Assembly (NCBI GenBank): GCA_005191425.1 | Contig: SUPR01000007.1 | Location: 27,107-59,106, forward strand | Direction: 5' to 3' | Origin: Candidatus Helarchaeota ASGARD archaeon Hel_GB_B | GTDB taxonomy: Archaea; Asgardarchaeota; Lokiarchaeia; Helarchaeales; HEL-GB-B | Length of the DNA stretch: 32,000 nucleotides | Part shown: positions 1 to 32,000 of the stretch, piece by piece | How positions within the stretch are numbered: position 1 is the first letter of the stretch | Layout of the letters: every line of letters starts with the position of its first letter | Position numbers and translations under genes: made by a program | Notes under the pieces: model-generated | The model's database searches: none | The model's input: the letters and a program-made list of their open reading frames with translations, nothing else | What the model was told of the DNA's origin: nothing

Positions 1-537
1 CATAGGGCTGGCTACCTCTGGGCGCCACGATTAATTGGAAGACCTAATAAGGAGTTATTTAAAATGGCAAAGAAAAAAGAAATGGTGACTTCACTAGCTT
101 TTTCATGGGATCCCGATAACTGGACAAATAGAGCAATAATGCTACAAAATTTAGATTATTGTGATATATTAATGCTCAATGAAAAAGAATTGAAAGCTTT
201 AACTGGAGAAACAAAATTAAATTTAGCAAAACGTAAATTAAAAAAATATTATCTTGGACTGACCGTTATACATAGAGGGTCTAAAGGGAGTTTAATAATT
301 TCGGAAGATGAAGAGATAATTATTCCTGCAAATAAAATTAATATATTAAATCCAACAGGATCTGGTGATATTTATGACGCTGCATTTCTTTATGGATATG
401 AAAAAGGCTGGAATTTAAGAGAAATTGGAAAATTTTCTGGAGCTTGCGCAGAAATCCATATACAGAATCCAGACATAAAATATCCTTCTCTAAATGACAT
501 AGATAAATATTTAAAATCTAATTTAATTTTTGATTAA
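1..537 (+). CDS. PfkB/ribokinase-family carbohydrate kinase, 5'-truncated by the window edge
   Basis: The frame is open from base 1 (HRAGYLWAPRLIGRPNKELFKMAKKK...), so the real start lies upstream of the listed ATG at 64. It has PfkB motifs NEKE, HRGSKGS and the C-terminal signature NPTGSGDIYDAAF. Confidence 0.9.
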   Translation, partial: HRAGYLWAPRLIGRPNKELFKMAKKKEMVTSLAFSWDPDNWTNRAIMLQNLDYCDILMLNEKELKALTGETKLNLAKRKLKKYYLGLTVIHRGSKGSLIISEDEEIIIPANKINILNPTGSGDIYDAAFLYGYEKGWNLREIGKFSGACAEIHIQNPDIKYPSLNDIDKYLKSNLIFD

Positions 538-559
538 ATAATAATGAAAAAATTAAAGA

Positions 560-1309
560 TTAAATTAAAATAATTTTTAAATTCACGAATTCGGTATCCG
601 GTATGAAAGGTTCTCCCCATTTTACTCTTCCCATCTCACCACTCATTTTAGCAGAACTAATTGCCCATGTTTTTACTCGTTCCAACATTTCTAATTGACT
701 TTTATATACTTCTTCAAATATTTCCATCTTCTTAGCCCAATAATCTGATATATCACAAACAATTATTTTATGGCCAGTTTCTACATTAATAAATTTACAA
801 GATAAAGTTTCATAAAAATAATATCCAAATGGTATCCATTCCTTCCCTGCACCTCCATAAGCTCGCCCCTGTGAATGGTATACTGCTTCTCGCGCAATTA
901 AAGCTGTATTGCGATGTGTCCTATGTGCATCAAAAGGGTGTGGAGCTAAAATTATAGTAGGTCTAAGGTCTCGAATTATTTCAGTAAACATTTTGACATA
1001 TTTTCTAGATGGCTCTATCTCGTCAAACTCCAAAAAAATTGTCTTGTCCACGCATAATAGTCGAGTTGATTTATCCAACTCCTTTTTACGAATTTCTCTT
1101 ATTTTATTCTGGTATTCATCTTTTGAATATCCACCCAGACCACTTGATACAACTACAACATATATTTTACTGCCCCAATTCTTATATTTCAAGATTGTTC
1201 CCCCAGTTGATAATAATTCGTCGTCTGGGTGGGGCGCAAATACCAATATTGAATCTGGTACCACTACAGGTAATTCAATCCCATTCGAATCTATATTAAT
1301 TATTTTCAT
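560..1309 (-). CDS. PIG-L/LmbE-family zinc N-acetylglucosaminyl deacetylase
   Basis: FAPHPDDE metal motif, R..E...S/A helix, and a second motif PHPFDAHRTH (variant of HxDH). Confidence 0.85.
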   Translation of the reverse strand: MKIINIDSNGIELPVVVPDSILVFAPHPDDELLSTGGTILKYKNWGSKIYVVVVSSGLGGYSKDEYQNKIREIRKKELDKSTRLLCVDKTIFLEFDEIEPSRKYVKMFTEIIRDLRPTIILAPHPFDAHRTHRNTALIAREAVYHSQGRAYGGAGKEWIPFGYYFYETLSCKFINVETGHKIIVCDISDYWAKKMEIFEEVYKSQLEMLERVKTWAISSAKMSGEMGRVKWGEPFIPDTEFVNLKIILI

Positions 1310-1719
1310 AAGATTTAATATGAAACTGTTTATTTAAAACTTAAAGGTAAAATATCAAGTTTATAAACAACTCTTAATCTATTTCTTACTTTTACTAAAT
1401 ATATTATTATAAAATTTCTTCAAACTTTTATTTATGAACGCGTATATTTTATGAGATTTCAATTTTAATGGCGTATTTTAGAATTAAAATTTAATTCTTG
1501 TAAAGTTTCTTGTTATGAATATTCTATTACTTCTCTTTATTTATTTAATAGAGTAGTTTGTTTAAAAAATGATTTTATATTATGAAATTGTTTTAATTGG
1601 TATTATTTTTGTTATAATAAAGAAAATAATTGTCAATTAAACTTGTAATTGTAATCAAAATTCATAAATTTTAATTTATACAAAAATTAAAAAATTTAAA
1701 TCAATCATAAAAAAAAGGA

Positions 1720-2103
1720 TCAAGGCTTTTCCTCTTTTAGCAATTTTTTTATAACTGATACCAATTCATCCCCACTGAATGGTTTTGTAATATATTCATT
1801 AGCTCCTACTTCAGCTCCTTTTTTCTTATCTTTTTCAAAAACTTTAGCTGTAAACATAACAATAATTGTATCTTTATATTTTGGGTCTGATTTGATTTTC
1901 CTACACACTTCATAACCATCTATTTTAGGTAGTTTAATATCAAGTAGGACCAAAGCAGGTGATTCATCATAAATTTTCTTCAAAGCCTCCTCTCCATCAT
2001 AAGCGGTACTAACTTTTAGACCTGCCATTTCTAATAATCTTTTTGCCAATCTTACAGTATCAGGTTCATCATCAACTACAAGAATTAAATCTTTGTCATT
2101 CAT
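1720..2103 (-). CDS. Single-domain response regulator (CheY-like receiver)
   Basis: LVVDDEPD acidic pocket, phospho-acceptor in LLDIKLP, FTAK, and GANEYITKPF. 127 aa with no output domain. Confidence 0.95.
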   Translation of the reverse strand: MNDKDLILVVDDEPDTVRLAKRLLEMAGLKVSTAYDGEEALKKIYDESPALVLLDIKLPKIDGYEVCRKIKSDPKYKDTIIVMFTAKVFEKDKKKGAEVGANEYITKPFSGDELVSVIKKLLKEEKP

Positions 2104-2118
2104 TGTATTCGCCTTAAT

Positions 2119-3564
2119 TTAAACAATAGGAATTAATCTTGTGTTAATATATCCTTCACTTGCATCAGAAACTATTGAATTAATCTCTGTTTCAGGCCGT
2201 ATTCCATAAAGGACAAGAGCCTTATTTACTAAATCTAATTTCCAATGAGTTGATACCATATGACATAAGTTTTTAATTAGATTTTGATTTTCTTGAGTTT
2301 GGACTATTGTTATATTATCACCAGCTCGTGACTTTGCTATTTGCTTGGCTATTGTCCTTATTAAATCATTTTCATTATAAATGTGTTGCAAAGACCCAAG
2401 TCCTAAGAATGTCAAAACTGGCCATCCAAATTCATCATTATAATGCGCAATTTTCTCATCTATCAACTTAAAATCTTCTTCAGTATAATCCACATTGTCT
2501 TGCGTTAAATTCAAATTACTTTTTTCAATTCCAATATTTATTGTCGAAATTAATTTTCTCAAACGCTCCTTACCAACAAAACCTTCGAGATATTTATTAA
2601 AAATTACGGGCGAAATCCCTTCAGGTAAAATTGCGACTAGACCTCTTTCTAAATTTAAATGATTTACCATAATTGGAATTAATATACTATATGATGCTTC
2701 ACCTATTCCATGTGCAATTTCAATTAGGTTCCAGCTACCTTTTTCAAATCCTCCATCGGTCAAAATGTCGAAATCTGGCATTCCAGTTGAAATATAATTT
2801 TTATTTGGGTCTGGAATAGGCTCGGGTCTAATTAAAATTTCGGGAAAATTAAATTTGAAAGGAGGAAAATATCTAAATTTAGCATCATTTAATGTATATA
2901 AATATTCTGGCTGGATATTTTTGATCCCTCTTATCTTCTGTATCTCAATAGTCCTAATCCGCCTATTATAATATCTTGAGTTATTTAATATTAAAACGCC
3001 ATCAACAAGATAGTCCATAAAATTCTCATTTGAGTCTTCTAAAACAAAAACTAATTTAAAATTGTGTTGTCGGACTAATTCAGTTAATACTGGTTCAATT
3101 CTATTTTTTTCAAATTGTCCATTGTTAATCCCTGCCTCAGCAACAGCATTCCAACTATCTATAACTATAGTACAATTCTCAATATTTTCGGTAAATTCAA
3201 AAATTTTTACAAAAAAGTCTGGAGTATTTTGAAACTTTAACTTGTTTTTAAGATTTTTAATAGTATCTTGAGATGGGAGCATTAGATCTACATTTGAAGC
3301 ATCAATAAATCTTATTTTTTCAATATAATTTTCAAGCCACGGATATTGTAATTTGATTAAATTTGGCATTACTCTCGTTGAAATATATATCGGTGTATTA
3401 TCGTTTTTTAAGGACTCTTTTAAAATAGCTAACGCTAGACTTGTTTTGCCTGTACCTGCCATACCCTTTATTAATAGCGAAAAACCAAATGGTAAATTCA
3501 AGAATTTTATTAGCTCAATAGGTAAATTGACATTTTCATATCTTTTCATTCCGAGATACTCCAA
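2119..3564 (-). CDS. GvpD-like / KaiC-RAD55 superfamily P-loop ATPase with two RecA-fold domains, the second degenerate
   Basis: N-domain has FSLLIKGMAGTGKT (Walker A), YISTRV, IVIDSW (Walker B) and IEIQKIRG. The linker ISTGMPDFDILTDGG is followed by a second domain lacking the Walker A Lys (EIAHGIGEAS). The start may be the second Met (MKRYE). Confidence 0.8.
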   Translation of the reverse strand: MEYLGMKRYENVNLPIELIKFLNLPFGFSLLIKGMAGTGKTSLALAILKESLKNDNTPIYISTRVMPNLIKLQYPWLENYIEKIRFIDASNVDLMLPSQDTIKNLKNKLKFQNTPDFFVKIFEFTENIENCTIVIDSWNAVAEAGINNGQFEKNRIEPVLTELVRQHNFKLVFVLEDSNENFMDYLVDGVLILNNSRYYNRRIRTIEIQKIRGIKNIQPEYLYTLNDAKFRYFPPFKFNFPEILIRPEPIPDPNKNYISTGMPDFDILTDGGFEKGSWNLIEIAHGIGEASYSILIPIMVNHLNLERGLVAILPEGISPVIFNKYLEGFVGKERLRKLISTINIGIEKSNLNLTQDNVDYTEEDFKLIDEKIAHYNDEFGWPVLTFLGLGSLQHIYNENDLIRTIAKQIAKSRAGDNITIVQTQENQNLIKNLCHMVSTHWKLDLVNKALVLYGIRPETEINSIVSDASEGYINTRLIPIV

Positions 3565-3642
3565 AAGGATATATATGATGAATTTTTCGGGTCTACAATT
3601 AAAAACTCTTTTGGTAAATTAATGACCTTTTTGTTCAGAATA

Positions 3643-5046
3643 TTAAACATCTTGTTCAATAATATCTTGGATAAATGAAATTATCTCATCAGCCATCTTT
3701 TGCGTTTTACTTTCCTTTTCCGTTTCCACAAAAATTCTAATTATTGGTTCAGTACCTGAAGCTCTTACTAAAAACCAACTAGATTTATTAATAAATTTTA
3801 CACCATCAATTGTATTAAGTTCATATTGCGAATATTTTTCCTTAAGTGCACTTATAATCTTTTCATATTTTTTTTCTGGGTATTTGACACTTGTCTTAAT
3901 CATATAATATTTTCTTGGAAGCTTTTTAACTAATTCAGAAACGCTTGTATCATTTTTTGCAAGAATTTCTAAAATTTTGGCACATGCCATGGGGCCATCT
4001 CGAGCATTGTTAAAATATGGGAGCATTATTCCACCACAACTACCCTCGCCGCCTATTGCATCAACATTTTTCTTTACCAATTCATTTAATTTTGTTGCGA
4101 CAAAAACTTCGCCTACTCGGACTTCTTCATAATTTGCATTATATTTTTTGGCCAGATCATAAAAAATTCTTGAGGAAGCTACGTTCAAAACAAGAGTACA
4201 GTTATCATGTGTTTCTAAATAATCTTTTACTATCAATGCTAAGCCAATGTCTTCACTTAAAACTTTTCCGGTTCCATTTTCAGCTATTACAACTCTATCA
4301 GCATCTAAATCATGTGCAAACCCAATATCTGCTCCGCTACTCTTAACCGCACCGGTTAAATCTGTTAGATTCTCAGGCTTTGGCTCAATTTTCCGAGGAA
4401 AATACGGGTATTCATCATTTAATGTATCATTTATTATTTGGGTCTTACACTGCATTTTAATAAAAAGTTGTGGAGTAACTGTTAGTCCACACCCTGCTAC
4501 TGGATCTAATACTACTTTAAATTTTTTCTTCTTAATTAAAGAAACATCTACATTGTTTAAAATTGAATGTATATATCCACCTATTCCATCCCGTTTTGAA
4601 ATATGCCCTAAATCATTATAACTTACAAAATTAAATGATTTTGTTTTATATACTTCCATAATTCTATTGAGATAATTTGAAGTAATGTATGTCTTCGTAT
4701 CACCATTTATAAATTTGATACCATTCCAATCCTCCGGAATGTGCGACCCAGTAATCATAACTCCGCCATTTGCACCATTATGCTTAATATTATATAGTAA
4801 ACATGGTGATGGACACACACCCAAATTTATAACATTTATTCCAACTGAAATAAGCCCGTTAATTATATCGTTTCTAAGCATCCGACTAGTCAACCGCGTA
4901 TCCCGTGCCAACAACACAGATTTACCCTGACCAAGTAAAGTACCAAATGCTTCCGCCAATTCAAGTGCCATATTCGGCGTAAGCTTTCCTGTCTCTCCCC
5001 TGATGCCAAGTGAGGTAATTATTACATTTGACGACAATATCATCAA
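3643..5046 (-). CDS. Phosphohexomutase (phosphomannomutase / phosphoglucosamine mutase family)
   Basis: ITGSHIP phosphoserine loop, DLDADR metal loop, GGEGSCGG sugar loop, RASGTEPIIR phosphate loop. Confidence 0.93.
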   Translation of the reverse strand: MMILSSNVIITSLGIRGETGKLTPNMALELAEAFGTLLGQGKSVLLARDTRLTSRMLRNDIINGLISVGINVINLGVCPSPCLLYNIKHNGANGGVMITGSHIPEDWNGIKFINGDTKTYITSNYLNRIMEVYKTKSFNFVSYNDLGHISKRDGIGGYIHSILNNVDVSLIKKKKFKVVLDPVAGCGLTVTPQLFIKMQCKTQIINDTLNDEYPYFPRKIEPKPENLTDLTGAVKSSGADIGFAHDLDADRVVIAENGTGKVLSEDIGLALIVKDYLETHDNCTLVLNVASSRIFYDLAKKYNANYEEVRVGEVFVATKLNELVKKNVDAIGGEGSCGGIMLPYFNNARDGPMACAKILEILAKNDTSVSELVKKLPRKYYMIKTSVKYPEKKYEKIISALKEKYSQYELNTIDGVKFINKSSWFLVRASGTEPIIRIFVETEKESKTQKMADEIISFIQDIIEQDV

Positions 5047-5585
5047 AACAATTTTCTTTTTATTTTTAATATATTCAAAATTTATTATAAACCTAAACTT
5101 ATTTTTTTAATCGTGTTTTTTAATTTTTTTTGAGTAAATTAATTAATTTCTAATAATTCATTATTTGATATCCTTTAGACTTATACTATAATAATATGCA
5201 TTTTATTTGTTTCTCCAATATTAATTGAGATATCATAAAAATCTATTATCTTCTTATATTTTTTAATATATTTTTAATTTCTTTTATAGCAAGTTTAGGA
5301 TATTTCTTTCTCTATACTATGATTCATTTAATAGTTGTTCAAGAAATATACGAAAAAATTAAAAAATTTATCTTAAATTTCTTTATTTCAAATTAAATAT
5401 CATATTTTATAATGTCAATCTAAATTTTGGATTTTATCCTTTTTACATTTTTATCTTAAAATAATAAAATAAGTTAGATATTAAAGTTCCTAATCTTTAT
5501 AAAATTAAATTCTTTAATATTTTAATTTAAAATTTTTTTTGACTTTTTCTCTCGAAATATAAAAAAAATATGGTGAAATTGTAAA

Positions 5586-6423
5586 ATGAAAAAAAAAGAT
5601 AGACTTAATTTATTTATAATATTATTACTTTCGTTGATGCTATTGGTTTCATCATCTGCGATAATAATTGGCCATACTTCCTCTACTACTAAAACTAAAA
5701 TCTTGTATATTTATAATGACGACTTAACCACAGCTAATGATTATAAAAAATTTACTTGAATTAAATGATTATTCTGTATCCTTATTGAATACTTCTAGTT
5801 TAGGTTCAATTGATTTTTCCTTATATAATTTGATAATAATTGGTGGAGATACTGCCTATTCAGGGTCTAATTGGGGTTCCAATAATCTATCTCTAATTAT
5901 TCAAAAAGCAAATAAACCAATAATTGGTATATATAGAGGCGGTGCGGTCTATTTTAGCAATATTTCCTTATATATTGGATGGGATAACTCTTGGACTATT
6001 TCTAGTACAAATGGGACAAAAACAATGGAATTTTCAAGCAAACTATATAATTATCCATATCCTTTTAAAGATTATACCAAATATATTCTTTATTCAAAAC
6101 TTGTCCATGCAATTGCAATTTATAATCCAACAAATCTATCAAACATGGAAATAATTGGTCGGCAATTGAATAACGCAAATCATTATCCTATTATTATGGA
6201 AAATTGGAAATATCTCCTCTGAGGTTTTTCTGATGGTCCTACCAATATGACCGTATTTGGTTTAAATATGTATCTTAATCATGTAAATTATATGGTTAAT
6301 CCACCAACTAATACAACAACTCCATCTATTCCAGGTTTCGAACTTTTATATGTGGTCTTGGTGATAATTTCCTTTCTATATATATTAATTCTTATTAAAA
6401 AATCAATGAAAAAACAATTTTAA
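5586..6423 (+). pseudogene. Disrupted secreted/surface protein with signal peptide, flavodoxin/GATase-like domain and PGF-CTERM-like anchor
   Basis: ATG 5586 gives MKKKDRLNLFIILLLSLMLLVSSSAIIIG (signal peptide). An extra A in the A6 run at 5745-5750 shifts the frame (..ANDYK/NLLELNDYSV..). An in-frame TGA sits at 6220-6222 in YLL*GF. The same frame then continues to TTTPSIPGFELLYVVLVIISFLYILILIKKSMKKQF, stop 6421-6423. Confidence 0.8.
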
Positions 6424-6507
6424 CTTTCTTTTTAAAGAATTTTTTTCTTTTATCTTTTTTAAATTTGTATTTTTAATGAAAAATTAATATTCTTTTAAAA
6501 AGTAGTT

Positions 6508-7749
6508 TTATTCACAAACTATTATTGAATCAAGCATATCATCAAGTTTAGGCCTTTCAGCTTTTTCTCTTGGAGCTCCCTCAACTATCTTGATTTCAGG
6601 TATATCATCAGAAATCTGACCTCCTGACCTCGGGCGAGCTGAGGATAAATCAATTCCACTTGGAATATTTTTTAATATATTTGTTATTATATCATTTGAT
6701 AATGACTTAATTTCTTTACTTATTTCAGATGAAATAGTTTGTTTTAATTCAGATACGATTGATTTAGTATCAATTTGAGCTGAAACCTGTATATTTGGGT
6801 ATGCATTATTTATCTGTTGAATTCCTTTGGACAAGGATAATTGGATATCTTGGATCATTTTATCCGACAATGGAATTGCTTTAGTTGGTGCTTCAATCAT
6901 CTCTGCACCACTTTTTTCAGTCTCTTTTCTTTTGAATTGCTCTTTAATTTTATTTAAAAGAATAATAGCATTTTTTACATCTAATCGTCGCTGAACACCT
7001 AATACTTCCAGTTTATTTGTTATTTCATTAATTGATTTTTCGTCCTTACTGTTAATCACTTCTTCTGCCATATTTCTAATATGTTTGATATTAAGTTTGA
7101 CCAGTATTTTTTCGGCTTTTTGGTTATCTGATATTAATATATGGTCAAGGATGGCTTGAAAATATTCTAATTCAGCTAAAAGTGGGTTTTGGTTGCTGAG
7201 AAGATAACCTGCTCTACTATGGAAAGTTAATGCAATATCATATTGCTTTAGATTCTCATTTATTTCAGCGAGCCCCTTACATGCCATTAATATAAAAGGA
7301 GTATAGTCATTGTCGTTTTTTCTACTTTTTGTGATCATTAAAACTTTAAATAGAGATTGAGCAAATTCATTTCTAATTTGATCAAGTTCGGCTTGATTTC
7401 CTGTAGCTAATATCATTGATTCAGCATTTTTAAAAAATTCAAATCCCTGTTTATATAAATTTAAGTCTTTTTTATTTGTTCCGTCAATTAGATATAATTT
7501 CATTGCATTTTGAAGTCTTCTTACTGCCATTAAATAGTTTTGGTCAATTGAAATCGTTTTATTAGTTAAATTACTAGCAAATTGTGGTAATTTCTCGCCT
7601 AAATCTGATAATTCTGTTAAAACTCTTTCTACTGTATTTTCTACATTATTAATCTCTTCTTCTAATTTGAGATCTGATACATCTTTTAAAAGATTTTTAG
7701 TGATATCTTCTATTTCTTCTATTTCCTTATTTGAGGCTTCTTTGTCCAA
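6508..7749 (-). CDS. Helical-repeat (TPR/alpha-SNAP-like) protein with coiled coils and a disordered C-terminal tail
   Basis: 413-aa ORF with a TTG start and a GGTGGA Shine-Dalgarno upstream. The central segment LKQYDIALTFHSRAG...PLLAELEYFQAILDHILISDNQKA resembles SNAP-family repeats by eye. Confidence 0.6.
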   Translation of the reverse strand: MDKEASNKEIEEIEDITKNLLKDVSDLKLEEEINNVENTVERVLTELSDLGEKLPQFASNLTNKTISIDQNYLMAVRRLQNAMKLYLIDGTNKKDLNLYKQGFEFFKNAESMILATGNQAELDQIRNEFAQSLFKVLMITKSRKNDNDYTPFILMACKGLAEINENLKQYDIALTFHSRAGYLLSNQNPLLAELEYFQAILDHILISDNQKAEKILVKLNIKHIRNMAEEVINSKDEKSINEITNKLEVLGVQRRLDVKNAIILLNKIKEQFKRKETEKSGAEMIEAPTKAIPLSDKMIQDIQLSLSKGIQQINNAYPNIQVSAQIDTKSIVSELKQTISSEISKEIKSLSNDIITNILKNIPSGIDLSSARPRSGGQISDDIPEIKIVEGAPREKAERPKLDDMLDSIIVCE

Positions 7750-7902
7750 ACAATTCCACCAATGATGAAAAACTAAATTATCTTTTATTATTCAATATTA
7801 ACTCCAATATAAAAAAATCTTATGTTTGAATAATTAAGGAATAAATTAATTTTAATCCAAATAACGAAGAACTTTTAATTTTAAAAGTAAAAAATATTTA
7901 GA

Positions 7903-8934
7903 TTATTGAGTTTTTGCTACCAGTTCAAAACCCATTGCATTTGAAAGGACTGGATTTTCTGGAATTACTACATGGTCTGGTTTTGATACCAATTTTCCTG
8001 ATATTATTGCTTCTTTAATACTCTCTCCAAAATTGTAAGCTCCACCTCCGCATATAATATAGTATTCCACAAATGCGTCTGGTGGTAAGGTAGAAATTAG
8101 CCGCAACACTTCATCAATTATTATTTTACTAATCTGTTTTGCATAATATTCTCTAATTTCTTTAATTGAATATGTCTGTCCCCCAATCATTACTGTATCT
8201 TTTCCTTTTTTAATTGTCATCATTAAATCAAATGGTTTTATAATGGCTCCAGTTTTTTCTCCTAATGCTTTCGCCATTCGTGATGTTAAAGTATCTGTAG
8301 CCTCTACAAGTGAACCTGAAGCTGTCCGCATAGGACGCCCTTGATACATAGTTAAAATATCAGTACTTCCATGTCCAATATCTATAATTACTGTATCTAC
8401 TGCTGTTTCTTCACCCTTTGATTTTAATACCATATAATATGTCCCAAAAGGTTCTGGAAGTACTAAAGTCTTTTTAATATTTATCGTTAACGATTTAATT
8501 TCATTAGTAGCATCATTGCGTATCTCTATATTTATTTGCCCTTTTAGCATTCTACTTAAATTTTTCATTACATTCATTGAAGTTGCTACTGGTACCCCAG
8601 TACTAACTATAACATCTTCATCTTCGTCTACTAATAGCCCTAACGCAGCTTTTATTGCAATAAATGTTTCTTCTGCCGATTTCATCTGCCCTTCACTTGC
8701 TAATGGCCGCTTCACCTCTGATTGAGTCCGCGCTAGCTCTCCAACATACCATTCTTGATCTTCTTCTATTAAGACCATATTATTTACGAGCGATTTGTCT
8801 AATGACATTCCTGTCCAGCCAGGGTTTGGTTCTCCAATTATACTGGGTATCATATATACTTGAGACCCGCATACCACTTTAATAGTTGATGTACCCAAAT
8901 CAATGCCAACATGTATTGTCATATTACTCATCAT
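7903..8934 (-). CDS. Actin-fold ATPase of the ParM/StbA (Ta0583/AlfA-like) group
   Basis: Phosphate-1 GIDLGTSTIK, STGVP, connect-1 LPEPFG, phosphate-2 IIDIGHGSTD, adenosine CGGGAY, connect-2 NAMGF. 343 aa. Confidence 0.9.
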   Translation of the reverse strand: MMSNMTIHVGIDLGTSTIKVVCGSQVYMIPSIIGEPNPGWTGMSLDKSLVNNMVLIEEDQEWYVGELARTQSEVKRPLASEGQMKSAEETFIAIKAALGLLVDEDEDVIVSTGVPVATSMNVMKNLSRMLKGQINIEIRNDATNEIKSLTINIKKTLVLPEPFGTYYMVLKSKGEETAVDTVIIDIGHGSTDILTMYQGRPMRTASGSLVEATDTLTSRMAKALGEKTGAIIKPFDLMMTIKKGKDTVMIGGQTYSIKEIREYYAKQISKIIIDEVLRLISTLPPDAFVEYYIICGGGAYNFGESIKEAIISGKLVSKPDHVVIPENPVLSNAMGFELVAKTQ

Positions 8935-9126
8935 ATTTCTTATTAGTTAAATAAACATAATAAATTAACATTTATTAATTTTAATTAATTCTATTTATAA
9001 AAATACGAAATTTATTTTTTAATTTAAATAACTTATGAAGTAAAATTTAAATACTATTTTATTATCTTTATCTTAAACGTTTTTAGATAATTATTATATT
9101 AATGAACAATATTGTAGCCCTAAAAA

Positions 9127-9223
9127 AGCGGGTTAGGGAAGCTAGGTCGATCCCACCGGGCTCATATTCAATAGAACTTGATAAGATACCCGGAGATCAG
9201 TGGTTCAAATCCACTACCCGCTA
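9127..9223 (+). tRNA. tRNA-iMet(CAT), initiator, with a 21-nt intron at canonical position 37/38 (9167-9187); CCA not encoded
   Basis: Acceptor stem AGCGGGT/ACCCGCT gives an A1:U72 pair. D-stem has G11:C24. Anticodon stem CCGGG/CCCGG has three consecutive G:C pairs. Anticodon CAT at 9163-9165. T-arm AGTGG-TTCAAAT-CCACT. The 3' end reads A-TCA. Confidence 0.93.
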
Positions 9224-9522
9224 TCATTTTTATTTTTAATTTTAAATTTTTATTAGTCTTAAATTCTACTACTTTAATTAAATAATACCTTTTGTTATGT
9301 AGAATTAACCATATTTTAAAATTTATTACAAAATATTGATGGAATAATTAAGATTCGGATGCGTTTTTCTTATCTATTCTATTTACTTTTTATATTGTTT
9401 ATTTCACTTTTTATAATTCTTTTTTCACGAGTTTAAGTAAAATTTAAAAAATATAAAATATAATAACCATCTAATTACATCACAATTAAAATAATTATTA
9501 CATATTAAAATCTAAAAATAAA

Positions 9523-9723
9523 ATGGACTGTGTTTATATGGGTCTTTGGTCTCAAATAAAAGATTATTTAGGAAAGACATTCTCAATTGACCAATTTATG
9601 GAAATTTTAGGAATGGACGATTCTGATAAGCGAGAAGCTCGAAATGTTTTACACCAACTATATTTGTCTGGCAAAATTAGGCGGATAAATAATTCAAGAA
9701 ATATGTATATTAAATTAGAATAA
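9523..9723 (+). CDS. Small winged helix-turn-helix protein
   Basis: Pattern FSIDQFMEILGM..DKREARNVLHQLYLSGKIRR...MY is typical of wHTH recognition helix plus wing. The start may be ATG 9538. Confidence 0.6.
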   Translation: MDCVYMGLWSQIKDYLGKTFSIDQFMEILGMDDSDKREARNVLHQLYLSGKIRRINNSRNMYIKLE

Positions 9724-9811
9724 TCTTTATCAATTTTCTCTTTATCAATTTTCAAATGACGTCTCTTTTTCAATTTGACAGTTTGATTATTTTTACGTTT
9801 TTAAATTTTAA

Positions 9812-10894
9812 ATGGTGAGAACGAATTTGATTAAATTTGGAGTCGATCACGCCACAAATTCAACTTTATTGATGCACGATTTGGACGCCATTACTAAATC
9901 AGCACTTTTAGCTGACTCTTTGAATTATGATGGTATTTTTTTTATGGACCATTTAAATTGGACACCAACTAATTCTCAAATTGCTAATAATTGGATATTT
10001 TTAAGTTCATTAATCAATAGAATTAAAAAATCTACACTAGGAATATTAGTAACCGACCCTCATAGAAATCATCCCGCTATATTAGCTCAAATGCATGCTA
10101 CATTGGACTTTTTGACTGATGGGCGCTTTATTTTAGGAATAGGTGCAGGAGAAGGTGCCAATATTAACCAATATGGAATTAAATGGGACAGACCTGTTTC
10201 TAGATTAAAAGAGGCTATTGAAGTCATGCAAGAGCTGTGGAACGCAAAAAGTAATAGAAGAGCTAATTATAACGGAGAATTTTTCACATTAAAAGATGCA
10301 TTCCTCCAAATTAAATTCAAAAAATCACCACAATTATGGGTTGCTGGAAATGGTACAAAAACCAGAGAACTAACAGCTAAATATGGGACTGGTTGGTTCC
10401 CTAATTCTATTCCACAAAAAATTTATCGAAGGTGGTCTTCTGAAATTAATGATATGGCTGAAAAATTCGGTAGAAAAAACACTGACATTGTCCACGCATA
10501 CCAAATTTATATCTATTTATCTGAAGACGAAAATGCTGCATTTAATACCCTTAGACCAATTATGACTGTTTTTTCAATGAAAGAAGAGATTATTAAAGAA
10601 TTTAATTTAAAATTCCCTCAAAATATGAATTTTCACAAGATGATGACTCATAATACATTATTAGGAATGAAAAAAGCTCAAAGAAAAGTATTCGATTATT
10701 CTCAATATGTCCCTGATTCAATTCTAAAAGATATGTGCGCCTTTGGTCCGGTCGATAATATCATTTCCAAACTTGAAGATTTTATAAAAGCCGGAGTAGA
10801 ATATTTCGTCTTAATGTTCATTGGAAATAATTATTACGAACAAATAAAAGAATTTAGTTCTAAAATTATCCCATATTTTCAAGAGTATAAATAA
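9812..10894 (+). CDS. LLM-class (luciferase-like, probably F420/flavin-dependent, Mer-related) oxidoreductase
   Basis: FFMDHL, LGILVTDPHRNHPAILAQ..ATLDFLTDGRFILGIGAGE, YNGEFFTL, LWVAGNG, and C-terminal FGPVDNIISKLEDFIKAGV. Confidence 0.88.
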   Translation: MVRTNLIKFGVDHATNSTLLMHDLDAITKSALLADSLNYDGIFFMDHLNWTPTNSQIANNWIFLSSLINRIKKSTLGILVTDPHRNHPAILAQMHATLDFLTDGRFILGIGAGEGANINQYGIKWDRPVSRLKEAIEVMQELWNAKSNRRANYNGEFFTLKDAFLQIKFKKSPQLWVAGNGTKTRELTAKYGTGWFPNSIPQKIYRRWSSEINDMAEKFGRKNTDIVHAYQIYIYLSEDENAAFNTLRPIMTVFSMKEEIIKEFNLKFPQNMNFHKMMTHNTLLGMKKAQRKVFDYSQYVPDSILKDMCAFGPVDNIISKLEDFIKAGVEYFVLMFIGNNYYEQIKEFSSKIIPYFQEYK

Positions 10895-11014
10895 ATAGTT
10901 ATTCAAATCAATAAAAACTGCCCCCAATTTAAAAATAGAATATGGGATTATTTATTCCATTCACATTAGTGTCAAGATATATCTTTTTTCTTCTATTTGA
11001 ATTGTAACTCAAAC

Positions 11015-11335
11015 TTAATCCTCACTAAATAATTTTTCAATATCGAACCTTTTTTTTATTTCAGAATCTAAATAGTTATGAAGTCTTTTAATAGCAGTTT
11101 TATCTAATGAAAAATCCTCAAAATCTTTTTTAGGGAAAAATTTTTTGAGTATTTTTTTCTTTTTTTTAATCTCTACTTCTTCATTCATTTTGTTTTCATT
11201 AATTTCTTCATCTATTAATTTGTTAAGGTCTATCCCCGCAGCTTCTTTAATAAAATTTAAAATTGTATTAAATTGTTCGCTCAAATCTTGAATTGGTTTG
11301 ATACTTTCTATTTTAGTTCTATTTTTTGAGATCAA
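11015..11335 (-). CDS. Hypothetical protein, possibly the C-terminal part of an interrupted gene (same frame as 11393-12022)
   Basis: 106-aa charged helical ORF with a TTG start and no clear RBS. The frame stays open upstream to the TAA at 11393-11395. Confidence 0.45.
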   Translation of the reverse strand: MISKNRTKIESIKPIQDLSEQFNTILNFIKEAAGIDLNKLIDEEINENKMNEEVEIKKKKKILKKFFPKKDFEDFSLDKTAIKRLHNYLDSEIKKRFDIEKLFSED

Positions 11336-11392
11336 TTTAAATATTTCTATTATAAAAATCAGGAATATTAAAATTGTTAAACGAAATAATAT

Positions 11393-12022
11393 TTAATTAA
11401 AATTTGCTATTTCTGTTAAAATATTATCGCTGTCATTTAACTCTTTTTCAAGGTTTAAAGTTAATAAATTATCAATTAATCTAACAAGATATTTTATAGT
11501 AAATTCCAAATAATAAAACAATTTATTCAATAAATTATTTGATAAATCTTCTTGAAATTCATTATTTTCTTTAATATCTTCTAATATATTTAAAGTAGTT
11601 AAAAGATAATCTTCTTGATCTTTTAAAAATTTAGTGAGATCTTTGACTGTTAGATCGGTCTTTCTAATGAATTTAGTGTTTAATTTTTCAATTTTATGGA
11701 ATGAAAATCCCGGAATCTTTTTCATTTCATCTAAAATAAATTTAATAGTGTCAGAAATTAAAGAATTTAATTCATTTTTTGTTATATCTGGTGGTATTGA
11801 AAGTTTCGGAATTATACAATTATTAATTAATAATTCAAAATATTTCTCATATTTAAAATCATGTTGTCCTTTAAATAATGCCTCGGAAAATTCTTTTATT
11901 TCTTTATCTTGTTCAAATAATAGTTTGTTTTTAGTATTACTTGGTTTATTTTCTCTAATATATGTTAAAACTGGTAAAGATGATATTAACACAACTTCAT
12001 TTATGTTAATCATTTCACTCAT
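11393..12022 (-). CDS. Hypothetical all-helical protein
   Basis: 209-aa ORF with no recognised motif. Confidence 0.6.
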   Translation of the reverse strand: MSEMININEVVLISSLPVLTYIRENKPSNTKNKLLFEQDKEIKEFSEALFKGQHDFKYEKYFELLINNCIIPKLSIPPDITKNELNSLISDTIKFILDEMKKIPGFSFHKIEKLNTKFIRKTDLTVKDLTKFLKDQEDYLLTTLNILEDIKENNEFQEDLSNNLLNKLFYYLEFTIKYLVRLIDNLLTLNLEKELNDSDNILTEIANFN

Positions 12023-12240
12023 TATTCATTTACAATTTATAATCTAAATTATAATTTATTCAAAATTCTAAATTAAATTATTATCTTTATTTAATAATTT
12101 TTATGGTAGGCAATTCAAAATTAACTATAAATTCACAAAAAGAATTTTTGATTAATATTTAATAAAAATGATTATAACATTTTTGAAATTAAAATAAGGT
12201 GTTTAACTATAAATAATAAAAAAAGAGAGAAAATTAAAAG

Positions 12241-13692
12241 TTAAGATTGCATTTCTTGCCATAATTCTTCTATTTTTTCTAAATTCCAGCGTTTTTCTAA
12301 AAGAAATGGAATTCCACCACAATCTCGAGGTCCAACTATTACTACCTTATTTGCTGAATCCTCGAGTTCACCTTGAAGCCTTGCAGCTAATCCAGGGATT
12401 ATTATTCCGTGGTGTTTAACTTTTTCATTGACTTTATATTTTTCAATATGTTCTTTTATGGCATCGACATTAAGATCTCCACCGGCGACCGCACATTCTA
12501 CACCTATTCCTTCGGTGTCTATTACTAATAGCCATGAAGGAATTCTGCTCTCTTCCAGATCTCCTTTAACTACAAAATAGGTCATTGTATAATTAGTCGT
12601 CAAAAAGAGCGGAGATTCTGGAGTGGGATTGTTTATTTCATATAATCCTGGTTCTACAGCTGGATTGATTCTTGGGTCTGCGTATACATTTTGTCTAACG
12701 ACTCCTATAGCGAGCATAAACCAATTTTCTGCTGTATGAAATATTAAAAGATTAGTAGCATGGCTTATTAAAATCGTTCCTAGTTTAGCTTCTTCATAAG
12801 ATAAAGTAACTCTTTCACCTAAAGATAGGTTCTTTATATCTTGGTCCATCCAAACTGCTGCAGGTATTCCAATAGTTGGATATCCAATTGATTTGTCTCC
12901 TTTTTCAATCGCCGATTTTTTAAGGATAATATGTCGGCTATATGTTTCACCTATATGTCCTTCACCTGGAATGGTACCTGGGTCGAGTACAATTTTATTT
13001 ATACCTGCATTTTCAAGTGAAACGCATAAACTTTTGAGTTCGTCAAGGTCTGTAGAATATACAGTAATAGGCACATCATATTCTAGGGCTAATTTTGCCA
13101 TTTCTTTCCAATTTTCTTTGGTGGCTGTATACATCAATGGATTTTTGTTTTTAGTTACCTTTAACCCTGCTTCCATAATTTTTGGGTCTAAGGTACACAA
13201 GATAATTGGAAGATCAGTAATAGAAAGTACTTTCTTAACAGCTTGAGCAAATGTATCCGGATTTCCCGATAAAGACCTGACAGCAATCCCTTGCAAATTA
13301 ATTCTATCACCTAATCTTATCCAGTCATAATTCTTAACAAATTCAGTTCTTTGGATCAGGTCGTCTAAATCTTCATCATTGACATCAACAAAAATAGCGG
13401 TCGGACTATAATAAGTAAGTTCATGTCTGTATAAGACTTCTTCTCCGCCTATAGATATCTGTTTTTCACCGGTACCAATTTTAATACTAATTATTGGAGG
13501 AGTTACAAGTTCTTTTAATTTTTTTAATTTTTTAGCGTATTTTTTTTCGCTAAATAATGGTTTACATTCTTTAAGTTCTATTAAATGGTCTAATAATTTT
13601 ACTGCAAAGGACATACATGTTTGTTCTCCACATTGTCCGCAATTGGTCCCGGGTAATAATGGGATAACATTTAAAGGGCTTAATTTTGGCAT
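12241..13692 (-). CDS. cdhE: Acetyl-CoA decarbonylase/synthase gamma subunit (corrinoid Fe-S protein, large subunit)
   Basis: N-terminal [4Fe-4S] motif LPGTNCGQCGEQTCMSFA...C, IGGEEVLYRHE, LTTNYTMTYF, and IIPGLAARLQGELED...VGPRD. GGAGG RBS. Confidence 0.95.
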   Translation of the reverse strand: MPKLSPLNVIPLLPGTNCGQCGEQTCMSFAVKLLDHLIELKECKPLFSEKKYAKKLKKLKELVTPPIISIKIGTGEKQISIGGEEVLYRHELTYYSPTAIFVDVNDEDLDDLIQRTEFVKNYDWIRLGDRINLQGIAVRSLSGNPDTFAQAVKKVLSITDLPIILCTLDPKIMEAGLKVTKNKNPLMYTATKENWKEMAKLALEYDVPITVYSTDLDELKSLCVSLENAGINKIVLDPGTIPGEGHIGETYSRHIILKKSAIEKGDKSIGYPTIGIPAAVWMDQDIKNLSLGERVTLSYEEAKLGTILISHATNLLIFHTAENWFMLAIGVVRQNVYADPRINPAVEPGLYEINNPTPESPLFLTTNYTMTYFVVKGDLEESRIPSWLLVIDTEGIGVECAVAGGDLNVDAIKEHIEKYKVNEKVKHHGIIIPGLAARLQGELEDSANKVVIVGPRDCGGIPFLLEKRWNLEKIEELWQEMQS

Positions 13693-13708
13693 TTTTATTT
13701 TTCCTCCT

Positions 13709-14944
13709 TTATTTCATAGTAATCCATTTTAGTCCATCTACTGGTTTTGATGGCTTAGGTGCGGATAATTTTTCAATAATATCTTTAAAACCTGCAACAG
13801 ATCCTGGGTGGAGCATCATTGCCAAATCAAGGCCTACAATTGAAAGAATGAAGGCTGTCAAAATTTCCCATAATGGGCCTCTGAATGCTCGTGGACCCCA
13901 TTCTGGTCTAAGTTTATCTGCCATAAAAGCTTCTCGAGCTCCCCAAGCATTAGTAGTACCTCCACTCATTGGGAATGCAAGCGTTTCTTCTCCTTTTAAT
14001 CCGCTTAATCTCATTCTTTCATAAACTGAAAAGCTATATTCAATTCCATAACCTAAAGGTCCAACCGTTGGATCCATTACAATTAAATCTTTAGAAAGAC
14101 CCATATCTAAAATCTCTGAGTTTAATTTCTTCTGGTTATTCACGTCTAATTGAGTCCATGATAAAACTATTTGGTCATATTTTTTTGCAACAGGAACAAT
14201 TTTTTCATATGTATCTAATTCAACTGAACTCAACATAAAACGATTCCCTGCAATCATATCAGCAACACCAGTAAAAAGTTCTACATCTTTTCTATGATTA
14301 CCAGAACCCCCAATTATAATTGGAACATCAACTGCATCCATTACCTGTTCGAGGTGTTCTAATGCTTGTCTAACGCTTTGGTTTCCACCTTCTTTTTCAG
14401 GTAAAGTAGGGTCTGTCCCGATAAAATGGAGTGTAATCATATCCGCTCCAAATTCTTCAACATGTTTCTTTGCCCATAGCCCTGGGTTTGTAGAAACATC
14501 TGGATTTAGAAAATGTTCTTTGACGGGTTTGCTTAATCTTAAAATTGATGGTCTTTCTTTTGTGTGGATAGGTACATCAAAAACATCAGCAGTTACAACT
14601 GGTCTATTTGGGTTTTTTCCAAGAAAACTATAGAAGGGCGGATATTTTTCGCCACCAATGACTACATTTTTTCCACCTTTTCTTTTAAAAGTAATTACAT
14701 TAATTTCAGAGGGATAATCTTCAGTAATGGTCGCAAGCTTTGAATCTTTCCAGACAAATTCTGCGCGTTTTGCAATAGGTTGTAACATTTGAGTGGCCAT
14801 CGTGGCTGCTTGATAGCCTGCAGCCTTAGGTGGCCTAAGTACTAAACTATCAATAAAAAATTGAATGTCTTTAAATATTGCAACTCCTGTTTCATCGAAT
14901 AATTTTTCTAAATCATTCATAAATTCTTCTGGGTCTCGACTCAT
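13709..14944 (-). CDS. cdhD: Acetyl-CoA decarbonylase/synthase delta subunit (corrinoid Fe-S protein, small subunit)
   Basis: FGADMITLHF, IIGGSGN...D, MDPTVGPLGYGIEYS..YERMRL.GLKG, NAWGAREA, MMLHP. GGTGA RBS at 14951-14955. Confidence 0.95.
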   Translation of the reverse strand: MSRDPEEFMNDLEKLFDETGVAIFKDIQFFIDSLVLRPPKAAGYQAATMATQMLQPIAKRAEFVWKDSKLATITEDYPSEINVITFKRKGGKNVVIGGEKYPPFYSFLGKNPNRPVVTADVFDVPIHTKERPSILRLSKPVKEHFLNPDVSTNPGLWAKKHVEEFGADMITLHFIGTDPTLPEKEGGNQSVRQALEHLEQVMDAVDVPIIIGGSGNHRKDVELFTGVADMIAGNRFMLSSVELDTYEKIVPVAKKYDQIVLSWTQLDVNNQKKLNSEILDMGLSKDLIVMDPTVGPLGYGIEYSFSVYERMRLSGLKGEETLAFPMSGGTTNAWGAREAFMADKLRPEWGPRAFRGPLWEILTAFILSIVGLDLAMMLHPGSVAGFKDIIEKLSAPKPSKPVDGLKWITMK

Positions 14945-14960
14945 CGAAAATCACCAATTA

Positions 14961-15068
14961 TTAAATCTCTAATCCTAATTCATCTGTTTCAATCTGAATA
15001 TTCTTTAAAACTATCTCATCTATATTGTCTAGCAGTTCGTCTAATTTTGATAGAAAATTTTCTGACAT
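14961..15068 (-). CDS. Small 35-aa acidic protein within the ACDS operon, absent from the ORF track (MSENFLSKLDELLDNIDEIVLKNIQIETDELGLEI)
   Basis: ATG at 15068, GGAG RBS at 15078-15081 with 9-nt spacing, tandem TAA TAA stop. It fills the cdhC-cdhD gap, and its motif resembles the CdhC C-terminus and CdhD N-terminus. Confidence 0.75.
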   Translation of the reverse strand: MSENFLSKLDELLDNIDEIVLKNIQIETDELGLEI

Positions 15069-15083
15069 CTTAAATTTCTCCAA

Positions 15084-16580
15084 TTATTTTTTCTTCTTTT
15101 TTGCAGGTTTAATTCGCTTGATGACCATTTCATCGGCAATTATCTTTGCATTCTTAAAGGTAATTTTCCATTGTGCACCAGCTCCACCGCCTAAGGCACC
15201 TAAAGGTAATTGTAATTGTCCTACAAGTGGAATTCCGACACCAGTACCCATTTGAACTGGCATTGTTTGTTGATATGTAATTTGTTGTCCTTGTGGTACC
15301 ATCATAGCTTCTTCTTCTTCCTCCTCTTCTTCTTCCTCTTCAACCCAATCTTTTACAACTGGGTGGTCAACGCTCTTTAAAAATGCTTTTAATTCGTCTA
15401 TAGTGGGCGCATTCTTTTCCGTAGCAATCTTATCTCTGATATCTTCGGGAATATCATTTTCAACTCGTTCTTTTATATTTGAAGGTAACCAAACAATTTT
15501 ATTCCAGCCACCATCTGCGGAGAAAAGTTTAGGTGATCTTAAATATTCTATTGCAATACCTACAAAGCCTTCTACTTGTTTTCCACCACCAGTTGAGTTT
15601 GCCATTGTACTGAAACGTAGACCATTAACTGTTTCTCCTTTAAAATTACGATCAACTATCCCTATACCCGCTACTTCGGGGATATAAAATGCAATAGCCT
15701 CAAAGCAACCGCATGAAGTATGATTATAGGGACTTAAAATTGTATATAAATGTACTCTATCGATTTCACCCAGTGACTTTTTCTTTGTAATTTCATTTAC
15801 ACCTGTAAATTCTCCTTTTATTTCATCGATACATTCTCCTTTTTCAATAGCAAAATTTGGTCCTTTTGGATCAACTTTTGAAGCAGCTCTTGCATCAAAC
15901 CAGTTAATTGCACCGCATAAGGAGATTCTTTCAGGTGTTATTGTACATACATGTGTTGGTGCGAAACTCTGACATAATGTACATCCATAGAACAAATCGA
16001 CATCTTCATCTTTCATGCCCCTTGCTCTAGAATCCCTTGCTTCATAAATCTCCATAGCTTTTTCGTACCAAGTTTTAATTTCCTTTGGGTCTGTAAAGAT
16101 AGTTACTTGAATTTTTTCAATTACTTTTGAGAATTCTGATTTATACAATCTAATGAGAACTTTTCCCCAATATTCGAGAGTATCAAAGCCTTTTTTGTAT
16201 GATGATTTTGATAATCGCATCCAGATATCGTATCTTTGATTCAAATGCATTAAACCTTCGATATAATTAGTAAATTCGTGAATTCTTCTTTCTAAGACAG
16301 CTTCTAAGTCTTTTTCGACCAACCTACCAGCTACTTCTACGATAATACCGATGGGATAAGTTTTACCCTCTTCTAAGTCTTTTAAATCAGGACCTACAAT
16401 AGTAACTTTTTCATCTTCAATTTCGTTCATTTCACGAGCTAATACCAGTTCAAATTTTTCCTTAATTTTGCCTCCGCCAAGTTCTACTTGCATTTGTTTT
16501 CCTCTGACTCGTTCGCCTTCATAAATTAATCCAACATCTACAGGGATATCAGAAAACATTCCAGATTCTTCATCACTCAT
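15084..16580 (-). CDS. cdhC: Acetyl-CoA synthase, ACDS beta subunit (archaeal short form)
   Basis: FYGCTLCQSFAPTHVC, SLCGAINW, and HTSCGCFEAI A-cluster Cys ligands. A poly-Glu linker precedes the C-terminal KITFKNAKIIADEMVIK. Confidence 0.96.
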   Translation of the reverse strand: MSDEESGMFSDIPVDVGLIYEGERVRGKQMQVELGGGKIKEKFELVLAREMNEIEDEKVTIVGPDLKDLEEGKTYPIGIIVEVAGRLVEKDLEAVLERRIHEFTNYIEGLMHLNQRYDIWMRLSKSSYKKGFDTLEYWGKVLIRLYKSEFSKVIEKIQVTIFTDPKEIKTWYEKAMEIYEARDSRARGMKDEDVDLFYGCTLCQSFAPTHVCTITPERISLCGAINWFDARAASKVDPKGPNFAIEKGECIDEIKGEFTGVNEITKKKSLGEIDRVHLYTILSPYNHTSCGCFEAIAFYIPEVAGIGIVDRNFKGETVNGLRFSTMANSTGGGKQVEGFVGIAIEYLRSPKLFSADGGWNKIVWLPSNIKERVENDIPEDIRDKIATEKNAPTIDELKAFLKSVDHPVVKDWVEEEEEEEEEEEAMMVPQGQQITYQQTMPVQMGTGVGIPLVGQLQLPLGALGGGAGAQWKITFKNAKIIADEMVIKRIKPAKKKKK

Positions 16581-16621
16581 TATTCTATCAACTCCAAATT
16601 AAATAAATTAAATATAAAAAA

Positions 16622-17176
16622 TCACTCCATTATAAGTTTGACTATATCATTAATTGCTTTTTTCCATTCCTCGACCTTAAAGTTTGCAAGACAAAATGAC
16701 GCATTTGGTTGGAAGTATCTATCTAAAGAAATTCCTTTTGACCATTTATAAGAAAAATGCTTCATTGCACTGAACATCTGGGATTGTAAATAATAGACCA
16801 TTGCAGCAATTATAACCCAGTCATAATGTCCTTTGCCGTCAAATCCCTTCCAATTTTCATCACAGACTCTATGGATAACATTAGAAACTGACATTATTGC
16901 AACTGGTTTTATATCTTTTTCAACAAATGTCTTTGCAACTTCCGTTGTAGCGACTACTGGAATTTTTTTCTTTTTAACTAATTCGACTAGTAGGTCTAAA
17001 TATGTTTTACCATTTCCAATATCAACATCATATTCATAACCACCCACTATTAAAAGAGGCCTTTTTGCTTTCTTAATTATTTTACCTATTATTTCTGGTT
17101 TATAAACTGGTGTTCCAGCAATTGGGCCATTAATATGGGTGGGTCTCCAAGGTTTTATTTTAAAAATCTTGATCAT
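16622..17176 (-). CDS. cdhB: ACDS/CODH epsilon subunit
   Basis: IKKAKRPLLIVG, WKGFDGKGHYD, and SLDRYFQPNASF motifs. Lies between cdhA and cdhC. Confidence 0.92.
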   Translation of the reverse strand: MIKIFKIKPWRPTHINGPIAGTPVYKPEIIGKIIKKAKRPLLIVGGYEYDVDIGNGKTYLDLLVELVKKKKIPVVATTEVAKTFVEKDIKPVAIMSVSNVIHRVCDENWKGFDGKGHYDWVIIAAMVYYLQSQMFSAMKHFSYKWSKGISLDRYFQPNASFCLANFKVEEWKKAINDIVKLIME

Positions 17177-17185
17177 CTCCTTTTA

Positions 17186-19531
17186 TTATTTTTTCTTTTT
17201 TATTAATCTAGGCAAGTTTGTTGGGTCTGGAATAGATTTTTCCTTCCAACCTTTTTCTTTCAACATTTTCATTATTTCTGATTTAAAGGTCAGTGGGATA
17301 TCTGCTTCTACTCTGATAAACTTCCATACATCGTCTGGCATAGTACCATATATCTTTTTATGTAAGTCTATCCAGTGTGTCAATTTTACTGCTCTACCTT
17401 TAAAGTTGTCAGCAGGTCTTATACATAATTTTGCAGCCATTACAGTTGCCTCATCAATTGTTTCACATGACATTATCAAATTTTCAGGTGCAGGTCCAAT
17501 TTTGAATTTTTCTCCAGTTCTTGCATCATGAATAAACCAAGCATCTTCATTATAGGTTTTACCAAGGTATTGTCTTCTATATTTTGATCCATGCGGGCCA
17601 ACAATTGCTGGGACTCCAAAAGCATTGAACCCAGTTGCAATTGAGGCAGCCTTCTGAGACATAGCGCCCCATGATATACCAACAGCACCAATCCTATTGA
17701 GTATATAATCTGCAATTTCTTCGAAATTTCCTCTTAGATTTCTTCTTGCAAATATACTCGCTACTTTAATACAAGCTCCTGAGATATGCGCATTTGACAC
17801 ACAGGAACCTATATTACAAAGGCCTCCTGCATCGAAAACACCTGGATATTTTTCATATAAGGTGAGTCCATCTTCAGTTCTGTATCGACCAAGATCCATA
17901 GCATGACACCCTGTCGCAACTACAATATATCTTCTTTTTAAGAACTCTTCAGCTAGTCTTGCCACTTCCATATTACCATTTGGTAAATTTCCACACCCAA
18001 TAAGAGCTATAATACCTGGTATTTCGCCAAGGACTAATGGAGCTCCAACAGCTCTAATTTCAGTATCCTTTACAGGGCCTCTTCCAGCTCTAATCTTCCA
18101 TTTTTCATTTCTAACATTTTTCTGCCACGATTGAATTATCATTCCAGTAACTGGGATTCCATTTGGACATGCGTCTTCGCAACGGCCACAAGCCAAACAC
18201 GATTCATATAATCCTTCAAGTTTGGTAAAATCACCTGATTGAGCAGCAATTACTGCTTCTGTTGTATAAAGGTTATTTGGACATGCTCTTTGACAATTAA
18301 AGCAACCTGAACATTTCTTTGCAATTTCGATCATTTCTTTATCAGTTGGAAGATTTCTTTGTTTCTTTCTTATTGGGAACATTTTTTCAACTGTTTTAAC
18401 AGCAACTCTTGAAGCTTTTTCAGTATCGAAAATTAAGACAGCATCTCTTTTTCCGGCTACAAGTTCTTCTACTAATTTATCTTCATCTTCATGAGTACTA
18501 TCTGGAAGTCCATGACATGCTTTTTCATTCCATGCAATTACTCTTGCATTAATTGCTTTGGCTTCTTCAATAATATCTGTTCTAATACATTGTTCATCAA
18601 CCATAATAACATCTGGAAGTCCTGACCTTACAATTCTTAATTGATAAGTAATTGGTCCAATAATTTTGGCACCAAAATCATATCTAGTACTATCAAGTGC
18701 AGTGCAGCAGATTCCACCAAGTTCAATTGTTCCATACTTGCCTGTTTCCTTTAAATAATCGACAATTTCTATTGCTCCTGCAACATTATGTCCTATTAAT
18801 AATAAGAAAGGCTTATCTTTATCGATTACTCCTAGTCCTAGATCTACTAATGGTGCGTCTTCATCTCCCTTAGGGAAATTATAGGCAACTATTTGAACTA
18901 AATCTGCGACTTCCATTCCCACGTGGTCGTAAACTGATACGAGCAAAGCTTTTGCTTCATAATCTATTGCAGCGCTCTCTTGTCCAGTGTGAGTACTTGC
19001 AAGTGTGTGCATAATTTCAGTTTCAGTTTGATTTAACGCTACTTCTAAATCTTTTATTATTCTTGGTTTAATTCCAATAACGGTTCTGACAACAGGAGCT
19101 TCTAATTCAATTTCAGTTCCCATATCTATAGGAACATTTCGACCAAATTTTTCAATCAAATGATGTAATAAATGTCTTGAATGACCACAATGACAGCTAG
19201 CCCCTATACAGCAAGCTATAGTAACAAATCTTGCTTGTTGAGTAGGAAGAGTTAAGCCACAAGCACCGTGTTTTTCACGGCTAAGATCACATTTTCCAAA
19301 AGTACATAAGCAACAATAATCGCAAACTGGTGCATAGAATGGAGGATATCTTCTTAAAAGAATGTGAAACCAATTTCTCAAATCGACCAGTTCTGGCATT
19401 GGATGCGGCCCTTGAGGTTCTTCAGTCCATTCTTCTACTGGAAGTTCTCGTATATTAATTTGCAGACCTTTTACTTTTATATTTGGTGTAGATAGTGAAT
19501 CAAATTTAAAAGTTGCACTTTCTTTAGCCAA
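17186..19531 (-). CDS. cdhA: Ni-CO dehydrogenase, ACDS alpha subunit
   Basis: CDYCCLCTFGKC, CCIGASCH, GHN, GGICCT and DEQC, two extra ferredoxin motifs (CSGCFNCQRACP, CLACGRCEDACP), GCGN, TGC, GSCVSN, and SQKA. TTG start. Confidence 0.97.
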   Translation of the reverse strand: MAKESATFKFDSLSTPNIKVKGLQINIRELPVEEWTEEPQGPHPMPELVDLRNWFHILLRRYPPFYAPVCDYCCLCTFGKCDLSREKHGACGLTLPTQQARFVTIACCIGASCHCGHSRHLLHHLIEKFGRNVPIDMGTEIELEAPVVRTVIGIKPRIIKDLEVALNQTETEIMHTLASTHTGQESAAIDYEAKALLVSVYDHVGMEVADLVQIVAYNFPKGDEDAPLVDLGLGVIDKDKPFLLLIGHNVAGAIEIVDYLKETGKYGTIELGGICCTALDSTRYDFGAKIIGPITYQLRIVRSGLPDVIMVDEQCIRTDIIEEAKAINARVIAWNEKACHGLPDSTHEDEDKLVEELVAGKRDAVLIFDTEKASRVAVKTVEKMFPIRKKQRNLPTDKEMIEIAKKCSGCFNCQRACPNNLYTTEAVIAAQSGDFTKLEGLYESCLACGRCEDACPNGIPVTGMIIQSWQKNVRNEKWKIRAGRGPVKDTEIRAVGAPLVLGEIPGIIALIGCGNLPNGNMEVARLAEEFLKRRYIVVATGCHAMDLGRYRTEDGLTLYEKYPGVFDAGGLCNIGSCVSNAHISGACIKVASIFARRNLRGNFEEIADYILNRIGAVGISWGAMSQKAASIATGFNAFGVPAIVGPHGSKYRRQYLGKTYNEDAWFIHDARTGEKFKIGPAPENLIMSCETIDEATVMAAKLCIRPADNFKGRAVKLTHWIDLHKKIYGTMPDDVWKFIRVEADIPLTFKSEIMKMLKEKGWKEKSIPDPTNLPRLIKKKK

Positions 19532-19536
19532 TTAAA

Positions 19537-19543
19537 TCACTCC
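19537..19543 (-). promoter_or_regulatory. Shine-Dalgarno sequence (GGAGTGA) of cdhA
   Basis: GGAGTGA lies 5 nt upstream of the TTG start. Similar GGAG/GGTGA/GGAGG motifs precede all cdh genes. Confidence 0.75.
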
Positions 19544-20238
19544 ATATTTTTCAACTTTATTTTTAAAAATTTTATTATAACATTTATCCGATTTAGTGGA
19601 TTATTTAAAATTTTTTTCTCAAATGTTTAATCTGACAATTGTATCTTGTTTTTAATATTAATATTAATTTTCTGTCTAAAAATTCAACTAGAATTAATAA
19701 AAACTTTTCCGAAATTAGAGTGGAAGTGACTCGGTAATAAAGATGTTAATAATGTTTAATAGACTGCTTATTTACAAATTAAAATAGTAAAAAGCAATAA
19801 AAAACTAAATTATATAATTAAAAGTTCAATTAATAATAAATTTTTTTTATAAAATTTTCTTGAATAATTTAACGAGTTCAAGTTTTTTTAATAATTAAGA
19901 GTTACAATTATAAAATTTTAATCATTTAAATGCCATAAATTATAAAATACATGTTAAATTTTTTAGGTATAATTTTTCTAAAAATTATAACAAATTTATT
20001 AATAATGATATCTTAATAAAGCTGATTTCCATTAAAAAATAAGAAAAAATGGAGTTTATAGATATTAATTAAGTTTATAATTAATTATTTTTTTATTTTT
20101 TAGCGAGAATTTTTTGGTATAAATTATTTTTTTAATGAGTGGACTTAAATGAAATTAGTCAAAATAAATTAAGAATGAGTTATTAATTAATTTAATAAAT
20201 AAAAAGGATCAATTATAAAATTAATGTTAAAAAAAGAG

Positions 20239-20277
20239 TATTATAAAAAAAATCAAAATATTATAGATTTTTGATCC
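20239..20277. repeat. Copy 1 of an imperfect ~40-bp repeat with internal inverted arms (AAAAATC-N11-GATTTTT)
   Basis: TATTATAAAAAAAATCAAAATATTATAGATTTTTGATCC. The second copy is at 22501-22540. Confidence 0.4.
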
Positions 20278-20501
20278 TAATAATAAAGTGATAAACAATG
20301 GCTGTATATGAGAAAAAGAATGGATTATTGATAAGATTAGTGATAAAATTTTTTGATTTAATTGAACGGACTATAATGAGAAAAAGGATTTTTAGGTTAA
20401 TAATTATTATTTTGAATAAGTTTCGCATTTATTATATATTTAAATTAATAGATTTAAATTTATTGGAATTAAATGGGTAGATATATTTGAGATGATAAAA
20501 A

Positions 20502-22385
20502 ATGGTATATGGTTATATTGGAAAATATCTAAAAGTTGATTTAAGGACTGAATCAATTGAGGAATTTGAATTTGAAGAGGATATTTTAAAAAAATTTATT
20601 GGTGGATTAGGTTTAGGTGCATATATAGCTTATAAGGAGATTCCTGTTGGTGCGGATGGGCTCGATGAAGGAAATCTTTTGATTTTTATGACTGGGCCTA
20701 TAACTGCAAGTGGGGCGCCAGCATGTTCTCGATTTGAAGTAATTGCCAAATCTCCATTAAATAATTTTATAGGAGCTGCAAATGCTGGGGGTTTCTTTGG
20801 GCCGGAATTAAAGTTATCAGGTTACGATGGTATCATTTTTAAGAATAAAGCAAAAGAACCTGTTTTTTTAGTTATTAAGGACGGTGAAGCTTCTATAGAA
20901 GATGCCTCAAAATTATGGGGATTAGATACATATGAAACCGAAGATAAAATTTTCGAAATGATGGGTGATAAAACTTATAAAATTGCATCAATTGGCCCCG
21001 CTGGTGAAAAGCTTGTTAAATTTGCTTCTATAATGAACGACAGGGGTCGTGCATTAGGTCGGTTGGGTTTAGGTGCAGTAATGGGGTCAAAAAATTTGAA
21101 GGCAATTGCGTGTAAAAAGAAAAAAGGAGTTAAAGTACCCATTTATAATAGCAAGAAATTTAGAGAAATAAGTAGATCTATAAATAAAAAATTCAAAGAA
21201 AATTTTCTTATGAAATTTTTTTCTACTTATGGCACACCAATTTTTATTTCAATGGGTTCAATTTATGGAGATGTACCAGTTAAAAATTTTCAGAAAGAAT
21301 GGATGAAAAAATTCGATAAAATAACTGCTTCTGCGATGCTCCGCTCTATTTTAATAAAAAACAAGTCGTGTTATGGTTGTCCAATTGCATGTAAACGGCA
21401 CGTTAAAGTTGATATTCCAAAATATAAAGTTGGACCAGGTAGTGGGCCAGAATATGAAACATTAGCTTCATTGGGTGCTAATTGCATGGTCAATAATATT
21501 TATGCGATAGCAAAGGCTAATGAATTGTGTAATAGATATGGACTAGATACGATTTCTATGGGCGGTGTTGTTGCATTTGCAATGGAAGCATTTGAAAAAG
21601 GAATAATTTCTCAAGAGGAATTAGGCTTCGAATTAAAATGGGGCGACGCAGATGCTATGCTAAAATTAATTAATGAAATTGTAGAGAGAAAAGGAATAGC
21701 CAAAAATTTAGGAGAAGGAACAAAGAAATTTGCCATGGAAAATGGTGAGAAAGCATTATATTTTACAGTAGAAGTTAAGGGACTTGAAATACCAATGCAC
21801 GAGCCTCGAGCAAATTTAACAATGGCTTTAAATTACGCTACTCACCCACTAGGCGCTAAACATACGACAGCTGGGATTTCTATTCTTTATATGTTTGAGA
21901 TACCAAATCCAGAACTTGATTTTACTCCAAAATTAAATTTACATACATTAAATAGACTATCTCCAATTGGAAAAGCTAAAGCTTGTATTAGCGCTCAAAA
22001 TTTTCATAGTATGCTTGACTCCCTTCCGTTTTGTTTGAATGCTTTTTCCGTTCCTATTATTTCGCTTAGATACGTATCTGTTTTTACAGCATTGTTGACA
22101 GGTTGGAAACAAAATTTTAACAAAATTTTCCTAAAAACCGGCGAAAGAATATTTAACTTGTTAAGAGCATTTAATCTTAAACATGGCGCAAAGAGAGAAG
22201 ATGATTACCTCCCTCCAAGGATCTTAAATGAGCCATTACCTCAAAGCTTGGGAAAAGCTGACACAATTGACCTCAACCCGATGTTAAAGGAATATTATAA
22301 ACTTCGAGGTTGGGATTATGAAACTGGAAAAATTAAAAAAGAAAAATTAGAAGAACTTGAATTAGATGATATAATTAAATTATAA
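20502..22385 (+). CDS. aor: Aldehyde:ferredoxin oxidoreductase (tungstopterin, AOR family)
   Basis: GYIGKYLKVDL, FIGGLGLG, KSPL, GGFFGPELK, IGPAGE, GRLGLGAVMGSKNLKAI, SCYGCPIAC, PEYET, and CNRYGLDTIS. Confidence 0.93.
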   Translation: MVYGYIGKYLKVDLRTESIEEFEFEEDILKKFIGGLGLGAYIAYKEIPVGADGLDEGNLLIFMTGPITASGAPACSRFEVIAKSPLNNFIGAANAGGFFGPELKLSGYDGIIFKNKAKEPVFLVIKDGEASIEDASKLWGLDTYETEDKIFEMMGDKTYKIASIGPAGEKLVKFASIMNDRGRALGRLGLGAVMGSKNLKAIACKKKKGVKVPIYNSKKFREISRSINKKFKENFLMKFFSTYGTPIFISMGSIYGDVPVKNFQKEWMKKFDKITASAMLRSILIKNKSCYGCPIACKRHVKVDIPKYKVGPGSGPEYETLASLGANCMVNNIYAIAKANELCNRYGLDTISMGGVVAFAMEAFEKGIISQEELGFELKWGDADAMLKLINEIVERKGIAKNLGEGTKKFAMENGEKALYFTVEVKGLEIPMHEPRANLTMALNYATHPLGAKHTTAGISILYMFEIPNPELDFTPKLNLHTLNRLSPIGKAKACISAQNFHSMLDSLPFCLNAFSVPIISLRYVSVFTALLTGWKQNFNKIFLKTGERIFNLLRAFNLKHGAKREDDYLPPRILNEPLPQSLGKADTIDLNPMLKEYYKLRGWDYETGKIKKEKLEELELDDIIKL

Positions 22386-22404
22386 TTGAAAATTCCTTAT
22401 ATTT

Positions 22405-22480
22405 GGGCTGGTAGATCAGTTGGTAGATCGTCAGGTTCGCACCCTGAAGGCCCCGGATTCGAATTCCGGCCAGTCCACCA
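22405..22480 (+). tRNA. tRNA-Ala(CGC) with encoded CCA
   Basis: Acceptor GGGCTGG/CCAGTCC carries the G3:U70 Ala determinant. D-stem GATC/GATC. Anticodon stem TCAGG/CCTGA with loop TT-CGC-AC. T-arm CCGGA-TTCGAAT-TCCGG, then A-CCA followed by a T-run. Confidence 0.96.
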
Positions 22481-22500
22481 TTTTTAAAAGATATCGAACT

Positions 22501-22540
22501 TATTATAAAAAAATCGGACAAATTATAGATTTTTCAATCC
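22501..22540. repeat. Copy 2 of the imperfect ~40-bp repeat (AAAAATC-N12-GATTTTT)
   Basis: TATTATAAAAAAATCGGACAAATTATAGATTTTTCAATCC shares the blocks TATTATAAAAAAA, ATTATAGATTTTT and ATCC with 20239-20277. Confidence 0.4.
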
Positions 22541-22603
22541 ATTTTATATTCGTTTTAGATTAAAAAATTAAAATAATCGAATAGAAACAAAAAGAAGAAA
22601 AAT

Positions 22604-25015
22604 TTATGATTCTCCTATTGTTTTTTCAAATAATTCTTTTATATTGGGTTTAATAGACTTAAAATGCTGAATTATTTTTGGTTTCCATGACTGTGGATCT
22701 GGGTACATACGATTTTTATACGTAAATGGTGTTGGAATTTCTTCTGATATTTCTTTTCCTTCTTGAGCTTTTCTTTTTCTAATATTTTCAATTACTTGAT
22801 ATTGCATATTTTTTGGTAGCATCTTAAATTTTAGGAATTGATAGCCAAAAATTGCTCTACCTTCAGTAGCAGACCTAATTTCATCAGCAAGTCCAATACC
22901 ACCTTCACTTTTAACTGCCTCGCTGGTCGGAATTTCTCCTTCGATTTCGACTGATTCTCCCATCTGTTTAATATTATTTATTTTACCTCTGTGCTGGTTA
23001 ATTATACCCATTACATTACCTTGAAAATTAGTAGGGACTTTTATATCTATTCGTAATATTGGTTCAAACAGAGCTGGATTAGCACACAGAAATGCTATAT
23101 TTAAAGCAGAGAACATCATAACGAAAATTTGTCCTGCTCTAGTGTGAGTTGGGTCTTCATGGACAACTGCATCTGTAATCACAACTTTTAAGCCCATAAC
23201 TGGTTCCTTAGCGATTGAAGCAGCAAAACAAAAGTCTCTAAAAGTTGAAATTAGATATGATTTAATTCTATCAAGTCTTTGGACTCCTATTGTGCCATTA
23301 ATTAGCATATTATCTCCTTCAATTGCCCAAACTCTTCTTGCTTCTTTTCTATCCCAGCCTGCAGTTTCTCTAAGAATTTGTGCTCTAACTTTTTCGTCTT
23401 GATATTCTTTAACTTTACCATTTTTGATTAATTTAATTGTCTCTTCATTTAATGGTTCAACATATAATTTTAATTTGTTATGTCCTTCAGTACATTTGGT
23501 ATTAACTTCTAAACTTCGAGTTGTTGCAGCTTCATGGTAAACTGTAATTGGTGTTCCTATTTTGATAGGTACTTCTTCTTGAATTCGTTCAACTAGAATT
23601 TCGATTTGAAGTGGGTCTATACCACTTAAAATATATTCGCCACTCTCTTCATCTTTTCTAAATGTGGCAGTAGGGTCTGCCATAACCCATTTACCTACAA
23701 CATCACCTAATTTGCCCAGATTTTTTGGATCGACTGGTTTGATGCTTCTAGAAACAACAGGGTCTGAAACATAAACTATTTCCTCAAATCCTGGTATACC
23801 TTCTTTATCATCTAAATTTACAAATGTTTCACCAGCAGGGATCATTTCGGGTAATTCCATTGCAAATAAATTTCCAGCAGGGACTTCATCGACTTGTAAT
23901 AAGCTATCTATTTCCATTACACCAAGTCGTCTTACTCGAGCTGTCTTCTTAGAATTTAATAAAAAAATTGTATCTCCTTGTTTAAGAGTCCCACTCCAGA
24001 CTCGCCCAATTAATGTGGGGCGTTTTGACCTTGGATGAATAAATATTTTTGTTATCATCCCTAAAAGTGGCCCATTTCTGTTAATATTAATCAGAGAATA
24101 TGCTGTATATGCTTCTTTATCATCTTTAATTGATTCGACATCTTCAATATTTAGTCCTTTCTTAATATCCCCACTCCATAATTTATACATTCGATATTTC
24201 TGAGCTTCAATTGGACTGGGTAATTGTGTAATTATAACTTCTAATAACGCTTCATCTAGCGGTAAATATTCTTTTAACCATTTAATAGGTGTCTTATCAT
24301 CGGTTTCTAAAGCTTCTTTATATTTTTCTAATACTATTTTCGCAGATAACCCCTTTTTCTTTAATAATGGAATTGTAAATGCCCATCCATCTTTTGCTGA
24401 ACCAAAAACAACTTGCCCCTTATTAGGATCAACCTTCCACTTCCCTTTAAAAGGTTTAGGCGTAGAATTTTCAATATATCTATTCACTTCTGTTATTATT
24501 TCACCAAATTTCGAAGTAATTTGATCTGGGGGTAATTTCTTTTCCATAATAAGTCTGTCTACTTTATTTATGAATAAAACTGGTTTACACCATTCATCTC
24601 CTAAAGCTAACTGAATATTTGTTATTGTTTGTGTCATAACACCTTCTAACGCATCGACTAATATCACAGCGCCATCTGACCCCCTTAAAGCTCTTGAAAC
24701 TTCGCCAGTAAAACTTATATGGCCTGGTGTGTCATTAATTTCTAATAAATATGATTTTCCATCATATTCATAATTTAAAAGAACAACTGAGGTAAATATA
24801 GTAATACCTCGTTCTTGCTCTTCTTCATCGGAATCTGTTAGACGTCTCTGCCCATCTAAATCTCTACTCATTAGACCTGCTCGACTCATTAAATAATCAC
24901 ATGCAGTAGATTTTCCATGATCTATATGTGCAATTATACTGAATATTCTCCGGAGATCTAATGGATGTTCCTTTATCATTTTTTCAATTTCTTCTGCATT
25001 TTTTATTTTAACCAT
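22604..25015 (-). CDS. Divergent elongation factor 2 family GTPase (probable aEF-2 paralog)
   Basis: AHIDHGKST, EQERGITI, DTPGHISF, NKVD, and EF-2 domains II-V. The domain IV loop reads HEDPTHTRAGQ instead of HEDxxHRGxxQ. It has a C-terminal extension and no flanking ribosomal protein S7/S12 genes. Confidence 0.9.
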   Translation of the reverse strand: MVKIKNAEEIEKMIKEHPLDLRRIFSIIAHIDHGKSTACDYLMSRAGLMSRDLDGQRRLTDSDEEEQERGITIFTSVVLLNYEYDGKSYLLEINDTPGHISFTGEVSRALRGSDGAVILVDALEGVMTQTITNIQLALGDEWCKPVLFINKVDRLIMEKKLPPDQITSKFGEIITEVNRYIENSTPKPFKGKWKVDPNKGQVVFGSAKDGWAFTIPLLKKKGLSAKIVLEKYKEALETDDKTPIKWLKEYLPLDEALLEVIITQLPSPIEAQKYRMYKLWSGDIKKGLNIEDVESIKDDKEAYTAYSLININRNGPLLGMITKIFIHPRSKRPTLIGRVWSGTLKQGDTIFLLNSKKTARVRRLGVMEIDSLLQVDEVPAGNLFAMELPEMIPAGETFVNLDDKEGIPGFEEIVYVSDPVVSRSIKPVDPKNLGKLGDVVGKWVMADPTATFRKDEESGEYILSGIDPLQIEILVERIQEEVPIKIGTPITVYHEAATTRSLEVNTKCTEGHNKLKLYVEPLNEETIKLIKNGKVKEYQDEKVRAQILRETAGWDRKEARRVWAIEGDNMLINGTIGVQRLDRIKSYLISTFRDFCFAASIAKEPVMGLKVVITDAVVHEDPTHTRAGQIFVMMFSALNIAFLCANPALFEPILRIDIKVPTNFQGNVMGIINQHRGKINNIKQMGESVEIEGEIPTSEAVKSEGGIGLADEIRSATEGRAIFGYQFLKFKMLPKNMQYQVIENIRKRKAQEGKEISEEIPTPFTYKNRMYPDPQSWKPKIIQHFKSIKPNIKELFEKTIGES

Positions 25016-25272
25016 TAGTGATCACTTCACTTTTGGAATAATTCATAATATTTTTTAGAACCATTCTGTATTAATTTACTCAAAAAGAGTTAATGATCTT
25101 AAAATTATTTTATCATCCAAATCTTGGATGATTTACGAATTTATTATCTATAAATATTTAACTTTACTCTAACTTTATTTATTTTAAAAGTTTACGGATA
25201 TTCATAATGTATGTAAAATTTAAGATAAATTTTAATCATATATAAATAAATTTATTATTGACCAGATAGAAA

Positions 25273-26049
25273 ATGACAGATAAATTTACAAGAATTGTAT
25301 ATAATGTTATAAAAGATGCAGATATTATAATCGAAGTACTGGATGCAAGAAATCCTTTAGGTACAAGATCGAATAGATTAGAAATCTTAATTAACCAATA
25401 TCAAAATAAAAAATTAGTACTACTTTTAAATAAAGCAGATTTAATTCCAAGTGAAATTTTACATCAATGGATAAGATTTCTGTCAAAAGAATACCCAGTA
25501 TTTTATACAAGTGATCGTTATGGATTTCAAAATTCTATAAGATTCTTGAAGAAAAATATTCTTAAATTAACAAAAAAAAGGCCGGTTCGGGTCTGTTTAG
25601 TCGGATATCCTAATGTAGGAAAAAGTTCCATTATAAATGCACTCAGAAAGAAAAAAGTAGCTCCAACATCTCCTCTAGCTGGATTTACTCATGGAAAAAA
25701 ATATATAAAACTTGCTAAAGGTGACATTTTTTTGATTGACACTCCTGGAGTAATTCCATTTGATGAAGAATCTGAAGTTGAACTTGTATTAAGAGGCGCG
25801 ATTAGACCTGATAAGATTTACCATCTTTTAGATGCTGTTGATAAAATTCTCTCAATTGTTAGTAAAGATGAATTATTTAATAAATATGGTATAAACTATA
25901 CGAATACTAACGAATTCCTCGAAAAAATGGCATATAAAAGAGGTAGACTTGGTGCAAAAGGAATTGCTGATATCAAATCTGCTGCTAAAATATTAATAAA
26001 TGATTTTCAACGTGGTAGGATAAAGTATTATTTTGATCCTCCTAAATAA
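25273..26049 (+). CDS. Circularly permuted ribosome-biogenesis GTPase (RbgA/YlqF/Lsg1/Nug family)
   Basis: EVLDARNP, NKAD (G4) precedes GYPNVGKSS (G1), T (G2) and DTPG (G3). C-terminal KRGRL...D...AAK.LINDFQRG. Confidence 0.92.
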   Translation: MTDKFTRIVYNVIKDADIIIEVLDARNPLGTRSNRLEILINQYQNKKLVLLLNKADLIPSEILHQWIRFLSKEYPVFYTSDRYGFQNSIRFLKKNILKLTKKRPVRVCLVGYPNVGKSSIINALRKKKVAPTSPLAGFTHGKKYIKLAKGDIFLIDTPGVIPFDEESEVELVLRGAIRPDKIYHLLDAVDKILSIVSKDELFNKYGINYTNTNEFLEKMAYKRGRLGAKGIADIKSAAKILINDFQRGRIKYYFDPPK

Positions 26050-26083
26050 ATTTAAAGTATTTATTTGATGGATAATATTATTA

Positions 26084-26125
26084 TGGATTTAAATGAATAA
26101 TTAATTGTGGATTTAAATGAATAAT
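26084..26125 (+). repeat. Perfect 18-bp direct repeat (TGGATTTAAATGAATAAT x2, 24-bp period) overlapping the GNAT start codon
   Basis: Copies at 26084-26101 and 26108-26125. Confidence 0.8.
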
Positions 26126-26584
26126 GAATATTTGGATTTTGAAATTGATGTAACTAAATTGAAATTACCTGATCATCCACCAATTCCTAATTTAAAGATA
26201 GTTATTTTCGATGAAACTTATAGTCCAAATAATTTAATAGACATTTTTGTAAAAATTTTTCCAGACGAAATTAATTCGGAAAAAGAAAATGAGTTTAGGC
26301 ATTCCAAACGGAAAAAATACGAAGGCACTTATATTGCACTAATCAATGAAAAAATTATTGGTTTTTTAATCACTGGGATTCTTACATTTAATGACCCACT
26401 TGGCTATATTTTATATTTGGGTGTTTTAAAAAATTTTAGAAGTAAAGGTATTGCAACAGAATTATTAAAAAGGTTTAAATTAGACCTGAATAAAAAAGGT
26501 GTTTCTAAAATACAAGCTCGGATAAAAAAAGATAATTTTTTAGTACTAAAATACATTAATTATTTAGGTTTTAAGCAATTATAA
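26117..26584 (+). CDS. GNAT-family N-acetyltransferase
   Basis: IIGFLIT strand, YILYLGVLKNFRSKGIATELL (motif A, RxxGxA), and N..V.KY...LGF (motif B). Confidence 0.88.
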   Translation: MNNEYLDFEIDVTKLKLPDHPPIPNLKIVIFDETYSPNNLIDIFVKIFPDEINSEKENEFRHSKRKKYEGTYIALINEKIIGFLITGILTFNDPLGYILYLGVLKNFRSKGIATELLKRFKLDLNKKGVSKIQARIKKDNFLVLKYINYLGFKQL

Positions 26585-26623
26585 ATGATCTAACAAAATA
26601 ATCTTTATTGGATAAATTTTTTA

Positions 26624-26671
26624 TAAATATCCTCGTAAATATCTACATAAATACCTACATAAATATCTACA
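26624..26671 (+). repeat. Tandem 12-bp repeat, four copies, consensus TAAATATCTACA
   Basis: TAAATATCCTCG-TAAATATCTACA-TAAATACCTACA-TAAATATCTACA, ending about 33 nt upstream of ATG 26705. Confidence 0.85.
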
Positions 26672-26704
26672 ATCATTTACAAACAAAAATAAAATGTGAC
26701 TTTT

Positions 26705-27546
26705 ATGAAAGTAAGCAGATTAGCTAATTTAATATTAATTTATTTATTAATGTGGGGAATTGCTGAACTTGTTCCTGATTTAATTTTTGGCGATGCATCT
26801 TCATCCAGTGCTTTAATGTTTACAGTATTTGTACCAGTTCAAGAGCAAGGTGGTCATATTTATTTATTAAACCTCCACTTTAGCACTTTATTTGAATTTT
26901 TAATTCCTGTCATTTTTGCACCAATCATGGTCTGGTTAATCTTTAAAGAAATTAAAAAAGAGAAATCGGAAATTGAAGAAAAATCCAAATATTCTAATTT
27001 TTTAATACACTCTTTTACATATCAATTTTCACTATGGTTGTTGAGCTTGGAATTCATTATGTCGGAGATGCTATTGATACACAATTACAATGGTCTCCTG
27101 AAGATATAGATGGCACAATTACTACATTTCCTAAATTAATTGCTTATTTCTTTGATGAGGTACTCGGGCATAAAATCTTATATGCTAGTATGATGTTAAT
27201 TCTTGTCTGTTTATATATCTTTCAATATTGGCACCCTTTAGATTTAGAAAAAAAAGAAACTAATTATTTAAATACGACATTATTATTTATATATGGTCTA
27301 ATTTATGGAATTGCACTTGCTTTTTCTTTTATGGAAGGCCAGAGTGCTTTTGAATATTTATTTATTTGTCTAATCTTATTGGTATCTACACTAATCCAAG
27401 TATTACGAATAAAAGAAAAATTTACAATTAAAATCAAAAAATATCCCTATTCTATATTTTTTATTGCAATTAATGCTGGTGTTATTCTCGTTCTTTTATT
27501 ATATGTCCCACAAATTGGAAATTCTTATCCTTTCTTTCCTCAATAG
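26705..27546 (+). pseudogene. CLN6-like polytopic membrane protein split by a -1 frameshift at T6 (26998-27003); pseudogene, recoded gene, or sequencing indel
   Basis: The two listed ORFs (26696-27109 and 27034-27546) join through the run AAT TTT TTA into one protein of about 280 aa. It carries YISIF...GIHYVGDAI, YFFDEVLGH and MEGQ motifs. Confidence 0.7.
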
Positions 27547-27681
27547 TCAATTTTGCTAGAAAATTCTTCTATTTTATTTTTTTATTTTTATTTTTATTTT
27601 TACAAAAAAATTACTCCATAATAACTCAAACTTTTTTAACATTTTCTTCTTTTTTATGTCATTTTATTTAAACATCAAAAT

Positions 27682-28146
27682 ATGATGATTGAAATGAATA
27701 AGGATAGCGATGATGAATTACCAAATAATCCAATAGAAGCTCAAGGTTTGTTAATTAAGGCAGTTTATAAAAAATTTGGTGATCAAGCATTATCTGTAAT
27801 CGAAGAAGTATTAGGAAAACAAGGCAAAGCCCTTGGACTTAAATTACGGAATAAAATTCCTGATACTCGGCTTTCTACAGTTGCAAAAGCATTTTCCAAA
27901 AGTTTTAGTCAAGATCTCATCAAAGTTATATCTATTTCTGATAAAAAATTTCATATTACTGGTAATAAGTGTCCATTTGGATTAGAAAATACTTCCCGAA
28001 GTTTGTGTGAGGCGGTGATGGCAATTGACCGCGAATACTTTTGTGCTGCTACTGGAAAAAAGGTCAAACTTCAAATTCTTAAGACAGTAGCTGCCGAAGA
28101 CCCTATTTGTGATACTATTTACTTAATTGAAAATGAAAATAAATAA
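27682..28146 (+). CDS. ATC-hydrolase-like (L-2-amino-thiazoline-4-carboxylate hydrolase / V4R-related fold) protein
   Basis: Helical N-terminus KAVYKKFGDQA...GKQGKALG, then KCPF, LCEAVMAIDREY, and ILKTVAAEDPICD Cys pattern. Confidence 0.65.
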   Translation: MMIEMNKDSDDELPNNPIEAQGLLIKAVYKKFGDQALSVIEEVLGKQGKALGLKLRNKIPDTRLSTVAKAFSKSFSQDLIKVISISDKKFHITGNKCPFGLENTSRSLCEAVMAIDREYFCAATGKKVKLQILKTVAAEDPICDTIYLIENENK

Positions 28147-28277
28147 CCTTCCTTAAATTATCAGATTATATAGTTATTTCTTTTCAATAAAATGAAGGAA
28201 TAAAAAACCTTTTACAAAAATTATCCAATAGAACATTTTTTTTATATTGTAAAAAGGATATAAAAAAATAAAATAAA

Positions 28278-28559
28278 TTATCTAAAGCCAAGTTGATCAG
28301 GTGTGCCAATAACAAAATGATTTGTATTATATGTATCTATAACTTCTTTAACTGTTTTATCAGACCAATTAGAAATTATTGCACCATCTTTGGTAGCTAT
28401 TCCTACCCTTGATGGAACTGGCCTAAAAATTTGCTTGGCTGCTCTTCCGACATAATCTCTCATTAAATCCCCCGTTACACTTGCAATTTTCCATGTTTGG
28501 TTCTCATTAGCTGCATTTTCAAATGTTAAAGTTACAATTTCTTCTTGTTCATTAGTCAT
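28278..28559 (-). CDS. Ubiquitin-like beta-grasp protein resembling UFM1
   Basis: 93 aa with WKIASV, AAKQIFRP, GIATKDGAII, KTVKEV, and a C-terminus PDQLG-FR. GGAG RBS upstream. Confidence 0.75.
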   Translation of the reverse strand: MTNEQEEIVTLTFENAANENQTWKIASVTGDLMRDYVGRAAKQIFRPVPSRVGIATKDGAIISNWSDKTVKEVIDTYNTNHFVIGTPDQLGFR

Positions 28560-28978
28560 ATTAATTCATTCTCCAAACTTTTTTATTGTTGTTATCTAAT
28601 AATACACCATCCTATTTAAAACTTTGATTATATTCATTTTAAAATAATATAAGAAATGGTTATTCTCTTAAATTTTGATTGATTAAATTTATCATATATT
28701 AATACGAATTAATTTAATTTAAATATATCAGTTTTAATAAAATTAAAAAAAATTTTTAAAAAAATTTAGTTTGAAATAGGGTATTAGAAAAAAAATAAGA
28801 CAATTTTAAAACACAAAATCTGGTTAAACAATTTAATATGGACTTAATTATATATTAAGGATATTTACCAATTAAAAGTAGTTTAAAGGATTAAAATTTT
28901 AGTTATTGTTAATAATCTATTTGAAAATAAAAATAATAGGTCTTTTTATATTTAATTTAGGAACAGTCGAGTAATTTG

Positions 28979-30196
28979 TTAGGTTGTATTACTCTTTTTT
29001 TTAGTTACTACTACCATAAACCATTCAATAGTCCCCACGCCATTAAATTTTTTAACAAGTATCCATAATAGAAATATTATTAAAATAGCGAAACCAACCC
29101 ATGCAGGCCATACCAAGATATAATTAAATGTATTTGGAAATAGGAGAATTCCAAAGTGGTGATATATAAATACTGAGAAGGCAATTTTTCCTGTAAACGA
29201 AAATGAATTAAATATCTTGTTGCTTCGCTTTAAATAATCACTATAATAAGCCAATACCGCAAGCATAATAAAATCTGCTCCAAGTGCATAAAACAAATAA
29301 GTCCAATGATTTGGTAAAATAAAATAAGGGAGGCTACTAAAGTTGAAAAACCAAGCTGTGTTCAATTCACTTACATGATGCTGCGCAATTTGATACCATA
29401 ATGAATTTGGGTCTGTTGGAGAACTTGCGCCAAATAATACAGCTATTGTAATAAATGAAATGCCAAAGAAACATAGATAAATTATAAATTTCTTCATTTT
29501 TTCTAAGCCATTTTCATTATCTGAATTATATTTTATTTTATAGAAATATTCTCCGATAATACTCCCAATAAAGGCACAAGCAGACCAGGGTAAAAGTGGA
29601 AAAGCCCAAAAGATGCTTGGAAATGGATAATATAATATATGATCGGCAATTGTACCTCCAACCCCTAAAGAACATAACCAAAGATGTAATGGATAACCTC
29701 CAAATATTATTAAAAAGCTAAGAATGATTCTATAAATTTTATTGATTTGGAGTATATATATCGTGATAATTAAACTGACGCAAATAACTTGAAGGATATA
29801 CCAGCTAAAGAAATCAAACCAATTAACTCCCATATAGCCACCTACTACAAAAGCCATAAAATAATTATATACTACAGAAATTATAAAGAGAACACCTATT
29901 CTTTTAAGCGTATAAATATGGATTTTATGTAAATTCCATCCTGCATCTTTTTTTGAATTAAAACTAATAGCAAGATTTAAGCCAGATAACATTATGAAAT
30001 TTGCGGGCCCAACTGTACTTAAAAAAAAGACATATAACATTTCATACATCCATATATCTGTAGATAATAACCAGCTAGCAGATATATGCCCACCAACTAT
30101 CCAGAAAATTGATATACCCTTTAAAATATCAATAGATTCAATCCTTTCCTTCTTGATTTTTGTAGAATTTTTTAAATTAGTGGTATTAATCGTCAT
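28979..30196 (-). CDS. Multi-pass membrane acyltransferase-like protein (DUF1624/OpgC/HGSNAT catalytic-domain family)
   Basis: N-terminal RIESIDILKGISIF, F..LSG, WYILQVI, FPLLPW, GKIAFSVFIYH, C-terminal GTIEW. About 10 hydrophobic segments. Confidence 0.8.
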   Translation of the reverse strand: MTINTTNLKNSTKIKKERIESIDILKGISIFWIVGGHISASWLLSTDIWMYEMLYVFFLSTVGPANFIMLSGLNLAISFNSKKDAGWNLHKIHIYTLKRIGVLFIISVVYNYFMAFVVGGYMGVNWFDFFSWYILQVICVSLIITIYILQINKIYRIILSFLIIFGGYPLHLWLCSLGVGGTIADHILYYPFPSIFWAFPLLPWSACAFIGSIIGEYFYKIKYNSDNENGLEKMKKFIIYLCFFGISFITIAVLFGASSPTDPNSLWYQIAQHHVSELNTAWFFNFSSLPYFILPNHWTYLFYALGADFIMLAVLAYYSDYLKRSNKIFNSFSFTGKIAFSVFIYHHFGILLFPNTFNYILVWPAWVGFAILIIFLLWILVKKFNGVGTIEWFMVVVTKKKSNTT

Positions 30197-30270
30197 TTTT
30201 CAATTCATTTTTTTATATCTTTAATTCGGAAAAGTACCGACTAAATTAAAAAATTTTATGTTTGAACTTT

Positions 30271-32000
30271 TTAGATTATTTTTACCGTTTTTAGCGGTAA
30301 TTCTAAAATATTTTCGAACTTCACTATGTAATTTATGTTCATATATCTATTGCTCTCTTTTAGAACATCATTTAAAAGCTTAACATAATATTTCATTAAA
30401 TCATCTCCTTTATGCTTATACTCACAGTTCATTATTATCTTCAATATATTTCTATTGTTATGGTCTAAATATATTTTACCACCTCCCTTTAATAATATAA
30501 AATTTAATTTTTCTGGCATCATATTTCTTATTTCGTTGATTTTTCTATCATTTATATCAATATCTCCTTTATTTTTATACAATTTTAGTGAATAAGCCCA
30601 GTCCATTGCAATCATTCTTGATATTATGAAATATAGGTCGTTCATTACACTTATAAAATTCTCTATCGTATATTTGAGTTCCATAGTTTTCCTAATTTTC
30701 TTAAAATAAGTCGGCATTCTCTTTTTAATCCCCCATTTTATAAAATTCTCGTATTCTATGACTTCTTTTTCCTTTTTTAGGACCTTAAGTTTCAGGGTCT
30801 TTATGACGATTTTAAGGTTATTTTTATTGATTTTATAATTCTTAGTCAGATTATACTGGGCTTCCAGCGTACTATTTAACCTTTTCAGGTCGTTTTTTGC
30901 TCTTTTTAGTTTCTTATTGTAATTTTCAAGCTCATTACCCACCGGTATTTTTATAATATTACCTAATTTTGTTTTTTGGACTTTTTTCTCATTTAATCTC
31001 CAGCAAAATATCCTGTTTCCATTTATTTCTTTTTTTCTTTTAAAAAAGTCCTCTATTTGTTTCTCTTTTTTCAACATAAGCACAATCTCTACTGGACTTG
31101 CTACATCCTTTTTTATACTGGTGAAAATCATTAATTTCTCGTTGTTCCGTTTCTTTAATATAATAGACCTAATATCTCCATAATCTTCGAAATAAAAATT
31201 ATGGTCTTTTATTTTATATATATAATCTCCTTCCTTATATTTATCATGTTTTCGTTTTCTATCTAAATTTCTTAATAATTCCCTTATTACTTCTTTATTT
31301 ATATATTTGTTTATGAATATCTTTTCTTCCTTCTCTTTTTCACTGAGATTTGATAACTCAATATCTTTAGCCCTATCTTTTAATAATTTCTTAAGTCCTA
31401 CATAAAAGCTCTGATATTTCATATTATGAATATTTTTTAATTTATTTAAAATAGTTTTATAATTAACAGCCCAGCATATAAAGTCGATACCTCTATTAAC
31501 AAGCTCTTTAACTGTAGATAAACTTTTGACCCCCCTGTCAAATATTAGTATCGATGGTACTTTACTAAAAGTTTGGACAAACTCATCAATTAACGGTAAA
31601 AATTCAGGCTCAATTCTTGTGCTCCCATCTTTTGATACACTAAACACCGGGAGCTTAAAGTAAGCAGAAGTGAGAAAATATCTGTAAAACCCACCAGCGA
31701 AATTATTACCTGTACCTGATTTTCCTTTTGATAGTTTTTTAGTGCCTTGATACTTAATAAAGTTCTCATCTACATGTAAGCATAAATAAACATATTTATT
31801 TAAGTTTAAAACATAGGAATAGACTAACTTCCTAAATTTAGATACGATTCCATCAGTTAATTGCATTTTCAAAAATTTTAATAAAGTACTATCGGATGGC
31901 TTCGTTAATGAATTGATTAAAACTGAGAACTCTTTTGAATTTACATTGTTAAATAGTAATAGGCTTTTAACTTTTGTGAAATTCAGAAAATAAAAGCATA
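30271..32000 (-). mobile_element. DDE transposase (IS4/IS1634-like superfamily), 5'-truncated by the window edge
   Basis: The frame is open from the window end (CFYFLNFTKVKSLL...KPSDSTLLKFLKMQL). Candidate triad HVDEN / IFDRG / KQIEDFFK. Lys-rich, with a coiled-coil insertion after the catalytic Glu. Confidence 0.75.

Follow-up and report, generated by a model that had tools for sequence, protein, structure and literature searches.

Two adjacent genes on the minus strand of the window (the whole 32,000-nucleotide stretch of DNA analysed here) encode a ParM/ALP-type actin-fold ATPase, ALP1, and a helical adaptor, and we lean towards reading the pair as a chromosomal, ParMR-derived two-protein cytoskeletal module, with the adaptor tail in the actin cleft and a solenoid head in place of the DNA-binding head. 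In such a module, ALP1 would form ATP-dependent filaments, the free C-terminal tail of the adaptor, carried by a linker of about 35 residues, would enter the hydrophobic IA/IIA cleft in the manner of the ParR or CorR peptide on ParM or CorM, and the adaptor would link cargo, either protein or membrane-associated, to the filament ends or to protomers, or would regulate nucleation or capping, with no part in DNA segregation. The role of the module as filament adaptor or nucleator is a prediction.

ALP1 (7903..8934, minus strand; 343 aa, ATG start) had been described by the sequence-only reading as a complete ATPase of the ParM type, and the domain searches agreed with this description. Pfam ALP_N and MreB-like_C were both matched over their cut-offs (64.6 bits against 26.3, 1.6e-17, and 50.3 bits against 27.8, 4.4e-13, respectively), and the nucleotide motifs are intact, including phosphate-1 (GIDLGTSTIK), connect-1 (E161-P162), phosphate-2 (DIGHGSTD) and adenosine (GGG, 296-298). 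Residues D12/G14/T15, E161-P162, D185/G187/G189/D192 and G296-G298 are invariant among 54 homologues. In a profile search of PDB sequences, ALP1 matched pCBH ParM (1.3e-13), ParM (1.1e-12) and Dh-cParM1 (7e-11), as well as CorM (1e-7), Ta0583 (3e-7) and MamK-type entries; at E <= 0.001 the search returned neither MreB or FtsA nor any ASKHA enzyme. By this profile ranking at E <= 0.001, which defines the grouping used here, ALP1 stands with the polymerising ParMs, CorM, Ta0583 and MamK, and not among the non-polymerising ASKHA enzymes, an affiliation that the sequence-only reading had named as fatal to its own proposal. The score of ALP1 against the NCBIfam ParM equivalog PRK13917, 42.7 bits, is far under the cut-off of 417, placing it in the broad ParM/ALP group and not as an orthologue of plasmid ParM. 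From the family and the intact motifs, we infer that ALP1 is an ATP-dependent, filament-forming actin of this group. More than 140 homologues were found across Asgard classes at 50-85% identity, which is very high for a ParM-type protein and unusual in comparison with ParMRC systems and chromosomal ParMs. Such conservation speaks for a function in the cell itself rather than on a plasmid.

The adaptor gene (6508..7749, minus strand) encodes a 413-aa acidic protein (pI 5.2) of Lokiarchaeia/Helarchaeales-type Asgard archaea, for which 36 homologues were collected at 38-65% identity, all of them devoid of Pfam domains. Its TTG start is backed by a GGTGG sequence 6 nt upstream (7760-7756) and by the matching start position of its homologues. 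The protein was modelled by AF2 as entirely helical, with an overall pLDDT of 73, and in this model the earlier picture of a multi-domain helical partner with a flexible tail was recovered, residues 361-400 being disordered and the C-terminus reading ...RPKLDDMLDSIIVCE, the motif quoted before.

The highest conservation within the adaptor lies in its C-terminal tail (residues 396-413, 6511..6564, minus strand; KAERPKLDDMLDSIIVCE), the predicted actin-binding peptide, which is nearly invariant as RPKLDDMLDSIIVxE; at least 90% conserved or invariant are R399, P400, K401, L402, D403, D404, M405, D407, S408, I410, V411 and E413. The tail follows a disordered linker of about 35 residues rich in Pro, Gly and Ser (residues 361-395, 6565..6669, minus strand), with pLDDT below 50 for residues 361-392 and disorder extending to about residue 400. 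An interface between the ATPase and the last residues of its partner, proposed earlier as a check, was indeed predicted: ALP1 with adaptor residues 366-413 gave ipSAE values of 0.79, 0.78 and 0.79, against 0.00 for the best of three controls, with at least 90% contact agreement between runs and a partner pLDDT of at least 74. In calibration, 58 of 80 solved complexes and 2 of 110 mismatched pairs attained this ipSAE mark, counts that are only rough because our own alignments were used. The contacts on the adaptor side involve residues 388, 390, 396-397, 399-406 and 408-413, and those on the ALP1 side residues 120-131, 155-180, 198-201, 286-290, 314-317 and 339-343. Among the latter stretches are the C-terminal helix and the connect-1 region with E161-P162, both of which border the IA/IIA cleft of the actin fold. 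We read the prediction as placing the tail in the IA/IIA cleft of ALP1, as ParR does on ParM. Complexes of ParM with ParR peptides have already been solved, and resemblance to these could be what carries the prediction; what it shows is a ParR-like binding mode, not binding by the present copy. The predicted interface residues of ALP1 are mostly conserved in lineages both with and without a known tail. In two of the lineages that yielded no tail, M123 of ALP1 is replaced by S, a difference too weak for use.

Both ORFs were found where the sequence-only reading had placed them, on the same strand and 153 bp apart (intergenic gap 7750..7902, minus strand, between the ALP1 stop and the adaptor start). 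The gap contains a T6 run directly after the ALP1 stop and, about 60 nt before the adaptor start, a T7 run that leads into a TATA-like element, TTTATATT (7817-7806); the GGTGG sequence mentioned above lies in it as well. Based on the T-runs and the TATA-like element, the two genes may be separately transcribed, with a possible promoter of its own for the adaptor gene. The corresponding gap in relatives is between 60 and about 600 nt long. The order of the genes is constant: ALP1 is directly followed by the adaptor on the same strand in 11 of 11 informative Loki/Hel loci (the window, L003, L006, L035, L038 and L059-L064), while the outer neighbours of the pair differ, and the conservation of synteny that the sequence-only reading had set as a check was seen in every informative relative. 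A degenerate actin paralogue, divergently transcribed, usually accompanies the pair at these loci.

In the window the neighbours include phosphoglucomutase (PGM/PMM), a luciferase-like oxidoreductase, the CODH/ACS operon, AOR, an EF-2 paralogue and an intron-bearing tRNA-Met (9127-9223, plus strand). No integrase, replication or mobile-element gene was detected among the genes of the window, which lies on a contig of at least 59 kb in a Lokiarchaeia/Helarchaeales-like Asgard MAG, and GC content is unremarkable. Searches of 6200-9850 and 5000-12500 for iterons or a parC-like array gave just short AT-rich low-complexity repeats. Gene content and repeat searches agree with the previous account of a tRNA and housekeeping surroundings devoid of replication gene, integrase and iteron array, and the housekeeping flanks, together with the lack of mobile-element genes, argue against a recently integrated plasmid.

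The remainder of the adaptor has three parts. The acidic N-terminal long helices (residues 1-62, 7564..7749, minus strand; net charge -9) were modelled as helices 3-25, 29-34 and 36-62 at lower pLDDT; this segment is probably a coiled coil and could drive oligomerisation. The second part (residues 65-280, 6910..7557, minus strand) is an alpha-solenoid of SNAP/TPR-like type and was modelled with the highest confidence (about residues 65-277, pLDDT about 90). The label 'SNAP-like' used by the sequence-only reading holds at most at the level of the fold, with Z 14.2 and rmsd 2.6 over 166 aa for Sec17 and Z 13.5 for gamma-SNAP (VIA-align), values in a range (about Z 13-14) that helical repeat models commonly reach from architecture alone, and did not hold at the level of the family, no Pfam SNAP match being obtained. 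With this likeness inside the range of helical repeats, 'protein-binding' applies to the solenoid just at the level of its class. In Foldseek, the solenoid matched alpha-SNAP/Sec17 (E 1e-3, TM 0.28/0.40) and BtubC (8e-3), and the nearest ESM Atlas feature clusters to the adaptor contain Asgard SNAP/TPR proteins (score 0.85), taken as a lead only. Searches of Pfam, NCBIfam and PDB sequences with the adaptor gave no match, and Pfam searches with 26 family members detected no SNAP (E <= 1), no clear TPR family and no RHH or other DNA-binding family. The third part, a helical pair (residues 290-360, 6670..6882, minus strand; helices 296-316 and 328-360 at low pLDDT), exceeds the solenoid in conservation, with invariant or near-invariant columns at L294, S295, I310, P318, T328, E334, E346 and S351. 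No basic segment was found within the acidic adaptor. By the tests run, the acidity of the protein and the absence of a DNA-binding domain and of iterons indicate that it is probably no DNA adaptor. A coiled coil and a SNAP/TPR-like solenoid standing where ParR has its DNA-binding head suggest a cargo tether or regulator as the most likely function, and not DNA segregation.

ParR is a small RHH dimer with a DNA-binding head, and its C-terminal peptide binds ParM. As in the ParMRC systems (R1, pSK41 and pCBH) and the chromosomal ParMs (Dh-cParM1 and Cb-cParM), a ParM/ALP-group actin is here followed directly downstream by an adaptor gene, and at the C-terminus of the adaptor a flexible linker carries a short conserved peptide, predicted into the IA/IIA cleft. 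In contrast to ParMRC, the adaptor of the window is a 413-aa acidic all-helical protein (coiled coil and solenoid) and not a small RHH dimer, the pair lacks parC-like repeats, and the setting is a chromosome of an archaeal host and not a plasmid. The chromosomal location is common to the pair of the window and chromosome-encoded ParMs such as Dh-cParM1 and Cb-cParM (PMC12270681). A precedent is CorMR of Anabaena (bioRxiv 10.1101/2025.06.27.661541; PDB 9rmi), a ParMR of the chromosome that now serves as a cortical cytoskeleton for cell shape and in which CorR lost DNA binding while its essential, unmodified C-terminal peptide still binds CorM (bioRxiv 10.1101/2025.06.27.661541). Both systems combine a chromosomal ParM-type actin with an adaptor that has a C-terminal peptide for the actin, and from its composition and the absence of such domains the adaptor of the window may, like CorR, lack DNA binding. 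They belong to different domains of life. CorR has retained the (RHH)2 fold and acquired an amphipathic membrane helix at its N-terminus, whereas the whole head of the window adaptor has a different fold and no membrane helix was identified in it. The N-terminus of the latter is an acidic long helix, apparently unlike the membrane helix of CorR. Structurally, residues 65-280 come closest to alpha/gamma-SNAP (Sec17), BtubC and other TPR-like solenoids, all at TM <= 0.4. BtubC of bacterial mini-microtubules (PDB 5o09, by its title) provides a precedent for a TPR protein binding a prokaryotic cytoskeletal filament, while SNAPs have no coiled-coil N-terminus, long linker or tail, and the window adaptor has no SNARE/NSF context.

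A counterpart of the pair was detected in a lineage of the Heimdall group, where, at locus L001, an ALP gene is followed by genes for a basic 218-aa adaptor, a helical Zn-ribbon protein and a small GTPase in a tight four-gene operon. The actins are relatives with about 52% identity. The Heimdall type of adaptor, ending in ...RPSLDDAIGAIVVVE, shares with that of Loki/Hel the tail motif RP.LDD....I.V.E. In the hhalign comparison of the two adaptor types, the last 35 columns alone align (prob 82%, E 1.1e-5). Homology between Loki residues 284-413 and the Heimdall adaptor past the tail was for this reason rejected, and the helical pair 290-360 showed no similarity to the Heimdall-type adaptor by hhalign. 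The Heimdall-type protein has traits of its own (218 aa, pI 9.6, a strand-helix-helix core preceded by an N-terminal tail rich in K), while the Loki/Hel module has a solenoid adaptor and no GTPase. A homology of the Loki solenoid to P0158, the third gene product of the Heimdall operon, was also considered and rejected (BLAST E 0.77; hhalign prob 0.2%). The Heimdall-type adaptor shows, by eye, an RHH-compatible pattern of a strand followed by helices 83-96 and 102-118, making an RHH fold a possibility; Pfam searches with 32 members and a PDB profile search detected no RHH, and the best structural Z was 4.7. Lineage-specific adaptors with one and the same tail suggest a single conserved actin 'socket' with interchangeable heads. 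A wider proposal, possible if somewhat doubtful, is that of a second, ParM-derived Asgard actin cytoskeleton beside lokiactin, in which the IA/IIA 'socket' would accept lineage-specific heads on one tail, the Loki/Hel form moving or anchoring protein or membrane cargo and the Heimdall form, with its basic head, possibly binding DNA.

The same predicted cleft binding would be expected if the adaptor were a soluble actin regulator, its tail in the barbed-end cleft sequestering monomers, capping or nucleating filaments, in the logic of WH2/profilin or of ParR factors, and its solenoid serving for oligomerisation or regulation. Some ParRs are reported to act as a nucleation or a depolymerisation factor for their own ParM (bioRxiv 10.1101/2022.03.07.483215; PMC12270681), and no cargo-binding or membrane-binding element was identified in the adaptor. 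However, a 280-residue conserved solenoid and a coiled coil are much protein for mere blocking of a cleft, and interchangeable heads on one tail across lineages fit tethering better. We therefore regard a purely soluble regulator as unlikely.

A true type II (ParMRC-like) system that segregates the chromosome or some integrated element, in which the adaptor would be a very divergent ParR holding a centromere by an unrecognised DNA-binding region, for instance at residues 290-360, is less probable still. In its favour, the nearest solved relatives of ALP1 are plasmid and chromosomal ParMs, the tail is common to the basic, K-rich Heimdall-group protein with its RHH-compatible strand-helix-helix, and the high conservation of residues 290-360 is unexplained. 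Yet the whole adaptor is acidic, without a match to any DNA-binding family, the surroundings of the genes showed neither iterons nor a centromere-like array, their neighbours are housekeeping genes without replication gene or integrase, the RHH is unconfirmed even in the Heimdall-type protein, and the similarity to that protein is confined to the tail.

The least probable account is that the genes are mere neighbours without physical interaction, the tail binding something else, such as an AAA+ ATPase (the partner of SNAP proteins), or being a degradation or localisation signal, and the interface being a false positive, for although the fold and language-model leads point toward SNAP-like proteins, some tail-bearing proteins have no adjoining actin and two mismatched pairs still reached the ipSAE mark, the pair is kept in all informative loci while outer neighbours change, the tail recurs on a different protein again adjoining a related actin, the three controls all gave 0.00 against 0.79, and no adaptor member matches Pfam SNAP.

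If the tail-in-cleft model is true, the cytoskeletal module favoured here would join bacterial chromosomal ParMs and CorMR as the third case in which a host cytoskeleton was made out of a partition machine, and one in which the adaptor head was exchanged outright; to our knowledge, there is no earlier archaeal case. If the reading of the cleft as a socket is true, modular actin-adaptor logic would have a prokaryotic example among the organisms most closely related to eukaryotes. Studies of the cytoskeleton in Asgard archaea so far concerned mainly lokiactin, ARPs, profilin, gelsolin and tubulins, and in the literature no paper was found on ParM-type actins of Asgard archaea or on their partners. 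The module would also offer a simple way into experiments, by means of a soluble actin and a peptide of 18 residues.

The gene system was not found in 38 of the 40 genomes sampled in the largest family of the window's own class, a rarity that may explain its escape from study, and neither adaptor type was found in most of the sampled actin-bearing Asgard genomes. In five actin-bearing genomes of other lineages, the tail profile gave chance-level matches alone (E >= 0.05) and no adaptor. An exhaustive search with the C-terminal 130 residues of the adaptor retrieved 13 matches among 1.84 billion representatives. Of these, P0247 (1752 aa, with a repeated surface-protein domain) is a false positive. 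Three divergent tail-bearing proteins, P0244, P0245 and a short ORF in L066, have no adjoining actin in the DNA at hand; a query of the genome of L066 with ALP1 found no ALP1. The family tree of the actins, weak in its deeper order, splits off ALP2 with support of 100/100 and recovers the adaptor-linked Loki clade with support of 92/69.

The two ORFs on the (-) strand, one of 343 aa with an ATG start (7903-8934) and one of 413 aa with a TTG start (6508-7749), are separated by 153 bp, with coordinates exactly as claimed in the sequence-only reading. The TTG start is credible, because GGTGG is located 6 nt upstream and the homologues start at the same residue. Since the gap between the two genes holds T-runs and a TATA-like element, separate transcription is possible. 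The gene pair is flanked by genes for phosphoglucomutase, a luciferase-like oxidoreductase, the CODH/ACS operon, aldehyde:ferredoxin oxidoreductase and an EF-2 paralogue, with no integrase or replication gene among them, and the only repeats around both genes are AT-rich low-complexity sequences, in agreement with the proposed setting of housekeeping genes and a tRNA, free of iterons. GC content is unremarkable, the genome is a 3.54-Mb MAG (93.7% complete), and the source names of protein relatives are Promethearchaeota/Lokiarchaeia and Helarchaeota. The tRNA is a tRNA-Met(CAT) at 9127-9223 (+), interrupted after the anticodon loop by an intron of 21 nt; Rfam detected it (51.9 bits), as did ARAGORN with introns allowed, but default ARAGORN missed it. 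On the (-) strand at 11015-12022, two ORFs (106 and 209 aa) with no Pfam match separate the luciferase-like gene from the CODH/ACS operon; the kilobase that holds them has the highest AT content in the window (GC 0.21).

In Pfam, the 343-aa protein scored above the curated cut-offs of two models, ALP_N (1.6e-17) and the C-terminal domain of archaeal Ta0583-type actins (4.4e-13). Its NCBIfam matches, to PRTRC protein D, plasmid ParM, FcmB and MamK, all stayed below threshold. With a profile of 54 homologues as the query against PDB sequences, the top matches were pCBH ParM (1.3e-13) and another ParM (1.1e-12), followed by chromosomal Dh-cParM1 (7e-11), CorM (1e-7), Ta0583 (3e-7) and MamK-type entries (about 1e-6), and no chain of MreB, FtsA, actin or enzyme ASKHA proteins was detected at E 0.001. 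No variation occurs across the family in the phosphate-1, connect-1 (E161-P162), phosphate-2 and adenosine motifs, and the gene product is indeed a complete actin-fold ATPase of the ParM/StbA type, as had been noticed. Protein searches gave more than 140 homologues from sources named Loki-, Hel-, Heimdall-, Thor-, Njord- and Sigynarchaeota, and at 50-85% their identity exceeds what is usual among ParM-type proteins.

The 413-aa partner showed no match in Pfam, NCBIfam or PDB sequences; its 36 homologues (38-65% identity) are all from Loki/Hel-type sources. An AF2 model from a 26-homologue alignment (pLDDT 73) is helical throughout, including long acidic helices (residues 1-62), a confident core (65-277, pLDDT about 90), a helical pair of lower confidence (296-360), a disordered segment (361-400) and a short terminal helix. 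The best structural match to the core was Sec17 (Z 14.2, rmsd 2.6 over 166 residues), followed by gamma-SNAP (Z 13.5) and then by proteasome lid, HAP40 and other TPR-like solenoids. Foldseek agreed weakly (alpha-SNAP/Sec17, E 1e-3, TM 0.28/0.40; BtubC, 8e-3), the ESM Atlas structural search gave TPR proteins only (TM <0.4), and the ESM Atlas feature search pointed to Asgard SNAP/TPR clusters at 0.85, to be taken as a lead only. Because no member of the partner family matches Pfam SNAP, 'SNAP-like' is a fair description of the modelled shape of the core and not of family membership; the earlier proposal of a SNAP-like scaffold would apply at the level of fold only, and Z values near 14 are common among helical repeat proteins. 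The partner is acidic (pI 5.2), with no basic segment and no recognisable DNA-binding features.

Conservation along the partner alignment is highest not in the solenoid but in the C-terminal tail (residues 396-413), with the consensus RPKLDDMLDSIIVSE followed by the stop. At R399, P400, K401, L402, D403, D404, M405, D407, S408, I410, V411 and E413, conservation is 90% or higher, up to invariance. When the actin (54-row alignment) was modelled together with partner residues 366-413 (26 rows), an interface was predicted with ipSAE of 0.79, 0.78 and 0.79, against 0.00 for the best of three controls. In calibration, 58 of the 80 solved complexes reached this ipSAE mark, as did 2 of the 110 mismatched pairs; the figures apply only approximately here, as our own alignments were used. 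The runs agreed in at least 90% of the contacts, with partner pLDDT of at least 74. The tail is predicted to contact actin residues 120-131, 155-180, 198-201, 286-290, 314-317 and 339-343, with residues 409-412 pairing with strand 156-159 and L402 packing on 167-179. These actin segments (connect-1 region, IIA loop and C-terminal helix) presumably form the walls of the IA/IIA subdomain cleft, the site of ParR on ParM and of WH2-type ligands on actin. Since ParM-ParR peptide complexes have been solved, the high score may arise from likeness to them; the prediction shows a ParR-like mode of binding, short of proven binding.

A counterpart was identified in a Heimdall-group lineage (locus L001, on a 1.55-Mb contig), of which the actin is about 52% identical to that of the window. 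It belongs to a tight four-gene row (6001-9625, (+)) encoding the ALP, a 218-aa adaptor, a 371-aa helical protein with a C-terminal CxxC...CxxC zinc ribbon, and a 223-aa small Arf/Ras-like GTPase. At pI 9.6, the 218-aa adaptor is a basic protein; its N-terminus is rich in K, it contains a strand-helix-helix segment, and it ends with DRPSLDDAIGAIVVVE followed by the stop. An RHH reading of this protein was not confirmed by domain, PDB profile and structure comparisons. Its family includes 79 clusters and, in a sample of 201 Asgard species genomes, was found in one genome family only, again adjoining the actin. When the two adaptor families were compared profile against profile with hhalign, the alignment was confined to the final 35 columns (prob 82%, E 1.1e-5), and R, P, L, D and V are invariant in the joint tail alignment, indicating that two otherwise unrelated proteins, judged by sequence, share one C-terminal peptide, each being encoded beside an actin of the same family. 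In ParMRC and CorMR, too, actin is bound by the free C-terminal peptide of the adaptor (PMC12270681; bioRxiv 10.1101/2025.06.27.661541).

The actin gene is followed directly by the partner gene on the same strand in all 11 informative loci, including the window, with gaps of 60 to about 600 nt and outer neighbours varying by locus. Together with the shared tail and the predicted tail-cleft contact, this synteny supports the filament-adaptor reading made from the sequence, and we read the pair as a putative ParMR-derived filament-adaptor module. The tail-cleft contact with the actin would be retained from ParMR ancestry, and a coiled coil and solenoid would form the adaptor head in place of the DNA-binding domain, a replacement that would lead away from DNA segregation. 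The cargo would instead be a protein or membrane-associated, or else the adaptor would regulate filament ends; we infer likewise that the actin polymerises and that the adaptor has lost DNA binding. By analogy, the nearest precedent is the CorMR system of Anabaena, a ParMR encoded on the chromosome, of which the adaptor, without DNA binding, recruits filaments to the membrane (bioRxiv 10.1101/2025.06.27.661541). The change is larger in the Asgard pair, because the whole adaptor head is a different fold. In full-text literature searches, neither ParM-type actins nor adaptors were found described for Asgard archaea; the Lokiarchaeum ossiferum paper surveyed actins by lokiactin queries only. ParMR modules as such are known; the Asgard pair would be a version of them in which the adaptor head has been exchanged.

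The distribution of the actin is patchy. It was detected in 39 of the 201 sampled genomes, including 20/21, 5/5, 6/7 and 3/3 genomes of four families and only 2/40 of the largest family in the window's own class. The solenoid partner was clearly present in only two of the 201, and most actin-bearing lineages have neither adaptor type; a tail profile run on five such lineages gave nothing convincing. Within 6 kb of the ALP (6256-7302) of locus L048, from a complete 3.1-Mb genome of the family with 20/21, no tail-bearing adaptor was found. A 253-aa small-GTPase-like protein (5380-6138, (+)) is encoded directly upstream of this ALP on the same strand. Three divergent tail-bearing proteins have no adjoining actin in the available DNA. 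Near one of them, P0244, a 381-aa coiled-coil protein is encoded (locus L037, 5033-6178, (+)), of which the C-terminal 90 or so residues look gelsolin-like by eye. In another Asgard family, a 125-aa ORF (locus L049, 7899-8273, (-)) converges on the ALP, overlaps the start of a 445-aa gene without assigned family, and contains, away from its end, a motif resembling the tail, LESVLDSIIVAE, with a charged extension after it; this ORF is a possible third type of adaptor.

A second actin paralogue, ALP2, is located upstream of the actin in most pair-bearing loci and transcribed divergently (L003, 3749-4798; L035, 2658-3707; L038, 2160-3128; all (-)). In the window's genome it is located on another contig (L005, 1483-2523, (-), corresponding to G000:C179:11469-12482). 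ALP2 is 38% identical to the first actin and its nucleotide motifs are degenerate, phosphate-2 being changed from DIGHGSTD to SLDLLTE and the adenosine motif from GGG to GEA; the paralogue probably serves as a subunit that does not hydrolyse nucleotide. The genes 3' of ALP2 in relatives encode proteins that combine a coiled coil with an RWD/UEV-like core (YP..KP..F).

Follow-up and report, generated by a model that had tools for sequence, protein, structure and literature searches.

The closest described counterpart of the sequence analysed here is the N-terminal region of Methanosarcina CdhD. In the ~2 MDa ACDS of M. acetivorans, a coiled coil made up of CdhD residues 45-68 associates into hexa- to octamers and occupies the centre of the complex (Zimmer et al., bioRxiv July 2026, PMC13370988). 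The construct used in that study consisted of CdhD residues 43-88, and the module described below lies just outside it. The same authors proposed that the conserved CdhA N-terminal (residues 1-43) and CdhC C-terminal (residues 401-470) regions bind the CdhD N-region, and reported one crosslink between the CdhA N-terminal and CdhC C-terminal tails; a hairpin, a strand, a motif or a small protein is not mentioned in their text (PMC13370988). In a 2024 cryo-EM study of the M. thermophila CODH/ACS, the ~75-residue CdhC tail was not resolved and its function was called unknown (PMC11474084).

We analysed a 32,000-nucleotide stretch of DNA (the window) containing a Helarchaeales (Asgard) cdh operon in which cdhC and cdhD are separated by a 35-codon open reading frame, hereafter sORF. 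In Methanosarcina cdh operons, a cooC-like ORF is found between these two genes and encodes a P-loop nickel-insertion ATPase of ~250 aa. Although this ORF shares the operon position of sORF, the two are unrelated; the sORF product is only 35 aa long and has no Pfam match. MicroProteins provide a further comparison. These proteins, which include plant LITTLE ZIPPER and animal Id proteins, mostly titrate eukaryotic transcription factors. Like them, sORF is a small single module that appears to have arisen by duplication and truncation of a module of a larger protein, and by analogy it would be well placed to engage the partners of its parent. Unlike the known microProteins, it derives from a subunit of a very large archaeal metabolic complex, and its gene is co-operonic with that of the parent.

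The operon is encoded entirely on the minus strand in the order cdhA-B-C-sORF-D-E, and the same order was found in relatives. Pfam matches identified the genes for the CODH alpha subunit CdhA (17186..19531, 781 aa, TTG start), the CODH epsilon subunit CdhB (16622..17176), the ACS beta subunit CdhC (15084..16580, 498 aa), the CoFeSP small subunit CdhD (13709..14944, 411 aa) and the CoFeSP large subunit CdhE (12241..13692). sORF occupies 14961..15068 of the same strand (coding part 14964-15068), extending from an ATG at 15068-15066 to a TAA at 14963-14961 that is followed by a second in-frame TAA at 14960-14958. It is encoded within the cdh operon, as is expected of an ACDS subunit. The initial annotation had described a 35-aa ORF with its own GGAG in the cdhC-cdhD gap and placed cdhD in another frame behind a separate GGTGA, and reading the sequence confirmed both points: the two Shine-Dalgarno-like sites lie 9 nt before the sORF ATG (GGAG, 15078..15081, minus strand) and 6 nt before the cdhD ATG (GGTGA, 14951..14955, minus strand), and the cdhD and sORF frames differ (offset 124 nt). 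The three similar stretches that it had quoted from sORF, the CdhD N-terminus and the CdhC C-terminus are present as well, as are the flexible linkers, which are poly-Glu and then Gln/Gly-rich in CdhC and Ala/Thr/Gln-rich in CdhD. A search of positions 14700-15300 against Rfam gave no match. Two ORFs of 209 and 106 aa, neither with a Pfam match, are located just 3' of cdhE on the same strand (11393-12022 and 11015-11335, both minus).

The TAA stop of cdhC is followed immediately by the open frame of sORF, which begins with a TTG at 15083 in the same frame as cdhC (15081-15086, minus strand). Read-through of this TAA would add the module onto CdhC in this window. In G001, a second genome of the same genus, sORF is instead in frame with cdhD, with one TAA between them. 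As neither frame relation is conserved, both are probably incidental.

With a GC content of 29.6% in the window, the chance of a 35-codon open run is ~0.05. sORF has been kept open in several genomes in which synonymous sites are saturated, and is therefore more than a chance open run. Conservation in relatives, one of the checks suggested by the initial annotation, was found when 60 related genomes were searched. The cdhC-cdhD gap holds an intact orthologue in four of the five other Helarchaeales genomes that have the operon, namely G001 (35 aa, 54% amino-acid identity), G003 (44 aa), G004 (40 aa) and G005 (65 aa); the gap of the fifth, G006, contains no ORF in an otherwise intact operon. The ORF is intact across three Helarchaeales families. 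Comparison of sORF with its G001 orthologue gave a pN of 0.28 and a pS of 0.955, such that synonymous sites are saturated and replacements restrained. For the flanking genes, dN/dS relative to G001 was 0.05 (cdhC) and 0.13 (cdhD), and sORF diverges faster than these genes (54% amino-acid identity vs 75-80%).

We also searched public protein collections. A profile of the ORFs recovered 33 small homologues of 35-66 aa among 5.8 billion public proteins, all of them unnamed or called "hypothetical protein". An exhaustive search of 1.84 billion cluster representatives, in which matches of all lengths were considered, yielded 15 small proteins. The long matches from the latter search (P0040 and P0045) are unrelated repeat proteins and were rejected as spurious. 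Altogether, ~45 small family members (35-66 aa) are present in public data, all "hypothetical", and a search of the literature turned up no paper in which CdhD and small-protein terms occur together.

In every context checked, the small gene lies directly upstream of cdhD. In G003 its stop codon overlaps the cdhD start as ATGA, and in Bathyarchaeia loci L138 and L139 the two genes overlap by 14 nt. Across 80 loci and 161 genomes we found no sORF that was fused to cdhD, frameshifted or interrupted, so that an in-frame fusion representing a decayed N-terminal duplication, one of the cases that the initial annotation had named as fatal to its proposal, was seen in no relative. A separate search for longer fused forms produced no scoring candidate, which by the tool's own statement is weak evidence.

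The initial annotation had described a sequence pattern common to sORF and the CdhD N-terminus. This likeness proved to be homology rather than pattern alone. A profile of the CdhD N-terminal module, built without any sequence from this genome (G000), matched sORF with 48.5 bits and an E value of 1.5e-12, and sORF was the top match among the 40,658 six-frame ORFs of the genome. The attached paralogue of sORF is the module at CdhD residues 6-39 (14828..14929, minus strand). The ORFs can be aligned with the CdhD N-termini of relatives over 34 columns without a gap, and sORF profiles match CdhD N-termini across the class survey. The module consists of a short helix-forming stretch followed by hydrophobic residues alternating with acidic ones, and it stands at the start of each of the 74 CdhD sequences taken from Asgard and Bathyarchaeia loci. 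No match of sORF to the Pfam CdhD model (PF03599) was obtained; this model begins only at residue 90 of the CdhD of this genome.

Methanosarcina CdhD residues 1-52 align to the module profile in register (hhalign P 1.9e-5, probability 78%). The module corresponds to Methanosarcina CdhD residues ~7-36, and is followed there by a Gly-rich linker and a segment starting with D-P-M-L. sORF is homologous to the first ~35 residues of CdhD, a stretch that in this alignment comes directly before the coiled coil at residues 45-68. Unlike CdhD, however, sORF is free-standing and lacks the TIM barrel, and in this window it ends right after the module, with neither a covalent Gly linker nor a hub helix. 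Family members of 52-66 aa extend further, reproducing the Gly linker as well as the opening turns of the segment that matches the Methanosarcina hub helix in the alignment. On sequence grounds, we conclude that sORF stems from a tandem duplication of the cdhD 5' end that was kept as a separate, constrained ORF. Taking its conservation and its ancestry together, we regard it as very probable that sORF is a real, conserved gene that is paralogous to the CdhD module.

Free copies of the module are uncommon. In the 80 cdhC-centred Asgard and Bathyarchaeia loci, cdhD normally abuts or overlaps cdhC, leaving no room for an ORF, and free modules are confined to the Helarchaeota loci and one Bathyarchaeia locus. 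The class survey of 161 genomes identified free modules in G000, G001, G003, G004, G005, G038 and G062, the last two being both genomes of one Lokiarchaeia genus. Most archaea having ACDS do without a free copy. In the Lokiarchaeia genus (L037 and L125 in G038 and G062; L140), the sORF-cdhD pair is located beside a gene for an AMP-dependent ligase, and within the loci examined neither cdhC nor cdhE was found near the pair. The small proteins from Lokiarchaeia and Bathyarchaeia are nearer to their own CdhD N-termini than to the Helarchaeales small proteins, and have lineage-specific residues in common with those N-termini. This resemblance to the CdhD N-termini of their own lineage points to separate duplications, and the free copies likely arose separately in Helarchaeales, in one Lokiarchaeia genus and in one Bathyarchaeia lineage, as judged from 34 alignment columns.

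The predicted sORF product has a mass of 4.0 kDa and is strongly acidic, with a net charge of -8 and a pI of 4.05. AlphaFold2 modelling with a 33-row family alignment gave a mean pLDDT of 78.7 and predicted a helix at residues 2-15. Residues 16-35 had pLDDT values of 70-84, and DSSP assigned no strands there. Hydrophobic residues alternate in the segment after the helix. AlphaFold2 modelling of the CdhC tail gave a pLDDT of 81-85 over its motif and no DSSP assignment, which speaks neither for nor against strands there. As no strands were assigned in either run, the presumed beta character that the initial annotation ascribed to these elements is deduced from residue alternation. Prediction of a complex between the CdhA N-terminal 50 aa, the CdhC C-terminal 48 aa, the CdhD N-terminal 60 aa and sORF, each supplied with its alignment, returned a score of 0.29, below the mark of 0.32, a result that counts neither in favour of binding nor against it.

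The initial annotation had extended the common pattern to the C-terminus of CdhC. The motif in question (CdhC residues 471-489, W-K-I-T-F-K-N...I-K-R; 15114..15170, minus strand) is conserved in all 74 CdhC tails, is net basic and leads into a poly-Lys end. In each of these tails, hydrophobic residues alternate around a K-[N/D/G] position, as they do in the module. The ~75-residue CdhC extension is a conserved terminal element on a flexible linker, the last ~20 residues of which alternate hydrophobics in the same register as sORF. Profile-profile comparison of the CdhD module with the CdhC tail aligned 16 columns in the register given by the initial annotation (P 0.0038), and the score was reached by 1 of 200 column shuffles. 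In pairwise comparisons of sORF with the CdhC tail of its own genome, shuffled sequences attained the observed score 4 times in 2000 in this genome, 16 times in 2000 in G001 and 0 times in 2000 in G003; for G004 and G005 the score was at chance. Moreover, when MAFFT was given a block of CdhC tails together with the sORF read-through, it stacked the sORF rows onto the CdhC tail unprompted. The CdhC-tail HMM nevertheless ranked sORF 139th of the 40,658 ORFs with an E value of 88, which is not significant. The claim that the CdhC tail bears the same element finds weak backing in the profile comparison (P ~0.004 in the proposed register) and none in the HMM search.

From the alignments, then, the likeness between sORF and the CdhC tail appears to be a real but weak pattern resemblance. 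It could reflect a remote common origin, convergence towards a single type of structure, or the complementarity of two partners. The CdhC tail differs from sORF in being net basic and in lacking the preceding helix, and given the weak statistical support for relatedness it may be an analogous element or a binding partner rather than a homologue. In G003, the C-terminal half of the small protein (L033:5366-5497) matches the CdhC tail of the same genome over 27 columns, including the Lys-rich end. The codons differ at synonymous sites, indicating that this likeness is not the product of recent gene conversion.

We compared the charges of the corresponding segments of CdhD and CdhC. Of the 69 loci compared, 68 carry a net-acidic 17-residue segment in CdhD, and all 69 carry a net-basic one in the CdhC tail. 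The two charges were anticorrelated over these loci, with a rho of -0.69 when relatedness was uncontrolled. Controlling for relatedness left 6 independent pairs, of which 3-4 followed the trend and 0 opposed it (sign test p ~0.125). As the trend is not significant on independent pairs, co-variation of charge between CdhD and CdhC is suggestive only. A conserved region is also present at the N-terminus of CdhA (residues 7-34; 19430..19513, minus strand), where it was found in all 46 CdhA N-termini compared. Its consensus is V-K-I-D-E-L-K-T-D..K-N-L-E-L-S-I-G-K, and it corresponds to the "conserved disordered" CdhA residues 1-43 of PMC13370988. Comparison of the CdhA N-tail with the CdhD and CdhC profiles gave scores that 8 of 200 shuffles reached, a likeness too weak to claim.

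In the genus to which this genome belongs, the attached module is divergent. It reached 15.7 bits with the module profile, and the free copy 48.5. The segment of the attached copy has a charge of 0 or +1 here and in G001 and of -2 to -9 in other lineages; the sORF segment has a charge of -4. Within this genus, dN/dS of the first 40 codons of cdhD was 0.42, and the free copy retains the canonical acidic sequence. On the strength of these comparisons, the role of the module may have been handed over from CdhD to the free peptide in this genus.

We propose that the product of sORF is a genuine acidic microprotein of 35 residues, paralogous to the CdhD module and with a role in ACDS assembly, and we assign this statement as a whole a probability of roughly 0.55. 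According to this proposal, the module, which directly precedes the coiled coil responsible for CdhD oligomerisation in Methanosarcina, would act in the ACDS hub as a self-contained unit for docking onto other proteins, and the free peptide would bind wherever the attached module does. Its likeliest partners would be the net-basic CdhC C-tail, the N-modules of CdhD itself, or both. By adding, replacing or competing for tether sites, the peptide would determine the way in which ACS and CODH are anchored to the CoFeSP scaffold, and in this genus it may have taken over the acidic-module role from CdhD. The initial annotation had suggested that the similar elements of sORF, CdhC and CdhD might together build an oligomerisation hub, with the peptide as a putative sixth ACDS component. 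The idea of a hub agrees with PMC13370988, although what is demonstrated there is the coiled coil at CdhD residues 45-68 and not the elements considered here. We also entertain a more elaborate model, which we think unlikely. In this model, the acidic CdhD N-module, the basic CdhC C-tail and perhaps the CdhA N-tail would serve as tethers of CODH and ACS on the CoFeSP hub, pairing with one another as amphipathic strands of complementary charge. In Helarchaeales, the acidic tether would have become a separate polypeptide, either a stoichiometric sixth subunit or an adaptor, and in this genus it would have replaced the degenerate CdhD copy.

The peptide might instead pair homotypically with the CdhD N-module or the hub and leave the CdhC tail uninvolved, for example by capping the hub, or by limiting or seeding CoFeSP oligomerisation. 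That sORF travels with cdhD even where cdhC and cdhE lie elsewhere speaks for such an arrangement, and the location of the sORF-cdhD pair away from cdhC in the Lokiarchaeia genus is easier to reconcile with a role centred on CdhD than with one centred on CdhC. The clades with products of 52-66 aa, in which the copy reaches beyond the module through the Gly linker into the first turns of the hub-helix-aligned segment, point in the same direction. Pairing of two strongly acidic modules would, however, be electrostatically unfavourable, although the CdhD module of this genus is neutral, and we consider a partnership restricted to CdhD rather unlikely.

Both remaining explanations deny the peptide a role, and conservation at the amino-acid level counts against each of them. 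If only the act of translating sORF mattered, in that it conveyed ribosomes from cdhC to cdhD, the tight spacing, the stop/start overlaps with cdhD in G003 and the Bathyarchaeia loci, and the sORF frame that directly follows the cdhC stop in this window would all be in keeping with it. Yet conservation of the amino-acid sequence contrasts with saturation at synonymous sites, the same residues are conserved family-wide over ~15 clusters at 50% identity, and most archaea join cdhC and cdhD directly with no ORF between them; we find translational coupling improbable as the sole function. Still more improbable, in our estimate, is that part of the cdhD 5' end was duplicated in tandem and left a functionless remnant that is open by chance or through recency. 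The derivation of sORF from the cdhD 5' end is clear and it has evolved faster than the flanking genes, as a remnant would, but the ORF is intact in three Helarchaeales families and recurs in two other lineages, its pN is far below its pS, and within this genus the attached copy is less well conserved than the free one.

A microprotein acting in ACDS assembly would bear on the old question of what holds the archaeal ACDS megacomplex together. The stretch just before the hub element is a discrete and widely conserved module, and its release as a gene of its own, likely on three occasions, is good circumstantial evidence that it folds or binds autonomously. A natural peptide of 35 residues offers a ready probe or competitor for the tethering contacts. 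These results also extend the Wood-Ljungdahl gene set of Asgard archaea and Bathyarchaeia by a family of small proteins that had no annotation before, a free-standing variant of an already known CdhD region.

The module was also encountered in less usual settings. P0048, a 91-aa protein with a module of the Bathyarchaeia type, carries an N-terminal extension of ~55 residues before the module, and this extension is without a Pfam match. In the Lokiarchaeia loci L038 and L039 (genomes G023 and G008, respectively), the cdhD frame opens right after a TGA, and the helix of the module is encoded upstream of the first ATG, GTG or TTG of that frame. The position of the helix before the first start codon suggests that cdhD uses a non-canonical start codon at these loci or that the gene boundary has been set incorrectly.

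Follow-up and report, generated by a model that had tools for sequence, protein, structure and literature searches.

CLN6 and its prokaryotic relatives

Human CLN6 was described as a Ca2+-dependent epimerase of the ER, which converts R,S- to S,S-glycerophosphoglycerol in the synthesis of S,S-BMP (bioRxiv 10.64898/2026.10.07.757477; 10.64898/2026.10.07.757350). Both preprints are dated 9 October 2026. The residues D59, D131, D173, E174, H178 and E227 were found to be required in cells, the variants H127Y and R62H were inactive, and Y182 and Y223 contribute. H178 was proposed as the phospho-histidine nucleophile of a 1,3-phosphoryl migration. The protein has a cavity toward the ER lumen and is a homodimer according to modelling (10.64898/2026.10.07.757477; 10.64898/2026.10.07.757350). 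Prokaryotic relatives are mentioned in neither of the two preprints, and full-text literature searches returned no paper linking CLN6 to archaea or prokaryotes. Archaeal proteins with Pfam CLN6 matches are already precomputed in public collections.

Here we analyzed a CLN6-like gene in a window of 32,000 nucleotides (the whole stretch of DNA under study, to which all positions refer) from the genome of a Helarchaeota archaeon. This Asgard genome has a size of 3.5 Mb and is 93.7% complete; the contig from which the window is taken has 59 kb, and the G+C content is approximately 26-35%. With a probability of about 0.75, we consider the locus to be a Helarchaeota-specific paralog of a prokaryote-wide superfamily which includes eukaryotic CLN6; its product is most likely a phosphoryl-transfer enzyme, and the copy in the window was broken by a lost T. 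An earlier note on this DNA had expected that a prokaryotic version could reveal the biochemical activity of CLN6. This expectation was overtaken when the activity was reported in October 2026, so finding that activity is no longer a motive for interest, and the window copy is also broken. As a recently broken paralog, the locus itself adds little. A small homolog from archaea or bacteria which is modelled with confidence and keeps the catalytic residues would be a practical target for an experimental structure and a test bed for the phospho-histidine mechanism.

Structure of the split gene

The gene is distributed over two reading frames on the forward strand. The following features were assigned, with residues numbered according to the restored T7 form:

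26705-27546, + strand: CLN6-like gene in two frames, defined by its ORFs and the alignment to intact homologs
26705-27004, + strand: N-terminal half in the upstream frame, with TM1, beta-hairpin, TM2 and a K/E-rich cytoplasmic loop; aligns to homolog residues 1-100, layout from the AlphaFold2 model of ortholog P0005
26774-26794, + strand: PDLIFGD motif, residues 24-30, at the outer TM1 end; nearly invariant in the Helarchaeota family, variable in the superfamily
26998-27003, + strand: T6 run with the -1 frame break; heptamer T TTT TTA (26998-27004) in the upstream frame; T7 in other samples
27004-27546, + strand: C-terminal half in the downstream frame, with TM3-TM7 and every catalytic motif; matches Pfam CLN6 weakly and in colinear order over profile positions 82-221
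27055-27069, + strand: H118-x3-D122 in TM3, corresponding to human H127 and D131; H in 125 and N or D in 133 of 136 relatives
27154-27183, + strand: D151-E152-V-L-G-H156-K-I-L-Y160 in TM4, corresponding to human D173, E174, H178 and Y182; D in 134, E in 136 and H in 136 of 136 relatives
27322-27342, + strand: F207-S-F-M-E211-G-Q213 at the outer end of TM5; E211 corresponds to human E227 and F207 stands at the Y223 position; E in 129, G in 116 and Q in 112 of 136 relatives

The upstream frame extends from the ATG at 26705 (MKVSRL...) to a stop codon at 27107-27109; a GTG at 26696 starts a 137-aa ORF version of it. The downstream frame is free of stop codons from 26998 onwards until the TAG at 27544-27546. 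In the earlier note both frames had been joined into one protein, and three strings had been quoted from it, LFYISIFTMVVELGIHYVGDAI, AYFFDEVLGHKILY and FSFMEGQ. All three are present, each in the downstream frame, and the join was confirmed: end to end, the two pieces are colinear with intact Helarchaeota proteins of 279-292 aa, with the aligned junction at KYSNF/NTLF. The frame offset is -1 and the T6 run at 26998-27003 is the only join which preserves the length; addition of one T gives a 280-aa ORF with 0 internal stops. A profile built from the alignment of the Helarchaeota family (A1) was searched against 1.84 billion representatives and returned 131 relatives at E<1e-3. Because of these relatives and of 10 full-length ones (E 4e-66 to 1e-13), the CLN6-like ORF is not a product of chance. 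The closest proteins bear NCBI names that point to Helarchaeota.

Upstream of the gene, about 2.5 tandem copies of CTACATAAATA(C/T) occupy the intergenic positions 26640-26670, 35-65 nt 5' of the start codon. They could represent a promoter element or a binding site.

Origin of the frame break

The T tract was compared with other assemblies and public metagenomes. A 151-nt contig of run X3 contains one extra T behind 26997 and is otherwise identical to the window; a 628-nt contig of run X4 contains the same extra T and 7 substitutions. The frame of this T7 allele is intact. L061, a separately assembled scaffold, has T6 like the window, with 0 mismatches over 1344 nt. The uninterrupted reading frame is absent in the window and in L061 and present in runs X3 and X4. 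We read the difference between T6 and T7 as a real, very recent T7-to-T6 polymorphism, and the window copy as a fresh pseudogene or as a gene with a slippage-prone tract. In this reading, one T was lost from a T7 tract, which breaks the gene in this assembly; translated from the ATG at 26705, the T6 allele would end after 134 aa and lack all catalytic residues. The intact T7 allele exists in other samples, and the genome has two intact paralogs.

Homopolymers are prone to errors, and T6 might be an assembly or sequencing error in an organism which truly has T7 and an intact gene. Neither half shows any other defect, the 151-nt contig differs from the window in nothing except the extra T, and run X2, one of the three runs with the largest share of the sampled words of the stretch, has no contig across 26961-27062 (run X1 covers the stretch scantily). 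However, the separate scaffold L061 agrees with the window in every aligned position, at least 3 recorded contigs encode precisely the 170-aa product which the broken form gives, and a systematic error at a run of 6-7 nt would be unusual if these are short-read data. An error is therefore unlikely in our view.

The split could also be regulatory rather than a damage, if the T6 allele yielded the full-length protein by programmed -1 ribosomal frameshifting at U UUU UUA. The upstream frame reads the heptamer in register, and a -1 slip would give a 280-aa product of homolog-like length. In a genome of the same genus, however, the ortholog (L006, 1501-2379, - strand) is a single intact 292-aa ORF, flanked as in the window by genes for a GNAT acetyltransferase and a UFM1-like protein, and it reads AAT TTA GTC, which is not slippery, where the window reads AAT TTT TTA. 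Every other homolog is a single ORF too, and the near-identical contigs of the two other samples carry T7 in frame. The 86 nt 3' of the heptamer fold no better than shuffled sequences (z -0.54). No RNA data set was found among the public runs matching the stretch. Since the T7 form is intact in two metagenomes and the gene of the same genus is intact without a slippery site, programmed frameshifting is a very improbable explanation of the split, and we retain the recent loss of one T.

A second repeat is located in the T-rich spacer past the stop codon, where a (TTTTTA)n run extends over 27575-27602. L061 is 6 nt shorter than the window, with one gap within 26482-27831, and the read analysis passed over 27563-27610 as a repeat. 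The run may be a hexamer repeat of variable length.

Relationship to CLN6

For the relationship to CLN6 we applied the Pfam profile PF15156, which has a curated cut-off of 27 bits. The C-terminal half of the window protein gave a direct match of 14.2 bits (E 0.029), which is not significant. This match was seen in the C-terminal half of the window protein alone among the 12 A1 sequences used in the Pfam comparison; the full-length orthologs gave none at E<=1, and a PF15156 search of the own genome returned no match. In the strict sense of PF15156 membership, the cut-off is not reached by the window protein.

A connection is provided by a clade of intermediate proteins (A4: P0146, P0144 and P0145), which have 250-317 aa and belong to Asgard archaea of the class Lokiarchaeia. 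The A1 profile matches P0047 with an E value of 2.2e-10, and P0047 and its relatives exceed the CLN6 cut-off; the A4 members reach 40.2-47.3 bits on PF15156 (E down to 2.4e-12) and are thus much nearer to the eukaryotic profile than the window family. A comparison of A1 with A4 by hhalign gave a probability of 99.0% and an E value of 9e-18 over 228 columns. Both families share the DE..GH and EGQ motifs and a C-terminal YPF..Q tail, whereas their identity is only about 22% and A4 has H-x3-N where the window protein has H-x3-D. The alignments of A1 with A4 and of A4 with PF15156 begin at profile position 83 or later. The A4-type proteins are found in archaeal context, and an Asgard genome belonging to the same class also contains this gene. 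When the A4 alignment was used as query at E<=10, the matches comprised the archaeal clade alone and no eukaryotic CLN6 sequence. Among the 136 relatives which were used for all conservation counts, CLN6 was the sole recurrent Pfam family (12 of 136 at E<1e-3).

By this chain from A1 through A4 to PF15156, the window protein shows significant profile homology to members of the CLN6 family and can be placed in a CLN6-like superfamily. The comparisons support a real but very distant CLN6 relative, linked through an intermediate Asgard clade, and the window protein is very probably homologous to CLN6. The earlier note had claimed an archaeal CLN6 homolog and had proposed the Pfam profile as a check. 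The claim stands by way of the A4 intermediate (E 9e-18; 40-47 bits), while the direct check went against it with a score below the cut-off.

Unrelated multi-pass proteins can resemble each other by their hydrophobic composition, and a chance likeness of this kind would explain why the direct CLN6 match lies at noise level. Five family members also show weak matches to the rhodopsin-type family 7tm_1, and the fold is confirmed by no solved structure. On the other hand, all steps of the chain are significant (E 2.2e-10, 9e-18 and 2.4e-12) and refer to one region in a common register, the columns without variation in the family are exactly those whose residues were proven essential in human CLN6, and CLN6 was the sole Pfam match in 7 of 8 tested bacterial members (15-23 bits). 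A mere likeness of hydrophobic proteins is hardly credible in view of these findings.

In the genomes of two A4 members, the A4-clade gene (L003, 6001-6915, GCA_030612265.1; L055, G140) has a 4-nt overlap with an upstream 126-aa ORF which belongs to no known family. This pair of genes occurs in both genomes, and a VIT1 gene is located 3' of the A4-clade gene.

Conservation of the catalytic residues

Vertebrate CLN6 and the window protein have the motifs H-x3-D, Y-x-D-E-x2-G-H-x3-Y and E-G-Q in identical order. The corresponding residues and their conservation in the 136 relatives are:

Human H127, window H118: H in 92%
Human D131, window D122: N or D in 98%
Human D173, window D151: D in 98.5%
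Human E174, window E152: E in 100%
Human H178, window H156: H in 100%
Human Y182, window Y160: variable
Human Y223, window F207: variable
Human E227, window E211: E in 95%

H118, D122, D151, E152, H156 and E211 are all present in the window protein and 92-100% conserved in the superfamily, and seven residues are shared with the human protein (H127, D131, D173, E174, H178, Y182 and E227 in human numbering). The two tyrosines of the human substrate pocket belong to variable columns of the superfamily; Y160 matches Y182, and the window protein differs from human CLN6 by F207 at the place of Y223. This mapping rests on the motif register, on colinear Pfam alignments and on the human strings given in the earlier note. 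These strings fit the residue numbers of the preprints, with H127 and D131 four residues apart, D173-E174-x-x-x-H178-x-x-x-Y182 and Y223-x-x-x-E227. Human D59 has the context LDFGR, in accordance with the published numbering.

In the window protein, the PDLIFGD motif (residues 24-30) has a place similar to that of the human residues D59 and R62, where TM1 ends on the outer side, in a region to which the profile alignments do not extend. Either D25 or D30 is a candidate for the equivalent of human D59. The suggestion that H, D, DE..GH and E form a metal-binding site, made before any database search, agrees with the Ca2+-binding and catalytic residues of the preprints.

Predicted fold and assembly

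An AlphaFold2 model of ortholog P0005, calculated with 136 relatives, reached a pLDDT of 95.7 and a pTM of 0.92. It shows seven helices and, in contrast to human CLN6, a beta-hairpin between TM1 and TM2. The loops alternate between inner ones with K/R and outer, acidic ones without K/R, which is consistent with a topology with the N-terminus inside and the C-terminus outside as in CLN6. The window protein would thus share with vertebrate CLN6 a length of about 280-310 aa, seven helices, a cytoplasmic N-terminus and a C-terminus on the far side of the membrane, the archaeal side being predicted. By helix register, TM3 and TM4 carry conserved residues in their outer-leaflet half, and TM5 carries them at its outer end. 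From this register, H118, D122, D151, E152, H156, Y160 and E211 are predicted to line a pocket in the outer-leaflet half of the membrane.

For two copies of the protein, the prediction gave a score of 0.86 compared to 0.00 for the best control, with a contact agreement of at least 97% and a pLDDT of at least 88. Of 30 proteins solved as pairs, 20 reached the same mark; of 23 solved as single chains, 1 did. The modelled symmetric interface consists of TM3, the start of TM4, the hairpin and the C-terminal tail, and the intact protein is predicted to form a symmetric homodimer, as is also predicted for human CLN6. No similar solved complex was found in the PDB by sequence or fold, so the prediction does not reproduce a complex already known.

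When A1 and A4 were compared with PDB sequences, nothing relevant was returned. Foldseek gave no match in the PDB at E<=0.001, and a wide VIA-align search found generic helical bundles with a best Z of 7.3; neither result implies a novel fold. A feature search of the ESM Atlas returned leads with scores of 0.89-0.91, including one bacterial cluster with 12% PF15156. A Chloroflexota cluster of the ESM Atlas has the same fold (TM 0.71/0.83).

Paralogs, distribution and phylogeny

Three CLN6-like copies were identified in the genome. In addition to the window gene, there are two intact paralogs. One encodes 266 aa and is located on the contig of the window, upstream of it; the other encodes 339 aa and belongs to contig C45. 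In a survey of Asgard archaea, 47 of 400 genomes contained a match to the family profile. Relatives of the short form (about 230-250 aa) were used as seed (A5) for a pattern search over the whole GTDB, which revealed 32 loci. The archaeal loci belong to Njord-, Hod-, Baldr- and Promethearchaeota, Thermoplasmata, Geoarchaeota, Nitrososphaerota, Woesearchaeota and Halobacteria, the bacterial ones to Chloroflexota (many), Cyanobacteriota, Actinomycetota and Gemmatimonadota. The short forms, from Chloroflexota, Cyanobacteriota, Actinomycetota, Njordarchaeota, Woesearchaeota, Halobacteria and others, share the catalytic columns and the fold with the window protein. They differ by their shorter length, and the alignment consensus suggests that the long segment with the TM1-TM2 hairpin is missing.

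The earlier note had regarded the gene as a eukaryotic signature and had named a broad bacterial distribution as the finding that would take this interpretation away. With relatives in four bacterial and several non-Asgard archaeal phyla, the survey gave such a distribution, and the eukaryotic-signature reading falls. Judged by its sequence relatives, the family is broadly prokaryotic and not a signature of Asgard archaea plus eukaryotes.

In a quick unrooted tree, a group of 16 all-Asgard long forms is separated from 31 bacterial and mixed-archaeal short forms by a branch with an SH-aLRT of 95, where both sets come from different searches and long branches occur. The long-form group includes the window gene, both paralogs and the Pfam-positive A4 clade; all of the 11 named long-form matches are Asgard proteins. 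We treat the apparent split between long and short forms as a lead. It is quite improbable that the all-Asgard long-form clade is the direct ancestor of eukaryotic CLN6, perhaps with enzymes that already inverted glycerol-phosphate stereochemistry (sn-3 to sn-1) in the head groups of lipids or in their precursors. Eukaryotic BMP shares its sn-1 (S) configuration with archaeal lipids. If this ancestry were true, the odd sn-1 (S) configuration of BMP would be an archaeal inheritance, and the enzymes would bear on the lipid divide between archaea and bacteria.

In several Asgard genomes two CLN6-like genes are found side by side, at G280:C243:12577-13896, at G281:C140:29238-30854 and in the pair P0025/P0031 (ACTSVI_17395/17390). 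Expansion by paralogs seems to be common in the long-form group.

Possible function

Since the pocket residues match the Ca2+-binding and phospho-histidine residues of human CLN6, a divalent-cation-dependent phosphoryl-transfer enzyme is the most likely function of the intact protein. By analogy, the pocket would bind Ca2+ or a similar cation and the reaction would proceed through a phospho-histidine intermediate, with a glycerophosphodiester head group as substrate on the extracytoplasmic face. The complete description, i.e., cation dependence, a histidine nucleophile and a glycerophosphodiester at the outer membrane face, has about an even chance of being correct. One possible reaction would be a 1,3-phosphoryl migration of the CLN6 type, inverting the configuration of a glycerol. 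Epimerisation of glycerophosphoglycerol itself is rather unlikely, and less to be expected than phosphoryl transfer in general.

The genomic context gives no hint to the substrate, because no neighbour is conserved across the 52 loci compared; no family was common to more than 4 of them. Homologs of CLN8 (TLC) and CLN5 were not found in the 93.7%-complete genome, therefore a BMP pathway of the animal type is not evident here. The window genome differs in this point from the setting of human CLN6, as it does by its archaeal membrane and its frameshifted copy. Archaeal lipids have the opposite glycerol configuration. A prokaryotic homolog would make it possible to ask which role such an enzyme plays in organisms without BMP, including archaea.

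Two neighbours of the gene show similarity to known families. Directly 3' of it, a 154-aa protein (27682-28146, + strand) has a sub-threshold match to MetOD1 (methanogen output domain 1; E 4e-4, 20.9 bits compared to a cut-off of 23.8). At a distance of about 1.4 kb, a 405-aa membrane protein (28979-30196, - strand) matches HGSNAT_cat (heparan-alpha-glucosaminide N-acetyltransferase) with an E value of 1.8e-10 and also Acyl_transf_3. Together with the CLN6-like gene, two genes of this region are thus related to enzyme families of lysosomal diseases.
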